A DNA stretch of 64,000 nt from Clostridia bacterium (GTDB lineage: Bacteria; Bacillota; Clostridia; Oscillospirales; Acutalibacteraceae). The notes beneath the pieces are model-generated. The model was not told the DNA's origin. It did no database searches and saw only the letters and a program-made list of their open reading frames with translations. The position numbers and the translations under genes were made by a program. Within the stretch, counting starts at the first letter, position 1, and every line of letters starts with the position of its first letter. Where the stretch lies: contig JAFUQS010000062.1 in the NCBI GenBank assembly GCA_017472225.1, positions 10,825-74,824 of the forward strand. The letters run 5' to 3'. This document shows, piece by piece, positions 1 through 64,000 of the stretch.

Positions 1-1873
1 GGAAGTAGCCCTTGAAAAGACCACAGGGTACTTTTTTGTCTGTTCTGACAACAATTTCACCTGTTTCACCAACAGGACAGGGATTACCGTCAAGGTCAAC
101 AATATCGATATCATATCCGGGAACAGGCTTACCCATTGCACCCGGCTTCGGAGTTGTTCCGATAAGGTTTCCGATTGTAAGGGTGGTCTCAGTCTGTCCG
201 AAGCCTTCCATAATCACAAGACCGGTTGATTTTTGGAACTGATAGAATACCTCGGGATTGAGCGCTTCACCGGCTGTTGTCGCATATCTGATTGATGAAA
301 GATCATACTTTGAAAGATCTTCCTTAATAAGCATTCTGTACATTGTGGGAGGTGCACAGAAGGTTGTGATGTTGTACTTGGCAAACATCGGTAGGATCTC
401 TGAAGCGTCAAATCTGTCAAAGTCATAAGTAAATACTGCACCTTCACTCATCCACTGACCGTAGAATTTACCCCACATTGCCTTACCCCAACCTGTGTCA
501 GAAATTGTAAGATGAAGGTCTGTCGGCTGAACTGAGTGCCAATATTTTGCTGTTACAAAATGACCGAGGGCATATTTATATGAGTGAGTGGCAATCTTGG
601 GATAACCTGTTGTGCCGGAGGTGAAGAACATAAGCATTTCATCATCACCGCAGGCTGTATCCTCTTCACGGTTGAAGATACTTCTGAAGAGCTTATACTC
701 TTCATCAAAGCTGTGCCAGCCTTCTCTTGAGCCGTTGACAATAATTTTAAGGCTGAGTCCGTCATAGCTTTCACTTGCAAGGTCAACCTGATTTGCAGTT
801 TCACCGTCTGAAGTACAAAGGATAGCCTTAACACCGGCAGCCTTGAAACGATACTCAAAATCGTGAACAACAAGCTGATTTGTTGCAGGGATAATAACAG
901 CACCAAGCTTGTGGAGAGCAAGAGCAGTAATCCAGAACTGATAGTGACGCTTGAGAACGAGCATAACTCTGTCGCCCTTGGTGATACCGAGGCTCTTGAA
1001 GTAGTTTGCAGCTCTTGCAGACTCTTTCTTCATATCCTTGAATGTGAAACGTCTTTCTGTCTTGTCGTTTGAAATATGAAGCATTGCAAGCTTATCGGGG
1101 TACTTATCCGCAACAGCATCAACAACATCGAAAGCAAAGTTGAATTTATCTTCATCCTTGAAGCTGATATCCTTGAGAATGCCGTTTTCATCCTCAGTGG
1201 TTTCAACAAACTTTTCAACAACAAGATGGTGCTGTGTTTTTGCAGCAACCTGAGCTTCGTTGACGATCTCCTGAACAGGAGCCTCATCGCCTGCAATAAC
1301 AACAGCGACGAATGTGCAGTCCTGACCGTCAACAGCAATCATGCCGTGAGGCGCAGAGCTCTTATAGTAGATACTGTCCCCTTCTTCAAGGATTTCTGTA
1401 TGCTGACCAATCTGAACCTTAAGCTTACCGGAAAGCACATAGTCAAATTCCTGACCGCTGTGAGTTGTTGTGCTGATAGGCTTGTTCTGAAGCTCTTCCT
1501 TATATTCGTATTTTGCAAGATAAGGTTCAGCAAGCTTATTTCTGAAAAGAAGAGCAAGGTGATTGATTTCAATGCCTTCATCATCTTCCTTTGAAGTGAT
1601 CTTACCCTGTCCCTTTCTTGTTACTGTATATGATGAAAGGTTACTGCTTCTGCCTTCAAGAAGGTCGGTTTTACCAATACCAAACACCTTTGCGCACTTA
1701 TGGATAAAAGAGAAGGGAAAATCATCTGCACCGGCTTCATATGAAACATATTCTTCAAGGCTGATTTCAACCTTTTCAGCCATCTCCTCCTGAGTATAGC
1801 CGGCAATTTCTCGCATTTCCTTAATTCGGAAAGCCACCTCTTTAAGTTCGTTGTTCATTTTGTTGAGTTCCAT
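1..1873 (-). CDS. Fusion protein: XRE-type HTH + cupin domain + AMP-forming acyl-CoA synthetase (medium-chain/ACS-like). The C-terminus lies beyond the left window edge.
   Basis: Absent from the ORF track because there is no stop codon in the window. Manual minus-strand translation from ATG 1873 (SD CAGGAGG at 1884-1890) showed no stop in every stretch checked codon by codon (about 1021-1873) and reads on to nt 1. It gives MELNKMNNELKEVAFRIKEMREIAGYTQEEMAEKVEISLEEYVSYEAG (HTH), HSGQEFDYVLSGKLKVQIGQHTEILEEGDSIYYKSSAPHGM (cupin), then FAFDVVDAVADKYPDKLAMLHISNDKTERRFTFKDM, MFFTSGTTGYPK and MEGFGQTETT (adenylation motifs). The ORF-track entries in 12-1806 are off-frame shadows. Confidence 0.85.
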   Translation of the reverse strand, partial: MELNKMNNELKEVAFRIKEMREIAGYTQEEMAEKVEISLEEYVSYEAGADDFPFSFIHKCAKVFGIGKTDLLEGRSSNLSSYTVTRKGQGKITSKEDDEGIEINHLALLFRNKLAEPYLAKYEYKEELQNKPISTTTHSGQEFDYVLSGKLKVQIGQHTEILEEGDSIYYKSSAPHGMIAVDGQDCTFVAVVIAGDEAPVQEIVNEAQVAAKTQHHLVVEKFVETTEDENGILKDISFKDEDKFNFAFDVVDAVADKYPDKLAMLHISNDKTERRFTFKDMKKESARAANYFKSLGITKGDRVMLVLKRHYQFWITALALHKLGAVIIPATNQLVVHDFEYRFKAAGVKAILCTSDGETANQVDLASESYDGLSLKIIVNGSREGWHSFDEEYKLFRSIFNREEDTACGDDEMLMFFTSGTTGYPKIATHSYKYALGHFVTAKYWHSVQPTDLHLTISDTGWGKAMWGKFYGQWMSEGAVFTYDFDRFDASEILPMFAKYNITTFCAPPTMYRMLIKEDLSKYDLSSIRYATTAGEALNPEVFYQFQKSTGLVIMEGFGQTETTLTIGNLIGTTPKPGAMGKPVPGYDIDIVDLDGNPCPVGETGEIVVRTDKKVPCGLFKGYF

Positions 1874-1910
1874 TTTACTTACGCCTCCTGACAAAAGAAA
1901 ATTTTTAAAC

Positions 1911-1945
1911 AAAAAACTCGTCTCAAAGAATAACTTTGAGACGAG
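1911..1945 (-). terminator. Intrinsic terminator of T-box leader 1
   Basis: Minus-sense CUCGUCUCAAAG-UUAUU-CUUUGAGACGAG (12 bp perfect stem, 1917-1945) followed by U6. Its 5' arm overlaps the T-box antiterminator region. Confidence 0.85.
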
Positions 1946-2190
1946 CAATAAACTAATGTTATACCCGCGGTACCACTCAAATTGCGATTCAAAATCGCCA
2001 CCTCAAGCTCCAACAAGCCCTATGCATTAACGCAGCAATCACGAAAGGTATCTACTTATCAAAGATGTTCGGACCTTCAGCTCAGAAGTGATAGGAAAAT
2101 GAAGGGTTGTTTATCGGCTTTCCAGCACCGCCGACTCTCTGTAAAACGCTGACTTCTTCCGTCTTCGTCATAGCTTTTAATATTTAATTT
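1911..2190 (-). promoter_or_regulatory. T-box riboswitch leader, specifier AUC (Ile)
   Basis: Minus-sense elements in order: K-turn/base AGCUAUGACGAAG...CUUCUGAGCU; AG bulge plus distal loop AGAGAGUCGGCGGUGCUGGAAAGCCGA; specifier loop U-AUC-A directly before the lower helix CUUC (codon at 2090-2092); Stem III GCGAUUUUGAAUCGC; T-box core AAUUUGAGUGGUACCGCGGG (1964-1984) with a UGGU bulge (pairs with discriminator A73); then the terminator. Confidence 0.8.
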
Positions 2191-2196
2191 GATGAC

Positions 2197-2225
2197 ATTT
2201 TAGCACTTTAAGAAATTAAAGTCAA
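2197..2225 (-). promoter_or_regulatory. Sigma-A type promoter for T-box leader 1
   Basis: Minus-sense TTGACT (2220-2225), 17 nt spacer, TAAAAT (2197-2202), preceded by TGc (extended -10). Confidence 0.65.
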
Positions 2226-2244
2226 TAGATTTTTCTCAATTTTT

Positions 2245-3048
2245 TCAGATTTTTTCAATTGAAAACAGCTTCATAGCATTTTTATAAAGGATTTTCTCCT
2301 CCTCTTCCTGTGTAAGCTTCATGGATTTGAAGGCTTTGTATTCTTCTTCATGGCTCCACATAGGAAAATCAGTTCCGAAAACAACCTTATCTGCGCCGTA
2401 AAGTCTGATGAGCTCTCTTACCTCACAGGGCGGAAGCCAATTAAAGGTTGAGCAGCAGTCAACATAAAAGTTTTCATAGTCATGCAGCTTTTCAGCCGCC
2501 TCTTTCCAGCAGGACCAACCGCCGAAATGAGCACCGATAACAGTAAGATTTTTATGCTTTTCCAAAACATTTTTCACTCTGTCCGGATTTGAAAAATCAT
2601 ACCTGATATCTCCCGTATGAAGAAGCACGGGAAAAACACCCTCGCACAAACTGTATATTCTGTCGCACTTAGGGTCATCAATGCAGAATTTTTGAAAATC
2701 AGCATGTAATTTGATGCCCTTGAGACCAAGCTCTTTTATTTTTTCAATGTCTTTTTCAATCTCATAGGAATCAGGGTGCAGCGTGCCAAGACCGGTCAAA
2801 AGTCCGTTTGATTTTTTCACGGTGTCAGCAATGAAGGTGTTTATGGAGTTCACCTGATGAGGAGTTGTTGCAACTGAAAAGACCACATAATGCTTAACTC
2901 CGATTTTATTACCGCTTTCTATAAGTGAAGAATATCTTCCGTCATGGTACATTGCCAAATCATAAAAATCTGCAATCCCCCGCACTGCCCTATCTGCAAT
3001 TTTATCAGGATAAATATGGCAGTGACAGTCAATTATCGGATAATTCAT
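2245..3048 (-). CDS. Amidohydrolase-2 family (ACMSD-like metal-dependent hydrolase/decarboxylase) protein
   Basis: 267 aa. N-terminal IIDCHCHIYP (HxH metal motif), KLHADF, LLHTGD and FGTDFPMW are typical of the PF04909-type TIM-barrel amidohydrolases. Confidence 0.7.
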   Translation of the reverse strand: MNYPIIDCHCHIYPDKIADRAVRGIADFYDLAMYHDGRYSSLIESGNKIGVKHYVVFSVATTPHQVNSINTFIADTVKKSNGLLTGLGTLHPDSYEIEKDIEKIKELGLKGIKLHADFQKFCIDDPKCDRIYSLCEGVFPVLLHTGDIRYDFSNPDRVKNVLEKHKNLTVIGAHFGGWSCWKEAAEKLHDYENFYVDCCSTFNWLPPCEVRELIRLYGADKVVFGTDFPMWSHEEEYKAFKSMKLTQEEEEKILYKNAMKLFSIEKI

Positions 3049-3083
3049 AAATGTTCATCTCTTTAATTTAAATTGAATTTTTT

Positions 3084-3111
3084 CAGGTGCACCGAAAAAT
3101 CGGAGCACCTG
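3084..3111. other. GC-rich intercistronic stem-loop between the ligase fusion and the amidohydrolase
   Basis: CAGGTGC-A-CCGA-AAAA-TCGG-A-GCACCTG. Flanking T4/A4 extend the stem. A U-tract follows it only in the plus sense (AAAATTTTTT), not in the sense of the operon. Confidence 0.5.
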
Positions 3112-3119
3112 AAAATTTT

Positions 3120-5639
3120 TTATGCAGTTTCAACTGAATTTGCTTTCTGAAGGCCGTATTTTTCAATAGCCTCTTCACGCATTTTATATTTAAGAATTTT
3201 ACCGGCAACATTCATCGGGAAGGAATCAACGAAATCAACATATCTGGGAACCTTATGCTTAGCCATATGATCTCTTACATACTGCTTCATTTCATCCCCG
3301 GTCATGCTTTCGCCTTCCTTAAGAATAATGCAAGCAGCAATTTCCTCACCATACTGCTCATCGGGTACACCGATAACCTGAACGTCGCTTACCTTCGGAT
3401 GTGTATAGATGAATTCTTCGATTTCCTTCGGGTAAATATTTTCACCACCACGGATAATCATATCCTTGAGTCTGCCTGTAATACGGTAGTTACCGTCCTC
3501 TGTTTTGCAGGCAAGGTCACCTGTATGAAGCCAACCTTCCTTATCAATTGCGGAAGCTGTTGCCTTGGGCATTTTGTAATAGCCCTTCATAACATTATAT
3601 CCTCGTGCAACGAATTCGCCCGTTACACCAACAGGAAGGTCCTCACCTGTTTCAGGATCAACTATTTTACATTCAATTTCGGGAAGTGCCCTGCCAACAG
3701 TACTTACTCTGACCTCGAGGGAATCATCGGTTGAACTCATGGTACAGCCGGGAGAAGCCTCTGTCTGACCGTAAACAATCGTGATTTCATCCATGTGCAT
3801 CTTGTCAACAACATCCTTCATAACTGAAATCGGACAAGGTGAACCAGCCATAATACCTGTTCTCATGTGTGAGAAGTCAGTTTTCGGGAAATCCGGATGC
3901 TCAAGCATTGCAATGAACATGGTGGGAACACCGTGGAAGGCAGTAATCTTCTCCTGATTGATACAAGCAAGAGACGGCTTCGGTGTGAAATACGGAAGCG
4001 GATAAAGTGTTACACCATGAGTCATTGAAGCGGTCATTGCAAGAACCATACCGAAGCAATGGAACATAGGCACCTGAATCATCATTCTGTCAGCAGTGGA
4101 AAGGTCCATTCTGTCACCAATGCACTTGCCGTTATTAACAACATTGTAGTGAGTGAGCATAACACCCTTGGGGAAGCCTGTTGTTCCCGATGTATACTGC
4201 ATATTACAAACATCGTTCGGGTCAACATTGGCAGCAATTCTGTATACCTCTTCAACGGGAACATTTTCGCTTCTTTCAATCGCTTCTTCCCATGTAAGGC
4301 AGCCTTTTTTCTTGAAACCGACCGTAATAACATTTCTGAGGAACGGAAGACGGCGACAATGGAGAGGCTGTCCCGCTTTTGTTGTTTCAAGCTCAGGACA
4401 AAGCTCTCCGATAATATCGGCATAATGTGAATCACGATAGCCTTCAACAAGAATAAGGGTGTGAGTATCAGATTGTCTGAGGAGATATTCAAGCTCATGA
4501 ATTTTATAAGCTGTGTTAACAGTTACAAGAACAGCACCGATTTTTGTTGCAGCCCAGAAGGCAATATACCATTGCGGAATATTCGTTGCCCATACTGCAA
4601 CATGACTGCCCGGCTTCACACCAAGAGCAAGAAAAGCACGGCAACATTCGTCAACATCATCACGGAACTGGGCGTATGTTCTTGTGTAATCAAGTGTTGT
4701 ATATTTAAAAGCATACTGGTCAGGGAATTCCTCAACCATCTTATCAAGCACCTGAGAGAAGGTCTTTTCAATAAGAGCTTCTTTTTTCCAGACATAATTA
4801 CCTGTGCCTCTGTTGTTGGTGTAAAGATGGCTCTTTTTTCTTGATGGAGCCTGAAACTTTTGCATGAACTGAACAAAATGCGCAAAAATAACATCAATTT
4901 CGGTGAGATCAGGCATCCAATCAGGATTCCATTCAAGAGAAATAAAGCCACTGTAATTTATAGATGAAAGTGCATTGATTACAATGTCAACCGGCACCTC
5001 ACCTTCACCGATAAGGCAATACTCACGCTCACCGTCAATTACTGCTGAGTCCTTAAGATGAACATGCTTGATGTAAGCACCAAGATTTGTGATAGTAGCC
5101 TCAGTATCCTCCTGTTGTTCACAGAATGTATGATAAACATCCCAAAGTGCCGCAATTGAATCACTTGCGAACTCCATAAGAACATCACGCAATGCAGCTG
5201 TGTCAGCAAACATACCGCAGGTTTCAATAAGAATTGTTACATTCTTTTCAGCAGCATAAGAAACAATTTCAGAAAGACAAGCAACTACATTCTCTCTTGC
5301 ATTTTCATCGTTGCCCGAAGCGTAAACTCTTACATAAGGAACACGTATTCCTGCTGCAAAATCAATGTTACGGATAATATACTTTGCATTTTCTTCAACG
5401 CTCTTTGAGGAAATATCTGTACTGATATCAACACAAGGCACAGTAATTCCGGCATCGTTAAGCTTACGCATTGTTGCGGCTGAATTATATTTGTGGAAGG
5501 GACCGTTTTTGTAGGAAAGCTCAGAATCCAGAACATTATGAAGTTCTATACCCTTATAGCCGATTTCTTCTGCAAGAGCTGTGAAATCCTGCCATGAATA
5601 TTCCTTCCAACCGTTAATTGAAAAAGAAAGCTTCATCAT
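3120..5639 (-). CDS. Fusion protein: xylose-isomerase-like TIM barrel (sugar phosphate isomerase/epimerase, AP_endonuc_2-type) + AMP-dependent acyl-CoA synthetase/ligase
   Basis: 839 aa. Residues about 1-265 read GYKGIELH, ILIETCG, WDVYH, HVHLKD, ISLEW (TIM-barrel metal-site pattern). Residues about 280-839 read MQYTSGTTGFPKGVMLTH, YGQTEASP, WLHTGDL, GRLKDMIIRGGENIYPKEIE, GKILK (adenylate-forming superfamily). The SD GAGGAGG lies inside the last codons of the upstream gene, with a 3 nt gap, so the two are translationally coupled. Confidence 0.85.
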   Translation of the reverse strand: MMKLSFSINGWKEYSWQDFTALAEEIGYKGIELHNVLDSELSYKNGPFHKYNSAATMRKLNDAGITVPCVDISTDISSKSVEENAKYIIRNIDFAAGIRVPYVRVYASGNDENARENVVACLSEIVSYAAEKNVTILIETCGMFADTAALRDVLMEFASDSIAALWDVYHTFCEQQEDTEATITNLGAYIKHVHLKDSAVIDGEREYCLIGEGEVPVDIVINALSSINYSGFISLEWNPDWMPDLTEIDVIFAHFVQFMQKFQAPSRKKSHLYTNNRGTGNYVWKKEALIEKTFSQVLDKMVEEFPDQYAFKYTTLDYTRTYAQFRDDVDECCRAFLALGVKPGSHVAVWATNIPQWYIAFWAATKIGAVLVTVNTAYKIHELEYLLRQSDTHTLILVEGYRDSHYADIIGELCPELETTKAGQPLHCRRLPFLRNVITVGFKKKGCLTWEEAIERSENVPVEEVYRIAANVDPNDVCNMQYTSGTTGFPKGVMLTHYNVVNNGKCIGDRMDLSTADRMMIQVPMFHCFGMVLAMTASMTHGVTLYPLPYFTPKPSLACINQEKITAFHGVPTMFIAMLEHPDFPKTDFSHMRTGIMAGSPCPISVMKDVVDKMHMDEITIVYGQTEASPGCTMSSTDDSLEVRVSTVGRALPEIECKIVDPETGEDLPVGVTGEFVARGYNVMKGYYKMPKATASAIDKEGWLHTGDLACKTEDGNYRITGRLKDMIIRGGENIYPKEIEEFIYTHPKVSDVQVIGVPDEQYGEEIAACIILKEGESMTGDEMKQYVRDHMAKHKVPRYVDFVDSFPMNVAGKILKYKMREEAIEKYGLQKANSVETA

Positions 5640-5642
5640 AAT

Positions 5643-7055
5643 TTACGCCTCCTCATATACGATTTTATTGATTGCATTAAGATATGCACGGATACTTGCA
5701 CCAATAATGTCGGTTGAAATACCCTTGCCGGAATAAAGCTTACCGTTATTACGAAGCTTTACAAGTGCAGAGCCCATAGCCTCCTGACCTTCTGTTACGG
5801 ACTGAATCTGGAAGTCGTCAAGCTCATAATGATGACCCACAATCTGTTCAATTGCAAGAAAAGCTGCATCAATGGGTCCGTCACCGCCTGCAAGACCGTT
5901 GATTTTTTCATCGTTTTTGCTCATTGTGATGTTCGCAGTTGCAGAAATAACATTACCGCTATTGATTACATAAGAATCAAGGAAATATGTTGCAGGAACC
6001 TGCAAGGCTGCCGAAGCGATTATGGCGTCAAGCTCCTTTGCACCAACAGGCTTTTTACGGCTGATACGCTTAAATTCTTCATAAACCTTTGACATATCAT
6101 CCTGAGAAAGATCGTATCCGAGAGCCTTTACAGCCTTTGTAACTTCGGAAATATCGTCATGTTCATTAAGAGTGAACTCATTACCGATTGCACCCATAGC
6201 AGAATCAAAAGGAGAGGTTTTACTTCTCTTGGAATTTGCAATCCAATCAATCTGCTTTGAAATTCTGCGGAATTCAGTCATTTTAACTGCAGTTTCAAGC
6301 ATAAATTCATCTGAATGAACCTTAATTGCCTGACAAACAGGAGCAAGGGATGCAGCCTCATTGCCTGAAATTGATGTAACCTTAATTTCTCTGACACCTG
6401 ATTTAATTGCAGAAACACAAAGAGCAGTTGACATACTCATTTCATCGCTGCACTGAATACCTACATTAACATTTTCAGCTGCAGGCACATTGGCATAAAC
6501 ATCGTCTATAAAGGTTGAAATTTCGTCAGCTAGCATGGTGCCTGCTGTGTCACAAAGTGTTACTGTTGCAGCACCTGCCTCAATTGCGGCTGAAACTGCA
6601 TTATAAAGGAAATCAACCTCACTTCTTGTTGCGTCATCAGCGATGAATTCAACATCCTCACAAAGTGATTTTGCCTTTTTAACAAGCTCTTTAATCATTT
6701 CAAGAACCATAGGAGGCTTCTTTTTGCAGATAAATTCCATCTGAACGGTTGAAGTAGGAACAGCAACCTGTATTCTGGGGTGTTTTGCATCCTTGAGAGC
6801 ATCTGCTATTCTTTCAACATCAGCCTCTTCAAGATTGACAGGCACAGCAAGAACACTGTTATTTACACAAGAAGCTATTGACTTGATGAGAAGTACATCT
6901 GTTTTTTCTTTCACAATCTGGGGAAGCTCGATAACGGAAACATTCACTTTATCAAGCAGCTTTGCAATTTCAATTTTCTCCCTGAAACTGAGAGCATAAT
7001 CACTTGACTTTGCAGCTTGCTTTAATGTAATGTCAGCAATTGATATTTTTTCCAT
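5643..7055 (-). CDS. 2-isopropylmalate synthase (LeuA)-like protein lacking the canonical catalytic motifs; the LeuA allosteric/dimerisation domain is retained
   Basis: The ORF-track entry 5643..7211 is over-extended through the T-box. The real start is ATG 7055 (MEKISIADITLK) with SD AAGGAG at 7065-7070. The HMGL-like TIM-barrel scaffold is recognisable, but DTTLRDGEQ reads ADITLKQAAK and the HxH site reads QCS. The C-terminus DDFQIQSVTEGQEAMGSALVKLRNNGKLYSGKGISTDIIGASIRAYLNAINK matches the LeuA_dimer domain. Confidence 0.7.
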   Translation of the reverse strand: MEKISIADITLKQAAKSSDYALSFREKIEIAKLLDKVNVSVIELPQIVKEKTDVLLIKSIASCVNNSVLAVPVNLEEADVERIADALKDAKHPRIQVAVPTSTVQMEFICKKKPPMVLEMIKELVKKAKSLCEDVEFIADDATRSEVDFLYNAVSAAIEAGAATVTLCDTAGTMLADEISTFIDDVYANVPAAENVNVGIQCSDEMSMSTALCVSAIKSGVREIKVTSISGNEAASLAPVCQAIKVHSDEFMLETAVKMTEFRRISKQIDWIANSKRSKTSPFDSAMGAIGNEFTLNEHDDISEVTKAVKALGYDLSQDDMSKVYEEFKRISRKKPVGAKELDAIIASAALQVPATYFLDSYVINSGNVISATANITMSKNDEKINGLAGGDGPIDAAFLAIEQIVGHHYELDDFQIQSVTEGQEAMGSALVKLRNNGKLYSGKGISTDIIGASIRAYLNAINKIVYEEA

Positions 7056-7118
7056 TTCTAAAAACTCCTTTTTGCTTTTATAATCACTTCTATCACTTTT
7101 GCGAAGAGTAATGATAAC

Positions 7119-7156
7119 AAAAAAATCCTTGAAATTACAGAACGTAACTTCAAGGA
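7119..7156 (-). terminator. Intrinsic terminator of T-box leader 2
   Basis: Minus-sense UCCUUGAAGUUAC-GUUCU-GUAAUUUCAAGGA (13 bp, one GU pair) followed by U7. Confidence 0.85.
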
Positions 7157-7395
7157 CGAATAAAATCCGTGGTACCACCTTGTTTACCGCAATATTACGG
7201 TCACTCTTCAAGACTCTGACAAGTCTTTAGCCATGATAACGGGGCATCCGTGACTGCCTACACAACAAATTGCCTTCAACAGTCCTGCTCGGAAATGAGA
7301 CTGAATAATCATCTCGTATCGGTTCGCACCAACCACCGACTCTCTTAAACCAAAGAATAAAAATTCATAATTTCGTCAACGCATTTGTGATATTG
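7119..7395 (-). promoter_or_regulatory. T-box riboswitch leader, specifier CUC (Leu)
   Basis: Minus-sense elements: base UGCGUUGACGAAA...UUUCCGAGCA (K-turn-like GA motif); AG bulge/distal loop AGAGAGUCGGUGGUUGGUGCGAACCGA; specifier loop GU-CUC-A directly before the lower helix UUUC (codon 7297-7299); Stem II GACUG...CAGUC; Stem III AAGACUUGUCAGAGUCUU; T-box core AAACAAGGUGGUACCACGG (7165-7186) with a UGGU bulge; then the terminator. Confidence 0.8.
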
Positions 7396-7401
7396 AAATG
7401 C

Positions 7402-7430
7402 ATTTTATCATAAAGAATAAAAAATGTCAA
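7402..7430 (-). promoter_or_regulatory. Sigma-A type promoter for T-box leader 2
   Basis: Minus-sense TTGACA (7425-7430), 17 nt spacer, TAAAAT (7402-7407), preceded by TGa (extended -10). Confidence 0.7.
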
Positions 7431-7460
7431 CACTTTTACACTTTAAAATTCAAGAATTTC

Positions 7461-8093
7461 TTATTTTGTGCCGAAAATTCTGTCACCTGCATCACCAAGT
7501 CCGGGAACGATATAGCCGTTTTCATTGAGCTTCTCATCAAGCGCAGCACAGTAAACATGAACATCAGGATGTGCTTTTGTAAAAGCTTCAATTCCTTCAG
7601 GTGCAGCAATTATGCACATGAAACGGATTGAACGGGGCTTTCTGAGTTTAATTTGGGACACAGCATCTATACCTGAGCCACCTGTTGCAAGCATCGGGTC
7701 AACAACAAAAACATCTCTTTCGCCGATATCCTTGGGAAGCTTACAATAATATTCAACGGGCTTGAGTGTTTCCTCATCACGGTAAAGTCCGATATGACCT
7801 ATTCTGCATGAAGGTACAAGACTTGTTATACCGTCGACCATGCCGAGACCTGCACGGAGAATGGGTACAACAGCAAGCTTTTTGCCACATATATGCTTAA
7901 CCGTTGTTTTGCAAATAGGTGTTTCAACCTCAACAGCCTCCAAAGGAAGCTCTCTGGTTGCTTCATAACACATAAGAGTTGCAATTTCTGAAACAAGAGC
8001 ACGGAAATCCTTTGAGCTTGTTTCTTTATTTCTGAGTATGGAAAGCTTATGCTGAATAAGCGGATGATCAAAAACAGTTACATTGTTATACAT
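7461..8093 (-). CDS. upp: Uracil phosphoribosyltransferase
   Basis: 210 aa. [35 protein letters not shown] and DPMLATGGS are characteristic of Upp. SD AGGAAA lies 7 nt upstream. Confidence 0.93.
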
Positions 8094-8186
8094 AATAATG
8101 TTTCCTTTCTTTTTCTTTGAATTTACATATTTTAATTATAGCTTCATTCTGTCGATAAATCAAGGCTAAAATCTAAAATTCTCGAA

Positions 8187-8215
8187 TTGACTTGTATAAT
8201 ACAGTATGCTAAAAT
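8187..8215 (+). promoter_or_regulatory. Sigma-A type promoter
   Basis: TTGACT, 17 nt spacer, TAAAAT with TGc extended -10, about 35 nt upstream of the 8250 CDS. Confidence 0.6.
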
Positions 8216-8249
8216 ACTTATGTAAACATTTTAGCAAAGGAGAAAAAGT

Positions 8250-9563
8250 ATGAAAAAACAAAAGCGCAAGAAAAAAGGTTGTCTTATTGGTCTCAGTGTT
8301 ATCGCAATTATGCTCGTTGCAGTAATTATTGCCGCTTCGGTTCTGCTTCCCGGAATTGACACAGGCGGATACCGTTACATCGCAATCAATGCAGGAACAT
8401 CCTTCCTGAAAAAACAATCGAGCAGTGAAGTTGACGCACTGCTTCAAAAAACAGGCGGCTTCATAAAGGGTGTATGCCACCCGAATGAAAATTATGAGCA
8501 AATCAAGGACGCCAACATCGAATGGGTGAGATTTGATCTTACTTCACTTCCTTATGACGAAAACGGCAACCTTACACAGGGATATAAAGACTTCAAGGAG
8601 CGTGCCAAGGGTTATGCCGACAACGGAATGAAGGTTATGTGCGTCACCCAATATCCTGAAGTGTACATAGAAGCGGGACTCGACCCGAGAGAGGCTGCAA
8701 GCAAAACAAAAATTCAGGAATATGCCCGTTTCATTGCTGAGGATCTTCAGGGAATCGTTCACGCTTTTCAGATTACAAACGAAATGGGTATTGAGCATTT
8801 CACTCTTCCGCTGACTCTCGATGAAGCTGCAGAATATATCGGCATACAGCTTGAAGCCATGTACGATGTCAGAGGTGATATAATCATCGGCTTCAACTGT
8901 GCCGGTGGCGCAATTTATACACTCGTTGAAAAAATGCAGCCCTACCTTGAATACTGTGACTATGTTGCCCTTGATCTTTATCTCGGTTGCTTTGAAAACA
9001 TGTTCAAGGACATATGGGTATATAACGGTATTCTCAGATATCTGTGGAGCTACACCGGAAAGCCCATTATTCTTAATGAATTCGGCTACATGGGATACGG
9101 TGATGTTAAAAGCGATGAGCAAAAGCAGGAAATTCTGCGTACCTACGGTGTTGAAAGTGAAGAAGAAGCAAGAAAGGATATATTCGCTTTTATCGATAAT
9201 CTGCCCAAGGATTTCAAGGAGCATATGCTGAGTCTTGAATATTCAGATGAAAAAGAACTTGCAGACAAGCTGTTTGACACAGAACTTGCCAATCATCTAT
9301 ACAGAGAAATTCAGGGTGGTTATCAATTAACGGACTACCGCCATACTCCTGAGGATCAGGCAAGATTCTTCACAGATACCATTGCGGGAATAAGAGAACT
9401 CGATTTCCTTTGCGGTGCAATTGTTTATTGCTACAGCGACAGTGATGCCTGTTATATATGCGGACAGGAGGATTGCCCGATTGAAACCGGATGGGGGCTT
9501 GTGGATTTACACGGTGAACCAAAGCCGGCATACTATGCCGTTCAGAAAGCATTTGAAAACTGA
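8250..9563 (+). CDS. Membrane-anchored glycoside-hydrolase-like protein (clan GH-A TIM-barrel pattern)
   Basis: 437 aa. One N-terminal TM helix. Candidate acid/base ITNEMG and nucleophile ILNEFGY are spaced as in GH5-like enzymes. The family is not resolved by eye. Confidence 0.4.
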   Translation: MKKQKRKKKGCLIGLSVIAIMLVAVIIAASVLLPGIDTGGYRYIAINAGTSFLKKQSSSEVDALLQKTGGFIKGVCHPNENYEQIKDANIEWVRFDLTSLPYDENGNLTQGYKDFKERAKGYADNGMKVMCVTQYPEVYIEAGLDPREAASKTKIQEYARFIAEDLQGIVHAFQITNEMGIEHFTLPLTLDEAAEYIGIQLEAMYDVRGDIIIGFNCAGGAIYTLVEKMQPYLEYCDYVALDLYLGCFENMFKDIWVYNGILRYLWSYTGKPIILNEFGYMGYGDVKSDEQKQEILRTYGVESEEEARKDIFAFIDNLPKDFKEHMLSLEYSDEKELADKLFDTELANHLYREIQGGYQLTDYRHTPEDQARFFTDTIAGIRELDFLCGAIVYCYSDSDACYICGQEDCPIETGWGLVDLHGEPKPAYYAVQKAFEN

Positions 9564-9570
9564 TATAAAA

Positions 9571-9609
9571 ATAGCTGTAAAAAACTTGTGTTTTTACAGC
9601 TATTTTTTG
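9571..9609. terminator. Bidirectional intrinsic terminator (8250 CDS / rnhA)
   Basis: ATAGCTGTAAAAA-loop-TTTTTACAGCTAT with T-runs on both strands. Confidence 0.75.
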
Positions 9610-9725
9610 TTTTATCTTTTCCTGACCACTGACCGCTACAAGCTGCTTTCAGAAAGAGAATTCCCTTTTACGCTGATGTTCTTACTTTTTTAATGGTTAT
9701 TTATTACCGCCGCTTTTTCTCGGAT

Positions 9726-10166
9726 TTATTTGATGAATTTCTGACTTTCTTTCACTGCGAGTTCATCACATCTTTCATTTTCCGGGTGGCCGGCATGACC
9801 CTTTATCCATTCCATCACAACATCGTGCTTTTCAATCAGTTCAAGAAGCTCAGCCCAAAGTTCAGGATTTAAAGCCGGCTTTTTATCCTTCTTTTTCCAG
9901 TTATTAGCCCGCCATGATTGTGCCCATCCTAAGGTTATGCCGTTAAAAACATATTGTGAATCAGTAATTATTTTCACCTTACAAGGCTCCTTCAGTGCCT
10001 TGAGACCTTCAATGACAGCCGTCAGCTCCATACGATGGTTTGTTGTATGCTCCTCCCCGCCGGAAAGCTCTTTGCGTTTTCCCTTATAATCAAGAATTGT
10101 TCCCCAGCCTCCGGGTCCGGGATTACCTGAGCAGGCACCATCTGAATATACAGTAACTTCTTTCAT
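9726..10166 (-). CDS. rnhA: Ribonuclease HI
   Basis: 146 aa. VYSDGACSGNPGPGGWG, TNHRMEL, ITDSQY, WIKGHAGHPENERCDELA. Confidence 0.93.
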   Translation of the reverse strand: MKEVTVYSDGACSGNPGPGGWGTILDYKGKRKELSGGEEHTTNHRMELTAVIEGLKALKEPCKVKIITDSQYVFNGITLGWAQSWRANNWKKKDKKPALNPELWAELLELIEKHDVVMEWIKGHAGHPENERCDELAVKESQKFIK

Positions 10167-10363
10167 GAAATATCTCCTATAAAAAAACGATTTGAATTAT
10201 TTTATCACATCCCTGATTTTGTTTCAAGATGAAAAAAACATAACTTTAAAGCAAATCTTAATAAAAGATGAAATTATATAAAGTGCTTGAAGATTTATTT
10301 ATTTTATTGTATTATATTATGTATGTGCAAACACTGACTTAAGTTACAGAAAGAAGGCTGAAA

Positions 10364-13318
10364 ATGTTAAAGCAAAAAAGAAGTCTGTGGGATGAATATA
10401 AATACATAATCATTTCATTCCTCGCCTCAGCGGTCACAATGCTTGTGATTTATATGTGCAACAGTATGATCCCTCTCGGTGATAACACTATTTTAAGAAT
10501 GGACCTTTATCATCAGTACGGTCCTTTGTTTGCTGAGCTTTATGAAAGGATAACAGAAGGAGACAGCTTGTTTTATTCATGGGCTTCAGGCCTCGGAAGC
10601 TGCTTCCTCGGAAATTACTTCAACTATCTGTCAAGTCCTGTCGGCGCTATTGTGGTGTTTTTCGGTCACAAAAATGTAACCGAAGCAATCGCAGCCATGA
10701 TTCTCATAAAAGCAGCTCTTTCATCCGCCACCTTCACATATTATCTGAAAAAATCACTTCACAGTCAGTCATACGCTTCAAGTGCTTTCGGTGTTATGTA
10801 TGCTTTCTGCGGTTATATGCTTGCTTACTATTGGAATGTTATGTGGCTTGATGCAATGGTTCTTCTGCCGATAGTTCTTCTCGGAATTGAAAGAATCATT
10901 GATAACGGTAAAATGAGAACCTTCGTAACAGGTCTTGCGCTTTCGATGTTTTCAAATTACTATATGTCATATATGCTCTGCATTTTTTCTGTATCATATT
11001 TCTTCTATTATTACTTCAAGGATTATAGCTTCAGCTCTGTTGTGAGTGAAGAATATGCTGAAGCGAATAAAGGCTTTTCATTTAAAAACAACAGATTTTT
11101 CAGAAGCGGTGTTATTTTCACTGTTGCCGCATTAACTGCTGCGGGACTTATGGCTGTTGTACTTCTTCCCGTTTATAAAATTCTTCAGTCATGCTCTGCA
11201 ACATCAGGTACCTTCCCCTCAGATCCCGAATCCTACTTCACCTTCTTTGACTTTTTCGCAAACCACCTTGCAAGTCTCACAACAACTATAAGGTCAAGCG
11301 GTGACGATGTTCTTCCGAATGTTTACTGCGGAGTTCTTACACTTGTACTCGCTCCCCTTTTCTTCTTCACCAAATCTATATCAAAAAAAGAAAAGGTCGT
11401 AACTATCGGACTTCTTGTTGTTTTATACTTCAGCTTCAATGTAAATATTTTCAACTACATCTGGCACGGTATGCACTTCCCTAACGATCTGCCCTACCGT
11501 CAATCGTTCATTTATTCATTTGTGCTTTTGGTTATGGCATACAAAACCTTCATGCGGCTTAATGAATTCAAGGCTCGTCATTTTGGTGTTGTGGGCGTTG
11601 CTCTCATCTGCTTCACAATGCTTGTTGAAGAGCTCACATCAAAAAATGTTACAACCGGAACAGTTATTCTCACTCTTATCCTCATTGTGCTTTATGTTGT
11701 AGTTCTTGCAGTATTCATGGACAAGAGATATCAGTCCGTTTCCGTTGCAGCTCTTCTTATCGTCTGCGTTTGCAGTGAAGCTGTTATGTGTGACACCAGT
11801 TCTCTTAATATTTCCATTTCAAAAGACTCCTATGTATCCGATTATGACGATTTCTCCACAATAAAGGATACACTTGACACAATTGAAAACGATGATTTTT
11901 ATCGTATGGAGCTTACAGACCTGAGAACAAGAATGGATCCCTCATGGTACTATTACAACGGTGCCTCCGTTTTCTCATCGATGGCATATGAAAGGCTTTC
12001 AAATCTTCAGGATGACTTAGGTATGATGAGCAACCGAATAAACAGCTACACATATAATCCGCAGACTCCCGTTTATAACATGATGTTTTCGATGAAATAT
12101 ATCGTGAACAACTATACACCCGATGCATTGGCAGCATCACCGAATTATTCACAGGTAGCAACCCATTCAAAGTATACGGCCTACAAAAACAATTACTATC
12201 TCCCGATTGCATATCTTGTTGACAGTGCCGCTTCTACCTGGGGAACAGATGAGTATATTTCCAATTGGAAGACGAACACAAACAGTGACCCGTTTGCACT
12301 TCAGGGCGATTATTTTAACCTCGCCACAGGCGGTCTCGGAAGTCCCTTCCAAAAGCTCGAGCCTGAATACATCACATATTCAAATGTCAACTCCTTCAGC
12401 GAAAGCATGAGTTCATCAAGCTTCTATTATGACAAAACAACAGATGACCTTGACGGCTCTGCAACTGTTTATCTCTCTCCCGAAACTGATACGAATGTAT
12501 ACATCTATTTTGATATTACCGGAGCAGATTCAAAGGACATCACAATCAACTCTCCTCTCGGCACAATGACCCATAATGCAAATCAGGATTGTGTCCTTGA
12601 CCTTGGATATTACAACGCAGGCGATACAATCTCCATAAACTTCCCCTTTGAAGAAAACAGTGGTACACTGAAATTCTTCGCATATACTCTTAATCAGGAA
12701 ATCATGAACCTGGGTTACAAGGTTCTCAGCGAACAGCAAATGCTCACAGAGGAATTTGAAGACACCTACATCAAAGGAAGAATTACAGCAGAAAAAGATT
12801 GCCTGCTTTATACTTCAATCCCCTATGATGAAGGTTGGAAGGTTTATATTGACGGCACACAGGTAGCTGAGGAAAAAATTATCAAGGTTGGTGAAGCACT
12901 TCTCGGCATTATGGTTGAAGAAGGAAATCACACCGTTGAATTTAAATTTGAAGTTCCTTCTCTTATGATAGGTGCTGTAATTACAATTATTACACTGCTT
13001 TTAATTGCAGCTTATTACCTGATTAAAAAGTTGAAAAAAGGCAGTTCAAGAACTGAAATACGGTATGCAGAAATTGACAATAGCTGGACTGATGAGGTTC
13101 TTATGCCTGAGCCGGTTGTTTCTGAAGCTTCATCAGAAGAAGCCGGACCTTCCCTTCAAGCATCCAACGCTTACGCTGACAGCTATCCGAAGCGTGAATT
13201 GATTGAACCGAAGTCTGCAGTTATGAAGGAGATTTTTTCACCAAGACCGACTCAGATTGAGGTTATTGAAATTGAGGAAGAAATTTCAGACAGTAACAAC
13301 AATAATATAACAGAATAA
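10364..13318 (+). CDS. YfhO-family polytopic membrane protein (putative glycosyltransferase)
   Basis: 984 aa. More than 10 N-terminal TM segments, a large extracytoplasmic domain, a C-terminal TM helix and a disordered tail. The length and the start (DLYHQYGPLFAEL...) fit YfhO family members as I recall them. Confidence 0.6.
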   Translation: MLKQKRSLWDEYKYIIISFLASAVTMLVIYMCNSMIPLGDNTILRMDLYHQYGPLFAELYERITEGDSLFYSWASGLGSCFLGNYFNYLSSPVGAIVVFFGHKNVTEAIAAMILIKAALSSATFTYYLKKSLHSQSYASSAFGVMYAFCGYMLAYYWNVMWLDAMVLLPIVLLGIERIIDNGKMRTFVTGLALSMFSNYYMSYMLCIFSVSYFFYYYFKDYSFSSVVSEEYAEANKGFSFKNNRFFRSGVIFTVAALTAAGLMAVVLLPVYKILQSCSATSGTFPSDPESYFTFFDFFANHLASLTTTIRSSGDDVLPNVYCGVLTLVLAPLFFFTKSISKKEKVVTIGLLVVLYFSFNVNIFNYIWHGMHFPNDLPYRQSFIYSFVLLVMAYKTFMRLNEFKARHFGVVGVALICFTMLVEELTSKNVTTGTVILTLILIVLYVVVLAVFMDKRYQSVSVAALLIVCVCSEAVMCDTSSLNISISKDSYVSDYDDFSTIKDTLDTIENDDFYRMELTDLRTRMDPSWYYYNGASVFSSMAYERLSNLQDDLGMMSNRINSYTYNPQTPVYNMMFSMKYIVNNYTPDALAASPNYSQVATHSKYTAYKNNYYLPIAYLVDSAASTWGTDEYISNWKTNTNSDPFALQGDYFNLATGGLGSPFQKLEPEYITYSNVNSFSESMSSSSFYYDKTTDDLDGSATVYLSPETDTNVYIYFDITGADSKDITINSPLGTMTHNANQDCVLDLGYYNAGDTISINFPFEENSGTLKFFAYTLNQEIMNLGYKVLSEQQMLTEEFEDTYIKGRITAEKDCLLYTSIPYDEGWKVYIDGTQVAEEKIIKVGEALLGIMVEEGNHTVEFKFEVPSLMIGAVITIITLLLIAAYYLIKKLKKGSSRTEIRYAEIDNSWTDEVLMPEPVVSEASSEEAGPSLQASNAYADSYPKRELIEPKSAVMKEIFSPRPTQIEVIEIEEEISDSNNNNITE

Positions 13319-13324
13319 CAGGAA

Positions 13325-13356
13325 GAAAGGACATCCTTAGCCAAGGATGTCCTTTC
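13325..13356. terminator. Stem-loop between convergent genes (weak U-tracts)
   Basis: GAAAGGACATCCTT-AGCC-AAGGATGTCCTTTC, 14 bp perfect. Confidence 0.55.
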
Positions 13357-13376
13357 TCAAGTTAAAGAGACTGAAC

Positions 13377-13571
13377 TTATTTCATGTTCTTTTCATAAGA
13401 TTCGATCATCTTTTTAACCATCTGACCGCCAACTGAACCGGCTTCACGTGATGTGAGATCACCGTTGTAACCCTGCTTGAGGTTTACGCCAACTTCTGAA
13501 GCAGCTTCCATCTTGAACTTATCAAGAGCATTTCTTGCTTCGGGTACCATACCCTTAGAATTCTTAGCCAT
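13377..13571 (-). CDS. Alpha/beta-type small acid-soluble spore protein
   Basis: 64 aa. ALDKFKMEAASEVGV and LTSREAGSVGGQMVKKMIE are the SASP signatures. Confidence 0.9.
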   Translation of the reverse strand: MAKNSKGMVPEARNALDKFKMEAASEVGVNLKQGYNGDLTSREAGSVGGQMVKKMIESYEKNMK

Positions 13572-13775
13572 AGCTTACACTCTCCTTTAAATATACTTTT
13601 TGCGTTTGCAAATATATTTTGTGTGTGATGTAAAAATATATAAGTGTAAGTATTTGGAAAGTCATTATGTCCAATTTAATATACAGAAAAATCAAGGCCA
13701 AAAGTAATTACATAATTAAAAACAGCTTCAACTTGAATATCCATTGAAAAATAATGCAATAATTTGAAAATAATA

Positions 13776-13804
13776 TTGCATATTTTTGCATCGTGATGTA
13801 TAAT
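13776..13804 (+). promoter_or_regulatory. Sigma-A type promoter
   Basis: TTGCAT, 17 nt spacer, TATAAT. An 8 bp inverted repeat ATGCAATA/TATTGCAT (13754-13781) overlaps the -35. Confidence 0.55.
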
Positions 13805-13838
13805 TATTGAAATTATTTTTCACTGAGGAGGTTTGCCT

Positions 13839-14657
13839 GTGCACAAGGAGCGTATTATTGATATGCATGTTCATTCAGACAATTCACCCGACGGAATACA
13901 CTCACCGATGTTCATCTGTGAACAGGCTGTTGACAAAGGGCTCAGAGCAATTGCCTTCACAGACCATTGCGAGATTGATACTTATCATTCTCAGAAATAT
14001 GATTGCATGGCTTTTCACTCATACTTTGAATGTTCAAAGGCAAGGGTTGCTTTTGAAGGTCAGTTGCTTGTTTTAATCGGTCTTGAAATCGGTCAACCAA
14101 ATTCGGACTATGAGCTTACGAAAAAAATCGTTAATTCCCGTCCATATGATGTGATTCTCGGCAGTATTCACACACCGAAGGGCTTCAACTGCGATATAAA
14201 GGAAATTGAATATGACAAAATTGATGTTTATGATTTCATGAAAAATTATTTTGCCGAGCTTACGGAAATGGCATATTGCCCTGAAATCGATATTCTTGCC
14301 CATATAACATGTCCCATGAGAAGAATTCAAGGCAAGTACGGTATCGCCTTTGATTATGAAAAAATTCAAAAGGAAACCGATGAGCTTCTCAAAGCGATTA
14401 TTAAAAACGATAAGGTTCTTGAAATAAATACATCGGGACTTCGTCAGCCTATAGGAAAAACTATGCCTGATGAAAACATCATCCGAAGATATAAAGAGCT
14501 TGGCGGCAAGCACATAAGCATAGGCTCTGATTCACATTCAGCATATGACACAGGTGCAGGTATCAGAGAAGGTATGCTTCTTGCAAAAAGATGTGGATTT
14601 GACCGACTTACTTTTTTGGTCGATCGTGAAATAATGGAAATTGAAAACAATATATAA
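13839..14657 (+). CDS. PHP-domain phosphoesterase (histidinol-phosphatase HisJ family)
   Basis: IDMHVHSDNSPDG, FTDHCE, GSIH, EINTSG, GSDSH. The track start TTG 13833 is 1 nt from the SD GGAGG. GTG 13839 (7 nt spacing) is preferred, and ATG 13863 is also possible. Confidence 0.75.
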   Translation: MHKERIIDMHVHSDNSPDGIHSPMFICEQAVDKGLRAIAFTDHCEIDTYHSQKYDCMAFHSYFECSKARVAFEGQLLVLIGLEIGQPNSDYELTKKIVNSRPYDVILGSIHTPKGFNCDIKEIEYDKIDVYDFMKNYFAELTEMAYCPEIDILAHITCPMRRIQGKYGIAFDYEKIQKETDELLKAIIKNDKVLEINTSGLRQPIGKTMPDENIIRRYKELGGKHISIGSDSHSAYDTGAGIREGMLLAKRCGFDRLTFLVDREIMEIENNI

Positions 14658-14662
14658 AGGAT

Positions 14663-16153
14663 GTGATAACCGTGTCACAGGATAACAACACACTAATTAA
14701 AATCGATAAAAAAACCATAATCGGAATAACGGCACTCTTAGTCGGTATTATGCTGTTTGCAGGAATACTCACCCAGGTTGTTCCGACCGGTGCTTATGAC
14801 CTTGATGCTGACGGTTCGATAATCAATGGTACCTATCACGAAATTTCAAGGGATGAAGTGGATTACAGCTTCTGGAGAGTTTTTCTTGCACCTGTTGAAA
14901 CCTTTATTTATTCAACATCCGATGCGATGACCGGTGTTGCAATTATTTTAATCATCGTTATCATCGGCGGTACTTTTCTTGTTCTTGATAAAAGCGGTGT
15001 ACTGAAATACATCATGTCAACAATTGTTGATAAATATTCCGAAAAGAAATACACACTTCTTGCCATAATAATTTTTGCTTGTATGCTGCTTTCCTCTTTT
15101 GCGGGTATTCTGGAGGAATCCGTTACCTTAGTGCCTTTAGCCGTAGCAATCACCCTATCGCTCGGTTGGGACTCTTTTGTAGGTCTCGGAATCAGCCTCA
15201 TTTCTGTCTCATTCGGTTATGCTGCCGCCACCTTCAACCCCTTCAATGTAGGAATCACTCAGTCCATGGCTGATTTGCCAATGTTTTCAGGTGTTCTTTT
15301 CAGAGTTCTTGTTTTTGCGGTGGTTTATGCCGTTTTAACTATTTTCTTTATTACATATGCAAAAAAGATTGAAAAAGATCCTAAGAAATCCCTTTGTTAT
15401 GAAAGTGACCTTGAGCTTCGAAAAAGATTTCTCAATGAAGAAGAAATGGAAAAGGCAATGGCTAATCAAAAGCTGCCCAAGGCTACGAAGGCTTTTGTGA
15501 GTGCATTGATCGGTGTTCTTATAATCACGGTAATCTGCCTTGTTACCAACACCTTAATTGAAGATCAGACTTTGTCAGATATCATAGGATATCTTCCGTT
15601 GGTTTCAATGGCAATTCTTTTCACTGTCGGCGGTCTTCGTGCCGGATTCATATCCGGACTGAGCAAAAAGGAGCTTGCGGATGTATTCAAAAAGGGAGCA
15701 AAAACTATTCTCCCCTGCGCACCTATTATTCTTATTATTATCAGCGTTACATACATCCTCAAAAGCGGTAAAATTATTGATACTCTGCTTTATTGGGTAT
15801 ACAACCTTATAAGCGATGCAAACCCCTATGTTGCAATTATAATCATTTTTGTTGTTATAGGCATATTTGAATTTTTTATCGGAAGCGGCTCTGCTAAAGC
15901 ATTTCTCCTGATGCCGATTCTTCTTCCCCTTGTTGATATGCTCGGTGTGGGGAGACAAAATCTGATTGTTGCTTTCTGCCTCAGTGACGGACTGTGTAAT
16001 GTTCTTTTCCCGACAAACGGACTTCTGATTATTGCGCTCGGTATTATCAACATATCTTATCTTAAGTACATACGATGCGCATGGAAGCTGTTTTTAGCTG
16101 AGTTTGTGGCTTGTATAGGCATACTTCTGCTCGGAACTGCAATCGGTTATTAA
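14663..16153 (+). CDS. YfcC/DcuC-like (C4-dicarboxylate anaerobic carrier family) integral membrane transporter
   Basis: 496 aa, polytopic. The N-terminus ...LTQVVPTGAYDLD... resembles YfcC. The start is uncertain (GTG 14663 or GTG 14672). Confidence 0.55.
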   Translation: MITVSQDNNTLIKIDKKTIIGITALLVGIMLFAGILTQVVPTGAYDLDADGSIINGTYHEISRDEVDYSFWRVFLAPVETFIYSTSDAMTGVAIILIIVIIGGTFLVLDKSGVLKYIMSTIVDKYSEKKYTLLAIIIFACMLLSSFAGILEESVTLVPLAVAITLSLGWDSFVGLGISLISVSFGYAAATFNPFNVGITQSMADLPMFSGVLFRVLVFAVVYAVLTIFFITYAKKIEKDPKKSLCYESDLELRKRFLNEEEMEKAMANQKLPKATKAFVSALIGVLIITVICLVTNTLIEDQTLSDIIGYLPLVSMAILFTVGGLRAGFISGLSKKELADVFKKGAKTILPCAPIILIIISVTYILKSGKIIDTLLYWVYNLISDANPYVAIIIIFVVIGIFEFFIGSGSAKAFLLMPILLPLVDMLGVGRQNLIVAFCLSDGLCNVLFPTNGLLIIALGIINISYLKYIRCAWKLFLAEFVACIGILLLGTAIGY

Positions 16154-16166
16154 AGGCATATAAAAC

Positions 16167-16206
16167 AAAAATTCTCGGTATCAGTTAAGATACCGAGAAT
16201 TTTTTA
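16167..16206. terminator. Bidirectional intrinsic terminator
   Basis: AAAATTCTCGGTATC-AGTTAA-GATACCGAGAATTTT with flanking A/T runs. Confidence 0.8.
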
Positions 16207-16213
16207 TATCACT

Positions 16214-17878
16214 TTATTTTATAAGATATACTCTTGTTTCATAAGGTCTTGTCATGAAGCCGTTGTGTACCAAGGGATTATTGTCATAATTCCAAAGGAC
16301 AAGCTCTGCTGCATTGAGATCAAAGTCTTTAGGAGCTCTGAAAGCAATTTCCTTATCTGTGAATGAGCAGAGAACAAGCATCTTCTGACCTTCATATGTT
16401 CTGACATAAGCAAAAATGTCCTTGCAGGTTTTAAGCATCTCAAAGTCACCGTATTTAACAATGTCATTTTCCTTACGGAACTTAAGAAGCTTCTTATAGT
16501 AATTAAGAATTGAGTGCGGATTGTTCTTTTCAGCTTCTACATTGATTTCAGTGTAGTTAGGATTGATTTCAAACCAAGGTTCTTCAGCAGTTGTGAAGCC
16601 TGCATTCTTTTCTGCGCTCCACTGCATCGGAGTTCTTGCATTGTCTCTTGAAGCATACATACAGAACTTCATTGTAATGCTGTCAGGGATACCGAGCTTT
16701 CTGAACAAAGCATATGTGTTGAAGGATGAAACATCCTTGTACCTGTCAATTGTGGGAATCTTCGGGTTTGTCATACCGATTTCCTGGCCCTGATAGATGA
16801 AGGGTGTACCACTCTGACAGATATACATTGTTGCAAGCATCTTACCACTCTGCTGACGGTACTTTTCACTGCCGTAACGAGAGATGATTCTGGGCTGGTC
16901 ATGATTTTCAATGTAGTTAGCATTCCAAGCCTTGCCGTAAAGATCCTTCTGCCAACGGGCATATACCTTCTTAAGCTTACCGGGCTTAAAGGGAGTTACA
17001 ATCCAGTTAGTAATGACATTGTCGCAGCCCATATGCTCAAAGTGGAACATCATGTTAAGAAGCTGATCGTCGCCTTCTTTGATGAATTCAAGAGCTCTCT
17101 TTGTTGTCATCATGGGAGCTTCGCCAACTGTAAAGCAATCATACTGATCATAGATTTCCTTGAACTCACGAAGATATTCCTTAAGGTGAGGACCGTTCAT
17201 ATAGTGCTCGATACCACAAGCAGTGGGAATCGGGAAACCGTTGGGAAGGCCTTCTTTTTTGGAAATGAAGGTGATAACATCCTCTCTGAAGCCGTCAACA
17301 CCCATATCGAGCCAGAACTTAATGATATCCTTAACTTCCTGACGTACCTTCGGATTATCCATGTTAAGGTCGGGCTGTTCCTTTGCAAAAACATGAAGGT
17401 AATACTTGTCAATATCCTTGCAGTATTCCCAAGCCTTGCCCTGGAAGGTTGAAAGCCAATTGTTAGGCTCCTTTCCGGGCTTTCTGCCTTTGCGCCAGAT
17501 ATAGTAATCATGATAGGGGTTGTCTTCTCCCTTCATGCTTTCTTTAAACCATTCGTGTTCAGTTGAGGTATGGTTAACAACAAGGTCCATAATAACCTTG
17601 AGACCTCTTTTATGAGCTTCATCAAGAACAGTTTTGAACTCCTCAAGTGTACCGTAATCCTCAGAAATATCCCTATAGTTTGCAATGTCATAACCATAGT
17701 CAGCATTGGGTGAAGGATAAAGCGGTGAGAACCAGATAGCATCAACACCCAATTCCTTTATGTAATCAAGCTTTGAAAGAATACCTTTCAAGTCACCGAT
17801 ACCGTCACCGTTACCGTCGCAAAAGCTGCGGGGCCAGATCTGATAGACAGACATCTCTTTATACCATTTTTTCTCCAT
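16214..17878 (-). CDS. GH13 oligo-1,6-glucosidase / alpha-glucosidase
   Basis: 554 aa. YQIWPRSFCDGNGDGIGDL, GVDAIWFSPLYPSPNADYGYD, DLVVNHTS, GFREDV, GEAP, ENHDQPR. Confidence 0.9.
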   Translation of the reverse strand: MEKKWYKEMSVYQIWPRSFCDGNGDGIGDLKGILSKLDYIKELGVDAIWFSPLYPSPNADYGYDIANYRDISEDYGTLEEFKTVLDEAHKRGLKVIMDLVVNHTSTEHEWFKESMKGEDNPYHDYYIWRKGRKPGKEPNNWLSTFQGKAWEYCKDIDKYYLHVFAKEQPDLNMDNPKVRQEVKDIIKFWLDMGVDGFREDVITFISKKEGLPNGFPIPTACGIEHYMNGPHLKEYLREFKEIYDQYDCFTVGEAPMMTTKRALEFIKEGDDQLLNMMFHFEHMGCDNVITNWIVTPFKPGKLKKVYARWQKDLYGKAWNANYIENHDQPRIISRYGSEKYRQQSGKMLATMYICQSGTPFIYQGQEIGMTNPKIPTIDRYKDVSSFNTYALFRKLGIPDSITMKFCMYASRDNARTPMQWSAEKNAGFTTAEEPWFEINPNYTEINVEAEKNNPHSILNYYKKLLKFRKENDIVKYGDFEMLKTCKDIFAYVRTYEGQKMLVLCSFTDKEIAFRAPKDFDLNAAELVLWNYDNNPLVHNGFMTRPYETRVYLIK

Positions 17879-17940
17879 AAGTGTACTCCTTTTTATTAAA
17901 ATTTAAGATTTCAAGGGCGGATAAATCCGCCCCTAATAAA

Positions 17941-19527
17941 TTACTTCTGTGCTGCAGCCTTTTTTTCTTCAATTTCAGCAACAAGCTCTCTTTGTCTCTT
18001 TTCGGTAAGAGTATAGAAGAACATGGGAACTGCACAAGCAAACATACTGATTACACCTGAAAGAATCAATACATTCCAAAGTGCATCCGGTGATTCAACA
18101 AAGCCGGTTTCAGCATCAATACCTGCAATGCTCATTGACATAACACCAATGAATGCACCGACTGCCATACCGATTTTATTGATAAGGGTCTGCATAGCAA
18201 AGCAGATACCTTCACCTCTTTCGCCTGTTTTCCATTCGAGGTAGTCAACAGTGTCACCAATCATAGCGTAACTCATAATGTTGTTAACGCCCTGAGGAAT
18301 ACCGAGAAGAATAAGACCTACAGCAGCAACAATGAGCTTCCAAGGAGCATCGTAGCCGACAAAATACATAACAGCCATAACTACACCGCCGAACAGGTGC
18401 ACAAGGATGTAAGTATACTTCTTTGTAAATTTCTTTGTAAGCCAGGGAACAAGAACCGATGCAGCAAGACCACCGGGAATAACGAGAAGCGTAATAATTC
18501 CGTACAAGCCTTCGTTTTTAAGAACATACTTTGCGAAATAAAGACCGCCGGTGTAGGTGTAAACCATTCTTGCACCGCCAAGAACACCTGAGAGAACGAT
18601 AAGAAGAAGTTCCCTGTTCTTGAAAAGGAGCTTAAGATTATGTCCGAAGGAAGGAACATTGTCATAATCGGCAGTAATATGCTCCTTGGTGTTCTTGAAG
18701 CCATAGAAGAACATAGGCATTGCAGCTACAACAAATACAACTGCACAGATAAAGTATATCCACTTAAGTGTATCAGCATTTGCCTGAATGCTGTCATTCA
18801 TAACAGTGCCGATAAATGAACGGGCAGCCTCTTCAACTGTTTTGCCCTGATTTGCAACAATACCAGCAATCTGCTCAGCCTTATCGATCATGATCTGATC
18901 AAGATGTGCTTCTGTATACTTGAACTTTGCTGTTGCAGCATTTGTGATGATAGGAACACCAACTGTAACAATACCTGCACCAACAGTACAAACAAGACGA
19001 ACAACTGTAAGAATGTTACCTCTGACGGTTGTGTCATTGGTAAGACAGGTTGCAAGACCCCAATAAGGAACATCGGCAACAGTATATACAACAGACCAGA
19101 TTACATAAAGAACTGATATAACTGCGAATGCCCATGTGGTTTTAGCCTGATAAACAGGAAGGAAGCAAAGAATTGTGCAGATGCCGATGGGAATTGCCAT
19201 CCACTTAAGGTATGGTCTGCACTTACCCCACTTTGTTCTGGTTTTGTCAACAATTGAACCCATGATAGGGTCGTTACAAGCATCGAAAATTCTTGTGGCA
19301 AGCATAAGAATTGCAACTGCAATAGCACCGTCCATTGCACCGACCTTAACACCCTCAGCACCAAAAAGAAGTGCATCGGTCAAGAATACAGTAAGGTAGG
19401 AACCGATGATGGTACAAATAAAGTTCTGACCAAAACCTGCAACACCGTAGGCAATGGCTTCCTTCGGTTGAACACCCTTGCCGGGAGTTGTACCGAAGAG
19501 TTTGTGAAGTAACGGTTGGATTTTCAT
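17941..19527 (-). CDS. GPH-family (MelB-like) glycoside:cation symporter
   Basis: The track ORF extends to 19680 through its own SD and promoter. ATG 19527 (MKIQPLLHKLFG...) follows AAGGAG. 12-TM pattern with the GxxDPxxG-like motif CNDPIMGSIVDKT. Confidence 0.8.
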   Translation of the reverse strand: MKIQPLLHKLFGTTPGKGVQPKEAIAYGVAGFGQNFICTIIGSYLTVFLTDALLFGAEGVKVGAMDGAIAVAILMLATRIFDACNDPIMGSIVDKTRTKWGKCRPYLKWMAIPIGICTILCFLPVYQAKTTWAFAVISVLYVIWSVVYTVADVPYWGLATCLTNDTTVRGNILTVVRLVCTVGAGIVTVGVPIITNAATAKFKYTEAHLDQIMIDKAEQIAGIVANQGKTVEEAARSFIGTVMNDSIQANADTLKWIYFICAVVFVVAAMPMFFYGFKNTKEHITADYDNVPSFGHNLKLLFKNRELLLIVLSGVLGGARMVYTYTGGLYFAKYVLKNEGLYGIITLLVIPGGLAASVLVPWLTKKFTKKYTYILVHLFGGVVMAVMYFVGYDAPWKLIVAAVGLILLGIPQGVNNIMSYAMIGDTVDYLEWKTGERGEGICFAMQTLINKIGMAVGAFIGVMSMSIAGIDAETGFVESPDALWNVLILSGVISMFACAVPMFFYTLTEKRQRELVAEIEEKKAAAQK

Positions 19528-19660
19528 TTTTTCATCCTTCTCCTTATATATAATTTTCATAAAAGGTATTTTATCATAATAAATAAAAAAAGGCAATAGA
19601 GTAAAAATAAAATTGTTCAAAAAGGTGAATTTGTTAATAAAAAATTCAAAAATACTTCTG

Positions 19661-19700
19661 CAAAAAAATAACTCTCCCACCTGAAGGAAAGTTATTTTTT
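19661..19700. terminator. Intrinsic terminator downstream of uvrA
   Basis: AATAACTCTCC-loop-GGAAAGTTATT, flanked by A7 and T7. Confidence 0.7.
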
Positions 19701-19705
19701 ATATA

Positions 19706-22534
19706 TTATAAATATCTTTTCAGGTACTGACCCGTGTAGGAGCTTTCGCAGTTTACAATTTCTTCGGGAGTACCTGTTGCAACAACAACTCCTCCCCCGT
19801 CCCCGCCTTCGGGGCCAAGGTCGATAATATGGTCTGCGCACTTAATAACATCAAGGTTATGCTCAATAACAATTACGCTGTTTCCGTTATCAACAAGCGA
19901 ATGCAACACATTGATAAGCCTGTGAACGTCGGCAGTATGAAGTCCCGTAGTAGGTTCATCGAGAATGTATATAGTTCTTCCTGTAGCCGGCTTTGAAAGC
20001 TCAGTCGAAAGCTTGACACGCTGTGCTTCACCACCTGAAAGTGTGGTAGCAGGCTGACCTATTTTGATATAACCTAAACCAACATCATAAAGTGTTTTCA
20101 GTTTGTTGTAAATCTTCTTGTGATTTTCAAAGAAGTTCATTCCTTCTTCAACGGTCATTTCAAGAACATCATAAATTGACTTGCCTTTATATTTTACACT
20201 GAGAGTCTCGCTGTTATATCTCATACCCTTGCATACTTCACAAGGAACAAAAATATCGGCAAGAAAGTGCATTTCTATTTTAACAATACCATCACCCTGA
20301 CAGGCTTCACATCTGCCCCCCTTTACATTGAAAGAGAATCTGCTTGCATTGTATCCTTTGGCTTTTGAATCAGCAGTTGCAGCAAAAAGCTCACGGATAT
20401 CTGTAAACACACCTGTATAGGTTGCAGGATTTGAGCGTGGTGTTCTGCCAATGGGAGACTGGTCAATGTCGATTACCTTGTCAAGATGCTCAATACCTTC
20501 CATTTTTCTGAACTGACCCGGAATTTTTTTCGAGCCGTTGAGCTCATTTGAAAGATGCTTGAAAAGTATTTCGTTAACAAGTGATGATTTACCCGAGCCT
20601 GACACACCTGTAACACAAACAAGCTCACCGAGTGGAATTTCAACATTTATGTTTTTAAGGTTATTCTGACCTGCCTCATAAATTCTGATGCTTTTGCCGT
20701 TTCCTTTGCGTCTTGTTTCAGGAATCGGTATTTGCTTTTTGCCGCTCAGGTACTGACCTGTGATTGAGTCTTCACAGGTCATAATATCCTGAACAGAGCC
20801 TTGGCAAACTACATTACCGCCGTGAATTCCCGCACCGGGACCGACATCAACAATATGGTCAGCTTCAAACATTGTATCTTCATCGTGTTCCACAACAATG
20901 AGAGTGTTTCCGATATCACGCAGATGCTTCAAGGTGCCGATAAGCTTAGCATTATCACGCTGATGAAGGCCTATACTCGGCTCGTCAAGTATATACAGAA
21001 CACCGACAAGTGATGAACCAATCTGCGTTGCGAGACGGATTCTCTGACTTTCACCGCCTGAAAGAGAGCCGGACTGACGGGAAAGAGTCAGATAATTAAG
21101 ACCTACGCTTTCAAGAAAAGACAGTCGTTCTTCAATTTCCTTGAGAATAAGCTTGGCAATCATCATTTCTCTTTCTGTAAGATTATCTTTAAGAGATCTG
21201 ACGAACTTCAAGGATTCGGTTACAGACAATGAACACACTTCATGTATATTCTTTCCGCAAACGGTCACGGATAAAGCCTCCTTGCTGAGCCTTGCACCGC
21301 CACATTCCTTACACTCGTTGGTTGTCATCAGCGTTTCAATTTCTCGTCTTGAAAGTTCTGAAGAAGATTCATTATATCTTCTCTGAAGATTGTTGACAAT
21401 ACCTTCAAAGGCTGTGAAATAAGTTCCGCCGCCATAGCTCGTTGTGCGTTCCATTTTAAGCTTTTCACCATTTGTACCATAAAGCAACGCATTATATGCT
21501 TCAAGGCTGAAATCTTCAACAGGAGTATCAAATGTGAATCCGTATTTTTTGCCGAGTGCATCAAAATACATACCTGCAATGCTTGAAGAATCTTTGGCTG
21601 ACCAGCCGAAAGCCTTTATAGCTCCCTGACGGATTGACAGCTTTCTGTCCGGAATTATCATCGACGGCGAAATTTCCATATATACACCGAGTCCGGAACA
21701 TTTTTTGCACGAACCAAAGGGACTGTTGAAGGAGAACATTCTCGGTGTGATCTCACCAATGCTTACACCGTGCTCAGGGCAGGCATAATTAAGCGAAAAC
21801 ATCATTTCTTTGTCACCGATTACATCAATAATCAGAAGACCGTCAGAAAGCTTTGTTGCAGTTTCAATTGAATCACACAAGCGTGACCTTATACTGTCTT
21901 TAATGACGAGTCGGTCAACAACAACCTCAATATTATGCTTTTTGTTTTTTTCAAGCTTTATCTGTTCCGATAAATCATAGATTATCGAGTCAATTCTGAC
22001 ACGGACAAATCCTGATTTTCTCACACCTTCGAGCTCCTTGACATATTCACCCTTTCTGCCTCTGACAATCGGTGAAAGGAGCTGAATTTTTGTGCCCTCG
22101 GGCAGCTCAAGAACCTTGTCGGCAATCTGATCAACGGTTTGCTGTTTGATTTCTCTTCCGCAGACAGTACAGTGAGGAACGCCGATTCTTGCATAAAGTA
22201 AACGGAAGTAATCATAAATTTCCGTTATAGTACCCACTGTTGAACGGGGATTTTTTGAAGTTGTTTTCTGATCAATTGAAATTGCCGGAGAGAGCCCTTC
22301 AATATAATCCACCTCAGGCTTTTCCATCTGTCCGAGGAACTGACGAGCATAAGAAGAAAGAGATTCAACATAACGCCTTTGTCCCTCTGCATATATTGTG
22401 TCAAAAGCAAGAGAGGATTTGCCGGAGCCTGAAAGTCCCGTGAACACAACAAACTTATCTCTCGGGATAGTCAGATCAACATTTTTAAGGTTATGTTCTC
22501 TTGCACCTTTTATAATCAAATCTTTCTGTGACAT
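19706..22534 (-). CDS. uvrA: Excinuclease ABC subunit A
   Basis: 942 aa. Two ABC modules ([20 protein letters not shown]), LSGGE signatures and zinc-finger cysteines. Confidence 0.97.
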
Positions 22535-22553
22535 ATAACACCAATCCTAATTA

Positions 22554-24515
22554 TTACATCATACTTTTCAGCTTTTCAATTTTATCTCTGAGCATAGCAG
22601 CATATTCAAATTCAAGAATCTTAGCAGCATCCTTCATTTCAGCAGTAAGTTGTCTGATAGTCTTTTCTTTATCTATACGTGAAAGACGCTTGAATTCCTT
22701 ATCGGTATCAACTGCCTTGGTTGAAATTTCGAGGACATCCCGCACCTGCTTGATAATGGTCTGCGGTATAATTCCGTGCTTTTCATTGTATTCATTCTGA
22801 ATTTTACGTCTGCGCTCAGTCTCTGTTATGGCATATTCCATCGAGGGGGTTACACAGTCAGCATACATTATAACTTCACCGTTAGCATTTCTTGCTGCAC
22901 GGCCGATTGTCTGCACAAGAGATGTTTCCGAACGCAGAAAGCCTTCCTTATCAGCGTCGAGAATTGCCACAAGTGATACTTCAGGAATATCAAGACCTTC
23001 ACGAAGCAGATTGATGCCAACAAGCACATCAAACTCACCAAGGCGCAGGTCACGGATAATTTCCATACGCTCCATCGTATCCACATCATAATGCATATAT
23101 CTGACCTTTATGCCCAGGTCATCAAGATAATCTGTCAATGATTCCGCCATTTTCTTTGTAAGTGTAGTAATAAGAACTCGCTCATTTCTTTCAACTCTCA
23201 TATTGATTTCACTTACAATATCGTCAATCTGACCCTCTGTTGGTTTAACGGTAATAACCGGGTCGAGAAGACCTGTGGGTCTTATAATCTGTTCAACAAT
23301 CTGTGAGCTTTTTTCTTTTTCAAAAGGTCCCGGAGTGGCACTGACAAACACCTTCTGTCCGACAAGTGAATAAAACTCATCGAATTTCAAAGGTCGGTTA
23401 TCAAATGCCGAGGGCAAACGGAATCCGAAATCTATAAGGCTTTCTTTTCTCGACCTGTCACCGCCGTACATTGCTCTGAGCTGCGGAAGCATTACATGAG
23501 ATTCATCAACAAACAAAAGAAAATCATCAGGGAAATAGTGGAGAAGCGTAAACGGTGCTTCTCCGGGCTCTCTGCCTGCCATAATTCTTGAATAGTTTTC
23601 AATGCCCTTGCAAAAGCCTGTTTCCTTGAGCATCTCAAGGTCATAGAGAGTTCTTTCTTTTATTCTCTGAGCCTCAAGCAGCTTACCTTGCTTGGTGAAT
23701 TCAATAACACGCTGCTCCATTTCATACTTGATTTCAGCCATTGCACTTTCAAGCTTATCAGGCGAAACAACATAGTGCGATGCAGGATACACGGCAACAT
23801 GAGAAAGGTTATTTTTGATTTCACCTGTCAATGGGTTTATCTCGGAAATTCGGTCAATTTCATCACCGAAAAATTCAACTCGTATTGCCGTATCACTTGT
23901 GTAAACAGGATAAATTTCAACAACATCGCCACGGACTCTGAATTTGTTTCTTACAAAATTAACATCGTTTCTTTCATATTGTATTTCAACGAGCTTTGTG
24001 ATAAGCTCATCTCTGCTTTTTTCCATGCCGAGTCTTAATGAAATCACCATGTTGCGGTAATCAATAGGATTACCGAGAGAATAAATACAGGATACACTTG
24101 CAACTATGATAACATCTCGACGCTCGGAAAGTGCCGAGGTTGCCGAGTGTCGCAGCTTATCAATTTCATCATTGATAGCTGAATCTTTTTCTATATAGGT
24201 ATCCGTTGTAGGAATGTAGGCTTCCGGTTGGTAATAATCATAATAGGAAACAAAATACTCAACAGCATTCTCAGGAAAAAATTCCTTGAACTCGCTGCAG
24301 AGCTGCCCCGCCAAGGTTTTGTTGTGAGCAAGGACTAAAGTAGGTCTGTTGACCCTGGCAATTATATTAGCCATGGTGAAGGTTTTACCTGAACCGGTAA
24401 CGCCCATAAGAGTCTGCTCTTTATAGCCTTTATTGATACCCTCAACAAGGCTGTCTATTGCTTCAGGCTGATCTCCTGTCGGCTTATAAGGTGAAACAAG
24501 CTTGAATTTATCCAC
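22554..24515 (-). CDS. uvrB: Excinuclease ABC subunit B
   Basis: 653 aa. [14 protein letters not shown], and a C-terminal UVR domain ([20 protein letters not shown]). GTG start with SD GGAGG 7 nt upstream. Confidence 0.97.
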
Positions 24516-24532
24516 GGTAAAACCTCCTTTGT

Positions 24533-24551
24533 GAACATTTGTTCTATTATA
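24533..24551 (-). promoter_or_regulatory. LexA (Cheo/SOS) box abutting the uvrB -10 element
   Basis: GAACATTTGTTC (24533-24544, GAAC-N4-GTTC) lies 1 nt downstream of minus-sense TGaTATAAT (-10 at 24546-24551). Confidence 0.75.
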
Positions 24552-24594
24552 TCATAGTGTTTTAAAAAAATAAAGAGTTATACGGATATTTTAT

Positions 24595-24625
24595 AAAAAA
24601 ATCCCCAAACAAATCTGTTCAGGGA
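24595..24625 (-). terminator. Intrinsic terminator (minus sense) downstream of radC and the structured element
   Basis: Minus-sense UCCCUGAACA-GAUU-UGUUUGGGGA (10 bp including 2 GU pairs) followed by U7. In the plus sense the same positions are C-A mismatches, so it is oriented for the minus strand. Confidence 0.75.
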
Positions 24626-24634
24626 GAGCGTTTT

Positions 24635-24841
24635 GTTAAGTTGGCGGGAGTCGAACACGATATGTCTCAAATGTCCGATTTCACACGCATTTGAAATTTT
24701 CAAAGTTTAATGAGAGGGTATTTTTTCTGTAACAAGGCATAAATTCGATGGAAGACTTGCGTCTTTCGAGAATTTTAACGCAGTTACGGGGAAAATAGAC
24801 CTCATTAAACCATATCGGATTCGGCTCCCGCCAACTTAATC
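24635..24841. ncRNA. Unclassified rod-like structured element of about 205 nt (candidate ncRNA; a MITE-like palindrome is not excluded)
   Basis: Nested helices: 24636-24655/24820-24839 (20 bp); 24658-24664/24811-24817 (7 bp); 24705-24714/24801-24810 (10 bp); 24719-24733/24783-24797 (15 bp); 24742-24746/24770-24774; apical 24752-24756/24761-24765 with loop TTGC. There is a one-sided 40 nt loop at 24665-24704 with its own 6 bp hairpin. The right arm contains the radC stop codon. Confidence 0.5.
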
Positions 24842-25594
24842 ATCTTCATCATCGGGAAACAAAGGATCAAGACCATAAAATATATGAGCAAACCTTGGCA
24901 TTTTCACCATAGAGTTAAACGATGTTTCAGAAACAATAATATGATCCGATAATTCAACCTTAAGCGAACGCAGCAGCTTATAGGCGGATTCCGTCACTGC
25001 AACATCCTCCCTTGAAGGAAGTGTAACACCGTGAGGATGATTATGAGAGATAATAACAGATGTTGCTTTTGTTTCAAGAACAACGGAAGCAAGCTTTCTC
25101 AAGTCAAACATGGAAGAAGAAATATCTCCTTCATTAAGCTTTCTGCATGCTATAAGATGATGCTGAGGGTCAAAACAAAGAGCATATACACATTCATTTT
25201 CGGTAATCGAATATTTTGACCTTAAGAATTCAACAAGGGATTCTGTATCCGTGTAATTGGGTTCAAGAAGCGAAAGGTTCTCAAGATATCTCTTATATAA
25301 CGGCAGAATCATATTGATAAGACAAGCAGCATTGTCTGTTATGTATTTATGTTTGGTGAGACTCGCTCTGTCTGCCTTTAAGACTGCTGAAAACGAACCG
25401 TAATAATCAATGAGCTCATGTGCTATTTTGTTCGTATCCCTTTGCGGAATAACAAAGTACAAAAGCATTTCAAGAACCTCATGGTCAGCAAGACCATCAA
25501 ATCCTCTGAGAAAAAATCCTTCTCTCATTCTTGTTCTGTGTCCCTTATGGGTGTTTTCAGTTTTATTGTTGCTGTCTGTTTTATTCTGTACCAT
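24836..25594 (-). CDS. radC: RadC-like JAB/MPN domain protein
   Basis: HRTRMREGFF, LLEMLLYFVIPQRDT and the JAMM motif IISHNHPHG. ATG 25594 (SD GGAGA 7 nt upstream) is preferred over the track GTG 25597. Confidence 0.88.
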   Translation of the reverse strand: MVQNKTDSNNKTENTHKGHRTRMREGFFLRGFDGLADHEVLEMLLYFVIPQRDTNKIAHELIDYYGSFSAVLKADRASLTKHKYITDNAACLINMILPLYKRYLENLSLLEPNYTDTESLVEFLRSKYSITENECVYALCFDPQHHLIACRKLNEGDISSSMFDLRKLASVVLETKATSVIISHNHPHGVTLPSREDVAVTESAYKLLRSLKVELSDHIIVSETSFNSMVKMPRFAHIFYGLDPLFPDDEDD

Positions 25595-25620
25595 CACAAT
25601 TTCTCCGATATAAAAATATA

Positions 25621-25647
25621 CAAAGAGCCTCGCAATAAGGCTCTTTG
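25621..25647 (-). terminator. Stem-loop downstream of pfkA
   Basis: CAAAGAGCCT-CGCAATA-AGGCTCTTTG, 10 bp perfect, with a U-rich tail in the minus sense. Confidence 0.65.
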
Positions 25648-25668
25648 TGAAATAAAGCTATAATAAAA

Positions 25669-26634
25669 TCAGATTGAAATTTCAAGAGCCATCTTATACA
25701 TATCAAGATCGACTGTATTCTTCATGCTAAGTGCTTCAAAAATATCGAAATCAAGAATCTTTTCCTTCTGCATTGCAACAACTCTGTTACCAATGCCTTC
25801 TTTAAGAAGCTGAACTGCGTGATAGCCCATCTGACTTGCAACAATTCTGTCTTTAGCCGTGGGTGAACCGCCACGCTGAACATGACCTAAAATAGTAGCT
25901 CTTGCTTCAACACCGGTTTCAGCCTGAATTCTCTTTGCCATTTCTTCAACGCCACCGATAGCTTCGGAAACAATGATAACAAAATGAACCTTGTTGCTCT
26001 TCTGTGTTCTCTTCATTCTTTCGATAACATCACGGTCAAAATCATAGGGAACCTCGGGAAGAAGAATTGAGGTAGCGCCACAAGCAATACCTGAAGAAAG
26101 AGCAAGATAACCGGCACCTCTTCCCATAACCTCAACAACTGCGCAACGGTCATGTGACTCAGCAGTATCTCTGATTCTGTCAACCATCTGCATAATAGTG
26201 TTCATTGATGTGTCATAACCGATTGTATAGTCACAACAACCGATGTCATTGTCGATTGTGCCGGGAATAGCAACACAGGGAATACCACGAAGTGAAAGAT
26301 CTCTTGCGCCTCTGAATGAGCCGTCGCCACCGATAACAACCAGGCCTTCAATACCTCTTCTTTTGCAGGTTTCAATAGCATCGGACATACCCTCTTCTGT
26401 CTTAAAGCGAGAGCTTCTTGCAGAATAAAGAATTGTGCCGCCTCTGTTAATAATATCGGATACGGAACGAAGATTCATTTCATACATATCGTCTTCCATA
26501 AGACCGTTGTAGCCTCTTCTGATACCGTATACCTTCATTCCAAGCTCACAGCCTGCACGAACAACCGCTCTGATAGCAGCGTTCATACCCGGTGCGTCAC
26601 CGCCGCTTGTTAAAACACCAATTGTCTTGATCAT
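25669..26634 (-). CDS. pfkA: ATP-dependent 6-phosphofructokinase
   Basis: 321 aa. GVLTSGGDAPGMNAAIR, GGDGS, PGTIDND, MGR. Confidence 0.96.
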   Translation of the reverse strand: MIKTIGVLTSGGDAPGMNAAIRAVVRAGCELGMKVYGIRRGYNGLMEDDMYEMNLRSVSDIINRGGTILYSARSSRFKTEEGMSDAIETCKRRGIEGLVVIGGDGSFRGARDLSLRGIPCVAIPGTIDNDIGCCDYTIGYDTSMNTIMQMVDRIRDTAESHDRCAVVEVMGRGAGYLALSSGIACGATSILLPEVPYDFDRDVIERMKRTQKSNKVHFVIIVSEAIGGVEEMAKRIQAETGVEARATILGHVQRGGSPTAKDRIVASQMGYHAVQLLKEGIGNRVVAMQKEKILDFDIFEALSMKNTVDLDMYKMALEISI

Positions 26635-26802
26635 TGTAACATCCTCCTGTTGGTCTGCATATGTTCTGAATCAACTGACATGATATAATCAGAATATTCA
26701 CAGTTATAAAATAATCATTGAATATTATACACAATTAACCCTAAAAGTCAAGGTTTATCATCCAAAAATGACTTATTTCGTCATTTTTAAGAAACAAATC
26801 GG

Positions 26803-29800
26803 TCATTTTCTCACAACAACATTTTCTTCACCGAGAATATACCTCAATTCTTCAACCATCGGTTCATTATAAGAAACATGACCGGCTTTCTTATAAACCT
26901 TACTGTCAGTATAGTAATAATAAATCGGAAATGTTCCGGGGAAAATATCGCAAAGCAGCTTGATTTTACGGTCTGCAGCCTGATTTTCGCTTGAAAGACG
27001 AAGAAAAATTCCCGATCTTTGCTTTTTTTGCGGTTCTTTATTTTTTTCTTCTTTATATATATTTGACGGATTCGGCTCAATTGTTTCACAAATAACAGAA
27101 GGCTCTCTGTCTTCTCTCATGCTTAGCCTTCCCCGGATAAGAACGATGTTCCCCGGCTGAAGCAACATTGCTCTGTCGGCAAAAAGCCGTGAAAAAACAA
27201 GGCATTCGATTGAAGATGAAATATCTTCAATTTCAACAAAGCACATTGTTGAATTATTCTTGGTTGTTTTCTTTTCGAGCCTTGAAATTATGCCCATTAT
27301 TTTAACCTTGGAATTATCCTTGAATTTTGAACCGAAGGAACCATCACTTTCAATTATATCCGCAATTTTATCTGCTTTAATTTTTTCGGAAAGCTCCTTA
27401 TATTCATCCATCGGATGACCCGAAATGTAAAGTCCTGTTATATCCTTTTCAAAGCGCAGAAGCTCATTATAGGGCATTTCCTCAAGCTCGGGAGCAGAAA
27501 TTGAATTCATATGAGAAAACTCAGAACCTTCATCAAAAAAGCCTATCTGCCCGATTACATTTCTGTTTTTATCCGCTTCCAATTCACCGACAATAATGGG
27601 AAGCATATACAGCATTTGACGGCGATTCAGATCAAGTCCGTCAACAGCACCGCATTTAATAAGACTTTCCACAGCTCTTTTATTGAAATCTTTTCCGTAA
27701 ACCCGTTTGCAGAATGAATAAAACGAGGTATATTTTCCGCCCTGTTCACGGTTGTCAATAATGGTTTTAATAAATCCCCTGCCGAGATTTTTTATTGCAA
27801 GAAGACCGAATCTGATGGCTCCGTTTTTTACGGTGAAGCCTTCAAAGCTGCTGTTTATGTTTGGTGAGAGAACCTTGATTCCAAGCCTTGTACATTCAGC
27901 AATATATGTTGAAACCTTGGCTGATGAATCAAGAACACTTGTGAGAGTAGCCGCAAGAAGCTCACACGGATAATGAGCCTTCAGATAAGCTGTCTGATAG
28001 GAAACATAAGCATAAGCTGCTGCATGAGATTTATTGAAGGCATACTTTGCAAAGTTGGACATTTCATCAAAAATAGCGTTGGCAGTTTCAACACTGACAC
28101 CATTTTTTACAGCTCCGCAAACACTTCCGTCCGGTAAACCATTTATGAAAATCTGTCTTTCTTTTTCCATAACATCGATTTTCTTTTTGCTCATAGCCCG
28201 TCGCACAAGGTCGGCTCTGCCGTAAGAATAACCGGCAAGCTTACGGCATATTTCCATAACCTGCTCCTGATAAACCATACAACCGTAGGTAACATCAAGA
28301 ATATCTTTAAGAAGCTCAGATTTATATCTGGTATCCTGAGGATTGTGTCTGTTGTGAATATAAGTATCAATTGAATCGGCCGGGCCGGGACGGTAAAGTG
28401 AAATAACCGCTATAAGATCCTCAAGGCTCTGAGGCTTAAGACGGGAAAGCACACTTCTCATGCCTGCAGATTCATACTGAAAAACGGCATCTGTTCTGCC
28501 TTGTGAAAGCATTTCAAAGGTTTCTTCGTCTTTATAATCTATTTCATTTAAATCAAAATCGGGATTTGTTCTTTTTATCATCTTAACGGCATCATCAATA
28601 ACCGTTAAGGTGCGAAGACCGAGAAAGTCCATTTTGAGAAGTCCGAGCTGCTCCAATGTAACCATTGTATACTGTGTAACAACACTTTCATCATTAACAG
28701 CAAGAGGTACATAGGCTGAAACCGGATCTCTTGTGATAACAACACCCGCAGCATGGGTTGAAGCATGACGGGGCATACCCTCGACTTGTTTAGCGATGTC
28801 AATAAGCTTTCTGACATCATCGTTTGAATTATAAAGTGTTTTTAGTTCGGCAGACTTCAGAGCCTTGTCGATTGTAATTTTCAACTCATTCGGTATAAGC
28901 TTGGCAACCTCGTCAACAGTGGCATAAGGAAGCCCCAAAACTCTGCCGACATCACGAATGGCAGCTCTTGCAGCCATTGTTCCGAAAGTAACAATCTGTG
29001 CAACATGGTCTGCACCGTATTTTGAAATAACGTAATCAATAACCTCCTGACGTCTGACATAACAAAAGTCGATATCAAAGTCAGGCATACTTACTCTTTC
29101 AGGATTAAGAAAACGCTCAAAAAGAAGATTGTATTCAATCGGGTCAATACCCGTTATACCGATACAGTAAGCCGCAAGAGAGCCGGCACCGGAGCCTCGT
29201 CCGGGTCCCACGGGAATATTTCTGCTTTTGGCATATCTGATGAAATCGTGGACAATAAGAAAATAATCCACATACCCCATTTTGTTTATAACTTCAAGCT
29301 CATAGTTCAATCTGTCAATATAATTCTGAGGAGGATTATCCCCTTTGTGTACAGAAAGGCCGTAAAAGCATTGATTTTTGAAGTATTCGAAGTGGTCCAT
29401 GTTGTTCGGCACTTCAAAATGCGGAAGCTTTGTGTTGCCGAATTCAAATTCAACATTACACATATCAGCGATTTTTTGTGTATTGGAAACAGCCTCGGGA
29501 ATATCAGAAAAAAGCTCAAGCATTTCTTCTTCACTTTTAACATAGAATTCATCTGTACTGAATTCAAGTCCCGTGCTCTCGCCAAGAACATGGTTTGTCT
29601 GGATGCATATAAGCACCTGCTGAACAGATGAATCCTCTTTTTTGAGATAATGGGCATCATTAGTGGCAACAAGCGGAATATCTGTTTCCTTTGAAAGGCG
29701 CACTAAATCAGGCATAATTTCAAGCTGTTCACGAAGCCCGTGATTCTGCACTTCAATAAAATACTTTCCTTGACCGAATAAATCACGATACCAAACGGCT

Positions 29801-30270
29801 GTTTGTTTAGCTCCTTCATAGTCGCCCCTCATAAGAGCCTGAGGAATTTCACCCGCAAGGCAACCTGAAAGGGCAATAAGCCCTTCATGATGCTTCTCCA
29901 GAAGCTCACGGTCAATTCTCGGCTTGGTGTAAAAGCCTTCTGTCCATGCTTTGCTGACCATTGCAATCAGGTTTTGATAACCGGTATTGTTTTCACAAAG
30001 AAGGACAAGATGATATCTTTCATTGTCGAAGCCGTGTACCTTATCATGTCTTGTGCGTTGTGCAACATAACACTCACAGCCGATTATAGGCTTCACACCC
30101 TTTTCCTTTGCTGCCTTATAAAAATCCACAGCGCCGTACATCACTCCATGGTCGGTAATCGCAACCGAATTCTGACCAAGCTCAAGCACTCTGTCCATAA
30201 GCCTGTTTATTCTGCAAGCGCCGTCAAGAAGGCTGTACTCTGTATGAAGATGCAGATGTGTGAAGGACAT
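26803..30270 (-). CDS. dnaE: DNA polymerase III alpha subunit (DnaE type)
   Basis: 1155 aa. PHP N-terminus FTHLHLHTEYSLLDG, palm PDFDIDF, C-terminal OB fold. Confidence 0.96.
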   Translation of the reverse strand: MSFTHLHLHTEYSLLDGACRINRLMDRVLELGQNSVAITDHGVMYGAVDFYKAAKEKGVKPIIGCECYVAQRTRHDKVHGFDNERYHLVLLCENNTGYQNLIAMVSKAWTEGFYTKPRIDRELLEKHHEGLIALSGCLAGEIPQALMRGDYEGAKQTAVWYRDLFGQGKYFIEVQNHGLREQLEIMPDLVRLSKETDIPLVATNDAHYLKKEDSSVQQVLICIQTNHVLGESTGLEFSTDEFYVKSEEEMLELFSDIPEAVSNTQKIADMCNVEFEFGNTKLPHFEVPNNMDHFEYFKNQCFYGLSVHKGDNPPQNYIDRLNYELEVINKMGYVDYFLIVHDFIRYAKSRNIPVGPGRGSGAGSLAAYCIGITGIDPIEYNLLFERFLNPERVSMPDFDIDFCYVRRQEVIDYVISKYGADHVAQIVTFGTMAARAAIRDVGRVLGLPYATVDEVAKLIPNELKITIDKALKSAELKTLYNSNDDVRKLIDIAKQVEGMPRHASTHAAGVVITRDPVSAYVPLAVNDESVVTQYTMVTLEQLGLLKMDFLGLRTLTVIDDAVKMIKRTNPDFDLNEIDYKDEETFEMLSQGRTDAVFQYESAGMRSVLSRLKPQSLEDLIAVISLYRPGPADSIDTYIHNRHNPQDTRYKSELLKDILDVTYGCMVYQEQVMEICRKLAGYSYGRADLVRRAMSKKKIDVMEKERQIFINGLPDGSVCGAVKNGVSVETANAIFDEMSNFAKYAFNKSHAAAYAYVSYQTAYLKAHYPCELLAATLTSVLDSSAKVSTYIAECTRLGIKVLSPNINSSFEGFTVKNGAIRFGLLAIKNLGRGFIKTIIDNREQGGKYTSFYSFCKRVYGKDFNKRAVESLIKCGAVDGLDLNRRQMLYMLPIIVGELEADKNRNVIGQIGFFDEGSEFSHMNSISAPELEEMPYNELLRFEKDITGLYISGHPMDEYKELSEKIKADKIADIIESDGSFGSKFKDNSKVKIMGIISRLEKKTTKNNSTMCFVEIEDISSSIECLVFSRLFADRAMLLQPGNIVLIRGRLSMREDREPSVICETIEPNPSNIYKEEKNKEPQKKQRSGIFLRLSSENQAADRKIKLLCDIFPGTFPIYYYYTDSKVYKKAGHVSYNEPMVEELRYILGEENVVVRK

Positions 30271-30290
30271 ATCATCCCCTCCTTTTCTGA

Positions 30291-32039
30291 TTATTTCACT
30301 TTCAGCCTTTCGACCAATTCCTTATCGGGTTTAGTGATTATAGTCCAATACTCGTGATATATCACCATACCCGCCTTGCCGCCGTTAGGCTTTTTAAGTT
30401 GTTTTGCTCTTGTATAATCAACAGGCACAAGAGATGAATCTTTCGCCTTGCTGTGAAAAGCAGCGATAACTGCTGCCTGCTCGATAGAAAGGTCGGATAT
30501 TTCTTTCCCTTCACCAAAAATCACAACATGAGAGCCGGGAATTTTCTGTGTATGAAGCCACATATCGTTTTTTCCGGCAGTTTTAAGGGACAGCTTATCA
30601 TTCTGAAGGTTATTTCTGCCGACAAGGATTTTAAACCCGTCGTCACTTCTGAATTCAAGTGGCGGAAGCTCCTTAGGTGCTTTCTGCTTTTTTCCTTTTG
30701 TATTTTTGATATATCCACCATCAGACAGTTCCATTCTGATAGCTGAAATCTCACTGTCAGTATCCGCTCTTGAAAGCTCATAAAGAACAGATTCAAGATA
30801 AACGATTTCATCCTCGCCGTTCCTGATTAAATCAACAAGCAGTTTTTCTGCCGTCTGAGCCTTGCGGTATTCTTTGTAATACTTTTTCTGATTTTCCTGC
30901 GGGGACAAAGCCGGGCTGCAAGGAATTCTGATTAAATTACAATTATCGTAATAGTTTTCTACTTCGTAATAAGATACACCCTTTTGCAGACGGTGCATAT
31001 TTGCAACAATGAGTTCACCGTAAAGCCTAAGTTGATCTTTGTCTTCGCAGCGCTTCAGTTCTTCCCTTTGTATGGCGATTTTTCTTGCCGTTCTTTCAAT
31101 AAGATTGTTAAGCAGCTTTATAAGCTCATGACCTCTGTGGTTTATTCTGTTGATTCTATCACGCTCGAAATAGAAATCGTCGAGCAATTCGGAGCAACTG
31201 TTATATTCCTTAAGATTAAGCTTATCGCCGTATTGCTTTATGGGACAATGGGACAAATCCCTCGGTTTACCGTTTTCTTCAGCAATAACATAAACCTGTG
31301 AAACAGTATCAAGATTTTTCTGAATTGCGCCCAATTCACCTTTCAGAATATCCACCTGAATCGGATTCAGTGAGCTTACAAAAACATCCTCAAACGCCGT
31401 TCTGTGAGCAATTTCACGGCTGACTACAGGTGAAACACCCTGAACCGTATTCATGATTGCCGAGGAAAGATACTTATCCTTCTGGCAGAGTATCCGTTCC
31501 ATAACCTCATCTGTTTTTGCGCTCTCAAGGCTCAATTTATCCTGCTTTGGCGGAAGCTTATATTCGAGTCCGGGCAAAATCTGTCTGACAGAAGATGTAG
31601 TGTAGTCAACTCTTTTAATTGAATCAATGATTTTTCCTGCTGAAATCAGTATAAGATTTGAATATTTACCCATGATTTCCAGGCAAATCGAAAGCTCAAT
31701 TCTGTCGCCGATTTCATTCGTTGCATCAAAGTCAACAAACAGAATTCTATCCGTTTCAAACTGCCTTACATCCTTAATCAAAGCTCCCTGAAGATACTTT
31801 CGCATAAGCATACAGAACATGGGAGGAACAGGAGGATTATCAATGTTGTGAGTTGTGAAATGCACTCTCGGACTATCAGCACGGACACATAAAAGAAGCT
31901 TCTTTGTCACGCTTCTGCCCCTGAGATTCAAGACAATTTCGTCCTTTGTGGGCTGATTGACTCTGTCAACACGAAGTCCGACAGCCTCATTCAAAAGCTC
32001 TGTTCTGACTTTTCTTAAAAAAATACCATCTAATGCCAT
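30291..32039 (-). CDS. rqcH: NFACT-family ribosome quality control protein (RqcH / FbpA-like)
   Basis: 582 aa. MALDGIFLRKV..., PPMFCMLMRKYL, EIMGKYSNLIL, and a C-terminal DUF814-like region WLHTQKIPGSHVVI. Confidence 0.88.
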   Translation of the reverse strand: MALDGIFLRKVRTELLNEAVGLRVDRVNQPTKDEIVLNLRGRSVTKKLLLCVRADSPRVHFTTHNIDNPPVPPMFCMLMRKYLQGALIKDVRQFETDRILFVDFDATNEIGDRIELSICLEIMGKYSNLILISAGKIIDSIKRVDYTTSSVRQILPGLEYKLPPKQDKLSLESAKTDEVMERILCQKDKYLSSAIMNTVQGVSPVVSREIAHRTAFEDVFVSSLNPIQVDILKGELGAIQKNLDTVSQVYVIAEENGKPRDLSHCPIKQYGDKLNLKEYNSCSELLDDFYFERDRINRINHRGHELIKLLNNLIERTARKIAIQREELKRCEDKDQLRLYGELIVANMHRLQKGVSYYEVENYYDNCNLIRIPCSPALSPQENQKKYYKEYRKAQTAEKLLVDLIRNGEDEIVYLESVLYELSRADTDSEISAIRMELSDGGYIKNTKGKKQKAPKELPPLEFRSDDGFKILVGRNNLQNDKLSLKTAGKNDMWLHTQKIPGSHVVIFGEGKEISDLSIEQAAVIAAFHSKAKDSSLVPVDYTRAKQLKKPNGGKAGMVIYHEYWTIITKPDKELVERLKVK

Positions 32040-32048
32040 AGTACACCT

Positions 32049-32810
32049 TTAACCAACAAAATTAACCGGATTTGACTGCTTTAAAACGATACAATAAAGC
32101 TCAGGAAATTCTTTTTTTATCATACCCATCAGTCTGCCCATTGAGGGTACCTCTGTTTCAAAATGACCTGCAGCAATAACCGTAATACCTCTTTCCTTTG
32201 CTTCAAGCATCTCATGATGGCTGATATCTCCCGTTACATAAGCATCGGCGCCCGAATTTATTACATCGTTCAGAAAGCTCATTCCGGCACCACCGCATAC
32301 TGCGACCTTTTTGATTGTGTTTCCGCAGTCAACCACCCTGCAAACGGTGTGAAGCTTTTCACTGACTTTTTTTGCAAATTCAAGAGAAGATACAGCTTCG
32401 ATGTCTCCCATCCGTACCATCGGAATCTGACATTCAGAGGAAGGTACACCAACAGGATTTTTTATTTCAAGAATTTCACAAAGAACATCATTGACTCCAC
32501 CGGCAGCACAGTCAAAGCAAGTATGAGCTGAAATTGCGCTTATACCACTCAAAGCAAGTTCATAAGCGGGATTACCCTTCAGAAAATTCTTCTGAGCCTT
32601 AAAAATTATCGGATGGTGAGTGATTATTAAATCAGCACCGACTTCTTTTGCCTGACTTAAAGTTTCTGTTGTCAGATCAAGGCAAAAAGCAACCTTATTC
32701 ACCTTTTTCTCGTTGTCACCGACAAGCACCCCGCAATTATCCCATTCGCTTTTTGTGTGGTAAGGCGCAATTTTATCTATATAATCGGAAATTGTTTTAA
32801 CGGTAATCAT
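32049..32810 (-). CDS. Nif3-like dinuclear metal centre protein (YqfO family)
   Basis: 253 aa. WDNCGVLVG, IITHHPIIF, GHFETE. Overlaps the trmK stop, as in the Bacillus yqfN-yqfO pair. Confidence 0.85.
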   Translation of the reverse strand: MITVKTISDYIDKIAPYHTKSEWDNCGVLVGDNEKKVNKVAFCLDLTTETLSQAKEVGADLIITHHPIIFKAQKNFLKGNPAYELALSGISAISAHTCFDCAAGGVNDVLCEILEIKNPVGVPSSECQIPMVRMGDIEAVSSLEFAKKVSEKLHTVCRVVDCGNTIKKVAVCGGAGMSFLNDVINSGADAYVTGDISHHEMLEAKERGITVIAAGHFETEVPSMGRLMGMIKKEFPELYCIVLKQSNPVNFVG

Positions 32811-33499
32811 CCATATACCTCCGTTACTTTCATTTTTATTTCGTCTATCAGCTTTTCTAAAAACTCCATATCTTCAACGCCCGCACTTTTTTGCGCAGCA
32901 AGCTTCTTTTCAAGAGTAAAAATAAGCTTATCTATGTATTTACGGGTTATTTCATCCCTGTTTTCGAGCAGCTCGCCCAAATAGTAATATGACTCGGGCA
33001 TATTATATTTTTCGCCTGTATATACTGCAGATAAAGCAACATAGAATCTTTTTCCGTCTGTTGCAGTTTTTTCTTTTCTAATTCTGAAACCGTTTTCACA
33101 AAAAAAACGACGCAAAACCTCGGCATGTGTCATTGGCTGAGCAATTATATTGATTTTTTCGTTATATACCCACTTTGCCTTTTCGATGATTTCGGAAATA
33201 AGAATTCCACCCATTCCCGCCATAACTATATCATCAGCCGAATTTTCAGGAACATTCTGCAAACCGTCAGACAAAATCAGCTCAACTTTATCAGAAATAC
33301 CACAATCAATAACAGTCTGCCGTGCATTATCCAAAGGGCCTTTTCTTAAATCGGCAGCTATACCTTCAGGACAAATATTGTTTTGTATCAGATAACATAA
33401 AAGATACGCATGATCCGTGCCGATATCGGCAGTAACACTCCCCTCACGGACAAGAGAAGCAACCATCGAAAGCCGGGAATCAAGTTTAATTCTGCTCAT
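32807..33499 (-). CDS. trmK: tRNA (adenine22-N1)-methyltransferase
   Basis: IKLDSRLSMVASLV, ADIGTDHAYL, AGMGG. ATG 33499 follows SD GGAGG by 5 nt, whereas the track start 33517 lies upstream of the SD. Confidence 0.85.
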   Translation of the reverse strand: MSRIKLDSRLSMVASLVREGSVTADIGTDHAYLLCYLIQNNICPEGIAADLRKGPLDNARQTVIDCGISDKVELILSDGLQNVPENSADDIVMAGMGGILISEIIEKAKWVYNEKINIIAQPMTHAEVLRRFFCENGFRIRKEKTATDGKRFYVALSAVYTGEKYNMPESYYYLGELLENRDEITRKYIDKLIFTLEKKLAAQKSAGVEDMEFLEKLIDEIKMKVTEVYG

Positions 33500-33520
33500 T
33501 ATTACCTCCGGGAACAAACA

Positions 33521-33543
33521 GAGCCACCCGAAAAAGGTGGCTC
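33521..33543 (-). terminator. Stem-loop terminator
   Basis: GAGCCACC-CGAAAAA-GGTGGCTC. Confidence 0.6.
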
Positions 33544-33556
33544 AAGTTGAAAAGCT

Positions 33557-33760
33557 TTATTTCGAAGCAAGATATTCGTTGATTCTCGCAACAAGAGCAT
33601 CCACACTTACACCGTGAACGGCGCAGGCTTCTTCAACACTTTCGCCTCTTGAAGCAGGGCAACCGAGACAATGCATACCCATTTCAAAAAAGAACATTGC
33701 AGTGCCGGGCTCTTTATCAAGAATATCACCGATGAGCATATCTTTTGTGATTTCTTTCAT
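33557..33760 (-). CDS. DUF1858 / hybrid-cluster-associated redox disulfide domain protein
   Basis: 67 aa. MHCLGCPAS motif and overall size. Confidence 0.6.
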   Translation of the reverse strand: MKEITKDMLIGDILDKEPGTAMFFFEMGMHCLGCPASRGESVEEACAVHGVSVDALVARINEYLASK

Positions 33761-33783
33761 TGTAATGACCTACCTTTTTAATT

Positions 33784-34740
33784 TTATTTACCAAGCTTAT
33801 GCTTTAACTCAACAGCAGCTTTTGCTTTTTTAACAATATTTTCCGCATCCAAACCGTAAATCTTAAGAAGCTCCAGAGCAGGACCCGATTTACCGAATGT
33901 GTCATTCACACCAAGGCGGATAACAGGAACGGGATATTCTTCAGCAAGAGCTTCTGCAACTGCTCCGCCAAGACCACCGATTATGCTGTGTTCCTCTGCT
34001 GTAACAATGGCACCTGTTTCCTTTGCTGCCTTAACAAGAATATCTTTATCAATAGGCTTGATTGTGTGGATATTGATAACACGGGCATCAATGCCTTCCG
34101 CTTTGAGTGACTCGGCAGCAATAAGAGCTTCGTTCACCATAAGACCCGAAGCAACGATGGTAACATCGTTACCTGCCTTGAGTTCAACACCCTTGCCAAG
34201 CTCAAATTTATAATCCTCTGCATTTACACGGGGAACGGCAAGTCTGCCGAATCTCATATAAACAGGTCCTTCATGTTCTGCAGCCGCAATAACTGCCTGT
34301 TTTGCTTCAACATCATCAGCGGGATTGATGATCACCATATTGGGAATTGAGCGCATGAGCGCAATATCTTCACAGCACTGATGACTCGCACCGTCTTCTC
34401 CGACAGAAATACCGGCGTGTGTTGCACCGATTTTAACATTGAGATTAGGATAAGCAATTGAGTTTCTTACCTGCTCAAAAGCTCTGCCGGCTGCAAACAT
34501 TGCAAAGGAAGAAGCAAAAACAGTATAGCCTGTGGTGGCAAGACCGGCAGCAACACCCATCATATTGCCTTCTGCAATACCGCAGTCAATAAACTTATCG
34601 GGAAATTCCTTTTTGAAAGTGATTGTTTTGGTAGCCTTTGCAAGGTCAGCATCAAGAACAAGAATATCATCTCTTGAGCCAAGCTCCTTCAAAGCGGCAC
34701 CATAAGCGTCTCTTGTTGCACATTTAATTACATCAGCCAT
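33784..34740 (-). CDS. tkt: Transketolase, C-terminal (pyrimidine-binding) subunit
   Basis: 318 aa. CGIAEGNMMGVAAGLA, THAGISVGEDGASHQ. Confidence 0.93.
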   Translation of the reverse strand: MADVIKCATRDAYGAALKELGSRDDILVLDADLAKATKTITFKKEFPDKFIDCGIAEGNMMGVAAGLATTGYTVFASSFAMFAAGRAFEQVRNSIAYPNLNVKIGATHAGISVGEDGASHQCCEDIALMRSIPNMVIINPADDVEAKQAVIAAAEHEGPVYMRFGRLAVPRVNAEDYKFELGKGVELKAGNDVTIVASGLMVNEALIAAESLKAEGIDARVINIHTIKPIDKDILVKAAKETGAIVTAEEHSIIGGLGGAVAEALAEEYPVPVIRLGVNDTFGKSGPALELLKIYGLDAENIVKKAKAAVELKHKLGK

Positions 34741-34743
34741 CTT

Positions 34744-35586
34744 TTACACCTCCAGCTCTGCCATTGCGGCATCAAGTTCAGCCATAGCCTGTGCATACTG
34801 TTCAGCATTGGGAGCTGAACCATGCCAATCGCACTTATCTTCCATGAATGATACACCCTTACCCTTAGTTGTGTGGGCAACAATGCAGGTCGGCTTATCC
34901 TTACATTCGTCAGCCTTATTGAAAGCTTCTTCAATCTCTCTGAAGCAGTGTCCGTTAATTTCAATCACATTCCAATTGAAGGCTTCAAACTTTTCCTTGA
35001 TGGGATAAGGTGAATTAACCTCATCAAGTGAGCCGTCAATCTGAAGGTTGTTATAGTCAACAATTGCAACAAGATTATCAAGCTTGCGGTTACCGGCAAA
35101 CATTGCTGCCTCCCAGACCTGACCTTCTTCAATTTCACCGTCACCAAGAGGAACATAAACCTTAAAGCTTTTGCCCTGAAGCTTTCCGCCGAGAGCCATA
35201 CCGCAAGCGGCTGAAATACCCTGACCAAGTGAGCCTGTACTCATATCAACACCGGGAGTATATCTCATGCTTGGATGTCCCTGAAGGATTGAGTCGGGCT
35301 TTCTGAGTGTTTTGAGAAGCTCAACAGGGAAAAATCCTCTGTGTGCAAGTGCTGCATAAAGAGCAGGTGCAGTGTGTCCCTTTGAAAGAACAAATCTGTC
35401 TCTGTTTTCATCATCGGGATTTTTCGGGTCAACATTCATCTTTTCAAAGTAAAGATAAGTGACAATGTCAGCGATTGAAAGTGATCCGCCCGGATGACCT
35501 GATTTGGCATTGAATGTACCTTCGATTACACCCTTGCGCACATTAACCGCTATTTTTTTAAGTTCTTTCTTTCTGTTTTCGTCCAT
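34744..35586 (-). CDS. tkt: Transketolase, N-terminal (TPP-binding) subunit
   Basis: 280 aa. SGHPGGSLS, SKGHTAPALYA, GDGEIEEG, DYNNLQIDG. Confidence 0.93.
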   Translation of the reverse strand: MDENRKKELKKIAVNVRKGVIEGTFNAKSGHPGGSLSIADIVTYLYFEKMNVDPKNPDDENRDRFVLSKGHTAPALYAALAHRGFFPVELLKTLRKPDSILQGHPSMRYTPGVDMSTGSLGQGISAACGMALGGKLQGKSFKVYVPLGDGEIEEGQVWEAAMFAGNRKLDNLVAIVDYNNLQIDGSLDEVNSPYPIKEKFEAFNWNVIEINGHCFREIEEAFNKADECKDKPTCIVAHTTKGKGVSFMEDKCDWHGSAPNAEQYAQAMAELDAAMAELEV

Positions 35587-35597
35587 TGTAATCCTCC

Positions 35598-36437
35598 TTA
35601 TTTATTACCATAGTTTTGAATGATATATTCTATTAAGTCAGCAACCGCACCGTTATTACAGTGGCAGGTAACCAGCTTTGCAATCTTTTTCATGCCCTTT
35701 GGTGCCTGTCCGCAACAAGCCGGAAGACCGACCTGCCTGAGCATTTCATAATCATTGAAATAATCACCGATGGCGGCAGTATGTTCTTTTTCAACGCCTA
35801 AAATTTCAGCGAGCTTCAGAACAGCCTTACCCTTGTTTGTATCCTCGTTAACCATTTCATAGCTGCACACTGAAGAAAACATCAGGTTTTCGGTTGTGTT
35901 TGACATACTTTCAATAAATCTGCTTACAAGCTTAAGCTCAGAAGGAAAGCCTGTAAAAATAACCTTGTACCAATTATCTTTTGGCATTTTTTCGAAATTA
36001 TAATAATATTTTACGGGCAATCTTGCATTTATTGCAAGAATTCTTGAAGCAACCGTAGGTCTGAAAATCAGAACTGCCTTATCGGTTATCACCTGAAAAG
36101 CAAGATAGGGATATTTCTTTGCAGTCTTTCTTACCATGTCAATGCAGTGCTCATTAAGAGGACTTGACCAAACCATTTTTTCCTCTGCAAAGTCATAAAT
36201 GCCTGCACCGTTGATTACAATTGCCTTGCCGTCTGCGATATCAAGCCTTTTAAAATGCTTACGCATAGATTCAGGTGCTCTGCCTGAAGCAAGGGTAAAG
36301 TTTCCGCCGTATTCATCAATAAATTTATGAACGGCGTCATAATTGCGCTGAACTAATTGTCTTCTCTTGTTATTGATTGTACCGTCAATATCAGAAGCAA
36401 TAAGCCAACCGGATAGTGTATTTCCGTTTTTTACCAT
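35598..36437 (-). CDS. Cof-type HAD-IIB phosphatase
   Basis: 279 aa. Motif I SDIDGT, motif IV GDYFNDYEM. Confidence 0.8.
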   Translation of the reverse strand: MVKNGNTLSGWLIASDIDGTINNKRRQLVQRNYDAVHKFIDEYGGNFTLASGRAPESMRKHFKRLDIADGKAIVINGAGIYDFAEEKMVWSSPLNEHCIDMVRKTAKKYPYLAFQVITDKAVLIFRPTVASRILAINARLPVKYYYNFEKMPKDNWYKVIFTGFPSELKLVSRFIESMSNTTENLMFSSVCSYEMVNEDTNKGKAVLKLAEILGVEKEHTAAIGDYFNDYEMLRQVGLPACCGQAPKGMKKIAKLVTCHCNNGAVADLIEYIIQNYGNK

Positions 36438-37354
36438 TATTTTTTTATCCTCCTTAGGAAATCTGTGAAGTAATCGGGAAGCTCACTCTGAATCTCCACA
36501 TACTTTCCTGTTCGTGGGTGTTTAAAACCAATTAAGCCGGCATGAAGGCATTGTCCGTTAAGATTTTCAATTACCTTGCGAGGACCATATACAGGATCCC
36601 CGGCAACCGGATGACCGATATATGACATATGCACTCTAATCTGATGAGTTCTCCCCGTTTCAAGCTTAAGTCCGAGGTGCGTAAAATTGTCATATTCATC
36701 AATTACTTTATAGTGAGTGATTGCATTTTTTGAATTTTTTGTTGTTACGGTCATTTTCTTTCTGTCAACCGTATGTCTGCCAATAGGAGCATCAACCGTG
36801 CCCTCGGCTGTTTTGAATTTACCGTAAACCACACTCTGATACTCTCTCGAAAAAGAGTGAGCCTTTATCTGGTCTGCAAGTGAAATATGAGCAAAATCGT
36901 TTTTTGCCACGATAAGCAGACCGCTTGTATCCTTATCTATACGATGTACAATTCCCGGACGAATTATACCGTTAATTCCTGAAAGACTGTCCTTACAATG
37001 AAACAGCAAAGCGTTAACAAGTGTTCCGTCATAATTTCCTGCAGCAGGATGTACAACCATCCCCTTTTGCTTATTCACAACAAGCAAATCGTCATCTTCA
37101 TATCTGATATCAAGAGGTATGTTCTCTGCTTTAATTTCCAAGTCTTTCGGCTTCGGTATTACAACGGTAATTTTGTCGCCTGATTTGACTTTATAATTTT
37201 TAGTTATTATAAGTGTGTTTACCGAAACATTACCATCATCAATAAGCTTTTGCGCCGCAGAGCGTGAAGAAAGTCCACACTTCTGAAATATCACCTTATC
37301 TATTCTTTCGCCGTTCAGTTCTTCATCTGCAGTGATTATATGTGCATCAACCAT
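36437..37354 (-). CDS. rluD: RluA-family 23S rRNA pseudouridine synthase (RluD-like)
   Basis: 305 aa. S4 domain, HRIDKDTSGLL, GRTHQIRVH. 1 nt TAATG overlap with the next gene. Confidence 0.9.
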   Translation of the reverse strand: MVDAHIITADEELNGERIDKVIFQKCGLSSRSAAQKLIDDGNVSVNTLIITKNYKVKSGDKITVVIPKPKDLEIKAENIPLDIRYEDDDLLVVNKQKGMVVHPAAGNYDGTLVNALLFHCKDSLSGINGIIRPGIVHRIDKDTSGLLIVAKNDFAHISLADQIKAHSFSREYQSVVYGKFKTAEGTVDAPIGRHTVDRKKMTVTTKNSKNAITHYKVIDEYDNFTHLGLKLETGRTHQIRVHMSYIGHPVAGDPVYGPRKVIENLNGQCLHAGLIGFKHPRTGKYVEIQSELPDYFTDFLRRIKK

Positions 37355-37859
37355 TTTGCACCCCGGCTTTCTTTTCCTTATGCTCCTTATACATCAAATA
37401 TATCTGATTGAAAAAGAGCACAAAAGCGGAAACGGTTATGAGGCAATCAGCAAAATTGAAAACGTAAAAATCAACAAACAAAACCTCAATATAATCAATT
37501 ACAAAGCCCCTGAATATCCTATCAATTATGTTGCCGAAGCCTCCTGCACAAATCAGAACGAGGGACACAAAATCAACTTTATTCTTGATTTTACCTGAGA
37601 ATATCAAAGCTGCAATAATAACGAAGCATATAACAGACAAAACAGTCATAACTGTAGTTCTGCCTTCCATAAATCCCATCATAGCCCCGTCATTTTCCAA
37701 ATAACGGAGCCTGAGAATATTCGGAATTACCATAGCTTCTTCTACGGGCTTAAGAAAAGCATCAACAAGATACTTTATAACCTGATCCAATGCCACCAAG
37801 ACTGCTATAACAACTGCCACAATTATGTTACGTTTTCCTGTGCTTAATACTGTGCTCAA
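37347..37859 (-). CDS. lspA: Lipoprotein signal peptidase II
   Basis: 170 aa, 4 TM segments, NDGA, FNFAD. Classical lspA-rluD pairing. Confidence 0.88.
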   Translation of the reverse strand: MSTVLSTGKRNIIVAVVIAVLVALDQVIKYLVDAFLKPVEEAMVIPNILRLRYLENDGAMMGFMEGRTTVMTVLSVICFVIIAALIFSGKIKNKVDFVSLVLICAGGFGNIIDRIFRGFVIDYIEVLFVDFYVFNFADCLITVSAFVLFFNQIYLMYKEHKEKKAGVQNG

Positions 37860-37879
37860 TTTATCCTCACAAATGTATA

Positions 37880-38899
37880 TTATTTATCGGAGTCGCCTGA
37901 TTCTGAAATCAAGTCGCCAAAACCGAAATCATTATCTTCTGTTGAATCGAATATTTTTGCTAAATAGGAGTTAACATCAGGAATTTCTGCCTGCTGATTA
38001 CCTTTTTCTTCCGCTGAATGTGAAAACAATTCATCATTATCCTCGGAAGGATTCACCTGAAAGTCCTTTTTCTCATAAATGGTTACATCTTCCTCTTCTG
38101 CCTCAGGAATTTCAGTATCTTCTTCGAGAGCAGACTTAAGATCAAATTCAGGAATTTCAACAGGAATCACTGTTTCTTCCTTTGTCGGCTCAGAAGCTGC
38201 CTCTTTTTTTTCAATAGGCTCATACTCTTCAGATTCAGAAACTACAACCTGAGCAAGCTCTATCAAGGAAGAAAGCTCCTTCTTGATTTTAGTTGTCTCC
38301 TCTTTTATCTTCAGAAGCTCGGCATTTGCTTCATCAATAATTCTGTCAGCTCTTTCACGGGCAACTCTTGCATCCTCATAAGCCTTTGCAACAATGACGG
38401 AAGCCTTTTCATTTGCACCCGAAATTATTTCATCAACCTTGGCTCTTACATCGGCAAGATACTTTTCTCTGTAAGCATCAGATTCTGACTTAAGCTTAGT
38501 ATATTCTCTTTGCAGGGAAGCAAGTTTTTCATCTGCTTCGTGAGTTTTCTGCACATAGTATGCTTCTGCTTCGGCTGACTTTTCGTTGAAAAGAGCTTCT
38601 GCTTTTTCTTCAGCACTCCTGATTGCTGCATCTGCTGTCATGTTAGCTTCCTCAAGCTTTGAATCTGCGGCAGTCTGAGCAGAAAGAAGTGCATTGGCAA
38701 TTGCTGCCTTGTTTCTGTTATATTCGTCAATTACGGGAGAAATTGATGCAAGTCTTTCATTAAGAATATTATTATCATTATAAAGCTTACTGTAGCTCTT
38801 GGAAACCTTCTGAAAGAAAGCATCTACCTCAGATGCTTTGTAGCCTCCTTTGCCGTTTTGGGAAAAGCGCTGTGAGTTAATCTGCATTGGTGTCAACAT
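37880..38899 (-). CDS. divIVA: DivIVA-domain cell division protein
   Basis: 339 aa. N-terminal LTPMQINSQRFSQNGKGGYKASEVDAFF, coiled coil, acidic tail. Confidence 0.88.
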   Translation of the reverse strand: MLTPMQINSQRFSQNGKGGYKASEVDAFFQKVSKSYSKLYNDNNILNERLASISPVIDEYNRNKAAIANALLSAQTAADSKLEEANMTADAAIRSAEEKAEALFNEKSAEAEAYYVQKTHEADEKLASLQREYTKLKSESDAYREKYLADVRAKVDEIISGANEKASVIVAKAYEDARVARERADRIIDEANAELLKIKEETTKIKKELSSLIELAQVVVSESEEYEPIEKKEAASEPTKEETVIPVEIPEFDLKSALEEDTEIPEAEEEDVTIYEKKDFQVNPSEDNDELFSHSAEEKGNQQAEIPDVNSYLAKIFDSTEDNDFGFGDLISESGDSDK

Positions 38900-38928
38900 T
38901 TTATAATCCTCCCCTTTTAATCAATAAA

Positions 38929-39513
38929 TTATTTGAATGATTCCATATCAATCTGACTGAAGAAATCACCAAAAAGCTCAACGGTTTCAGGAACAAAGGC
39001 ACAGATGTTTTCGGCAAATCTTGCAAAAACTGATTTTGTTACAAACTTCGCACCATCAAGAAAGTCCATCGCTCTGACTTTCTGCTCCTCAGTGAGAAGT
39101 GAAAGGTTAACAACAACGATAGTATCCTTTTCCATCATAAGAGCTGCAACATTTTTTGCATCGTAAATATCACGGAGAAGAATTGAGTTAAGCTTGAACT
39201 TGTTTGCAGGTCTTGCAGTGTTCATGTTATAAATATTTGCGCCCTGTCTCGGTGCTTCCTTCGGTGCAGTCTTTTTTTCCTTATGAGGTGCACCGAAATT
39301 ATATTCAGGCACATTGATAGTGCTCTGAGGTGAATAGCTGTAATCATCAGCTACAGTATCATCAGAGTCAGTGTCATAAATGCTTCCCTGAGTGTTGTCA
39401 TTGTCCTGACCGTCATCTTCATAATCGTCAGGGCTGATTGCTGAATCATAATCATCATAATCATTCTGAAAGTGTTCGCTGAATTTTTCCTTGATATTTT
39501 TAACAAAGCTCAT
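38929..39513 (-). CDS. sepF: Cell division protein SepF
   Basis: 194 aa. Acidic low-complexity N-terminal half. The C-terminal SepF core reads IVVVNLSLLTEEQKVRAMDFLDGA. Confidence 0.85.
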   Translation of the reverse strand: MSFVKNIKEKFSEHFQNDYDDYDSAISPDDYEDDGQDNDNTQGSIYDTDSDDTVADDYSYSPQSTINVPEYNFGAPHKEKKTAPKEAPRQGANIYNMNTARPANKFKLNSILLRDIYDAKNVAALMMEKDTIVVVNLSLLTEEQKVRAMDFLDGAKFVTKSVFARFAENICAFVPETVELFGDFFSQIDMESFK

Positions 39514-39531
39514 TTTTATAACTCCTTTAAA

Positions 39532-40254
39532 TCAATATATTCTATGTCCGAAAAGAGCAGTTCCGACTCTGACAAGTGTTGAACCATTCATAACTGCCGC
39601 TTCATAGTCCGAAGACATTCCCATTGATAATATAGTCATGTCTACATTATCTAACTTTTTGTCCATTATGTCAATAAATATTCTATGCATTTTTGAAAAA
39701 TATTTATTCAGACGTGTCTCGTCCTCACAAATAGGAGGAATTGTCATAAGACCTTTGATTTTTAAAGCCTTCATTTCCGAAATTTCATGAACAAGCTCAG
39801 TCAGGTATCCTTCATCAACACCGCTCTTACTCTCTTCTCCGCCGATATTAACCTCAACGAGGCATTCGGTTACAATACCTGCACTTTCGCTTCTCTTTGA
39901 AATTTCATTTGCAAGCTTAACACTGTCAACCGATTGAATCATCGACACCTCGGTAATAATCTGCCTGACCTTGTTGGTCTGAAGATGTCCTATCAGATGC
40001 GCTTCGCAATTATCAAGCCTGAGATGAGGTTTTTTACTTAAAAACTCCTGCACCTTATTCTCGCCTATAAGGTCAATTCCATGCTCAATTGCATGATTGA
40101 TGAAAATAGGCTCAACAGTTTTGGATACAGCCATAAGTCTGACATCATTCTCGCTTCTTCCGCTTTTAACAGCGGCAGTGCCTATTCTTTCTTTTATTTT
40201 TTCTATGTTATATTCAATATCACTGAATCTTGTTTCAACTGATAATTTTTCCAT
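39532..40254 (-). CDS. yggS: YggS/YlmE-family pyridoxal-phosphate homeostasis protein
   Basis: 240 aa. LMAVSKT, IGENKVQE, HLIGHLQTNK, LSMGMSSDY. Confidence 0.9.
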   Translation of the reverse strand: MEKLSVETRFSDIEYNIEKIKERIGTAAVKSGRSENDVRLMAVSKTVEPIFINHAIEHGIDLIGENKVQEFLSKKPHLRLDNCEAHLIGHLQTNKVRQIITEVSMIQSVDSVKLANEISKRSESAGIVTECLVEVNIGGEESKSGVDEGYLTELVHEISEMKALKIKGLMTIPPICEDETRLNKYFSKMHRIFIDIMDKKLDNVDMTILSMGMSSDYEAAVMNGSTLVRVGTALFGHRIY

Positions 40255-41545
40255 CGGTTATGTTTGTTCCTTTCACTATAATACTGTCATAAGCTTCAAG
40301 CTCCCGGTAAGAAGCTGTTTTTTTCTCATCAATTATTTTATTGCCATCTTTATCGGTAGTGTAAGCAACATACTTTTCTGCAATTACAAAGCCGTCACCG
40401 TAATAAAGAATATTTATCGGAGTAAATTTAGCAAAGCTTCCCGAAAGCACATAAACGCCGTCGATGCCCTCCTCATTTTTCAAAAGGGCGGCACTGTTTA
40501 TTCTGAAGCCTTCATATTCTTCAATTGTAATCGAAAGCTTTTCTTTTCTGAGAACTGCCAGACGCTCATTAAGGTATTTACATTTCAATGTTACGGTTAT
40601 CATGCCGTCCTTCAGATCTGACACATCATAAACAGTCATAGGCACTTCATAAATACTTCTTTCAGGAAAATCAACCTTAACGCTTTTGCCTGTTTTTATG
40701 ATTGTTGCATCTTCAATTGAAACATCAAAGAGCAAATACCATGTGTGCTGACCTATAATTTTTCCGTAAGCATTTTCATAAGTTTCGCTTTGAGAATTTA
40801 TAAGCCTTTCAGCTTCAAGGCTTTGCACTTTTTTTTGAACGATATCATCATACGCCTTCGCATTTTCATATCCGTCAACCTCGCTCACAAAATAACCTGC
40901 AAAGGGTGACCTGACATAATCCATTGCCGAAAGACCCGTTTCGAGAGAAGTAATCTTGCTGTTATACGATTCAATCATCGAAGAAAAATCTATGCTTTCA
41001 CCCGTTGCAATCTGCTTGGATGTTACATTCTCCCTGAATTCGTCCATAGCCTCAGAAAGAGCTGAAAAATCACCATCTGCAATAGCTCCGGCATAGCTCT
41101 GAGCTGCAGAATAAATCTGAGAATTAAGATAAATAACATTTATTCTGCTTAAATCCTTTTGAGCCTGAAGCTGCGTGAGGTTGCTTTTCTTTTCCTCAAG
41201 CTCCCGCATTTCAAGGTAAGAATCAGCCTGATTCTCATTTTCAAATGCAACAGCAATAACATCGTTTATTGCAACATTTACACTATCAGACACAACAGGA
41301 ACATAAACCTTATTAGAATTCTTATATAAAATTGAAGTGTTTTTTCCGTCAACAATCCTGCTTTCATCTCTCACTGCAAAGCCTTCGACACTAAGAACTT
41401 CCTTCTGTGTTGATTTCAGCGCATATTCGGTTTCAATTTTTCCCGTTCTGCTGAAATAAGCACTCTGCACCATATACAGAACAATCGAAACGGCAACAAT
41501 AATCAAAACCGCAACGGAAAATTTTTGTCCTTTGCCCTCTTTCAT
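40235..41545 (-). CDS. Membrane-anchored HlyD-like / coiled-coil protein (function unknown)
   Basis: 436 aa. A single N-terminal TM helix, a central coiled-coil-like segment and beta-rich flanks. The call rests on architecture only. Confidence 0.35.
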   Translation of the reverse strand: MKEGKGQKFSVAVLIIVAVSIVLYMVQSAYFSRTGKIETEYALKSTQKEVLSVEGFAVRDESRIVDGKNTSILYKNSNKVYVPVVSDSVNVAINDVIAVAFENENQADSYLEMRELEEKKSNLTQLQAQKDLSRINVIYLNSQIYSAAQSYAGAIADGDFSALSEAMDEFRENVTSKQIATGESIDFSSMIESYNSKITSLETGLSAMDYVRSPFAGYFVSEVDGYENAKAYDDIVQKKVQSLEAERLINSQSETYENAYGKIIGQHTWYLLFDVSIEDATIIKTGKSVKVDFPERSIYEVPMTVYDVSDLKDGMITVTLKCKYLNERLAVLRKEKLSITIEEYEGFRINSAALLKNEEGIDGVYVLSGSFAKFTPINILYYGDGFVIAEKYVAYTTDKDGNKIIDEKKTASYRELEAYDSIIVKGTNITDGKIIS

Positions 41546-42480
41546 TTCTGTCTCCCATGTTCATCTATTATATTCAATGCGCTTTCAATAAGCTGTTCTT
41601 TTGAAAGCATATCTGTTTTAAGCCAATTTATTTTCTCATTTCTTCTGAACCAGGTAAGCTGCCTTTTTGCATATCTTCTGGTTTCCATTTTAAGCTTTTC
41701 CAAAGCTTCATCCAAGGTTACCAAGCCGTCAAAATACGGCTTGAGCTCCTTATAACCAATTGCCTGCTTTGCAGTTTTTGAGCAATTACTTGCAAAAAAG
41801 CTCTCAGCTTCTTCAATAAGTCCGTTCTTAACCATGAGATCTACCCTATGATTGATACGGTCATACAAAAACTGTCTGTCCTCTGCCGTGATTCCGATTA
41901 AGCACCAATCGTATTCACTTTCATGACGATGAGAAAGCTCGCACTGCTCGGTTATGGTTTTCCCCGTGGAATAATAAACCTCAAGAGCACGGATGATTCT
42001 TTTGGCATCATTAAAGTGAAGTCTTGCTGCAGTTTCGGGATCAACCTCCGAAAGCTCGCTCAAAAGCGTTCCTATGCCCTCTTGCTCAGCTTTCTTTTCA
42101 AGCTTCTCTCTTATATCACTTTTCTCGTAATCAAGAAATTCCGTGTTGTTAACAAGAGTATCAACATAAAGTCCTGTACCACCAACTACAACAGGTGTTT
42201 TGCCCCGGCTGATTATATCCTTAATGCATAACATGGCTTTTTGCTTATAAGCAGCAACCGAAAAGTTTTCACCCATAGATAAAAAACCAATAAGATGATG
42301 AGGTATTCCCTGCATCTCAGCGACAGTTGGCTTTGCCGTAGCAATATCCATATTCTCATAAATCTGCATTGAATCGGCAGACACGATTTCTCCACCGATT
42401 TTTTTTGCGATTTCTATTGACAAGGATGTTTTTCCCGATGCGGTAGGCCCGACTATGACAGGAATTAAAGGTTTGTTCAT
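41542..42480 (-). CDS. miaA: tRNA dimethylallyltransferase
   Basis: 312 aa. GPTASGKTSLSIE, DSMQIY, GGTGLY. Confidence 0.94.
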   Translation of the reverse strand: MNKPLIPVIVGPTASGKTSLSIEIAKKIGGEIVSADSMQIYENMDIATAKPTVAEMQGIPHHLIGFLSMGENFSVAAYKQKAMLCIKDIISRGKTPVVVGGTGLYVDTLVNNTEFLDYEKSDIREKLEKKAEQEGIGTLLSELSEVDPETAARLHFNDAKRIIRALEVYYSTGKTITEQCELSHRHESEYDWCLIGITAEDRQFLYDRINHRVDLMVKNGLIEEAESFFASNCSKTAKQAIGYKELKPYFDGLVTLDEALEKLKMETRRYAKRQLTWFRRNEKINWLKTDMLSKEQLIESALNIIDEHGRQK

Positions 42481-42498
42481 GTTGAATTCTCCAAAAAA

Positions 42499-44541
42499 TT
42501 ATTGAATACGCCCGAACTGTTTTTCAAGCTCATACTTTGAAAGCTCAATAAGAACAGGTCTTCCATGAGGACAATATCTGACCTCATCATCATAAAGCAC
42601 CTGCTCGGCAAGGGCTTTCATTTCAGCCGTAGAATTTTTATATCCCGCCTTGATGGCAGCCTTACAAGCGGCAGTGTGGTAAATTCTGTCGATTTTTTCA
42701 GGCTCCGTATTCAGGCGGTTTTCTGCAAGATAAGAAGCAATTTCAATCACTGTATCTTCTATATCGTCGCCTGAAATGAGCATCGGGCACTCTCTTATTA
42801 TGACAACACCGTCACCGAAGTCCTCCAACAGATAACCCGCTTTTTTGAAAACAAGGCGATTTGCAAGAACAATATCATAATCATTCTTCGGAAGAGTCAC
42901 CGTAATCGGTGCAAGAAGCACCTGAGAAGAAACCTTGTTTTCGGCATTTTTCTTCATCTTGTTATAAATAATTCTTTCGTGAGCCGCATGCTTATCGATA
43001 AGACAAACCCTGTTATCATACTCACAGATTATATATGTCTTGAAAGCCTCACCGAGAAGCCTCAGCGGTCTTGGCGGCATTTCATTCTGCTTGACGGCTT
43101 TTATTTCAACCATACGCTCAGAAGCAGCCTGTTGGGATTTTGCAGTTGGAAAGACTTTAATTTCCTCTTGTTTAACCGGTGGCACAATCTTAACAGTTTC
43201 CGTTTTGATTTCTTCCTTTTTTGCTTCAACCGTTTTGGGCTGTACAGGGTTTTGGTAAGCTTCGGCAGATTTGATTTTATTCTCCCTTTGCTGCTTTTTA
43301 AACGAGCTTAACAGGTCAGGCTCATCACTGCTTTTGGAATAAATATTTCCTGTGTCCGGTGATGAAACAACCGTAGACTGAAATTGCTTTGAGGTCATTT
43401 TATTCCAGAATTCTTCCGGCTTTGCTTCAGGTGCCTTTTCCTGCTTCTGCGGCTTCGGTGCATCTTCTTCAATCATTGTGAACTGAATCGCCTCGGGACG
43501 AGCCTTTTCAGTGAGCTTGTTTATTCTTGAAAGATCAACCTTGGGAGCAGTGTCAAGCTCTTCAATGGCACTCTTTACTGCATAATAAACCGCAGATGAT
43601 ACCCTTCTTTCATCACTGAAACGAACCTCAGTTTTTGCAGGATGTACATTCACATCAACCGTCTGCGGAGGAATTGTTATGTTAAGCACACAGCTCGGAA
43701 ATTTTCCGACCATAATGGAGTTTTTATAAGCATTCTCCATTGAAGCCGTACAAGAGCGTGACTTGATATATCTTTTATTAAGATAGAAAAACTGCATTGA
43801 GCGTGAAGGTCTTGCAGCAAAAGGCTTGCAAGCATAGCCTTCAACCCTGACACCGTCAAGTTCATAATTTACTTCAATAAGCGAATCAGCAAAAACTCTG
43901 CCGAAAACGGAATATATTGCAGATTTAAGTTTTGAATCACCGGGAGTGATAAGCGCTTGCTTGCCCTCACGGATAAAACGGATGCTGATTTCCGGATGCG
44001 AAAGAGCTATTTTGTCCACAACATCGGCAACTGCATTCGCCTCAGAAACATCTCTTTTCAGAAATTTCATTCTTGCAGGTGTGTTGTAAAACAAATCACG
44101 GACCACGATTGTTGTTCCGTTGGGACAGCCTGCCGGCTCATACTTTGTCTGCACTCCGCCGCTTACAGCATATGCCGTTCCGCTTTCTTCTTTTTCTGTT
44201 TTGGTTAGAATTTCCGTTCTTGAAACAGCGGCAATTGAAGCCAGAGCCTCCCCTCTGAAGCCGAGGGTAAAAATTGAATTCAAATCGCTTTCATCGGAAA
44301 TCTTGCTTGTGGCATGGCTGAGAAATGCCTTGGGCACATCCTCCCTTTCAATTCCGCAGCCGTTATCGGTAATACGTATATAAGTAACACCGCCGTTTTT
44401 AATCTCAAGGGTAATTGCCGTTGCACCTGCGTCAATTGAGTTTTCCATCAATTCTTTAACAACCGATGCGGGCCTTTCGACAACTTCACCGGCCGCTATC
44501 AATTCAGCTATATGTTTTGATAATACATTGATTTTTGCCAT
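42499..44541 (-). CDS. mutL: DNA mismatch repair protein MutL
   Basis: 680 aa. IAAGEVVERPASVVKELMENSIDAG, GFRGEAL, C-terminal endonuclease domain. Confidence 0.96.
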   Translation of the reverse strand: MAKINVLSKHIAELIAAGEVVERPASVVKELMENSIDAGATAITLEIKNGGVTYIRITDNGCGIEREDVPKAFLSHATSKISDESDLNSIFTLGFRGEALASIAAVSRTEILTKTEKEESGTAYAVSGGVQTKYEPAGCPNGTTIVVRDLFYNTPARMKFLKRDVSEANAVADVVDKIALSHPEISIRFIREGKQALITPGDSKLKSAIYSVFGRVFADSLIEVNYELDGVRVEGYACKPFAARPSRSMQFFYLNKRYIKSRSCTASMENAYKNSIMVGKFPSCVLNITIPPQTVDVNVHPAKTEVRFSDERRVSSAVYYAVKSAIEELDTAPKVDLSRINKLTEKARPEAIQFTMIEEDAPKPQKQEKAPEAKPEEFWNKMTSKQFQSTVVSSPDTGNIYSKSSDEPDLLSSFKKQQRENKIKSAEAYQNPVQPKTVEAKKEEIKTETVKIVPPVKQEEIKVFPTAKSQQAASERMVEIKAVKQNEMPPRPLRLLGEAFKTYIICEYDNRVCLIDKHAAHERIIYNKMKKNAENKVSSQVLLAPITVTLPKNDYDIVLANRLVFKKAGYLLEDFGDGVVIIRECPMLISGDDIEDTVIEIASYLAENRLNTEPEKIDRIYHTAACKAAIKAGYKNSTAEMKALAEQVLYDDEVRYCPHGRPVLIELSKYELEKQFGRIQ

Positions 44542-44568
44542 AAAGTCATCGCTTCCTTTCTGTATTTT

Positions 44569-47199
44569 TTATACCTGAGTACCCCTTGCTTTATTAACAA
44601 GCTCATGAAGCATGGTCAGAGCTTCAAGCGGGGTCAGCGTGTTAACATCAATATTTTTAATTGAATCTATAAGTTCATCATCAACAGTTGATTTTAACGA
44701 AATCTGAAGCTCTTCTTCCTCGTCAGGAGTCTCAATGCTGTTCATGATATTTCTTGAATCCGGCGAATTTTTTTCGAGCTCATTTAAAATCGTTCTTGCC
44801 CTTGAAACAACCGGATTGGGAATTCCCGCCAATTTTGCAACCTCAATACCATAGCTGCCATCAGCACAGCCTCTGACAATTCGTCTGAGGAAGGTGATGG
44901 TATCTCCCCTCTTTTTGACAGAGATATTATAATTTTTGACGCCTTCAACCTGTTTTTCAAGTTCTGTAAGCTCATGATAGTGGGTTGAGAAAAGGGTTTT
45001 TGCACCGATTTTCTTTTTGTCAACAATATACTCAAGCACAGCCCTTGCGATGCTCATACCGTCGAAGGTGGATGTGCCTCTGCCGACTTCATCAAGAATA
45101 ATAAGGCTACGGCTGTTTGCATTTTTAATGATGGTTGAAACCTCATTCATTTCAACCATAAAGGTTGACTGACCTGTTGCAAGGTCATCGGAAGCACCCA
45201 CACGGGTGAAAATACTGTCAATAATTGAAAGCTCTGCCCTTTTTGCGGGAACAAATGAGCCTATCTGCGCCATAAGACAGATAAGTGCTACCTGACGCAT
45301 ATATGTAGACTTACCTGCCATATTAGGTCCGGTAATAATTGCACACCTGTTTGCACCGCAATCAAGATGCGTATCATTCGGCACAAACGGCATATCGCCA
45401 AGCATAGCTTCCACCACCGGGTGTCTTCCTTCAACAATATCAATGGCAGTGCCGTCGAGCATTGTGGGACAAACATAATTGTTCCTTACTGCAACATTGG
45501 CAAGTGAACAAAGCACATCTGTTACAGCGATTGCACCTGCAGTTGACTGTATACGGTTAAATTCCCCGGCAACTGTTTTTCTTATCTGACAGAAAATTTC
45601 ATATTCAAGCTTGATAATTCTTTCCTGTGCGCCGAGAACCTTACTTTCAAGGTCCTTGAGCTCCTGTGTGATATATCTTTCACAGTTTGCAAGGGTCTGT
45701 TTTCTTATGTATTCATCGGGTACAAGCTCTTTATAGGAATTTGTAACCTCAATATAATAACCGAAAACTCTGTTGTAGCTGATTTTAAGCTTTGGAATTC
45801 CTGTCTTTTCTTTTTCTCTTGCTTCAATTTCGGCAATGTACTTTTTGCCGTTATTCTGGATATCACGAAGAGAATCCAGCTCCTCGTTGAATCCGTCGTT
45901 TATAATATCGCCTTCACGGATACTGAAAGGTGCATCCTTATTGATAGCAGCATCGATAAGCTCCTGAACATCAGTTAAAAGATCAAGTGAAGCATATTGC
46001 TGCTTAAGATAAGCACTTGTGCTGTCTGAAAGCAGTGCTTTAATATCAGGAAGGCGTTCAATTGTCTGTTTTAAACCGTTAAGATCCTTTGCATTTGCGG
46101 TTTCATAAACCACTCTTGTCAAAAGTCTTTCGATGTCAAAAATGTTGCTCATTGCCGAAGTAAGCTCAGACAGTTTAATACTGTTGTCACAAAGCTCACC
46201 AACTGCATTATGCCTTCTTGTAATCTGAGCAAAATTTATAAGAGGTTTTTCAAGCCATGAGCGAAGAAGTCGTTTACCCATTGAGGTTTTTGTTTTATCA
46301 AGCACCCACAAAAGTGAGCCCTTCTTTTCACGGCTTCGCATAGTTTCCACAATTTCGAGATCCCTTTTTGTGGAATAACTTATTTTCATGTGTTGAGTTT
46401 CTGAATAAAGATTGATTTCTCTGATGTTCTGAAGGTCATTCTTCTGAACATTCATCAGATATTTAAGAGCAACGCCCACTGCGACAACTGCATTCGGCAT
46501 GCTTTGAAGATTCAATTCAGATATTTTTTCTTTTGAAAAATGATTTTCACAAATCCTGAGACAATCGTTAAGATCAAAGTAGCTGTCCTCAGGCATTTCG
46601 CACGATGCTTCAATTCTTTGGTTGATAAAGTCCGATATCACCTTGTTTTTTGCACAAGCTGAGTTAAGAACGATTTCGCTCGGAGAAAATACTCCCAATT
46701 CATTGATAACAGATGAAAATATATTCTTGCTGTTTTCAATAAATGTCAGGTTAAGTGTGCCCGTCGATACATCGACAAAACAAATTCCCGCACCTTTATC
46801 GTCAAGATAAATTGAAGTGAGATAGTTATTCTTTGATTCATCGAGCATATTATTTTCAATGATACTGCCCTTTGTAATAATACGGACAACATCTCTTTTA
46901 ACAAGACCCTTAGCAGTTGCAGGGTCTTCAACCTGTTCGCATATTGCAACCTTATAGCCGTTTGCAACAAGCTTTGCGATGTAGTTTTCGGAAGAATGGA
47001 AAGGCACACCGCACATGGGAGCTCTTTCACCATTGCCACAGGCTCTTCCGGTTAAGGTAAGCTCAAGCACTGCCGAGGCAGTTTTTGCGTCCTCAAAAAA
47101 CATCTCATAAAAATCACCAAGGCGGAAAAACAAAATAGTGTCCGGATATTCCTTTTTGATTTCAAAATACTGAGCCATCATAGGTGTCATTTCAGACAT
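44569..47199 (-). CDS. mutS: DNA mismatch repair protein MutS
   Basis: 876 aa. TPMMAQYFEIK, GDFYE, GPNMAGKST, STFMVEM. Confidence 0.97.
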   Translation of the reverse strand: MSEMTPMMAQYFEIKKEYPDTILFFRLGDFYEMFFEDAKTASAVLELTLTGRACGNGERAPMCGVPFHSSENYIAKLVANGYKVAICEQVEDPATAKGLVKRDVVRIITKGSIIENNMLDESKNNYLTSIYLDDKGAGICFVDVSTGTLNLTFIENSKNIFSSVINELGVFSPSEIVLNSACAKNKVISDFINQRIEASCEMPEDSYFDLNDCLRICENHFSKEKISELNLQSMPNAVVAVGVALKYLMNVQKNDLQNIREINLYSETQHMKISYSTKRDLEIVETMRSREKKGSLLWVLDKTKTSMGKRLLRSWLEKPLINFAQITRRHNAVGELCDNSIKLSELTSAMSNIFDIERLLTRVVYETANAKDLNGLKQTIERLPDIKALLSDSTSAYLKQQYASLDLLTDVQELIDAAINKDAPFSIREGDIINDGFNEELDSLRDIQNNGKKYIAEIEAREKEKTGIPKLKISYNRVFGYYIEVTNSYKELVPDEYIRKQTLANCERYITQELKDLESKVLGAQERIIKLEYEIFCQIRKTVAGEFNRIQSTAGAIAVTDVLCSLANVAVRNNYVCPTMLDGTAIDIVEGRHPVVEAMLGDMPFVPNDTHLDCGANRCAIITGPNMAGKSTYMRQVALICLMAQIGSFVPAKRAELSIIDSIFTRVGASDDLATGQSTFMVEMNEVSTIIKNANSRSLIILDEVGRGTSTFDGMSIARAVLEYIVDKKKIGAKTLFSTHYHELTELEKQVEGVKNYNISVKKRGDTITFLRRIVRGCADGSYGIEVAKLAGIPNPVVSRARTILNELEKNSPDSRNIMNSIETPDEEEELQISLKSTVDDELIDSIKNIDVNTLTPLEALTMLHELVNKARGTQV

Positions 47200-47251
47200 A
47201 ATTGTTTTTCCTCCCGTGATTTTAAACTTCTTAAAATTAAATATTACTTAA

Positions 47252-47668
47252 TCAGTGACAGCCGCTGCATGATGAACAAGAGCCGCCGCAGTCGTGATGA
47301 TGCTCTTCTTCAGGTTCACAGGTTGCAGGGTCGGCACCGTTAACACAAAGGCCGAGAATCTGCATGATGTAGTTCATCATTGCGTCAACTTCTGTTCTTG
47401 CTGCATCATAAGCCTGCATTTTTTCGTTATCCATGAACTTTGTGTAAGCTTCGTTGAAGGACTCTTCATATTCCTTCATCTTTGCAGAGTCGGGTGTTTC
47501 CTTTGAAGCTTCCATCTGATAGTTCATCTGTATCATCTGAATCTGACCCATAAGCTCATTAAGCTCTGCATCGCTTTCGTTAGCCTGTCTTGCCTGTGTG
47601 AATCTGATGTAACGTTCATCCTGCTGAATTGCTGCACCGAGTTCACGTGTGAGTTTGATAATGTCCAT
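47252..47668 (-). CDS. YlbF/YmcA-family protein with a Cys/His-rich C-terminal tail
   Basis: 138 aa helical protein. Its position between miaB and mutS mirrors B. subtilis ymcB(miaB)-ymcA. The tail reads CEPEEEHHHDCGGSCSSCSGCH. Confidence 0.55.
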   Translation of the reverse strand: MDIIKLTRELGAAIQQDERYIRFTQARQANESDAELNELMGQIQMIQMNYQMEASKETPDSAKMKEYEESFNEAYTKFMDNEKMQAYDAARTEVDAMMNYIMQILGLCVNGADPATCEPEEEHHHDCGGSCSSCSGCH

Positions 47669-47714
47669 TTTGTTTGCTCCTTAAAATAAAATTTTATTTA
47701 TAATAAAAGAATTA

Positions 47715-49163
47715 TTATACTTTTTCGCCGTAAACAATCCACGTTCTGGGATTGGTTACCTTAACATCGGTAAATGTACCGATAAGACTCTTTTCACCGG
47801 GGAATTCAATAATAACATTCCCCTCAGTTCTTCCTGAAAGCATACCCTCACCTTTTGCCTCGCCCTCAACAAGAACACGGTAGGTTCTTTCCTTCATTAA
47901 GGCAGTGCGCTCACCTGCTATTCTTTCCTGCAGGTCAGTCAGCTCCTTGAACCAAACACCCTTTTCTTTCCTTGAAACAGGATCAGGCATATCATAAGCC
48001 TTTGTTCCGGGTCTCGGTGAAAAAATAAAGGTGAAAAGTGAAGTGTATTTTACCCTTTCAATAAGAGAAAGTGTATCCTTGAATTCTTCATAGCTTTCAC
48101 CGGGAAAGCCGACTATTACATCACTTGTGACAGAAAGCTCGGGCATTTTTTTATAAGCATATTCAATAAGCTCAAGATATCTTTTTCTGTCATAGTGTCT
48201 GTTCATTTCCTTGAGAACTCTGTCATTTCCTGACTGAAAAGGCAGGTGCAGATGCTTGGCTACCTTATCGCACTCAGCCATTGCATCAAGCAGCTCAAAG
48301 GTACAATCTCTGGGATGAGAAGTCATGAAACGGATTATGAAATCGCCTTCAATTTCATTTATTGCCCTCAGAAGTGCAGGAAAGCGTTTTTCTTCAGGCA
48401 GATCCTTATTATATGAATTCACATTCTGACCAAGAAGCGTGATTTCCTTATAGCCTTGTGAAACGACCTCTTTCACTTCATTCATAACCGCATCAAAGTC
48501 ACGGCTTCTCTCTCTGCCTCTGACATAAGGAACAATACAGTATGAGCAAAAGTTGTTGCAGCCATACATAATGGGGATCCACGCCTTAAAGGTACCGTCA
48601 CGCCTGACGGGAATGCCCTCAACTATATTGCCGTCAGAATCGGTAACATCAATTACCCTCTTTCCTGTGCAAAGGCATTTATATATAAATTCGGGCAATT
48701 TATAGGAAACATGAGTTCCGAAAACCAAATCAACAAACGGATAGCTGTTTTTTAAGATTTCTGCAACACTTTTCTGCTGTGTCATACAGCCACACAAAGC
48801 AATTATCAGGTCCGGATTACTCTTTTTATATTGCTTTAATGCACCTACATTGCCGAAAACTCTGTCCTCAGCGTGCTCTCTTATGGCACAGGTATTATAT
48901 AAAACAAGGTCAGCATTTTCCGGCGTATCTGTAAATTCATAGCCCATTTCAGCCAACATACCCTTGAGTCTTTCACCGTCGGAAACATTCCCCTGACAGC
49001 CATATGTGTGAACAAAAGCTTTTGGCGCTTGTGTGAAACGGGAGGACAAAACTGTCCTTACCATTTCAGCATATTCCTTCTGCTTATCCAATTCCTTCTG
49101 AGGAACGGAGAATTTATCAATCAATATTACTACCTTCTTCTTTAAGTTTATCCGAAACAGCAA
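47715..49163 (-). CDS. miaB: tRNA-2-methylthio-N6-dimethylallyladenosine synthase
   Basis: HTYGCQGNVSD, radical-SAM CNNFCSYCIVP, TRAM domain. The track start overlaps whiA by 47 nt. An internal TTG at 49124 (8 nt overlap) is a more likely start. Confidence 0.9.
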   Translation of the reverse strand: MLFRINLKKKVVILIDKFSVPQKELDKQKEYAEMVRTVLSSRFTQAPKAFVHTYGCQGNVSDGERLKGMLAEMGYEFTDTPENADLVLYNTCAIREHAEDRVFGNVGALKQYKKSNPDLIIALCGCMTQQKSVAEILKNSYPFVDLVFGTHVSYKLPEFIYKCLCTGKRVIDVTDSDGNIVEGIPVRRDGTFKAWIPIMYGCNNFCSYCIVPYVRGRERSRDFDAVMNEVKEVVSQGYKEITLLGQNVNSYNKDLPEEKRFPALLRAINEIEGDFIIRFMTSHPRDCTFELLDAMAECDKVAKHLHLPFQSGNDRVLKEMNRHYDRKRYLELIEYAYKKMPELSVTSDVIVGFPGESYEEFKDTLSLIERVKYTSLFTFIFSPRPGTKAYDMPDPVSRKEKGVWFKELTDLQERIAGERTALMKERTYRVLVEGEAKGEGMLSGRTEGNVIIEFPGEKSLIGTFTDVKVTNPRTWIVYGEKV

Positions 49164-50058
49164 TGAGCCTTTTCAATCTGTGATTCACAGCCGAACGGCT
49201 CATGGGAGGCACACACATTTCACCGATTTCACGAAGACTTGCCTCTTCATTTTCAACCCGCAACCGTGCCACCTGCTTTAAATCATCACTGAGAGTCACA
49301 AAAACTCCCTTCTCTTTAAGAAACTCTATTGCGGAAACCTGATCAAAAGCTGCATCTGCAGTTCTGAGAAGATTTGCATTTTCAAAATTATTACGTCTGT
49401 TGGTCAGATTTCGGATATCCTTATAAATCTTAATGTTCATAATTTCCATCGAAGAATTTGAAGCCCCCATAATTGTCAGAAGATCTTCAATACTTTCACT
49501 GTCTTTGATGTAAATCACATTGACATATCTTCTGACCATGTGCTTCGCCTTAAGACCGTAATCTGTCAGCATTTTGAGAAGATCCATGCTCAATGTTTTA
49601 AAGGGTACAACAAATTCTATGTGATAGCTCTTATTCGGGTCAGATGCCGTTCCGCATGACAAAAAGGCTCCCCTTAAAAAAGCTGCATCGCAACAGTTGA
49701 AGCTTTCTTCACCGTCATATGCTTCATTTGAAAGGTTTCCTCTGTCAATTCTGAGAATCCGTTCATTTCCCGTTGAAGAAAAACATGAAAGAACCTTTTG
49801 TCTGTCCTCTTCCGAAGAAAAGTCCGCTGTTATTTTGCCCGCTTCGGAAACAAGCTTTGTTGCTCTGACTCCGCAAGCCCTTCCGGCAACCTCAATATAT
49901 TTATCCGCAACACCGTTGTGGTCTGTCATAAGAGAGATACCACCGAGGTTGAAGCTTCTTCCGAAAAGCAGCATACCATATGCCATTGCATGAACACAGC
50001 ATTCGGGCATATCTTCAATTTTTATAAGCTCATCTTTTATTTTTGACGAAAAAGACAT
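49117..50058 (-). CDS. whiA: DNA-binding protein WhiA
   Basis: 313 aa. MSFSSKIKDEL, LAGLIDADG-like repeats, C-terminal HTH SRSAVNHRLKRL. Confidence 0.92.
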   Translation of the reverse strand: MSFSSKIKDELIKIEDMPECCVHAMAYGMLLFGRSFNLGGISLMTDHNGVADKYIEVAGRACGVRATKLVSEAGKITADFSSEEDRQKVLSCFSSTGNERILRIDRGNLSNEAYDGEESFNCCDAAFLRGAFLSCGTASDPNKSYHIEFVVPFKTLSMDLLKMLTDYGLKAKHMVRRYVNVIYIKDSESIEDLLTIMGASNSSMEIMNIKIYKDIRNLTNRRNNFENANLLRTADAAFDQVSAIEFLKEKGVFVTLSDDLKQVARLRVENEEASLREIGEMCVPPMSRSAVNHRLKRLIAVSDKLKEEGSNID

Positions 50059-50083
50059 GATTTCCTCCTGCTGTAATTTTTTA

Positions 50084-50986
50084 TCATTCTATAACCTTGA
50101 TTTCGGTTTCAAGCTCAACACCGAATTTTTCTTTAACGGTATTCTGACAAAAGCTTATAAGCTCAAGAATATCAGTTGTTGTTGCGTTGTCATAATTGAT
50201 TATAAAGCCGGCGTGCTTTTCACTTACCATTGCACCGCCTATTCTTTTTCCTTTAAGTCCGCTCTGTTCAATAAGTGCCCCGGCAAAATAACCCTCCGGG
50301 CGCTTGAAGACACTTCCCGCACTCGGATATTCAAGAGGCTGCTTATCCTTACGTCTGCCGATAAGGTCACGCATTTTTTCTTCAATATCTTCCTTTTTAC
50401 CTTTTTTAAGCTTAAGAACGAGTGAAGTTATAACATAATCCGAATCGGAGTATACACTGTGTCTGTATGACAAATTAAGCTCTTCTTTTGAGAAGCTGCC
50501 CTTATTACCGTTTGAATCTATATGATTGCAACGCACCAGAACATCTTTCATTTCGCCGCCGTAAGCACCGGCATTCATAACAGCCGCACCACCGCACGAA
50601 CCGGGTATACCGTAAGCAAATTCAAGTCCTGTAAGCTCCTTTGAAAGTGCATATTTACAAAGAACGGAAAGATTTGTACCCGCACCGACCTCAATTGTAC
50701 ATTCGTCAATATCCTTAATATAATCAAAGCCTTTACCGATGTGGATAACAGGTCTTTCTTTTATTCCGTCATCACTGACAAGAAGATTGCTGCCGTTACC
50801 TAAAATAAAAGGCTTCAGAGACAAGCTTTTAGCCGTTTCAATGATTTTCACAAGCTCAGCTTCATCCTTCGCAGACACAAAAGCTGCAGCGGGTCCTCCT
50901 GTTTTGAAGGAGGTATGATTTTTCATTGGCTCATTTTCTGTATAGTCAATTCTGCTTTTTTCAAGCAATCTGATGAATTCAGTCAA
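50084..50986 (-). CDS. murB: UDP-N-acetylenolpyruvoylglucosamine reductase
   Basis: 300 aa. TSFKTGGPA, LGNGSNLL, AGSVFKRP. TTG start with SD GGAGGA 6 nt upstream. Confidence 0.94.
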   Translation of the reverse strand: MTEFIRLLEKSRIDYTENEPMKNHTSFKTGGPAAAFVSAKDEAELVKIIETAKSLSLKPFILGNGSNLLVSDDGIKERPVIHIGKGFDYIKDIDECTIEVGAGTNLSVLCKYALSKELTGLEFAYGIPGSCGGAAVMNAGAYGGEMKDVLVRCNHIDSNGNKGSFSKEELNLSYRHSVYSDSDYVITSLVLKLKKGKKEDIEEKMRDLIGRRKDKQPLEYPSAGSVFKRPEGYFAGALIEQSGLKGKRIGGAMVSEKHAGFIINYDNATTTDILELISFCQNTVKEKFGVELETEIKVIE

Positions 50987-51004
50987 GAGAATTCCTCCGT
51001 GAAA

Positions 51005-51955
51005 TTAGTATTGTACCAATGCAGCACCGATAATGCCTGCATCGTTGCCGAGAGTTGCTCTGCAAATCTGAGTCTGAACTTCCTGCTGCTTTGTATATCT
51101 CATTACAGCAACATGTTCTTCAATCGGCTTTAACAAGGTGTCACCTTCGTTGCAGATACCACCGCCGAAGCAAAGCATATCAGGCTGGAATGCATTGATT
51201 ACATTCGCAGTGCCGAGTGCAACATAATAAATATAATCGTCGCACACCTTTTTTGCATACTCATCGCCTAAGCGCATACCGTCAAATGCAGTTCTTCCGC
51301 CGGCATTTTCGATATCACCGTCACAAAGCTCCCACATCTTACTGTCCTTATGCTCAAGCATAGCCGCCTTTGTCTGGTTGACAAGTGCCGTTGCGGAAGC
51401 ATATCTTTCCCAGCATCCGACTCTGCCGCAATTACAGGGCTCGCCGTCAAACTTAATTACAACATGGCCCAATTCTCCGCCGCCGTCATTGCAGCCGGTG
51501 AGAAGCTTGCCGTCAAGCACGATGCCACTGCCGACACCTGTGCCAAGAGTAATGGCAATAAAGCTTTTCTTACCCTTACCGCAGCCGGCAATCGCCTCGC
51601 CTAAAGCGGCAGCATTTGCGTCATTTTCAAGATAAACCTTAACATTCGGTAACTGCTCATTTATATATCTGACAGCCGGTACATTATAAAAATCAAGATT
51701 ATTGGCATAAACAATTTCGCCCACAGATTTATCAACAGAACCCGGTGTGCCGATACCTACAGATTCAATTTCTTCAACCTTTATGCCTGCATCCTCAGCA
51801 GCTGCATAGATACACTTGACGATATCATCAAAAATTTCCTTTGCAGGACGAGGCATATTTGTTTTTGCCTTACCTGTGCCAATAATTTCATATTTATCGT
51901 TAATAACGCCGACGGCAATATTTGTTCCGCCTAAATCTACTCCAACTTTATACAT
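51005..51955 (-). CDS. glcK: ROK-family glucokinase
   Basis: VGVDLGGTNI, ENDANAAALGE, CNCGRVGCWE. ATG 51955 follows SD GAGGTG by 6 nt, and the track GTG 51964 lies inside the SD. Confidence 0.88.
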   Translation of the reverse strand: MYKVGVDLGGTNIAVGVINDKYEIIGTGKAKTNMPRPAKEIFDDIVKCIYAAAEDAGIKVEEIESVGIGTPGSVDKSVGEIVYANNLDFYNVPAVRYINEQLPNVKVYLENDANAAALGEAIAGCGKGKKSFIAITLGTGVGSGIVLDGKLLTGCNDGGGELGHVVIKFDGEPCNCGRVGCWERYASATALVNQTKAAMLEHKDSKMWELCDGDIENAGGRTAFDGMRLGDEYAKKVCDDYIYYVALGTANVINAFQPDMLCFGGGICNEGDTLLKPIEEHVAVMRYTKQQEVQTQICRATLGNDAGIIGAALVQY

Positions 51956-51967
51956 TTGAATCACCTC

Positions 51968-52936
51968 TTAAAAATTTCCCCACAGCTTGATTTCATCTTC
52001 CTGCGGAATAATATCTTCGTCCATACCAAGATTGTGCATAAGCTCTCTTGCAGCATTGTAGCCCATCTTTTTCTGACGGTTGTTCATAGCCGCAATTTCG
52101 ATAATAACAGCAAGGTTTCTGCCCGGCTTTACGGGCACCACAGTATAAGGAACCTTGATACCGAGAATTTCAGTATATTCATTCTCTATACCCATTCTGT
52201 CATATACCTTTTCACTGTCCCAGGGTTCAAGCTGAATTACCATATCAATCTTTTCATTAAGCTTAACGGCACCCATACCGAAAATACGGCGGGCATTGAT
52301 AATACCGATACCACGAAGCTCAATGAAATGCCTGATGTTATCAGGTGCAGAGCCGACAATTGTACGTGAGCTTGTCTTTTTGATTTCAACGGCATCGTCG
52401 GCAATAAGTCTGTGTCCTCTTTTGATAAGCTCAACTGCCGCTTCACTCTTACCGACACCACTGTCACCAAGAATGAGAACGCCCTCACCGTAAACTTCAA
52501 CAAAAACACCATGACGAGTGATTCTTTCAGCAAGCTCAACATTAAGATAAGAAATAATTGATGCCATTGAGCGTGAGGTTGTATCCGTGGTTTTGAGAAC
52601 AGGGACACCGTACTTGGGAGCTAAATCCAATATAGGCTTCGGGCAATCAAGACTTCTTGCAACTATTATGCAGGCGGGCTGCTTTGACATATATTTTTCA
52701 ACCTTTTTATAGCCCTCTTCTTCATGAAAGCTGTTGACATACTCAACCTCTGCTTTTCCCATAAAGTTGATTCTTGCACTGTCAAAGAAATTATCGTATC
52801 CGGCTATAGTGAGACCGGGTCTGTGAACATCAGGAGAGGAAATAAAAATCTCCGACGGATCCTTGGGCAAATATAAGGTTTCAAACTGATTTTCCTTGAG
52901 TATTTTTGCAAGGGAAACAGAATATTTCGCTGCCAT
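51968..52936 (-). CDS. hprK: HPr kinase/phosphorylase
   Basis: HGVFVEVYGEGVLILGDSGVGKSE, ADDAVEI, ELRGIGI. ATG 52936 follows SD GGAGGTG. The track extension to 53008 covers the promoter. Confidence 0.93.
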   Translation of the reverse strand: MAAKYSVSLAKILKENQFETLYLPKDPSEIFISSPDVHRPGLTIAGYDNFFDSARINFMGKAEVEYVNSFHEEEGYKKVEKYMSKQPACIIVARSLDCPKPILDLAPKYGVPVLKTTDTTSRSMASIISYLNVELAERITRHGVFVEVYGEGVLILGDSGVGKSEAAVELIKRGHRLIADDAVEIKKTSSRTIVGSAPDNIRHFIELRGIGIINARRIFGMGAVKLNEKIDMVIQLEPWDSEKVYDRMGIENEYTEILGIKVPYTVVPVKPGRNLAVIIEIAAMNNRQKKMGYNAARELMHNLGMDEDIIPQEDEIKLWGNF

Positions 52937-52979
52937 ATTGCACCTCCAAGCGTACTTCTGTACATAATTATACTGATAC

Positions 52980-53008
52980 ATTATATAACAAAAAAAATAA
53001 TATGCCAA
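52980..53008 (-). promoter_or_regulatory. Sigma-A type promoter upstream of hprK
   Basis: Minus-sense TTGGCA, 17 nt spacer, TATAAT. Confidence 0.6.
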
Positions 53009-53075
53009 CTGTTTTGAGAGATTTTTTTTGAATTTATTTTAAATTTTTCCGATAAAAGCTGAAGAGAAGTGAAAA

Positions 53076-53113
53076 GCAGGTGATTCTGCACCACGAATGC
53101 AAAAATCACCTGC
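53076..53113 (-). terminator. Stem-loop terminator downstream of the lyase gene
   Basis: GCAGGTGATT-18 nt-AATCACCTGC, followed by UUUU in the minus sense. Confidence 0.65.
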
Positions 53114-53132
53114 CATATATATTCTTTTATTC

Positions 53133-54581
53133 TTACTGATCCTCACCGAAGTCAGCGATATAAGCCTCAATGAGCTTTTCTGGCCAATCTGATACAGGCT
53201 CAAGCTTACCTGTGAAGAAGCGGAGAGTCTTGGGCTCATGAACAAATCTGAGTCCACCGATAAGATGTCTGTGATCATACACCCATTTTACACGGTCAAT
53301 AACATATTCTGTCTGTGACAATGTGAACACTCTGCGAGGGAAGGCAAGACGAACCATTTCAACAGATGCAATATGCTCCGTTCCGTCCGGATTTCTTTCT
53401 TCTGACAAAGTACCTCTTTCCATGCCACGGATACCGCCACAAAGATATAAAGCAGCAACAAGCGAGCCTGCGGGATATTCTTCGGAAGGAATGTGACTTA
53501 CAACCTCACGGGCATCAATGTGGGCACCTAAGCCGCCGCCCGGTGTAATCATCGGCACACCACATTCGTCAAGCTCTCTTACACAATGGTCAATAAACTG
53601 AGGTGCCTGAGAAATAACATCCAGATCCATTGTCTCCTCAAATCCGACAGTCATTGCTTCCATTTCTTTAACGGACATACCGCCATAGGTAAGGAAGCCT
53701 TCAAACATTGTGATATAATCTTCCATTTCATGGAAAAGCTTTTCGTCACGGACAAGAATTCCGCCACCTCTGCCGAAGCCGAACTTACGGGCAGAGAAAT
53801 AAATAATATCAAACAAATCAGCAACCATACGGGTAATTTCACGTATGGATTTATCCTTCATTGATTCTTCACGGGTTTTGATAAAATAAAGATTATCCTG
53901 AAGCAAGGATGCATCGAGAATGGTAAGGATACCATGCTCTTTGGCAAGCTCGGTTGCCTGCTTCATGTTTTCGTATGAAATCGGCTGACCGCCGATAAGG
54001 TTTGTACCCGCTTCAAGGCGCATATATGCGATATTGTCTGCACCCTCACGCTCAATGCAAGCCTTAACCTTATCAAGGTCAATGTTTCCCTTAAAGGGCA
54101 GGTTGCTTTTTGCAATAAGGCCCTCATCCTTAACGAGCTCTTCAACTCTTGCACCAAGGCGTGTAACATGAGCCTTTGAGGTGGTAAAGTGATAATTCAT
54201 AATGATGCAGTTATCCGGCTTCACAAAATGCTGAGCAATTATGTGCTCACAGGCACGGCCCTGATGTGTCGGAAGCAGATACTTGATTCCGAAAATTTCT
54301 TCAAGCTTATCACGCATACGGTAGAAGGTTTCGCTGCCGGCATATGCATCATCTGCACGAAGCATTGCTGACTGCATATTGTCACTCATTGCGTTAACAC
54401 CTGAGTCGGTAAGCATATCCATAAAAATATCTCCGTTATGGAGAAGGAATGTATTGAAACCTGCTTCCTGCATTTTCGCAAGTCTTTCTCTTGCAGGTAA
54501 TAAATTGAGCTTCTGAACGATTTTAACCTTGTGCATTTCCATAGGAACCGGTTTGCGACTGTAAAATTTAACTTTTGGCAT
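53133..54581 (-). CDS. Beta-eliminating lyase family enzyme (tryptophanase / tyrosine phenol-lyase type, PLP-dependent)
   Basis: 482 aa from ATG 54581 (SD GGAGGAAG). EAGFNTFLL, DMLTDSGVNAMSD, DDAYAGSETFY, PTHQGR, PLP-lysine region FSARKFG, EPKTLRFFTGKL. It aligns along its full length to my recollection of E. coli TnaA. Confidence 0.8.
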   Translation of the reverse strand: MPKVKFYSRKPVPMEMHKVKIVQKLNLLPARERLAKMQEAGFNTFLLHNGDIFMDMLTDSGVNAMSDNMQSAMLRADDAYAGSETFYRMRDKLEEIFGIKYLLPTHQGRACEHIIAQHFVKPDNCIIMNYHFTTSKAHVTRLGARVEELVKDEGLIAKSNLPFKGNIDLDKVKACIEREGADNIAYMRLEAGTNLIGGQPISYENMKQATELAKEHGILTILDASLLQDNLYFIKTREESMKDKSIREITRMVADLFDIIYFSARKFGFGRGGGILVRDEKLFHEMEDYITMFEGFLTYGGMSVKEMEAMTVGFEETMDLDVISQAPQFIDHCVRELDECGVPMITPGGGLGAHIDAREVVSHIPSEEYPAGSLVAALYLCGGIRGMERGTLSEERNPDGTEHIASVEMVRLAFPRRVFTLSQTEYVIDRVKWVYDHRHLIGGLRFVHEPKTLRFFTGKLEPVSDWPEKLIEAYIADFGEDQ

Positions 54582-54619
54582 TTTATCTTCCTCCGAGGTC
54601 TTGTCATTTAACATGAATT

Positions 54620-54648
54620 AGTATATAATGACTCTTACGATTAGTCAA
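54620..54648 (-). promoter_or_regulatory. Sigma-A type promoter of the lyase gene
   Basis: Minus-sense TTGACT (54643-54648), 17 nt spacer, TATACT (54620-54625). Confidence 0.55.
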
Positions 54649-54651
54649 ACT

Positions 54652-54682
54652 GATGTTTTCGATAACAACAATCGAAAACATC
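54652..54682. promoter_or_regulatory. Perfect 12 bp inverted repeat; candidate LysR-type operator
   Basis: GATGTTTTCGAT-AACAACA-ATCGAAAACATC, immediately upstream of the lyase -35 and inside the divergent intergenic region shared with the LysR gene. Confidence 0.55.
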
Positions 54683-54714
54683 GATGTTAAAACATATCAA
54701 CAGAGGTAAACGCT

Positions 54715-55605
54715 ATGGAAATAAGAAATCTTATCACTTTCGTTCATGTGGCTGAATTAAACAGCTTCACAAAAGCGGCACATATACTTGATTATTCACA
54801 ATCTACCGTGTCTTTTCAGATAAAACAGCTTGAAACCGAATTGGATTGCCTGTTGTTTGAGAGGATAAACCATACCATCTCCTTAACCGAAGAAGGCAGA
54901 AAGCTGCTTAAGTATGCACAGAACATAACTCAGCTTACAGACGAATTCAATCAGAACCGCAATGCTGCAACTTCATTGAACGGATTTATTCATGTTGTCA
55001 CACCGGATTCTGTGTGTGAGGATATGATGGCAACAAACTATGCAGATTTTCACAAGCACTACCCCGGTATCCGACTGAAATTCACCACGGCTGATACCGA
55101 TGATATGTTCCGTATGCTTAACCACAATGAAGCTGACCTTATGCTGACACTGGATAATCACATATATCAGAACGATTATGTGATTGCAAAAGAAGAACAG
55201 GTCAAAATGCACTTTGTTACAGGCGTAAGCTCACCTTATGCAACGGAAAAGGAGCTTGCTATCCGTGACATTGCACATGAGCCTTTTATTCTGACGGAAA
55301 AGGGCATGGGCTATCGACGGGTTTTTGATAAAGCACTTGCAAAGCAATCCTTGGAAATTCAGCCTGTGCTTGAAATCGGCAGAACAGATATAATCACCGA
55401 TGTTTTGTCAAAAGGTATCGGCATATCATTTTTACCCGATTTTGTTACAGACAAGGCAATCAGAGACGGAAGGCTCGTATATCTGAATGTCACCGATATC
55501 AAAACAGATATATGGAAGCAGCTGATATATCACCGCAACAAATGGATTTCACAAAGCATGAATGCATTGATAGAATACATCAAAAAAATGGAATTCAAAA
55601 ATTAA
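54715..55605 (+). CDS. LysR-family transcriptional regulator
   Basis: 296 aa. N-terminal wHTH LITFVHVAELNSFTKAAHILDYSQSTVSFQIKQLE plus a substrate-binding domain. Confidence 0.9.
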   Translation: MEIRNLITFVHVAELNSFTKAAHILDYSQSTVSFQIKQLETELDCLLFERINHTISLTEEGRKLLKYAQNITQLTDEFNQNRNAATSLNGFIHVVTPDSVCEDMMATNYADFHKHYPGIRLKFTTADTDDMFRMLNHNEADLMLTLDNHIYQNDYVIAKEEQVKMHFVTGVSSPYATEKELAIRDIAHEPFILTEKGMGYRRVFDKALAKQSLEIQPVLEIGRTDIITDVLSKGIGISFLPDFVTDKAIRDGRLVYLNVTDIKTDIWKQLIYHRNKWISQSMNALIEYIKKMEFKN

Positions 55606-55609
55606 AAGA

Positions 55610-55650
55610 ACGGAGCCGTAAATCATTTAGACATACGGCTCCGTATTTTT
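55610..55650. terminator. Bidirectional intrinsic terminator
   Basis: ACGGAGCCGT-15 nt-ACGGCTCCGT followed by ATTTTT. Confidence 0.7.
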
Positions 55651-56905
55651 AAATTATAACTCTTTCCTTTTCTTCACGTTGCTTTCTGAGAAGCATCTGA
55701 CCTTCAAGGGGTGTTTCACATTCAAATGTGAAATTCATCATGGGATGCCTTGTTGAGTCTATAGCCTCCCCTTCTTCATTTCTGAGGTTCAACGCTTTAA
55801 TTGTAAAGGGCTTTTTCCCTGCCGCCATACATTCAAGCTCATCACCTTCAAAAAAGCGATTACGTTGTGAACAGTAAGCGACTCCGTTTTCCCATTTTTC
55901 CACAACAGCCATGACATCCCATTCCCGGTTATAGCCGCCCTTATAGCTGATCTGAGCGTTATCTGACGGGTCATCATAGAAAAAGCCTGTGCAGTAATCA
56001 CGGTAGCTCACCTTATGCATTTCATCAAGAATCCATTGCTCCGGCTTAAAATCGGGGGTGGGATTTTCAAAATAAGCATCAATCGCCATTCTGTATGCAT
56101 TGGTCACAACAGCAACATAATAAGCAGATTTTGCTCTGCCCTCAATTTTAAAGCTTGTAATACCTGCATCAATCATTTCAGGTATATGCTCAATCATGCA
56201 CATATCCTTTGAATTGAGAATGTATGTTCCGCCCTCGTCCTCACCAACGGGGAAATATTGACCCGGTCTTTTTTCTTCAACAAGGCGATAATTCCAGCGA
56301 CAGGGCTGAGCACACTCTCCTCTGTTGGCATCCCTGTTAACAAGATAATTTGATATGAGGCATCTTCCGGAAAAGGAAACACACATTGCACCGTGAACAA
56401 AGCACTCAATATCCATATCATCGGGGATATTATCTCTGAGTGAGCGGATTTCACTCATTTTGAGTTCTCTTGCAGTAACAACTCTTTTTGCACCAAGGTT
56501 GTAAAACGCATTTGCAGCAGCATAATTGACAATTCCGGACTGAGTTGAAATGTGAATTTCAGTATCCGGTGCATATTTTTTTGCATATTCAAGAACACCC
56601 AGGTCAGAGATAATCAGTGCATCAACTCCTGCACTGACAGCATTTTGCAAAAAAGACGGCAACTGCTCAAGCTCATCATTCCTCGGGAGCACATTACATG
56701 TGAGATACACCTTCACACCGTGAGAATGGGCATATTCCACAGCCTTATGCAACTCTTCATCCGTGAAATTGGCAGGGCCTGCTCTCATACCAAAAACAGT
56801 GCCGCCGAGGTACACTGCATCAGCACCGTATCTGACAGCGGCTTCTAATCTTTCCATATCACCAGCCGGAGCTAAAAGCTCCGGCTTTCTGATTACTTTG
56901 TTCAT
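55649..56905 (-). CDS. U32-family peptidase-like protein (YrrN/YrrO / TrhP-like)
   Basis: 418 aa from ATG 56905 (SD GGAGGC 7 nt upstream); the track start 57145 is inside mltG. PELLAPAGD, GADAVYLGG, E-x-F-x-HGAMC motif (CFVHGAMCVSFSGRC). Confidence 0.85.
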   Translation of the reverse strand: MNKVIRKPELLAPAGDMERLEAAVRYGADAVYLGGTVFGMRAGPANFTDEELHKAVEYAHSHGVKVYLTCNVLPRNDELEQLPSFLQNAVSAGVDALIISDLGVLEYAKKYAPDTEIHISTQSGIVNYAAANAFYNLGAKRVVTARELKMSEIRSLRDNIPDDMDIECFVHGAMCVSFSGRCLISNYLVNRDANRGECAQPCRWNYRLVEEKRPGQYFPVGEDEGGTYILNSKDMCMIEHIPEMIDAGITSFKIEGRAKSAYYVAVVTNAYRMAIDAYFENPTPDFKPEQWILDEMHKVSYRDYCTGFFYDDPSDNAQISYKGGYNREWDVMAVVEKWENGVAYCSQRNRFFEGDELECMAAGKKPFTIKALNLRNEEGEAIDSTRHPMMNFTFECETPLEGQMLLRKQREEKERVII

Positions 56906-56909
56906 TCCT

Positions 56910-58544
56910 TTAGCCTCCGATATTGCCATAAAGCACTCTTGCTGTGTTTTCCTGATGCTCAGCGGCTGTTTCGGCAAGATAAATTTCACCTGTTGAAGTA
57001 TCATGACAGAAGAAGTAATAGTCTGTATCAGCAGGATAAAGAGCAGCTTCAATAGCAGCCTTACCCGGGTTACAGATAGGTCCGGGAGGAAGTCCTGTCT
57101 GACTGTAGGTATTATACTTATCAAGATAAAGCGAATAGTAAACATCCGAGAAAAGATTGTATTCCTTGAGTGATGAAATATAATCTCTTGTTGAGTTCAT
57201 TTCAAGGTTGGGGTATGTTGCACTATCCTTAAGACGGTTATGAATAACGGATGAAATATCTGCCATCTGTGTGCCGTCCTTGGCTTCTCTTTGAATAATC
57301 GAAGCAATGTTGATAATCTGATCCTGTGTCATACCAAGCTCCTTGAGTCTTGTGCTGTATTCAGCAGTCCACCTTGACTCAAAGTTGTTGAAAAGCTTTT
57401 TAAGAACGGAGCTTGCATTTTCACCGATATAGAAATCATAGGTATCAGGGAAAAGATAACCCTCTGCCTTAAGATATCTTCCGCTTACATTTTTAATTTC
57501 TGAAATAAAGGTATACTGGTCACCTATAATTTCAAGGTTAGCATAAAGCTTTTCAGCCTCACAAACCTCATACTTTTCTATTTTCTCGAACACCTGAGCA
57601 ACGCTCCAGCCTTCAGGGAAGGTAAGACGGATTGTATCCTTTGCCACATTGCTTCTGACCATGATGCTTTCAAGCAGATTTTCGACACCGGCATCAGCAT
57701 CAAGATAATAAGAGCCCGGCTCATATTCTATTCTTCTTGTTTCAACAAAGGCTCCGTTTTTGTCGTAAATATCGACCTCGTCATAATGCCTGAATTTGCA
57801 GAATATATCCGTTATAAGCGGCTGCTTTATCAGACCCTTATCTGCAAGAATATTAAAGACCTCGTCATAGTCTGAGCCTTCAGGGATTTCAACATAAACA
57901 GATGATTGGTCATCAGAATTTATAACAAGAATGTCATTGATTACAGCAAGAGCCACCGTTGATGCGGTAACCGTAAGAATAGTGATGAAAATAAGACAAA
58001 CGCAGGTAACGAGCACACTCTGAACAAAGTTATACTTTCTTCTGCTTGTGCGCTTTTTTGCTTTTGAGGGAGCTGTACTTTTGCCCGACGGCTTCTGAGC
58101 TTTTGATGCAGTTCTGCCGTTTGCAGGTCTTTTTGCCGCAGCAGCTTTCGGATTGCCTGAAGCAGGTCTTCGCTGCGCCGACTGTCCTGTTCCCGATGCA
58201 GGTCTTCTTGCCGGCTGAGCTTGAGAAGCTCTCCTTGCCTGAGATGAAGCAGCCGTACCTGAGGGTCTCCTTGTCTGGGACGAAGCAGCACTTCTCGGAG
58301 CTGCACTTCTCGGAGCTGCACTTCTCGGAGCAGATGAGGGCTTGGTCACAGGGACATCATCTATATCGGGAATATGTAGCTCAAATTTTTTCGGCTTTGA
58401 TGCCATAGGAACGCCTTCAGAGGCACTTCTTGAATCAATATTAACACTGAAATCGCCTAATGACGGTGTTTTTGTGGGATAATATGAACCTGAATTCTGA
58501 CCGCCGAAGCCATCAGAACCTTCGTTGCGAAAACGATCATCCAT
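56910..58544 (-). CDS. mltG: Endolytic murein transglycosylase MltG (YceG-like) with a long basic low-complexity N-terminus
   Basis: 544 aa. TM helix, YceG core (FPEGW, ASIIQREA, NTYSQTGLPPGPICNPG). Confidence 0.88.
   Translation of the reverse strand: MDDRFRNEGSDGFGGQNSGSYYPTKTPSLGDFSVNIDSRSASEGVPMASKPKKFELHIPDIDDVPVTKPSSAPRSAAPRSAAPRSAASSQTRRPSGTAASSQARRASQAQPARRPASGTGQSAQRRPASGNPKAAAAKRPANGRTASKAQKPSGKSTAPSKAKKRTSRRKYNFVQSVLVTCVCLIFITILTVTASTVALAVINDILVINSDDQSSVYVEIPEGSDYDEVFNILADKGLIKQPLITDIFCKFRHYDEVDIYDKNGAFVETRRIEYEPGSYYLDADAGVENLLESIMVRSNVAKDTIRLTFPEGWSVAQVFEKIEKYEVCEAEKLYANLEIIGDQYTFISEIKNVSGRYLKAEGYLFPDTYDFYIGENASSVLKKLFNNFESRWTAEYSTRLKELGMTQDQIINIASIIQREAKDGTQMADISSVIHNRLKDSATYPNLEMNSTRDYISSLKEYNLFSDVYYSLYLDKYNTYSQTGLPPGPICNPGKAAIEAALYPADTDYYFFCHDTSTGEIYLAETAAEHQENTARVLYGNIGG
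58288..58331. repeat. 15 bp direct tandem repeat, about 3 copies, inside mltG
   Basis: GCACTTCTCGGAGCT repeated at 58288, 58303 and 58318. It encodes (PRSAA)x3. Confidence 0.85.
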
Positions 58545-58546
58545 AG

Positions 58547-59125
58547 TTATTCCTCCTCCATTTTGAAAATATATATCTTCTTATCGGTGATAAGATAATT
58601 AACCTTTACATCGTGTTTATCAAGAGATAAGCTATCGGAAAGACAGCTTTCAAAGCAAATTCCGACAGATTCGCCGCAGAACTCAGAAAGAAAACGATCA
58701 TAGTAGCCTTTGCCGTAACCGAGTCTTCCGCCTTTTTTGTCAAAGCCGAGACCAGGAACAAGACAAACGGTATTTTCATCATAATCTGCCTTCTTGCAAA
58801 GCTCCTTTACCGGCTCTTTGATGCCGTACATACCTGTTATCATATCCTCAGGGCTTTCAGTGAAATAAAACTCCATGCTTCCTTCACTGTCAATGCACAA
58901 GGGAAAAGCAACTTTCTTGCCATCGCTCAAGGCTTTTCTGAACACAGCATCGATATTCACTTCACTGTTCACGGCTGAATACAGAAAAACCGATGTACAT
59001 TCTTTATACATATCGCTTTCAGTAAATAAACGGCAAATTCTTTTCTGAAGCTCTGCCCTGTTTTCAGTATTATTCCGTATTGCTCTGTATTTTATGCGAA
59101 GTGAAGCTTTATCATCAGGTCTCAT
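58547..59125 (-). CDS. 5-formyltetrahydrofolate cyclo-ligase
   Basis: 192 aa. LRIKYRAIRN..., VPGLGFDKKGGRLGYGKGYYDRFL. Confidence 0.88.
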   Translation of the reverse strand: MRPDDKASLRIKYRAIRNNTENRAELQKRICRLFTESDMYKECTSVFLYSAVNSEVNIDAVFRKALSDGKKVAFPLCIDSEGSMEFYFTESPEDMITGMYGIKEPVKELCKKADYDENTVCLVPGLGFDKKGGRLGYGKGYYDRFLSEFCGESVGICFESCLSDSLSLDKHDVKVNYLITDKKIYIFKMEEE

Positions 59126-59664
59126 TTTGATTGAATCTGACTTCTGATTTCATCAGACTTTTCCTTTGAAATTAACTGAGCCACAATTTCAAGACCGAAA
59201 TCAACAGCCACACCGGCACCCTTAGCAGTGATGAATCTGCCGTCACAAACAACATAATCCTCACTTATGTTTGCTCCGTCAAGCTCATTTTCAAAGCCGG
59301 GATAAGCAATTGCATTTCTGCCTTTAAGCAGCCCTTTATGACCTAAAATTTGAGGAGCAGCACAAATGGCACAAACAAATTTATCATTCTGAGCTGCAAA
59401 ATCAATAGCCTTTTGCACCACAGGGCTGTTCTCAAGATTAAGAGCACCGGGCATTCCTCCGGGAAGAATAACGGCTTCAAGCTTATCGTCAAGAATTACA
59501 TCCTTCAAAGAACAGTCTGCCGTTACCTTGATTCCGTGGCTGCCGCAGACAACTTCACCGGTTACACCGACGGTTTTCACCTCAAGGTGTGCCCTTGTTA
59601 ACATATCAATGGGAGCAATAGCCTCCAATTCTTCAAAGCCGTCAGCAAGAAAACAATAAATCAT
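59122..59664 (-). CDS. DJ-1/PfpI (ThiJ) family protein
   Basis: 180 aa from ATG 59664 (SD AGGAG). LADGFEELE, LPGGMPG, nucleophile elbow AICAAP. Confidence 0.85.
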   Translation of the reverse strand: MIYCFLADGFEELEAIAPIDMLTRAHLEVKTVGVTGEVVCGSHGIKVTADCSLKDVILDDKLEAVILPGGMPGALNLENSPVVQKAIDFAAQNDKFVCAICAAPQILGHKGLLKGRNAIAYPGFENELDGANISEDYVVCDGRFITAKGAGVAVDFGLEIVAQLISKEKSDEIRSQIQSK

Positions 59665-59678
59665 TTGTGTCAACTCCT

Positions 59679-60518
59679 TTAATTCAACGCCAAATTCATA
59701 TAGATATCCGTATATTGCCAATCCCTTTTAAGTTCATTATTTATGGGATATATCATTCCGAATTTTTTGGGAAAAGATATAATTGAAAACTCACTCATAT
59801 CATACGGTGAAATAACAACACAGAAAGGTTTACTTACAATTTTCAGCACCTTTTTAAGCTCCTGCTCAAGCTTATCCTGTTCGCAAATAAATTCAAAAGC
59901 TATATCATCATTTTCATGAGTGAAACAACAATATGCAGAATCAGAAAGCTTCAAAAAATCAGCTTTTCCTTTTTTCATAGCAGCAACTGCATAGTCGGTT
60001 GCAGTTCCGCAGTAATCAACCATGTTTCCTTTGTAATTTTTTCTCATAGCTTTGAGTGTTTCAGCATTTGAAATGATTTCAACAGAAAAATCGGCTTGAT
60101 AATCAGTTTCGAAAAAATTATTCCAATAATGCATTGCTTCCTGAAATCCGAACTTTTTATAATAATTATACAGTTCATCATTCGCAGGAACAAGACTGAT
60201 ATAATCAATACCCTCATTTCCGCAAAAAAGCTCAGCCTCTTTAATAAGCTTACCCATTAAGCCTTTTTTTCTGTATTGAGGCAATGTTGCAGCCGAATAC
60301 AAGTAGTACCCTTGATAGCTTTTACCTTCAAAAGAGAGAGTATTTTTCAAAAGGTAAAAGGCCGAAACAGCTTTTCCGTTCTCAATTTCAGCAAAACAAA
60401 GAATGTCATTTTTATATTCCTCTTTGTAAATGCAATTTATATAACCATAATCGTCACCAAAAACCACATTCCATAAATCCCTAAGACTTTCTTTGTACTT
60501 AAGAGCATCAATCAACAT
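59679..60518 (-). CDS. GNAT-family N-acetyltransferase with a C-terminal extension
   Basis: 279 aa. Acetyl-CoA motif A LPQYRKKGLMGKLI. 11 nt overlap with the upstream gene. Confidence 0.7.
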   Translation of the reverse strand: MLIDALKYKESLRDLWNVVFGDDYGYINCIYKEEYKNDILCFAEIENGKAVSAFYLLKNTLSFEGKSYQGYYLYSAATLPQYRKKGLMGKLIKEAELFCGNEGIDYISLVPANDELYNYYKKFGFQEAMHYWNNFFETDYQADFSVEIISNAETLKAMRKNYKGNMVDYCGTATDYAVAAMKKGKADFLKLSDSAYCCFTHENDDIAFEFICEQDKLEQELKKVLKIVSKPFCVVISPYDMSEFSIISFPKKFGMIYPINNELKRDWQYTDIYMNLALN

Positions 60519-61407
60519 ACTTATATACAGCTTCGTATTTATCGGGCAGAAGTGCCGGATGATACGAAAGCTTTGCCCTTCTCAAGTTTTCAGCACCGAC
60601 ATCATCTTCACGGTCGATGTATTTATACGCTTTAAGCTCATTCATAACAAACTGCTGATTTATCATGGGATATGCTCCCCTTATATCGGGATAAGCCTTT
60701 TCAAAATGCACACAGAAGGCCTCATCATTCATTCTTTCGCCCATTGTGTAGGCAACAACTCTGCCGTCACATCTCAGAAGTCCGCCGACATATCCGAGCG
60801 CATCATAATTTTCAAAAACCAGCTTAATGATTTTCAATTCATTTTCAAGGTCACTTCTGAATTCGCTTTCACTTTTCAAAAGCCAATCCTCGCTCATCGC
60901 AAGACACTCATCGATATTTTCTGACGTGATTTTTTCATAAGACCAGTTGTTATTTCTCATAAAGAAAGAAATATGATTTCTTTTTGGCTGATACTTTTTA
61001 CCCTTGAGGTTTATAAGGTCCTCCGAAAGATAAATATAATCAAAGCTGTCTCTTTCAAGAGTGATATCGAATTCCTTTCCGAAATTTTCTGAAAGGAATT
61101 CTGCATTTTCAGAATTCATACCAAAAATACCGAAGGTGGTTTTTCTTTCAATTCCGTCTTCAATAATCGCCTTTATTGCATTGTAAACATCGCCGTTGCC
61201 GACAGGAAAACAGTATTCTGCATAGTCTTCGACAAAACAGCACCTTGTTACAAGACAACCGCAGACCTCGGCAACAAGAATATCCATTTTTGCGCAGTAT
61301 GAAAATATATTTCCGAAGGTGTATTCGCAAGTGAGAAAGCCGGACTGATTTATTTTTTCGTTAATCCAGTCCTTGTCCCCAAGAGTGGGACGGTGAAAAT
61401 CAATCAT
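60508..61407 (-). CDS. DUF2156 (MprF C-terminal, aminoacyl-tRNA-dependent transferase-like) domain protein
   Basis: 299 aa, soluble. LGDKDWINEKI...CEYTFGNIFSY and DYIYLSEDLINLKGKKYQPKRNHISFF resemble standalone DUF2156 proteins as I recall them. Confidence 0.55.
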   Translation of the reverse strand: MIDFHRPTLGDKDWINEKINQSGFLTCEYTFGNIFSYCAKMDILVAEVCGCLVTRCCFVEDYAEYCFPVGNGDVYNAIKAIIEDGIERKTTFGIFGMNSENAEFLSENFGKEFDITLERDSFDYIYLSEDLINLKGKKYQPKRNHISFFMRNNNWSYEKITSENIDECLAMSEDWLLKSESEFRSDLENELKIIKLVFENYDALGYVGGLLRCDGRVVAYTMGERMNDEAFCVHFEKAYPDIRGAYPMINQQFVMNELKAYKYIDREDDVGAENLRRAKLSYHPALLPDKYEAVYKYVD

Positions 61408-62074
61408 TATTCAAAAGATTCCTTTCAACGGTATCAATTACCGTTTCTGATATTTCTTCTAACGGTAAGGGCTCACCGTCCTTGCCGCAGTGGATAATAC
61501 TCCAACCGAGCTTTTCAGCCGCATATGCTGCTGCCTTGTGGCATGAAATGAGATATTCAACATCTCTTTCATGAACATCTTTTTTATTTTCATCACCCTG
61601 ATATCTCTTTGAAAGAAGCTTCTGAGAAACATCAACGGGCATTTCAAGGTAAATTACCAGATCCGGGGCAGGAATTCCCATTTTGTTATATTCAAAATCA
61701 AAAAGCCATTCAAGATAACTGTCCCAATCCTTTTCATCAAGCTTCGTCATCTGATGGGATGCATTTGATGTTGTATATCTGTTTGCTACCGTAATTTTAT
61801 CGGAATTATATTCCTTTTCCCAATATTTTTTATAGCTTGCATATCTGTCAACAGCATAAAAGGTTGAAGCTGCATAAGCGTTGACATCCGAAGGCTTATC
61901 GCCCATTTCACCGCCGAGATACATTTTGACAAGTGTGCTTGACGGATCATTATAATAAGGCAGGTCCAGAGTATAGGTTTCTATACCCTTACCGTTCAAA
62001 TACTCTTTGAGAAGATTTGCCTGAGTGGACTTTCCGCTTCCGTCAAGTCCTTCTATCACTACCATTTTACCCAT
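61400..62074 (-). CDS. tmk: Thymidylate kinase family protein
   Basis: 224 aa. P-loop VVIEGLDGSGKSTQ, DRY-like AVDRYAS, LID-region basic residues. Confidence 0.8.
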   Translation of the reverse strand: MGKMVVIEGLDGSGKSTQANLLKEYLNGKGIETYTLDLPYYNDPSSTLVKMYLGGEMGDKPSDVNAYAASTFYAVDRYASYKKYWEKEYNSDKITVANRYTTSNASHQMTKLDEKDWDSYLEWLFDFEYNKMGIPAPDLVIYLEMPVDVSQKLLSKRYQGDENKKDVHERDVEYLISCHKAAAYAAEKLGWSIIHCGKDGEPLPLEEISETVIDTVERNLLNND

Positions 62075-62090
62075 TTTTTATTTCTCCGAA

Positions 62091-62441
62091 TCAATATGTA
62101 AGAATTACTGCAAAAACAGTGAGCTTTTCATTTTCGGTGCGATTTGCAATTGAATGCTTTTCACCGCCAAGGCAAACACAACTGTCACCCGGCTTGAGAA
62201 TTTCAGTTTTGCCGTTGTCATCATAAGTGGCAGTACCTTCAATTATATAGAAAACCTCTTCTTCATTTTCGTGAACATGAGCACCGATTGAGCAGCCGGG
62301 CTCAAGGGTGATTGTGCCGATAAGTCTTGATGAGCCTTTATATTCACCCTTATCGAGAATTTCCCTGATAACAGCCTGTCCGTCTCCGCCTCTCATATTA
62401 ACCTTAACATTAACTGTCATGTTTTCATTTCTTTTAATCAT
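62091..62441 (-). CDS. Cupin-domain protein
   Basis: 116 aa from ATG 62441 (SD GGGGGAAG). GCSIGAHVHENEEEVFYIIEG...PGDSCVCLGGEKHS. Confidence 0.75.
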   Translation of the reverse strand: MIKRNENMTVNVKVNMRGGDGQAVIREILDKGEYKGSSRLIGTITLEPGCSIGAHVHENEEEVFYIIEGTATYDDNGKTEILKPGDSCVCLGGEKHSIANRTENEKLTVFAVILTY

Positions 62442-62472
62442 ACATACTTCCCCCATTTTTACAATCCATATG

Positions 62473-62501
62473 ATTATAACAACTTTTTTCGTTTTATTCA
62501 A
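62473..62501 (-). promoter_or_regulatory. Sigma-A type promoter of the cupin-tmk-... operon
   Basis: Minus-sense TTGAAT, 17 nt spacer, TATAAT with TGt extended -10. Confidence 0.6.
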
Positions 62502-62544
62502 TGCTTTTTAATAAAATTTTACCGTTGAGTTTCAAATATAATAA

Positions 62545-62573
62545 TTGACAAAATCCGTAATATATCTTAAAAT
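62545..62573 (+). promoter_or_regulatory. Sigma-A type promoter of thyX
   Basis: TTGACA, 17 nt spacer, TAAAAT. Confidence 0.65.
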
Positions 62574-62594
62574 GATAGAAATACACAATAGGAT

Positions 62595-63974
62595 GTGATA
62601 AAATTGGCAAAAAGCGGAGCTTACCTCATCGGTATAACAGATTGCACGCAGGATGTATGTGCCGCATCGGGCAGAATTTCAACACAAAGCGGAACTGCTC
62701 TTGAAATATTTGAAAGAAGTCATGATGAAGAAAAAAATACAAAGCTTATCGGAAAGGTTACCCGTTCCGGTCATACTTCAACAATAGAGCACGCATTCTT
62801 CAACCTTGCTTTTGAAAATGTTTCAGTCGTTGTTGAGCAGTTCATGATTGAATTCAGACTTGCCTCTTTCACAGTAAAATCCCGTCGCTATGTTGACTTC
62901 AGTGACTGCGGATATTATATGCCTGAATTCAAAAATGATGAGGACAAGGCTGAATATACAAAAACCATTGATGAGCTGTTTGTGTCCTACGGCAAGCTTT
63001 GTGAAAGCGGTATTCCTAAGGAGGATGCACGTTTTGTTCTCCCCTATTGCTTCTTCAGTAATTTTTATTGCTCACTTAACGGCAGAGAGCTTGTCAATGT
63101 GCTCAATGCAATGATTTACGGCAGAGGCAGGAAAATTAAAGAGATATATGAAATCGGTATTTCACTTCTTGCTCAGGCAAGAGAGAAGACTCCCGGTATT
63201 TTCTCAGATTTTGAAGTAAAGGGCGAAAAATACCGTGATGAAGCTGACCTCGGATTTGGAGAAATTGCCGAGGACGAAACCGGCAGTGATAAATGCGAAA
63301 TTCTTTCGGTAACTCAGGACGGCGAGAAAAATGTTTGCCGCACTGCTCTTATTGAGCAATATAATTATTCACCCAATCAGATTGAAAAAATCCTTTCTGA
63401 TGAAGAAAATATCAGAAAAATTTTAAAGGCAGTTACCTCATCCGCAAGGGCAAGAGCTCTTGAAAGCTATAACTGTACAGTACGCTTTAACCGGGTTTCA
63501 CTTGCGTGTCTGACTCACTTTGCACGCCACAGAATGCAAAGCATCTGCATTCCCGGGCTTATGAAAACAAGAAGAACAGACTATGTTGTGCCTGAAACCG
63601 TGAAAGAAAATGATGACCTTCTTAAAATATACGAAGGCTGTTTCAGCAAAATGGCAAAGCTTTACGAAAGCTTCAAAAACAAGGGTTATGACGAAAATCT
63701 TCTTATTTACTGTGTTCTCAGTGGCTGCACCCTTGACATTGTCACAACCATGAATGCAAGAGAAATGCTTTTATTCTTCCGTCTTCGCTCATGCACAAGA
63801 GCACAGTGGGAAATTCAGGAATATGCCGTTGACTTTCTTTCAAAGCTTCGCAAAATTTCTCCCGACCTTTTCTCACATTACGGTCCGAGCTGTTATGTGA
63901 CAGGTGTCTGCCCTGAAGGACGACTCAGTTGCGGCAGAAGTGCTGAAATTAAAGAAATCTTTAAAAGCTTATAA
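62595..63974 (+). CDS. thyX: FAD-dependent thymidylate synthase ThyX, tandem two-domain form
   Basis: 459 aa, twice the usual length. The N-terminal half reads SGHTSTIEHAFFNLAFENVS...FRLASFTVKSRRYV. The C-terminal half reads THFARHRMQS...NAREMLLFFRLRSCTRAQWEIQEYA. Non-ATG start (GTG 62595 or TTG 62604). Confidence 0.8.
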   Translation: MIKLAKSGAYLIGITDCTQDVCAASGRISTQSGTALEIFERSHDEEKNTKLIGKVTRSGHTSTIEHAFFNLAFENVSVVVEQFMIEFRLASFTVKSRRYVDFSDCGYYMPEFKNDEDKAEYTKTIDELFVSYGKLCESGIPKEDARFVLPYCFFSNFYCSLNGRELVNVLNAMIYGRGRKIKEIYEIGISLLAQAREKTPGIFSDFEVKGEKYRDEADLGFGEIAEDETGSDKCEILSVTQDGEKNVCRTALIEQYNYSPNQIEKILSDEENIRKILKAVTSSARARALESYNCTVRFNRVSLACLTHFARHRMQSICIPGLMKTRRTDYVVPETVKENDDLLKIYEGCFSKMAKLYESFKNKGYDENLLIYCVLSGCTLDIVTTMNAREMLLFFRLRSCTRAQWEIQEYAVDFLSKLRKISPDLFSHYGPSCYVTGVCPEGRLSCGRSAEIKEIFKSL

Positions 63975-64000
63975 AAAAATCAGAGCTTGACATTGAAAAA

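Follow-up and report, generated by a model that had tools for sequence, protein, structure and literature searches.

Leucine- and isoleucine-specific T-box leaders gate acyl-CoA ligases in a probable branched-chain acid salvage regulon of Clostridia

T-boxes respond to scarcity of an amino acid: an uncharged cognate tRNA switches the gene on. Known examples in Firmicutes precede leuA or ilv-leu genes, transporter genes, and genes for aminoacyl-tRNA synthetases. It has been known since the 1960s that isobutyrate, isovalerate, and 2-methylbutyrate are required or assimilated by anaerobes of the rumen and gut, and branched-chain short fatty acids are abundant in both habitats. To our knowledge, the bacterial genes for assimilation of these acids and their regulation are still poorly defined. 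Reductive carboxylation of 2-methylbutyrate to isoleucine is an accepted route in rumen anaerobes such as M. ruminantium (PMC2812497). In the known reductive route, an acyl-CoA, CO2, and reduced ferredoxin yield a 2-oxo acid that is then transaminated. A CUC specifier before a leuA-family gene has also been described, for example in front of Geobacter leuA (PMC2700814).

The window analyzed here, a 64,000-nucleotide stretch of a Clostridia contig (JAFUQS010000062.1), carries two consecutive minus-strand units that each begin with a T-box leader (Table 1). As judged from sequence, they probably belong to a salvage regulon, gated by tRNA charging, that converts branched-chain short fatty acids of external origin into branched-chain amino acids by the reductive chemistry outlined above. 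No earlier description of a T-box-gated cluster for branched-acid salvage was found in the literature searched. The gated genes differ from known T-box targets: they code for acyl-CoA ligases, for a LeuA paralogue that is catalytically dead, and for a 2-oxoacid:ferredoxin oxidoreductase (VOR), and none of them is a synthetase, a transporter, or an enzyme of de novo biosynthesis.

Table 1. Features of the two T-box-controlled units (window coordinates)
Feature	Coordinates	Strand	Description
Promoter, Leu unit	7402..7430	(-)	TTGACA-17-TAAAAT + TG extension; 11/12 consensus positions
Leu T-box leader	7149..7388	(-)	Rfam RF00230 match
Intrinsic terminator, Leu leader	7125..7157	(-)	Terminator scan; overlaps antiterminator 3' strand
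Pseudo-LeuA, 470 aa	5643..7055	(-)	Pfam HMGL-like + LeuA_dimer
TIM::LIG1, 839 aa	3120..5639	(-)	Pfam AP_endonuc_2 + AMP-binding + AMP-binding_C
Amidohydrolase_2 enzyme, 267 aa	2245..3048	(-)	Pfam Amidohydro_2 (PF04909), 115.8 bits
Promoter, Ile unit	2197..2225	(-)	TTGACT-17-TAAAAT + TG extension; 10/12 consensus positions
Ile T-box leader	1934..2180	(-)	Rfam RF00230 match
Intrinsic terminator, Ile leader	1916..1946	(-)	Terminator scan
HTHcup::LIG2	1..1873	(-)	Pfam HTH_3/HTH_19 + Cupin_2 + AMP-binding; runs past window

The Rfam model recognizes both T-box leaders, the Ile leader marginally. The Leu leader scores 121.2 bits against RF00230, above the gathering score of 93, and spans model positions 1-219 in full. 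The Ile leader spans the same positions with all elements present at a score of 89.7 bits (E 3.7e-20), marginally short of the gathering score; most Ile and Val leaders of the related loci tested also score below it. Against the Stem I model R1 the Leu and Ile leaders score 91.8 and 81.7 bits, respectively. The RF00230 alignment reads the same specifiers that the original prediction had assigned by inspection: CUC followed by A at 7299..7297 and AUC followed by A at 2092..2090, each codon sitting in the Stem I internal loop immediately 5' of the basal helix. The T-box sequence is GGUGGUACC near 7178 in the Leu leader and AGUGGUACC near 1976 in the Ile leader. In both leaders a 7-nt antiterminator bulge contains UGGU. 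The antiterminator 3' strand shares nucleotides with the terminator 5' arm, making the two folds mutually exclusive. The Leu and Ile terminators have folding energies of -17.8 kcal/mol (z-score -6.6) and -20.4 kcal/mol (z-score -7.5). The predicted UGGU bulges, strong terminators, and near-consensus promoters were all recovered in both units, and a scan between the amidohydrolase stop and the Ile promoter (2245-2225) found no terminator-like site, as had been claimed. With their K-turn, specifier loop, AG bulge, UGGN bulge, and competing terminator, the leaders resemble known Firmicutes T-boxes. Each would act by transcription attenuation, with uncharged cognate tRNA leading to the antiterminator and read-through. 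The Ile-unit promoter is kept in close relatives, and the Ile leader in 23 related loci.

The Ile leader controls a fusion of an HTH(XRE)-cupin module to an acyl-CoA synthetase (LIG2), a domain order proposed originally and borne out by Pfam; the first 624 of its 758 residues are encoded inside the window. The ligase domain of LIG2 aligns end to end with PDB 3ETC (630 bits, E 5e-188; query 221-756 on chain 30-571), the structure of the Methanosarcina acetivorans medium-chain acyl-CoA synthetase MacsMa. Among NCBIfam models, LIG2 fits best that of the Staphylococcus aureus branched-chain acyl-CoA synthetase MbcS, with a score of 450.9 bits that lies far under the equivalog cut-off of 850. The preferred substrate of MacsMa is 2-methylbutyrate (PMC10455477), and MacsMa and MbcS both activate this acid along with further short branched ones (PMC10455477; PMC10026030). 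Unlike these enzymes, LIG2 bears the N-terminal XRE-HTH and cupin module, which some Ruminococcus loci encode separately, and it is under T-box control in an operon with VOR and a branched-chain aminotransferase (BCAT).

These partner genes lie on the source contig beyond the window. After HTHcup::LIG2 come genes with P-loop, Fer4, POR_N/PFOR_II, TPP_enzyme_C, POR, and Aminotran_4 domains, in that order. The first encodes a conserved unannotated P-loop protein. VOR follows as four subunits encoded together, a ferredoxin-like delta and then alpha, beta, and gamma, about 0.5-4.9 kb past window position 1. The oxidoreductase partner, originally recorded as lying outside the window, is thus encoded just past the left edge in the same Ile unit. 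VOR alpha scores 542.7 bits against the NCBIfam VorB subfamily model (cut-off 399), while beta, gamma, and delta match generic OFOR models only, below their cut-offs. The class-II IlvE-type BCAT encoded after VOR exceeds the cut-offs of both its NCBIfam equivalog (508.5 bits; cut-off 307) and TIGR01123 (418.8 bits; cut-off 250). This VOR shares its delta/alpha/beta/gamma composition with the anabolic VOR of rumen bacteria and methanogens. Here, unlike in known VOR systems, the complete bacterial gene set of ligase, VOR, and BCAT lies in one cluster under amino-acid-specific T-boxes.

The Ile unit would hold the entire route. First, the MacsMa/MbcS-like LIG2 would use ATP to convert 2-methylbutyrate to its CoA thioester; next, VOR would reductively carboxylate the acyl-CoA to 2-oxo-3-methylvalerate; finally, BCAT would produce isoleucine. 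The Leu unit would contribute a second, unrelated ligase (LIG1), presumably for isovalerate. We infer the substrates, the reductive direction of VOR, and induction by starvation. Because VOR and BCAT lie behind the Ile T-box terminator in the lineage of the window, starvation for leucine only should not induce them. This placement is awkward for a self-contained Leu route.

A comparison of 80 species-level genomes of Oscillospirales, Christensenellales, and other Clostridia from gut and rumen shows that the pairing of T-box and gene is nearly invariant. Pseudo-LeuA and the TIM::ligase fusion follow a Leu T-box, one HTH-cupin::ligase follows an Ile T-box, and a second HTH-cupin::ligase paralogue follows a Val T-box. 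This third unit of the relatives would gate a ligase presumably for isobutyrate. Specifiers were tallied with a purpose-built Stem I covariance model, in which CUC, AUC, and GUA occupy identical alignment columns and compensatory changes occur at 18 of 20 Stem I pairs. CUC stands before pseudo-LeuA in 53 of 55 matches; one exception reads CUG by eye, and the other is a low-scoring leader with an uncertain alignment. CUC is also found before three operons ordered P-loop-VOR-BCAT-pseudoLeuA-TIM::LIG1. The specifiers before HTH-cupin::ligases are AUC (n=23), GUA (n=11), and GUC (n=1). Linkage of the VOR/BCAT cluster takes three different forms, and in several lineages the Leu T-box directly drives VOR, BCAT, pseudo-LeuA, and TIM::LIG1 as one operon. 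No other gene family is conserved in the neighborhoods of these related genomes. The link between specifier and gene had been put forward from the window only, and it is kept across the 80 related loci with the Val T-box and its ligase as an addition. Likewise, the proposal that the ligases activate branched acids for reductive carboxylation is supported by the downstream VOR and BCAT, the match to 3ETC, the conserved specifier links, and the VOR operons behind Leu T-boxes.

The first gene of the Leu unit encodes a relative of LeuA (2-isopropylmalate synthase) with which it shares a two-domain fold (rmsd 1.8 A to 3RMJ and 3EWB), including a well preserved C-terminal LeuA_dimer domain (PF08502, 104 bits). 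Its best NCBIfam LeuA score, 318.6 bits, is below the equivalog cut-off of 532. Comparison with Neisseria meningitidis LeuA confirms the catalytic degeneracy noticed originally: RDGEQ has become KQAAK, HCHND has become QCSDE, and GERAGN is lost, so that the metal ligands of LeuA (the Asp of RDG and His-x-His) and the substrate-binding Arg are missing. The former catalytic positions are unconserved within the pseudo-LeuA family, and the family alignment has no conserved motif or replacement active site in place of the lost residues. On the other hand, mean column identity in the family is 0.81 for the allosteric domain versus 0.57 for the barrel, and LeuA_dimer is the most conserved region, with 48 of 130 columns at least 95% conserved. 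Unlike LeuA, pseudo-LeuA is always translationally adjacent to TIM::LIG1. The ATG of the fusion lies 3 nt past the pseudo-LeuA stop codon in the window, and pseudo-LeuA is directly upstream wherever upstream sequence is present in the 80 genomes. Because the catalytic residues are lost and a highly conserved allosteric domain is kept, pseudo-LeuA is probably a regulatory subunit. Having retained the leucine-binding allosteric domain, it would most likely act as the leucine-sensing regulatory partner of LIG1. NCBI labels it "hypothetical protein" or "regulatory domain-containing protein".

The second protein of the Leu unit is a xylose-isomerase-like TIM barrel fused to an adenylate-forming acyl-CoA ligase; Pfam domains uphold both this fusion and the amidohydrolase-2 enzyme recognized at the outset. 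The best model for LIG1 is the generic PRK12583 (717 bits, below the cut-off of 832), and profile and model comparisons found no characterized close relative. LIG1 is unrelated to the MacsMa-like LIG2. Both ligases retain the adenylation core motifs TSGTTG.PK, GQTE, and TGD and the C-terminal catalytic Lys, as read from their sequences. Only the Leu specifier and the operon partners point to the substrate of LIG1, presumably isovalerate. A simple salvage pathway leaves the TIM domain and the amidohydrolase without a job. We infer what pseudo-LeuA, the TIM and HTH-cupin domains, the amidohydrolase, and the P-loop protein may do.

Alternatively, the Leu unit could convert another leucine precursor, for instance a branched acid in hydroxy, oxo, or conjugated form, with the TIM domain and the amidohydrolase as true enzymes. 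The TIM domain (PF01261) folds confidently as a xylose-isomerase-like barrel, and it keeps the E-D-H-E metal tetrad (E139/D167/H194/E236 in the window protein), as do most relatives, but Lys replaces the first ligand, E139, in 29 of 181 members of the family. The amidohydrolase likewise retains its HxH...H...D metal motif (IDCHCH, GAHFGG, FGTDFP), yet it is an accessory gene missing from about half of the related loci. The lack of a characterized close relative of LIG1, its distance from LIG2, and the absence of direct coupling between the Leu unit and VOR in the lineage of the window would also fit another precursor. However, the single operons in which other lineages place VOR, BCAT, pseudo-LeuA, and TIM::LIG1 behind a Leu T-box argue against this reading, and pseudo-LeuA offers no conserved replacement active site. 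Conversion of another precursor is unlikely.

Lipid synthesis is a still less probable destination for the acyl-CoAs. In this scheme they would prime branched-chain membrane fatty acids, as with MbcS in S. aureus, and VOR and BCAT would have a different role or run oxidatively. The best NCBIfam model for LIG2 is that of MbcS, which supports branched-chain fatty acid synthesis (PMC10026030; PMC11167679), and the acyl-CoA products could serve lipid and amino acid synthesis alike. Against this, each ligase has an amino-acid-specific switch of its own, a T-box that monitors the charging of tRNA-Leu, tRNA-Ile, or tRNA-Val; VOR and BCAT share the operon in many lineages; and no fatty-acid synthesis genes are conserved nearby in the related genomes. 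A catabolic cluster, in which BCAT and VOR break down branched-chain amino acids as far as acyl-CoAs and the ligases serve fermentation or acid recycling, is very improbable: VOR-type enzymes are reversible and related Clostridium sporogenes enzymes produce branched-chain acids (bioRxiv 10.1101/401489), but T-box induction at amino acid scarcity is the opposite of catabolic need, AMP-forming ligases push acid toward acyl-CoA and conserve no energy in reverse, and the neighborhood has neither a phosphotransacylase/kinase nor a CoA-transferase gene as a conserved member.

Salvage of branched acids into amino acids, the preferred reading, may include a second layer of sensing, a tentative idea that is rather doubtful at present. 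The Leu, Ile, and Val T-boxes would gate the matching ligases, and dead LeuA and the HTH-cupin module would add sensing at the protein level. Both layers would be assembled from reused components. Dead LeuA would persist for one purpose, as an allosteric subunit that binds leucine and restrains the isovalerate ligase, and the HTH-cupin module would turn the Ile and Val ligases into enzyme-repressors of the BirA type that signal whether acid is available. If this were true, uncultured gut Clostridia would build branched-chain amino acids mainly from the fermentation acids of their neighbors, and the salvage route would have as its feedback sensor a pseudo-enzyme descended from the biosynthetic enzyme that this route replaced.

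The locus provides a testable genetic basis for a long-known, genetically undefined route from branched acids to amino acids. Several hundred species-level genomes conserve this compact set, which consists of ligase, VOR, and aminotransferase genes with amino-acid-specific T-boxes and is suited to cloning, assay, and metagenome searches. It adds acyl-CoA ligases and a ferredoxin oxidoreductase to the known T-box regulon. Names such as "hypothetical protein" and "AMP-binding protein" show that current annotation of these families is blank or misleading; the LeuA look-alike could be miscounted as leucine prototrophy. The regulon is a concrete candidate for cross-feeding on branched-chain fermentation acids in gut communities, and a candidate basis also for the effect of "isoacid" feed supplements.

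Both leaders are genuine T-boxes, RNA elements of the ordinary kind. Covariance-model alignment returns the specifiers of the original prediction, CUC-A for Leu and AUC-A for Ile. The Ile T-box was absent from a gathering-threshold Rfam scan of the window and was recovered in E-value mode. Each T-box sequence also carries the proposed UGGU, which pairs with the A73-CCA acceptor end of tRNA. When the T-box region of either leader is folded alone, it adopts the bulged antiterminator structure, and the 3' strand of this structure doubles as the terminator's 5' arm. A promoter and a strong terminator were located for each unit, as anticipated, and a terminator scan from the amidohydrolase stop codon to the Ile-unit promoter agrees that none lies between them. 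Across seven related loci (L027, L030, L081, L025, L022, L060, and L052), a motif scan found 16 T-box sequences and the Rfam gathering threshold found one; standard annotation therefore under-calls leaders of this kind, and recovering them took E-value mode and a custom Stem I model.

Features of the Leu and Ile units (window positions, or L001 for the source contig extending beyond window position 1)
Feature	Position	Strand	Details
Promoter, Leu unit	7430..7402	-	near-consensus, extended -10
Leu T-box leader	7388..7149	-	Rfam RF00230, 121.2 bits (gathering score 93), whole model matched
Leu specifier CUC, next base A	7299..7297	-	covariance-model alignment
Terminator, Leu leader	7157..7125	-	strong hairpin and U-tract; -17.8 kcal/mol, z-score -6.6
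Pseudo-LeuA	7055..5643	-	470 aa; HMGL-like and LeuA_dimer
TIM::LIG1	5639..3120	-	839 aa; xylose-isomerase-like TIM barrel and complete AMP-forming ligase
Amidohydrolase_2	3048..2245	-	267 aa; HxH...H...D motif intact
Promoter, Ile unit	2225..2197	-	near-consensus, extended -10
Ile T-box leader	2180..1934	-	RF00230, 89.7 bits, E 3.7e-20, model positions 1-219
Ile specifier AUC, next base A	2092..2090	-	covariance-model alignment
Terminator, Ile leader	1946..1916	-	strong hairpin and U-tract; -20.4 kcal/mol, z-score -7.5
HTHcup::LIG2	ORF from 1873, running off window	-	XRE-HTH, cupin, and AMP-binding; behind Ile T-box
P-loop protein	L001:13567-14229 (~0.5-1.2 kb past window position 1)	that of HTHcup::LIG2	220 aa
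2x[4Fe-4S] ferredoxin-like subunit	after P-loop gene	that of HTHcup::LIG2	68 aa
POR_N/PFOR_II (alpha)	after ferredoxin-like gene	that of HTHcup::LIG2	354 aa
TPP_enzyme_C	after POR_N/PFOR_II	that of HTHcup::LIG2	252 aa
POR gamma	after TPP_enzyme_C	that of HTHcup::LIG2	178 aa
Aminotran_4 protein	after POR gamma	that of HTHcup::LIG2	355 aa

An operator for the HTH domain was sought upstream of the Ile unit. A weak 11-nt direct repeat (TTTTCTCAATT / TTTTTTCAATT, 19-nt spacing, window 2231-2260) lies there in an A/T-rich tract immediately 5' of the promoter -35. Neither repeat nor tract is kept in relatives, so the repeat probably resembles an UP element and is not an operator.

Pfam and NCBIfam searches identified the four proteins as described: a LeuA-like protein, a TIM barrel-ligase fusion, an amidohydrolase, and an HTH-cupin-ligase fusion. 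Alignment of the first with Neisseria meningitidis LeuA bears out its catalytic degeneracy, with RDGEQ replaced by KQAAK, HCHND by QCSDE, and GERAGN gone; against the equivalog models the protein reaches at most 318 bits, short of the 532 cut-off. The ATG of TIM::LIG1 lies 3 nt past the pseudo-LeuA stop codon, and its top ligase model is the generic PRK12583 (717 bits, cut-off 832). Housekeeping genes fill the remainder of the window: upp, RNase H, YfhO, a PHP protein, a DcuC-family carrier, alpha-amylase, an MFS transporter, uvrA/uvrB, radC, pfk, dnaE, NFACT, NIF3, trmK, transketolase, mutS/mutL, miaA, divIVA, sepF, and whiA. A 437-aa ORF divergent from upp (8250-9563, + strand) has no Pfam match and is domainless on the source contig too.

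The oxidoreductase partner is indeed outside the window, yet it is encoded just past the edge, within the Ile unit. Genes beyond position 1 were read on ENA ERZ28654512 scaffold_377, matched by exact amidohydrolase sequence, where full-length HTHcup::LIG2 has 758 aa (L001:11176-13452). The alpha subunit scores 542.7 bits against the NCBIfam VorB cut-off of 399, and the Aminotran_4 protein scores 508.5 bits against the IlvE cut-off of 307. Given this gene order, the ligase, the four-subunit 2-oxoacid:ferredoxin oxidoreductase (VOR), and the branched-chain aminotransferase (BCAT) are all governed by the Ile T-box. They are the exact set required to convert 2-methylbutyrate to isoleucine by reductive carboxylation. 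The LIG2 ligase domain matches PDB 3ETC (630 bits, E 5e-188), which is MacsMa of Methanosarcina acetivorans, an enzyme whose preferred substrate is 2-methylbutyrate (PMC10455477). The top NCBIfam model for LIG2 is Staphylococcus aureus MbcS, yet the score of 451 bits is under the cut-off of 850. The exact 758-aa sequence is on record only from ENA, and its neighbors carry the consecutive NCBI accessions MBQ8503721, MBQ8503722, and MBQ8503724; NCBI annotation of the MAG may have skipped the gene or flagged it as a pseudogene.

Both linkages, pseudo-LeuA with TIM::LIG1 and LIG2 with VOR and BCAT, recur in related genomes, which answers the question of neighborhood conservation. At ≥70% identity, TIM::ligase fusion sequences fall into more than 120 clusters, all named just "AMP-binding protein" or similar, and other cluster proteins appear at NCBI as "hypothetical protein" or "amidohydrolase." Scanning species-representative genomes with a TIM-domain profile confirmed at least 597 stretches. 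The 80 that were fetched belong nearly all to uncultured gut Clostridia (Acutalibacteraceae, Oscillospiraceae, Ruminococcus, Christensenellaceae, and others) of human, ruminant, or other origin. When a cultured host was sought, only MAGs emerged, among them one closed 2.44-Mb contig. By tblastn synteny, TIM::LIG1 has pseudo-LeuA as its direct upstream neighbor in all loci that contain this upstream stretch; about half of loci have the amidohydrolase next; and HTHcup::LIG2, P-loop, Fer4, VorABG, and BCAT genes occur together in three or more arrangements. When neighboring ORFs were clustered all against all, no other conserved family emerged.

Ruminococcus-type loci have one Leu T-box followed by pseudoLeuA-TIM::LIG1-BCAT-P-loop-Fer4-VorABG-HTHcup-LIG2. 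Here HTH-cupin is a standalone 183-aa gene (L060:16941-17492, with equivalents in L070, L083, L073, L078, and L065), followed by an unfused LIG2-like ligase ∼50% identical to that of the window. This split is a natural fission of the window's fusion, and the existence of HTH-cupin as a separate gene points to a functional link with the ligase, not a chance one.

Specifiers match the genes behind them. The first tally came from a heuristic based on motifs and pairing, which was checked on the window and locus L027 with Rfam alignments as the reference. A Stem I covariance model was then built from 61 leaders, in whose alignment 18 of 20 Stem I pairs show compensatory changes, although the basal helices served to choose the sequences and are hence paired by construction. 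Its search of 1.33 Mb gave 98 matches, tallied by first downstream gene. CUC stands upstream of pseudo-LeuA in 53 matches; the others there are L025 (CUG, by eye), L033 (low score, poor alignment), and the closed MAG locus L084. CUC also precedes three operons ordered P-loop-Fer4-VorABG-BCAT-pseudoLeuA-TIM::LIG1-AH2, AH2 being the amidohydrolase. Upstream of HTHcup::LIG2 genes the specifiers are AUC (23), GUA (11), and GUC (1). Where HTHcup::LIG2 paralogues are in tandem, the first has an Ile T-box and the second a Val T-box, with VOR after the second. One switch per amino acid, one ligase per switch, and a common VOR and BCAT is the pattern that a salvage system predicts. In a tree of LIG2 paralogues, the Ile and Val members did not form clean clades that held for all lineages. 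An extra AUC T-box lies divergent from the Leu unit on the opposite strand in two loci (L037:8116-8224 and L043:883-992, both - strand); judged by length and N-terminal sequence, the L037 ORF behind it (4871-7990) looked like an isoleucyl-tRNA synthetase.

Pseudo-LeuA is a pseudo-enzyme that retains its ligand-binding module. Among 73 family members, its barrel is weakly conserved (mean column identity 0.57) with no replacement motif at the former active site, whereas the allosteric domain reaches 0.81, with 48 of 130 columns at ≥95%; superposition of an AlphaFold model (pLDDT 80) with LeuA catalytic domains gives an rmsd of 1.8 Å. Because this module is kept and adjacency to TIM::LIG1 is obligate and translationally coupled, the most economical reading, put forward tentatively, is that pseudo-LeuA may sense leucine as a leucine-responsive regulatory subunit.

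The ligase domain of TIM::LIG1 (window 3120-4770) is unusually conserved, with a mean column identity of 0.87 over 181 sequences compared with 0.60 for the TIM domain; the latter and the pseudo-LeuA barrel diverge much faster than the ligase in the same genomes. The TIM domain (model pLDDT 90) is closest to the isomerase Art22, AsbF, and sugar epimerases, with TM ∼0.7. Its metal tetrad E139-D167-H194-E236 is present in the window protein; of 181 relatives, 29 have Lys in place of E139. When the TIM domain and the amidohydrolase were searched by sequence and by fold, the neighbors were all generic or uncharacterized: those already named and BB4693. The amidohydrolase, an accessory gene, has no characterized close relative.

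The P-loop protein (motif GHYGSGKT; "hypothetical protein" at NCBI) is encoded ahead of the ferredoxin and VorABG genes wherever linkage was found (33 loci). In NifH, a cluster ligand is located next to the switch-II motif. A role as a NifH-like ATP-driven electron donor is rejected on sequence, because neither of its only two Cys is beside the switch-II-like DIGGDD and its similarity to CbiA/ParA is sub-threshold.

The proposal that these ligases activate branched acids for reductive carboxylation is strengthened by the genes past the window edge and by comparative genomics, and a regulon that would make Leu, Ile, and Val from isovalerate, 2-methylbutyrate, and isobutyrate is the probable reading of these genes. 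For LIG1, isovalerate is somewhat favored as the substrate. The lineage of the window has its VOR and BCAT genes behind the Ile terminator, and starvation for Leu only would therefore raise the Leu ligase and not the carboxylating enzyme; leaky read-through or another VOR encoded elsewhere would remove this limit. Lineages with VOR under a Leu T-box avoid this puzzle.

The proposed chemistry is the accepted classical route of reductive carboxylation, as for Ile in M. ruminantium (PMC2812497), and LIG2 is related to both MacsMa and MbcS. Searches of full-text articles, mostly from outside subscription journals, gave no description of T-box-gated ligase-VOR-BCAT clusters, the TIM::ligase fusion, or the dead LeuA. 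The complete route is here clustered in bacteria and wired to amino-acid-specific T-boxes, and it is this assembly that is novel. Among its components are a second, TIM-fused ligase family, ligases fused to HTH-cupin, and a dead LeuA whose allosteric domain has been retained.

Follow-up and report, generated by a model that had tools for sequence, protein, structure and literature searches.

Why should an enzyme that activates carboxylic acids begin with the helix-turn-helix (HTH) and cupin domains of a transcription factor, and why should its gene stand behind an isoleucine T-box? The question arises at one end of the 64,000-nucleotide stretch of clostridial DNA analyzed here (the window; features are collected in Table 1), for which a sequence-only reading had proposed a DNA-binding trigger enzyme in the manner of BirA that combines three regulatory inputs: tRNA-Ile charging, a cupin ligand, and enzyme turnover. 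We lean toward a different answer and consider it reasonably probable that the gene, HCA (for HTH-cupin-acyl-CoA synthetase), encodes the ATP-consuming entry enzyme of an operon for isoleucine salvage by reductive carboxylation and that its N-terminal module is a sensing partner dedicated to the ligase.

Table 1. Positions of the features discussed, in window coordinates
Feature	Position	Strand	Basis
Sigma-70-type promoter: TTGACT, 17 nt, TG-n-TAAAAT	2197..2225	-	Sequence; aligned promoters conserved across loci
Palindrome ACTTTAA-N4-TTAAAGT in promoter spacer, candidate operator	2205..2222	.	Closest clade only
T-box leader RNA, tRNA-Ile specific	1934..2180	-	RF00230, 89.7 bits, E 3.7e-20
Specifier codon AUC (Ile), conserved purine A2089 next	2090..2092	-	Alignment to Rfam specifier-loop columns
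Intrinsic terminator of Ile leader: 13-bp stem, 5-nt loop, U-run	1911..1946	-	Fold z −3.96
HCA ribosome-binding site AGGAGG, 9 nt before ATG	1883..1888	-	Sequence
HCA, 5' 1872 nt (aa 1-624 of 758)	2..1873	-	Open frame; runs past window edge
HCA XRE-type HTH fold (aa 14-74), strongly acidic	1652..1834	-	Pfam, AF2, charge comparison
HCA cupin beta-barrel (aa 118-193), invariant H138/E142/H176	1295..1522	-	Pfam Cupin_2, invariant columns, AF2 strands
HCA cupin-ligase linker (aa 194-245), variable, low confidence	1139..1294	-	pLDDT, conservation
HCA AMP-binding (ANL) ligase domain, MacS type (aa 252-624 inside window)	2..1120	-	Pfam PF00501, 3ETC match
Amidohydrolase_2 gene, last of Leu T-box unit upstream of HCA	2245..3048	-	Pfam, E 4e-33
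839-aa fusion, xylose-isomerase-like TIM barrel and acyl-CoA ligase	3120..5639	-	Pfam AP_endonuc_2, AMP-binding, AMP-binding_C
leuA-like gene, 470 aa as called on L001	5643..7055	-	Pfam HMGL-like and LeuA_dimer
Leu T-box leader, specifier CUC at 7299-7297	7149..7388	-	RF00230, 121 bits; sequence
Promoter of Leu T-box unit	7430-7402	-	Sequence

The fusion is genuine and conserved

The minus strand is open from an ATG at 1873-1871 to the window edge (positions 1-1873, 624 codons, zero stops), as the sequence-only reading had stated, and that reading was also right that the gene is absent from the list of open reading frames, from which it was lost because its frame runs off the end of the window. 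The locus matches contig L001 at 100% identity, and HCA occupies positions 10001-12277 there; the full-length protein (P0001, 758 aa, 100% identical) has an AMP-binding_C domain in addition, and no frameshift separates the regulator part from the enzyme. All three domains that had been claimed for a single protein are matched by Pfam, namely, an HTH (HTH_19 at aa 16-74, E 2e-8; HTH_3, E 5e-7; and also HTH_31), a cupin (Cupin_2 at aa 136-191, E 1e-12), and an adenylate-forming synthetase (AMP-binding, PF00501, at aa 252-624, E 8e-66 for the 624-aa fragment), and the motifs SGTTGYPK and GFGQTETT are present in the translation. Cupin, AMP-binding, and AMP-binding_C domains occur together in all of the 120 best homologues (752-758 aa), most of which also have an HTH match. 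Given an identical full-length protein and an architecture kept throughout the best 120 homologues, the fusion is genuine and conserved and is no frameshift artefact.

In the AF2 model, the HTH consists of five helices (pLDDT 87-98) and the cupin strands (aa 118-193) exceed a pLDDT of 90, while the linker, which is the least conserved segment of HCA, falls below 50 at residues 195-212. The full-length model is of moderate confidence only (pLDDT 74, pTM 0.63), and it shows no dependable contact of the N-terminal module with the ligase.

An isoleucine T-box as the probable RNA-level control of the operon

The claim of an Ile T-box ahead of the synthetase gene was borne out by a match to RF00230 that spans the full model (positions 1-219 of 219) and by the AUC specifier. 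The leader was missed in the whole-window scan because its score lies just below the cutoff, about 3 bits short of the gathering score of 93. Of 77 orthologous leaders of sufficient length for this assessment, 60 have ATC at the matching place; scores against RF00230 are 66-89 bits in orthologous leaders, and a T-box motif is found upstream of essentially every HCA orthologue. The T-box sequence, whose UGGN element is for pairing with the tRNA 3' end, GAGUGGUACCGCG, lies at about 1978-1966, and the T-box core at this locus reads GAGUGGUACC, which is unmatched by a strict T-box pattern and matched by a relaxed one. Specifier calls rest on this second pattern together with the alignment column, because a still looser automatic caller assigned wrong codons to some of the Ile leaders. 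The terminator hairpin lies at 1946-1916, and its 5' arm doubles as the 3' strand in the antiterminator helix of the Rfam model, making the two structures mutually exclusive. A T-box input to the operon is well supported by these sequence features and their conservation, and, by the canonical mechanism, uncharged tRNA-Ile would pair with the AUC specifier and stabilize the antiterminator, leading to read-through.

In its Stem I specifier loop, its T-box, and its competing antiterminator and terminator, the leader is like the branched-chain T-boxes of ileS and the ilv-leu operons, from which it differs in its targets: an acid-CoA ligase, a ferredoxin oxidoreductase, and ilvE, a set that corresponds to a route of volatile-fatty-acid salvage. 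The main text of two T-box regulon surveys makes no mention of a CoA ligase or an oxidoreductase as a T-box target. A second unit, behind a Leu T-box, lies upstream in the window; the product of its leuA-like gene scores at best 319 bits against 2-isopropylmalate synthase models, all under the curated cutoffs, and the TIM barrel-ligase fusion scores 717 bits against NCBIfam PRK12583, below the cutoff of 832.

Gene content points to a probable isoleucine salvage by reductive carboxylation

On L001, the order is promoter, Ile T-box, HCA, P-loop NTPase, vorD-A-B-C, and ilvE, the vor genes and ilvE lying downstream in the same operon as HCA and beyond the window. The genes that follow the ligase encode a 220-aa P-loop protein and then products with Fer4, POR_N/PFOR_II, TPP_enzyme_C, POR gamma, and Aminotran_4 assignments. 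The vorD-A-B-C genes correspond to a four-subunit 2-ketoisovalerate-type 2-oxoacid:ferredoxin oxidoreductase, whose alpha subunit (VorB model) scores 543 bits against NF005507 (cutoff, 399), and IlvE scores 508 bits against NF009897 (cutoff, 307). Comparison of the P-loop protein with the PDB gave weak matches only, in the Walker A region, to the SRP receptor, MinD, and Fe-S carrier proteins. The gene order is kept in practically all of the 80 genome loci with contigs that reach far enough, and the carriers are metagenome-assembled genomes of gut and rumen Oscillospirales. The operon therefore co-encodes an acid-activating enzyme, a branched 2-oxoacid:ferredoxin oxidoreductase, and a branched-chain aminotransferase, and the last two supply a metabolic reason for the isoleucine link that had been suspected from the leader.

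The closest solved relative of the ligase is PDB 3ETC, the MacS enzyme of Methanosarcina acetivorans (630 bits over 536 residues, the match beginning at residue 221 of the 758-aa protein). Residues T418-K426, G557-E562, Y639-D643, and K752 are invariant in 61 homologues; we take these to be motifs A3 (TSGTTGYPK), A5 (GFGQTE), and A7 (YHTGD) and the A10 catalytic lysine, respectively. By alignment to 3ETC, G559 replaces the pocket tryptophan of Acs, and W445 retains the equivalent of MacS Trp259. HCA thus resembles MacS in the glycine that stands in for the Acs pocket tryptophan, in the alternative pocket tryptophan, and in all ANL core motifs, and it differs in that MacS is archaeal and lacks the HTH-cupin extension; to our knowledge, no T-box or oxidoreductase context has been associated with MacS. 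The comparison identifies the enzyme, as judged from its sequence, as a MacS-type branched- or medium-chain ligase, in agreement with the medium-chain/ACS-type synthetase first proposed, and a plain acetyl-CoA synthetase was not borne out. The best NCBIfam model for the ligase is MbcS (NF047394), a 2-methylbutyrate/isobutyrate-CoA ligase of Staphylococcus aureus; the two appear to share a branched short-chain substrate class, but the 624-aa fragment scores 258 bits, far under the equivalog cutoff of 850, and by this measure HCA is related to MbcS and not an equivalog.

The sequence-only reading had mentioned that archaeal medium-chain synthetases are reported to favor 2-methylbutyrate, and for MacS this is correct: the M. 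acetivorans enzyme, for which the roles of the pocket glycine and Trp259 have been described, prefers 2-methylbutyrate, adenylates propionate too, and carries out the full reaction best with 2-methylbutyrate (PMC10455477). A second indication of substrate comes from related genomes with two tandem copies of HCA, one behind an Ile (ATC) T-box and the other behind a Val (GTA or GTC) T-box, a pairing also found in a distant locus (L085). The sole class-specific residue of the ligase is at position 463, which is glycine in the Ile class and alanine in the Val class and which corresponds, by motif alignment, to Val310 of the Acs acyl pocket; the contrast fits a predicted larger pocket for a C5 acid and a smaller one for a C4 acid. 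Together with homology and the Ile T-box, it leads us to infer that HCA probably prefers 2-methylbutyrate. In the two-paralogue genomes, the oxidoreductase and ilvE genes sit behind the Val T-box, so that starvation for isoleucine only would require read-through or another copy of these genes.

The same ligase could in principle activate propionate, with propionyl-CoA carboxylated to 2-ketobutyrate and isoleucine then made by the ordinary ilv pathway. Propionate is among the acids that MacS adenylates, and anaerobes are known to make isoleucine from propionate through ligation to CoA and a carboxylation that depends on ferredoxin (PMC7476758 and references therein, including Monticello 1984). 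We nevertheless regard this as highly unlikely: ilvE and a VorB-type oxidoreductase share the operon, the full MacS reaction is best with the C5 acid, and Gly463 in the Ile class against Ala463 in the Val class implies an acyl group larger than isobutyrate, the opposite of propionate.

On the preferred reading, the ligase would convert 2-methylbutyrate to 2-methylbutyryl-CoA, the oxidoreductase with reduced ferredoxin would carboxylate this to 2-keto-3-methylvalerate, and IlvE would transaminate the product to isoleucine. An AMP-forming ligase and induction under starvation fit synthesis and not breakdown; the catabolic direction, from isoleucine to 2-methylbutyrate, was ruled out on the grounds that the ligase is AMP forming and that uncharged tRNA would be the inducer of the operon. 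Substrate, reaction direction, and effector of HCA are all predictions, and such a salvage pathway is very likely given the gene content, the homology to a MacS that prefers 2-methylbutyrate, and the classical physiology of anaerobes.

According to Allison, Robinson, and Bryant (1960s-80s) and Monticello (1984), rumen and gut anaerobes reportedly form branched-chain amino acids from branched volatile fatty acids by reductive carboxylation. The operon holds exactly the three activities needed, and its carriers are gut and rumen Oscillospirales; the classical work was physiological, whereas what is described here is at the level of genes, a T-box-gated operon with specifier-matched ligase paralogues. 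A gene-level assignment of this kind was not found in the searchable literature, and literature searches on the HCA fusion, on a T-box-controlled ketoisovalerate oxidoreductase, and on genes for the carboxylation of branched-chain volatile fatty acids returned nothing relevant.

The N-terminal module: ligase partner or DNA reader

The proposal of a trigger enzyme or autorepressor holds that the HTH recognizes an operator in the promoter of this operon, and perhaps one in that of the Leu operon, and is released by the cupin ligand or by ligase turnover. It draws on the significant Pfam matches to HTH_19 and HTH_3, on the homology of the module to annotated XRE regulators, and on an architecture shared with the XRE-cupin factors PuuR and SutR, both proven DNA binders, which have an N-terminal HTH followed by a cupin barrel, a length of about 185 aa (as in free-standing relatives of the module), and H, E, and H at aligned positions; a regulator-then-enzyme order is, moreover, common in autoregulated operons. 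The family of HCA differs from PuuR and SutR in having an HTH that is acidic in and after the recognition helix. As a sequence proxy for compatibility with DNA binding, net charge amounts to −6 or −7 both in the fusions and in the free-standing homologues, against +2 in PuuR and +4 in SutR; helix 3, the recognition helix of HCA, reads SLEEYVSYE, with two adjacent glutamates, and the loop after it reads GADD, with two adjacent aspartates, where canonical XRE proteins are basic. By this proxy, the HTH surface of HCA is not neutral or basic and its recognition helix is not of the polar or basic kind, which makes DNA binding doubtful, although a net-negative HTH may still bind DNA through a local patch. 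Proteins that join HTH-like and cupin domains without binding DNA, such as HppE, HEPD, and MPnS, also speak against a DNA-reading role.

The best candidate for an operator is the 18-bp palindrome in the promoter spacer, for which a symmetric double change (ACTTCA/TGAAGT) in L006 and L010 and a copy next to the Leu promoter that departs from it at two positions (7432-7449) speak in favor. It is present in 13 of 32 close promoters, whereas 43 of 44 distant Ile promoters and 42 of 43 Val promoters lack it; its symmetry derives in part from the −35 and extended −10 consensus; and the number of matches in the window with two or fewer mismatches, 2 against an expected 0.76, is within what chance would give. 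As a family-wide operator, the palindrome was ruled out across the 119 promoters.

Genomic placement bears on the same issue. The module is 32-47% identical to free-standing HTH-cupin proteins of about 185 aa, and in 6 of 6 cases these are encoded directly before a MacS-type ligase gene, from which it follows that the fusion joins a conserved pair; PuuR and SutR differ in this respect too, the HCA-type module being always directly before, or fused to, such a ligase. In L093 and L095, the free-standing homologue follows the oxidoreductase genes (with an 8-nt overlap in L093) and is thus an internal gene of the operon, a placement more in keeping with a partner of the ligase than with a repressor of the classical kind. 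Otherwise, the search for N-terminal homologues yielded for the most part pieces of the same fusions truncated at contig ends, and the PDB sequence search with the module gave weak matches only (ImmR and RemF). Within each of the Ile and Val classes the module is conserved, and 13 of the 14 class-specific residues fall in it, so that it has diverged along with the Ile/Val specialization.

With BirA, PutA, and NadR, HCA has in common a regulator-type fold and an enzyme in one polypeptide, adenylate forming in the case of BirA, but DNA binding has been shown for those proteins and is disfavored by sequence features here, where the transcriptional signal already comes from an RNA element. On the features examined, the analogy to BirA was thus not supported, given the acidic HTH, a candidate operator confined to the closest clade, and homologues that are internal operon genes before the ligase, and we hold the autorepressor reading to be unlikely; that HCA is a true trigger enzyme, its acidic module binding the spacer palindrome or another site until released by the cupin ligand or ligase turnover, seems to us quite unlikely. 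Were it so, one operon would integrate tRNA-Ile charging at the RNA level, a metabolite through the cupin, and the state of the enzyme at the DNA level, HCA would be the first acyl-CoA synthetase to serve as a transcription factor, and its operon would be the first under a T-box to encode its own enzyme-repressor.

The cupin might alternatively be catalytic, a metal-dependent domain acting on the substrate or product of the ligase in a bifunctional protein like HppE, HEPD, or MPnS, which combine HTH-like and cupin architecture without binding DNA. H138, E142, and H176 are invariant, the genes for the module and the ligase are closely coupled, and the top Foldseek matches of the module are HppE, HEPD, MPnS, and Psf4, but at TM-scores of only about 0.33 and 12-18% identity. 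The H/E/H positions are also found in the regulator PuuR, so the triad is not diagnostic of catalysis; the conversion of 2-methylbutyrate or isobutyrate to an amino acid needs no extra chemical step; and the precedent enzymes all use O2, whereas the carriers are gut anaerobes. A catalytic role is accordingly very improbable.

We take the N-terminal module to be a sensor or partner that serves the ligase specifically; its unfused counterpart is the small protein encoded elsewhere directly before MacS-type ligases. The cupin triad would be the binding site of a small-molecule effector, perhaps with a metal in between, and the module would tune ligase activity, giving feedback at the enzyme level beside the T-box at the RNA level, with the HTH fold acting as a scaffold or interaction surface and not as a conventional DNA reader. 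As for the idea of three inputs, that of the T-box stands on sequence and conservation, a cupin ligand is plausible, and an input through DNA binding is doubtful.

Significance

Many fibre degraders of the rumen and gut need or benefit from branched volatile fatty acids, and physiological work has recognized since the 1960s that branched-chain amino acids can be made by reductive carboxylation. The locus offers a compact gene set for this route, comprising a ligase, a P-loop protein, a ferredoxin oxidoreductase, and IlvE, in which the T-box specifier (Ile, Val, or Leu) provides an annotation key to the acid that each ligase paralogue likely serves, of use in annotating hundreds of uncultured Oscillospirales genomes and in work on isoacid feed supplements. 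The acidic HTH-cupin protein, which some lineages encode separately and which is here part of the ligase polypeptide, emerges as a conserved companion of MacS-type enzymes and may represent a transcription-factor fold re-used as an enzyme regulator.

The ligase gene and its leader

A minus-strand frame free of stop codons for 624 codons, by translation, runs from the ATG at 1873-1871 to the window edge; the gene had been missing from the ORF listing because ORFs running off the window end were left out. An identical protein of 758 aa from public metagenomes, P0001, matches the window protein across all 624 residues and carries AMP-binding_C at the C terminus, and the 120 best homologues, of 752 to 758 aa and 71 to 100% identity, have the cupin, AMP-binding, and AMP-binding_C domains without exception (120/120), with a Pfam HTH match in most but not all of them. 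Regulator and enzyme therefore form one polypeptide, as the sequence-only reading had proposed, and a frameshift between them is ruled out. Database names for these proteins are confined to "AMP-binding protein," "cupin domain-containing protein," or "acetyl-CoA synthetase." The Ile T-box placed upstream of the gene in that reading is borne out by an RF00230 match directly upstream with an AUC specifier; with a score just below the gathering threshold, this leader escaped the scan of the whole window, in which the other T-box was the sole one listed.

Features of the window ligase gene, its product, and its leader
Feature	Position	Strand	Basis or remark
T-box leader RF00230	1934-2180	-	89.7 bits, E 3.7e-20; 3 bits below gathering threshold
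Specifier AUC then A (Ile)	2092-2089	-	T-box leader match
Promoter TTGACT, 17 nt, TG-n-TAAAAT	2225-2197	-	Sequence
Palindrome ACTTTAA-N4-TTAAAGT	2205-2222		In promoter spacer; candidate operator
Terminator, 13-bp hairpin and U-run	1946-1916	-	5' arm is also the 3' strand of the antiterminator
Ribosome-binding site AGGAGG	Nine bases before ATG 1873-1871	-	Sequence
HTH_19/HTH_3	aa 16-74	-	Pfam
Cupin_2	aa 136-191	-	Pfam
AMP-binding	aa 252-624	-	Pfam

Ligase type and operon content

In MacS, the Methanosarcina acetivorans ligase, a Gly is found where Acs has its acetate-pocket Trp, an alternative Trp, Trp259, is critical, and 2-methylbutyrate is the preferred substrate (PMC10455477), so that the preference given in the sequence-only reading for archaeal medium-chain synthetases is true of this enzyme. 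The window protein has G559 as the equivalent of the pocket Gly and W445 as that of Trp259; neither position varies, the core ANL motifs are likewise invariant, and the protein is thus not a plain acetyl-CoA synthetase. The top NCBIfam model for the ligase is that of MbcS, the 2-methylbutyrate/isobutyrate ligase of S. aureus, but the score of 258 bits against a cutoff of 850 makes the window protein a relative and not an equivalog.

Beyond the window edge, on the contig carrying the locus at 100% identity (L001), the ligase gene is followed by genes for a 220-aa P-loop NTPase and a small ferredoxin-type delta subunit and then by those for the alpha (POR_N/PFOR_II), beta (TPP_enzyme_C), and gamma (POR) subunits of an oxidoreductase and a class-IV aminotransferase. 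Both the alpha subunit, at 543 bits against the curated VorB model (cutoff, 399), and the aminotransferase, at 508 bits against that of IlvE (cutoff, 307), score above the threshold. The order ligase, P-loop, vorDABC, ilvE is kept in practically all of the 80 recovered genome loci with long enough contigs; all are MAGs from the gut of animals or humans, with the labels Acutalibacteraceae, Oscillospiraceae, Ruminococcaceae, or plain Clostridia, and relatives are encoded in 413 stretches of a species-representative genome collection. The P-loop NTPase gene (L001 12392-13054, just past the window edge; Walker A, GHYGSGKT) always lies between the ligase gene and vorD in fused-type operons (L002 to L081) and is missing from L093 and L095, where HTH-cupin and ligase are separate genes. 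Its product had no NCBIfam match, and the Pfam matches to CbiA and ParA/NUBPL were weak; the oxidoreductase might depend on it as an Fe-S or maturation factor.

The conversion of 2-methylbutyrate to isoleucine by reductive carboxylation takes three activities, and they are the very ones encoded here: ligase, branched 2-oxoacid:ferredoxin oxidoreductase, and IlvE. Its physiology in anaerobes of the rumen and gut is known from the work of Allison, Robinson, and Bryant; Monticello 1984 is among the references cited by PMC7476758. An AMP-forming ligase, together with the predicted induction by uncharged tRNA, argues for the synthetic direction.

The neighboring Leu T-box operon contains a second ligase fusion of 839 aa, in which a xylose-isomerase-like TIM barrel is joined to an acyl-CoA ligase (window 3120-5639, minus strand; also at L085, a distant two-paralogue locus, 667-3150); it is PRK12583-like, at 717 bits, below the cutoff. 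Its gene is flanked by a leuA-like gene and an Amidohydro_2 gene; in many loci all three, or leuA and the ligase gene at the least, are again found beside HTH-cupin-ligase genes, and this set may be the counterpart for leucine (isovalerate). Another ORF, of 437 aa, is located between upp and an RNase H gene (window 8250-9563, plus strand); it was also called as a gene on L001 and had no Pfam match in the window or on L001.

Ile and Val paralogues

Genomes whose ligase is approximately 70 to 73% identical to the window protein carry two tandem full-length HTH-cupin-ligase genes, each with its own promoter and T-box. The specifier of the first copy was ATC (Ile) by a strict pattern in 60 of the 77 leaders long enough to assess, and that of the second was GTA (Val), read from the alignment column, in 40 of 46 leaders, L085 included. 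Because the distant L085 pair, with an N-terminal identity of about 40%, keeps the same layout, with specifiers ATC and GTC, the T-box does travel with the fusion, a matter that the sequence-only reading had raised as a question. The Val-class leader of one locus, L036, has GGA at the specifier position (approximately 2500-2520) versus GTA in 40 others, which may reflect either a true change of specifier or a mistake in sequencing or assembly. A typical Oscillospirales operon at L056 stands in a record labelled Bacteroidaceae bacterium, probably through a binning or labelling error. At the two-paralogue loci L033 to L081, the oxidoreductase genes and ilvE are located downstream of the Val T-box terminator, and under starvation for Ile only, read-through of the Val leader or a second copy of the oxidoreductase genes would seem to be needed.

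Fourteen positions are at least 90% conserved within each class and different between the Ile and Val classes, 13 of them in the N-terminal HTH, linker, and cupin region and one in the ligase, G463 in the Ile class versus A463 in the Val class. In our own alignment of the GW-x-x motif, position 463 matches the Acs pocket residue Val310, and a smaller residue for a C5 acid and a larger one for a C4 acid would fit 2-methylbutyrate versus isobutyrate. Propionate as the Ile-linked substrate is highly improbable, as the residue of the Ile class is the smaller of the two.

The N-terminal HTH-cupin module

A profile-free search with residues 1 to 245 found 2124 relatives among 1.8 billion representative proteins, including many free-standing proteins of about 185 aa (32 to 47% identity). 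In all six free-standing cases looked up, a MacS-type ligase gene was found directly 3' of the HTH-cupin gene after a gap of 12 to 73 nt: three full-length or long downstream ligases are 50 to 53% identical to the window ligase, in alignments that start at window residues ~217 to 242, exactly where the ligase part begins; the gene downstream of P0178 aligned over a 45-residue piece only (40% identity, E 9e-10); and those downstream of P0240 and P0250 were called ligases from their Pfam AMP-binding matches. The window fusion thus joins a conserved gene pair. At L093 and L095, vorD-A-B-C come first, followed by the HTH-cupin gene and then the ligase gene; at L093, the HTH-cupin gene begins 8 nt before the gene ahead of it ends, and the upstream intergenic regions at both loci are too short for a T-box; the pair itself is tied to the ferredoxin oxidoreductase across distant lineages. 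L082, another split-type locus, has a perfect palindrome with 9-bp arms, AATTGTATA-N9-TATACAATT (4970-5000), in the region from which a GntR gene and the HTH-cupin/ligase pair diverge; since this candidate resembles a GntR-type operator, the pair may be under the control of another regulator.

The sequence-only reading regarded the fusion as a candidate trigger enzyme with a DNA-binding HTH. HTH, cupin, and ligase do reside in one protein, but the net charge of the 64-residue HTH segment is −6 in the window protein and in one paralogue of the Val class, and two homologues that stand free have −7 and −6, versus +2 in PuuR and +4 in SutR, E. coli XRE-cupin proteins that RefSeq annotates as DNA-binding regulators. 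Mean charges over the first 75 residues are −5.5, −6.0, and −5.9 for 79 Ile-class fusions, 40 Val-class fusions, and 57 free-standing representatives, respectively; the recognition helix of the window protein reads S-L-E-E-Y-V-S-Y-E versus T-H-S-A-I-S-T-I-E in PuuR, and the loop after it is G-A-D-D. As a proxy taken from sequence, this acidity weighs against an HTH that reads an operator in the conventional way. The spacer palindrome, whose symmetry comes partly from the −35 and extended −10 elements, is clade restricted: in 13 of 32 close loci the spacer has a palindrome stronger than 95% of shuffles (two of the 13 have the symmetric variant ACTTCA/TGAAGT), and the same test picks out a single promoter among the 44 distant Ile promoters and a single one among the 43 Val promoters. 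Within the window, two matches with two or fewer mismatches were found versus 0.76 expected, a number not above chance. A trigger enzyme or autorepressor is, in our judgment, unlikely. A copy with two mismatches adjoins the Leu-operon promoter; this block, TTAAAG-N4-AAAGTG (7432-7449), abuts the −35 element (7430-7425), is kept in the closest clade (L001, L003 to L012, and L030), and resembles the right half of the Ile spacer palindrome; two possible readings are a protein site common to both promoters and a mere UP-like AT-rich element.

The AF2 model of the module consists of five helices and a cupin barrel (mean pLDDT, 83); the full-length model is moderate (pLDDT, 74; pTM, 0.63), with linker 195-212 disordered, and module-ligase contacts are not readable from it. 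Foldseek matched HppE, HEPD, MPnS, and Psf4, all of them two-domain enzymes, as well as 1Y9Q, an uncharacterised regulator, with TM-scores of ~0.33, a likeness therefore of architecture only. The HTH-like domain of these four enzymes is not known to bind DNA, a precedent by which an HTH-like fold beside a cupin need not do so. A catalytic cupin might be sought in the invariant residues H138, E142, and H176, but the same positions align in PuuR, which points to a ligand or metal site and not necessarily to catalysis, and we consider such a role very doubtful.

Implications for isoleucine synthesis

Every part of the system is of a known kind (T-box, ANL ligase, VOR-type oxidoreductase, IlvE, and XRE-cupin fold); in the literature searched, we found no description of T-box control of a volatile-fatty-acid salvage operon, of ligase paralogues matched to T-box specifiers, or of a dedicated acidic HTH-cupin partner of MacS-type ligases, the fused form included. 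From the observed RNA elements, gene content, conserved synteny, correspondence of specifiers with paralogues, and HTH-cupin/ligase pairing, the following picture may be drawn. Uncharged tRNA-Ile would cause read-through of the leader, the ligase would make 2-methylbutyryl-CoA, and the oxidoreductase and IlvE would turn this into isoleucine, while the N-terminal module would sense a small molecule, be it the 2-keto acid or amino-acid product or the acid substrate, and tune the ATP-consuming first step, in the manner of regulatory domains appended to other first-committed enzymes. The pathway stands on much firmer ground than the module's role. Taken as a whole, an operon induced by isoleucine starvation for the conversion of 2-methylbutyrate to isoleucine, in which the N-terminal module would be a small-molecule sensor tuning the ligase, is the account that we somewhat favor.

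Follow-up and report, generated by a model that had tools for sequence, protein, structure and literature searches.

A conserved fusion of an isomerase-like TIM barrel to an adenylate-forming ligase under leucine T-box control in Clostridia: a candidate for isovalerate activation

In the 64,000-nucleotide stretch of Clostridia DNA analyzed here (the window), a single open reading frame joins a xylose-isomerase-like TIM barrel to a complete adenylate-forming ligase. The architecture is conserved, it stands under the control of a leucine T-box among genes of branched-chain amino acid metabolism, and its barrel is held under purifying selection while the metal site within it erodes. On balance, we favor reading the protein as a leucine-salvage isovalerate-CoA ligase carrying a barrel that was once a separate metal enzyme and is now most likely a noncatalytic accessory or regulatory module. 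New here are the split forms of the protein together with the co-occurrence of their halves, the pattern in which the metal tetrad is lost, and a ten-position remodeling of the barrel face at the base of the clade in which the fusion is paired with a catalytically dead LeuA paralogue.

Synthesis of leucine from isovalerate by rumen and gut anaerobes has been known since the 1960s; to our knowledge, the genes for the activation step of this route have not been assigned. Occurrence in about half of the Clostridia genomes sampled, together with induction by leucine starvation, makes the fusion the best candidate for that step, which would give a direct way into the recycling of branched short-chain acids by gut bacteria.

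Results and discussion

The fusion is a single, conserved reading frame

The fusion gene encodes 839 aa on the minus strand (5639..3120) with zero internal stops or frameshifts, and Pfam places AP_endonuc_2, AMP-binding and AMP-binding_C along the protein in that order. Translation begins at an ATG-ATG start 3 nt past the stop of the upstream dead LeuA gene, and the ribosome-binding site, GAGGAGG, lies within the last codons of that gene. More than 120 full-length homologues of 833-843 aa share 70-93% identity and the same three Pfam domains, and fused frames of 820-900 aa were seen in hundreds of genomes, so the single frame is no assembly artifact. An undetected two-gene arrangement in the window was considered and rejected, the frame being both open and conserved. 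The preliminary description had reported one gene and named a hidden frameshift or stop as the observation that would split it; we looked for both, and the sequence contains neither. It also knew of no characterized enzyme with this architecture, and our literature search likewise found no paper describing a barrel-ligase fusion. Within the linker, residues 264-270 are modeled with low confidence, and Y273, N275 and G280 are invariant among fusions. The AF2 model of the full-length protein (pLDDT 81, pTM 0.63) has this linker as a low-confidence segment and does not allow the mutual facing of the two active sites to be read.

Table 1. Positions of the fusion domains and of neighboring features in the window
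Feature	Position	Strand	Basis or remark
HTH-cupin-MbcS-like acyl-CoA ligase	1..1948	-	extends past window edge
Second T-box leader, Ile	1916..2190	-	specifier AUC; terminator 1946..1916
Promoter of Ile unit	2197..2225	-	TTGACT, 17 nt spacer, TAAAAT
Amidohydro_2 protein, 267 aa, last gene of Leu unit	2245..3048	-	Pfam
GC-rich hairpin between fusion and amidohydrolase gene	3084..3111	.	read directly; T-run absent in operon sense direction
ANL (FadD/PRK12583-like) acyl-CoA ligase domain	3120..4784	-	residues 286-839 and stop codon; Pfam, NCBIfam, motifs
Inter-domain linker of fusion	4785..4853	-	residues 263-285
Xylose-isomerase-like TIM barrel, N-terminal	4854..5639	-	residues 1-262; Pfam, AF2, Foldseek
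Dead LeuA paralogue, 470 aa	5643..7055	-	HMGL-like barrel and LeuA_dimer regulatory domain
T-box terminator hairpin, Leu unit	7125..7157	-	15-pair stem, then T-run
T-box leader, Leu	7149..7388	-	RF00230, 121.2 bits against 93
Sigma-70-type promoter of Leu unit	7402..7430	-	TTGACA, 17 nt spacer, TAAAAT, extended TG; 11/12 positions, consensus match only

The ligase half is intact. Both of its domains score above their cut-offs (AMP-binding, PF00501, residues 300-688, E = 2.8e-93, 313.2 bits against 29.9; AMP-binding_C, PF13193, residues 739-814, 68.4 bits against 24.5), and the P-loop, hinge and C-terminal lysine (GKILK) described earlier are borne out by motifs read directly from the translation: YTSGTTGFPKG, YGQTE, HTGDLA with its TGD, the hinge GRLKDMIIRGGENIYP, and AGKILK with the C-terminal Lys. 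These core motifs are invariant in 40 fusions, and the domain as a whole contains very many invariant columns. The best NCBIfam model, NF009233 (PRK12583 fatty acid CoA ligase family), is matched over positions 11-555 of 558 at 717.1 bits, below its curated cut-off of 832, and the nearest solved relatives are feruloyl-, fatty-acyl- and malonyl-CoA ligases. As the PRK12583 score lies under the cut-off and the solved relatives vary in substrate, sequence does not name the acid. From gene context alone, isovalerate is the most likely substrate, and we infer that the acid leaves the enzyme as a CoA thioester.

The barrel half is equally recognizable as a fold. AP_endonuc_2 (PF01261) covers residues 21-240 (E = 2.4e-28, 99.9 bits against a cut-off of 31.1), the AF2 model of the domain is confident (pLDDT 96, pTM 0.92), and Foldseek returns Art22, AsbF, DPEase and UlaE with probability 1.0, TM scores of 0.7-0.8 and 13-23% identity. 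Searched by sequence, PDB chains give weak matches, the best being MJ1311 at 3e-06; given these weak matches and the low identity of every Foldseek neighbor, no specific reaction can be transferred to the barrel. A literature search on Art22 and YngI found no relevant paper. A sugar pathway was rejected, since no examined locus holds a sugar kinase, transporter or dehydrogenase. The metal-site pattern proposed for the window barrel stands: the motifs ILIETCG, WDVYH, HVHLKD and ISLEW are present in the translation, and E139 (5223-5225), D167 (5139-5141), H194 (5058-5060) and E236 (4932-4934) fall on the E/D/H/E positions of D-tagatose 3-epimerase (8xiv) when the two are aligned. H170 is also intact, and E32, N185-L-G, D197, G213, P216 and W237 are invariant among fusions.

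A leucine T-box unit in a branched-chain neighborhood

The fusion is the middle gene of a unit that runs from dead LeuA through the fusion to an Amidohydro_2 protein. T-box leaders are recognized by a specifier codon followed by a purine and by a UGGN sequence that pairs with the tRNA 3' end. The leader of this unit scores above the gathering threshold, has the specifier CUC followed by A, contains the T-box sequence GGUGGUACCACG, with GGUGGUACC, and ends in a terminator, features that assign it to the Leu class. T-boxes preceding the fusion have Leu codons (CUC or CUG) in 11 of 11 leaders read, and the leucine control noted in the preliminary description is thus not only present but conserved. 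In one locus (L045), a T-box with a Trp specifier precedes a PALP gene and was left out as a ligase control.

Dead LeuA has ITLKQAAK in place of the RDGEQ motif of LeuA and Q-C-S in place of H-x-H, and its best NCBIfam score is 319 bits against a cut-off of 532. It lies immediately upstream of the fusion in 28 of 30 loci and in 78 of 78 loci, with translational coupling. Canonical leuA, leuCD and leuB are present elsewhere in the same genome, so leucine salvage is not obligatory here. An Amidohydro_2 homologue follows the fusion in 29 of the 61 loci with sufficient downstream sequence; this gene, found in about half of loci, has no place in a simple three-step leucine route.

Beside the Leu unit lies an Ile T-box unit, which opens with an HTH-cupin-MbcS-like ligase. 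Past this ligase the contig continues with a ParA-like gene, the alpha, beta and gamma genes of a 2-oxoacid:ferredoxin oxidoreductase and a class IV aminotransferase (BCAT); the corresponding POR_N/PFOR_II, TPP_enzyme_C, POR gamma and Aminotran_4 domains are all on the same strand within 9 kb. The oxidoreductase and BCAT sit behind the Ile T-box, not the Leu T-box, and the arrangement of fusion, oxidoreductase and BCAT recurs in 5 of 10 wider loci (L051, L052, L055, L056, L058). The T-boxes ahead of HTH-cupin ligases specify Ile (AUC) or Val (GUA), and in L051 Leu, Ile and Val T-boxes follow one another. MbcS-type ligases accept 2-methylbutyrate and isobutyrate and are poor with isovalerate (PMC10026030), which gives a reason for a distinct ligase family on the Leu branch. 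In rumen bacteria, biochemical work has established the carboxylation of isovalerate on the way to leucine (Allison et al. 1962, 1966, as cited in PMC7356843), and our literature search found no genetic description of the route. The preliminary description had allowed that homologues might prove to be characterized in some pathway with no link to branched-chain amino acids; we met none, and the context is firmly branched-chain.

These observations suggest a route in which uncharged tRNA-Leu would permit transcription of the Leu unit through its T-box, and the C-terminal ANL domain would convert isovalerate (3-methylbutanoate), ATP and CoA to isovaleryl-CoA. The adjoining oxidoreductase could then reductively carboxylate isovaleryl-CoA to 4-methyl-2-oxopentanoate, which the aminotransferase would convert to leucine. 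As a proposal from gene context, the fusion enzyme is the best candidate for the entry of isovalerate carbon into leucine.

Barrel and ligase co-occur, fused or split

Of the genomes sampled, 178 of 301 from the order and 205 of 399 from the class encode a barrel relative, mostly as a fusion; fusions come from metagenome-assembled genomes of gut and rumen Clostridia. The ligase orthologue is present in 171 of the same 301 genomes, with near-identical tallies per family, and the two co-occur genome by genome. In 13 split genomes, ligase and barrel are separate neighboring genes with the ligase first in every case, and where the barrel is unlinked the ligase orthologue is present in 5 of 5 genomes. 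Stand-alone barrels away from the ligase have housekeeping genes as neighbors (guaB in 3 of 6; also CtsR, MscL, a methyltransferase, a DeoR regulator and a radical-SAM protein), among which no clue to an ancestral reaction was found. For some split ligase-barrel pairs, no T-box reaches the Rfam threshold; the leader of one such locus (L047) has a T-box sequence and CUC-A and scores below it. The intact site of the stand-alone barrels and their presence in the same genomes as the ligase mean that the ancestral partner probably catalyzed or bound something relevant.

The metal site is repeatedly lost and the barrel face remodeled

The window protein has the complete E/D/H/E tetrad, as do all 10 stand-alone barrels and all 3 fusions without dead LeuA. 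Among fusions with dead LeuA, an even sample shows it broken in 18 of 32 and intact in 14, and in the named loci it is broken in 25 of 80, the other 55 retaining both tetrad and H170. Broken patterns, which include ENLV, EQQV, ENRA and KDHE, lack one to three of the four ligands. At least four independent changes of tetrad state are required by the tree, which comes from a quick search rooted by assumption and treats related genomes that are not independent samples. A second barrel copy that might compensate was rejected, as each broken-tetrad genome has one barrel match at E <= 1e-10.

Erosion of the ligands is accompanied by a wider change. Ten catalytic-face positions, at least 92% conserved in ancestral-type barrels and mostly just past beta-strand ends, were replaced at the base of the dead-LeuA clade and throughout it. 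The ancestral residues lost in this way, in the window copy as elsewhere, include R34, G35, N141, R173, K239 and R240, and the remodeled face has new conserved residues in W11, H/Y34, N/D35 and P239.

It had been suggested earlier that the fusion channels substrate between acyl-adenylate or acyl-CoA chemistry and an isomerase- or lyase-type step. Under such a scheme an intact-site barrel would isomerize, epimerize, dehydrate or hydrolyze the substrate or product of the ligase in a metal-dependent step, and lineages with a broken site would have changed pathway or use another enzyme. The intact site of the window copy and of many named loci fits this scheme, as do the stand-alone relatives, all of which keep the site and either co-occur with or adjoin the ligase, the purifying selection on the barrel, and a fold that matches active isomerases, epimerases and dehydratases. 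Against it, orthologues in the same operon have lost ligands in at least four lineages with no second barrel to take over, the whole dead-LeuA clade, window copy included, has exchanged its ancestral face, the evolutionary rate of the barrel is 3-6 times that of the ligase, and isovalerate or isovaleryl-CoA would seem to offer a barrel enzyme of the keto-enol type no obvious chemistry. Because ligands are replaced in same-context orthologues that have no second barrel copy, the comparative data argue that any metal-dependent isomerase, epimerase or dehydratase activity is dispensable for the conserved role of the protein. We therefore take the barrel to be a conserved but probably noncatalytic accessory module, which makes channeling through it unlikely. 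With E/D/H/E and H170 retained in the window copy and in about half of its relatives, this barrel may nonetheless have a leftover or novel activity.

Less probable still is that the ligase works outside leucine synthesis, either making isovaleryl-CoA as a primer for iso-odd branched-chain fatty acids or activating another acid (isocaproate, 2-hydroxyisocaproate or a dicarboxylate) that the barrel and the Amidohydro_2 protein would process. Its appeal is that the substrate is assigned from context alone, that the three-step route explains neither the Amidohydro_2 partner nor an ancestrally intact barrel, and that certain split pairs have no T-box at the Rfam threshold. Yet every fusion T-box read specifies Leu, the neighborhood repeatedly holds oxidoreductase and BCAT genes, MbcS-like ligases of the same loci stand under parallel T-boxes for Ile and Val, and the loci examined have no dehydratase, acyl-CoA dehydrogenase or FabH genes.

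That the barrel is a functionless leftover, kept because the ligase would fold or be expressed less well without it, might be read from the repeated loss of the metal site and from identities across relatives of 30-50% for the barrel against 69-79% for the ligase, but is very improbable given an omega of about 0.06-0.2 (rough values, as dS is saturated in most pairs, yet well under 1), no truncation or deletion of the barrel in hundreds of genomes, a retained set of invariant residues and conserved linker, and a face remodeled to new conserved residues rather than randomized.

A possible regulatory role for the barrel

If the barrel is an accessory module of a leucine-salvage ligase, as we favor, its history may have run as follows. 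The ancestor would have been a separate metal enzyme, already a partner of the ligase, that was fused to it once; dead LeuA, which keeps a leucine-binding domain, would then have been recruited upstream, after which the barrel face was presumably remodeled and the metal site repeatedly lost. Leucine feedback on the ligase could now be exerted by dead LeuA with the barrel as its adaptor. More specifically, and tentatively, dead LeuA and the remodeled barrel might form a leucine-responsive allosteric brake on the ANL ligase, with the stand-alone barrel an older sensor or partner of that enzyme; if so, such feedback would be without a described precedent among adenylate-forming enzymes. A predicted complex of dead LeuA with the barrel domain scored 0.01 against a mark of 0.32, a value that weighs neither way on binding. 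The barrel in any case provides a well-sampled natural series from free enzyme to fused partner to remodeled, often metal-free module, and the coincidence of its remodeling with the arrival of dead LeuA makes it a tractable case of pseudoenzyme domains recruited to regulate metabolism.

Comparison with known systems

The ligase half resembles the FadD/ACSF2/PRK12583 ANL ligases of medium- and short-chain acids in having AMP-binding and AMP-binding_C, all adenylation motifs and the C-terminal Lys, with PRK12583 as its best, full-length model. It differs in scoring below the PRK12583 cut-off (717 against 832), in its Leu T-box and in its pairing with dead LeuA, and we know of no characterized ligase of this group with a 285-residue N-terminal TIM barrel.

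With Staphylococcus aureus MbcS (methylbutyryl-CoA synthetase) and the HTH-cupin-MbcS-like ligases, the fusion would share the logic of an ATP-dependent ligase that makes the CoA ester of a branched short-chain acid taken from outside. In these Clostridia, the fusion and the HTH-cupin-MbcS-like ligases are each gated by the matching amino acid T-box, and each has a nonligase N-terminal domain of about 270 residues. The fusion nonetheless belongs to a different ANL subfamily (MbcS-like ligase domains are about 23-25% identical to fusion homologues), its N-terminus is a TIM barrel rather than HTH and cupin, and MbcS handles alpha-branched acids and uses isovalerate poorly (PMC10026030).

The barrel shares its fold with ketose 3-epimerases and sugar isomerases (D-tagatose and D-psicose 3-epimerase, UlaE, AsbF, IolI, Art22, MJ1311), and its E/D/H/E residues align with the metal ligands of D-tagatose 3-epimerase. 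Unlike these enzymes, to which it is 13-23% identical, it is found outside any sugar operon with an acyl-CoA ligase as its fused or partner protein, and its tetrad is lost in many orthologues; the residues lining its site differ both from those of the sugar enzymes and from those of the family's own stand-alone members.

Finally, the classical isovalerate-to-leucine route of rumen bacteria was defined by labeling rather than by genes. The fusion shares with it a habitat, gut and rumen Clostridia, and the same predicted steps of activation, ferredoxin-dependent reductive carboxylation and transamination, of which the first would be the work of the fusion gene.

A barrel and a ligase in one reading frame

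The preliminary description had proposed a single frame joining a sugar-phosphate isomerase-type barrel to an AMP-forming ligase, and had read the fusion as a sign of channelling between the two. The architecture is confirmed, as the translation contains no internal stop, Pfam places three domains along it (see table) and all of the motifs originally cited are found in it. The ligase half is matched end to end by PRK12583, its top NCBIfam model, at 717 bits, below the cut-off of 832, and among solved proteins, feruloyl-, fatty-acyl- and malonyl-CoA ligases come closest to it. Modelled alone with AlphaFold2, the barrel is predicted very confidently (pLDDT 96, pTM 0.92); the full-length model reaches a pTM of 0.63, with a floppy linker. 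A literature search for the barrel-ligase architecture found no description of it.

Features of the Leu unit, the fusion and the adjoining Ile unit, in window coordinates
Feature	Location	Strand	Details
Promoter-like site (strong), Leu unit	7430..7402	minus	
T-box leader, Leu unit	7388..7149	minus	RF00230, 121 bits
T-box terminator, Leu unit	7157..7125	minus	
LeuA paralogue (dead LeuA)	7055..5643	minus	
Fusion ORF	3120..5639	minus	839 residues; internal stops: 0 (translation read)
AP_endonuc_2 (xylose-isomerase-like TIM barrel)	fusion residues 21-240		Pfam
AMP-binding	fusion residues 300-688		Pfam
AMP-binding_C	fusion residues 739-814		Pfam
Amidohydro_2 gene	3048..2245	minus	After fusion and hairpin
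HTH-cupin-MbcS-like ligase, Ile unit		minus	
ParA-like P-loop protein, Ile unit		minus	
2-oxoacid:ferredoxin oxidoreductase alpha, beta and gamma subunits, Ile unit		minus	
Class IV aminotransferase, Ile unit		minus	

The fusion's ATG lies 3 nt past the stop codon of the LeuA paralogue, with GAGGAGG within the last codons of the latter. This paralogue carries ITLKQAAK and Q-C-S in place of the LeuA motifs RDGEQ and H-x-H, respectively, and it scores far under all NCBIfam LeuA cut-offs; its LeuA_dimer domain is retained and highly conserved. A canonical leuA-leuCD-leuB cluster is present in the same genome on a different contig. The nearest solved relatives of the Amidohydro_2 protein, encoded beyond a hairpin 3' of the fusion, are uncharacterised proteins and ACMSD/LigW-type decarboxylases, with weak E-values, and the reading proposed here gives this partner no role.

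A second promoter and T-box directly downstream start the Ile unit on the same strand. The Amidohydro_2 stop and the -35 box of the Ile-unit promoter are only ~20 nt apart (window 2226-2244), a gap in which no terminator-like site turned up, so Leu-unit transcripts may extend into the Ile T-box. The Ile-unit ligase contains an in-frame TGA (L009:10760-10762 on contig C17), located 63-65 nt ahead of position 1 of the window. Its sequence there is TGDTA*CDEDGYY, whereas five homologues read TGD[TL]AW[RK]DEDG, with Trp at the site of the stop, and the frame past the TGA runs on to a normal ligase C-terminus. The TGA stems from a nonsense mutation or from an assembly error; recoding is unlikely because other genes here terminate with TGA. 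Between this ligase and the oxidoreductase alpha subunit lies a 220-aa ParA/CbiA-like P-loop protein (L009:9644-10306, minus strand), kept at the same place in two other loci (L055:2004-2669 and L056:15613-16275) at 57-59% identity. Elsewhere in the window, a 437-aa ORF on the plus strand (8250-9563), without a Pfam or NCBIfam match, sits between upp (UPRTase, 8093..7461) and an RNase H gene (10166..9726).

Distribution of the fusion

The protein collection contains more than 120 full-length fusions (70-93% identity), all annotated only as 'AMP-binding protein'. The named records are gut or rumen MAGs from Acutalibacteraceae, Oscillospiraceae, Ruminococcus, Faecousia, Lachnospiraceae and others. 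With a barrel-only query, relatives turned up in 178 of 301 evenly drawn genomes from the order and, at class level, in 205 of 399, and most sit within open frames of 820-900 aa. Where enough upstream sequence was available, dead LeuA immediately preceded the fusion in 28/30 and 78/78 loci. An Amidohydro_2 gene followed the fusion in 29 of 61 loci with enough downstream sequence.

Leucine specificity and the ligase substrate

In an alignment of 16 T-box leaders, several of them confirmed by Rfam, leaders before the fusion or its dead LeuA carry CUC in 10 of 11 cases and CUG in the other, and leaders of HTH-cupin ligases carry AUC (Ile) in the window and in locus L051 or GUA (Val) in L051. That locus (L051:6360-16872) has a compact layout of one switch per amino acid, with consecutive CUC (Leu), AUC (Ile) and GUA (Val) T-boxes followed by BCAT; the first gates dead LeuA and the fusion, and the others each gate an HTH-cupin-MbcS-like ligase. 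MbcS of S. aureus is active on 2-methylbutyrate and isobutyrate, with isovalerate a poor substrate (PMC10026030), which would account for a different ligase family on the Leu branch. The formation of leucine through isovalerate carboxylation is classical in rumen biochemistry (Allison et al. 1962, 1966, as cited in PMC7356843). From the Leu specifiers, the MbcS preference and this rumen route, we infer that the ligase half is the isovalerate-CoA ligase of the isovalerate-to-leucine pathway.

Repeated loss of the barrel metal site

Metal-site states (E139, D167, H194 and E236 in the window protein) were scored after aligning 45 barrels of the even sample with MAFFT. The EDHE tetrad is present in all 10 stand-alone barrels and in all three fusions without dead LeuA (L037, L038 and L057) and in 14 of the 32 fusions with dead LeuA; the remaining 18 read ENQV, ENLV, EQQV, ENRA, SNRA, KDHE, KHHE, EDHI, ENHE, ENHV, ESHV or EEHV. 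Among the window protein and its homologues at 70-93% identity (n = 121), EDHE (61), EDHD (25) and KDHD (21) occur, and the tetrad is broken in 25 of 80 named loci. Genomes with a broken tetrad have a single barrel match, and therefore no compensating second copy. The metal site is thus dispensable within the fusion, and channelling cannot be the conserved role, although intact copies such as that of the window might still channel.

In a quick maximum-likelihood barrel tree with the four ligand columns removed, one branch divides stand-alone from fused barrels (SH-aLRT 98), and the dead-LeuA fusions all group in one clade (support 100) whose stem is long (0.65); the three fusions without dead LeuA fall outside this clade. 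The tree requires at least four changes of tetrad state. Four fusions of ~820 aa (L050-L053), reading ENRA or SNRA and with a shortened barrel end, sit on a very long branch of 2.13 changes per column, while their ligase half is still 68-69% identical to that of the window protein.

Ten positions conserved at 92% or more across stand-alone barrels and fusions without dead LeuA (C11, P12, R34, G35, N141, H170, R173, K239, R240 and G249) are replaced throughout the dead-LeuA clade; the window protein has replaced nine and kept H170. In the barrel model most of them sit just past the ends of beta-strands, the catalytic face of the TIM barrel fold. Despite metal-site loss the barrel is under selection: its dN exceeds that of the ligase half by a factor of 3-6, with omega at ~0.06-0.2, values that are rough because dS is saturated, its domain is truncated in no fusion, and E32, N185-L186-G187, D197, G213, P216 and W237, together with linker residues, do not vary across fusions.

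Barrel and ligase before the fusion

The barrel-only searches also returned stand-alone barrels (253-287 aa, 30-36% identity). A stand-alone ligase gene, whose product shares 54-62% identity with the ligase half of the fusion, immediately precedes the barrel gene in 13 split genomes; by coordinates, with four loci inspected in detail, the order is ligase then barrel without exception, opposite to that of the fusion's domains. At one split locus (L047) an Amidohydro_2 gene comes next, and a T-box-like leader with CUC-A falls under the Rfam threshold. Where the barrel is unlinked, its neighbours are housekeeping genes, and a ligase orthologue was found elsewhere in the genome in all five cases tested. 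Ligase orthologues (E <= 1e-150) occur in 171 of 301 genomes, with per-family tallies nearly equal for ligase and barrel (e.g. 2/18, 1/17, 3/12, 5/17, 8/18 and 0/17 in both). By reading two tables against each other, both are present in ~166 genomes, ligase without barrel in 5 and barrel without ligase in ~12, several of the latter being weak matches or fusions truncated at contig ends; as related genomes are not independent, this co-occurrence is a pattern rather than a statistic. Barrel and ligase were already partners prior to fusion.

Two further arrangements were seen around stand-alone barrels. guaB (IMP dehydrogenase) adjoins the barrel at three of six loci without a linked ligase (L041:8904-10442, L044:6450-7922 and L048:8877-10349), which may be conserved synteny only. 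At L045:8066-12552 (minus strand), a T-box with a UGG (Trp) specifier lies upstream of a 457-aa PALP (TrpB-like) gene, and the split ligase and barrel genes come 177 nt after it.

Proposed role and comparison with known enzymes

The original interpretation is partly supported. The fusion is an ANL ligase with an uncharacterised, once independent barrel partner. We propose that the ligase half would perform the chemistry required by the operon, and that the barrel would be its older partner, with an intact metal site and some reaction or ligand of its own. Fusion would have happened once, the barrel would have been remodelled upon the arrival of dead LeuA, and repeated loss of the metal site would have come after. 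The simplest reading of the barrel in the present protein is a non-catalytic accessory module, and an attractive candidate role is that of an adaptor through which leucine-binding dead LeuA might control the ligase. Together, the proposed readings of ligase and barrel would give a long-known pathway a gene and offer a clean case of pseudoenzyme recruitment. In fold, the barrel resembles Art22, AsbF, ketose 3-epimerases and UlaE (Foldseek probability 1.0) at just 13-23% sequence identity, and its tetrad aligns in sequence with the E/D/H/E positions of D-tagatose 3-epimerase.
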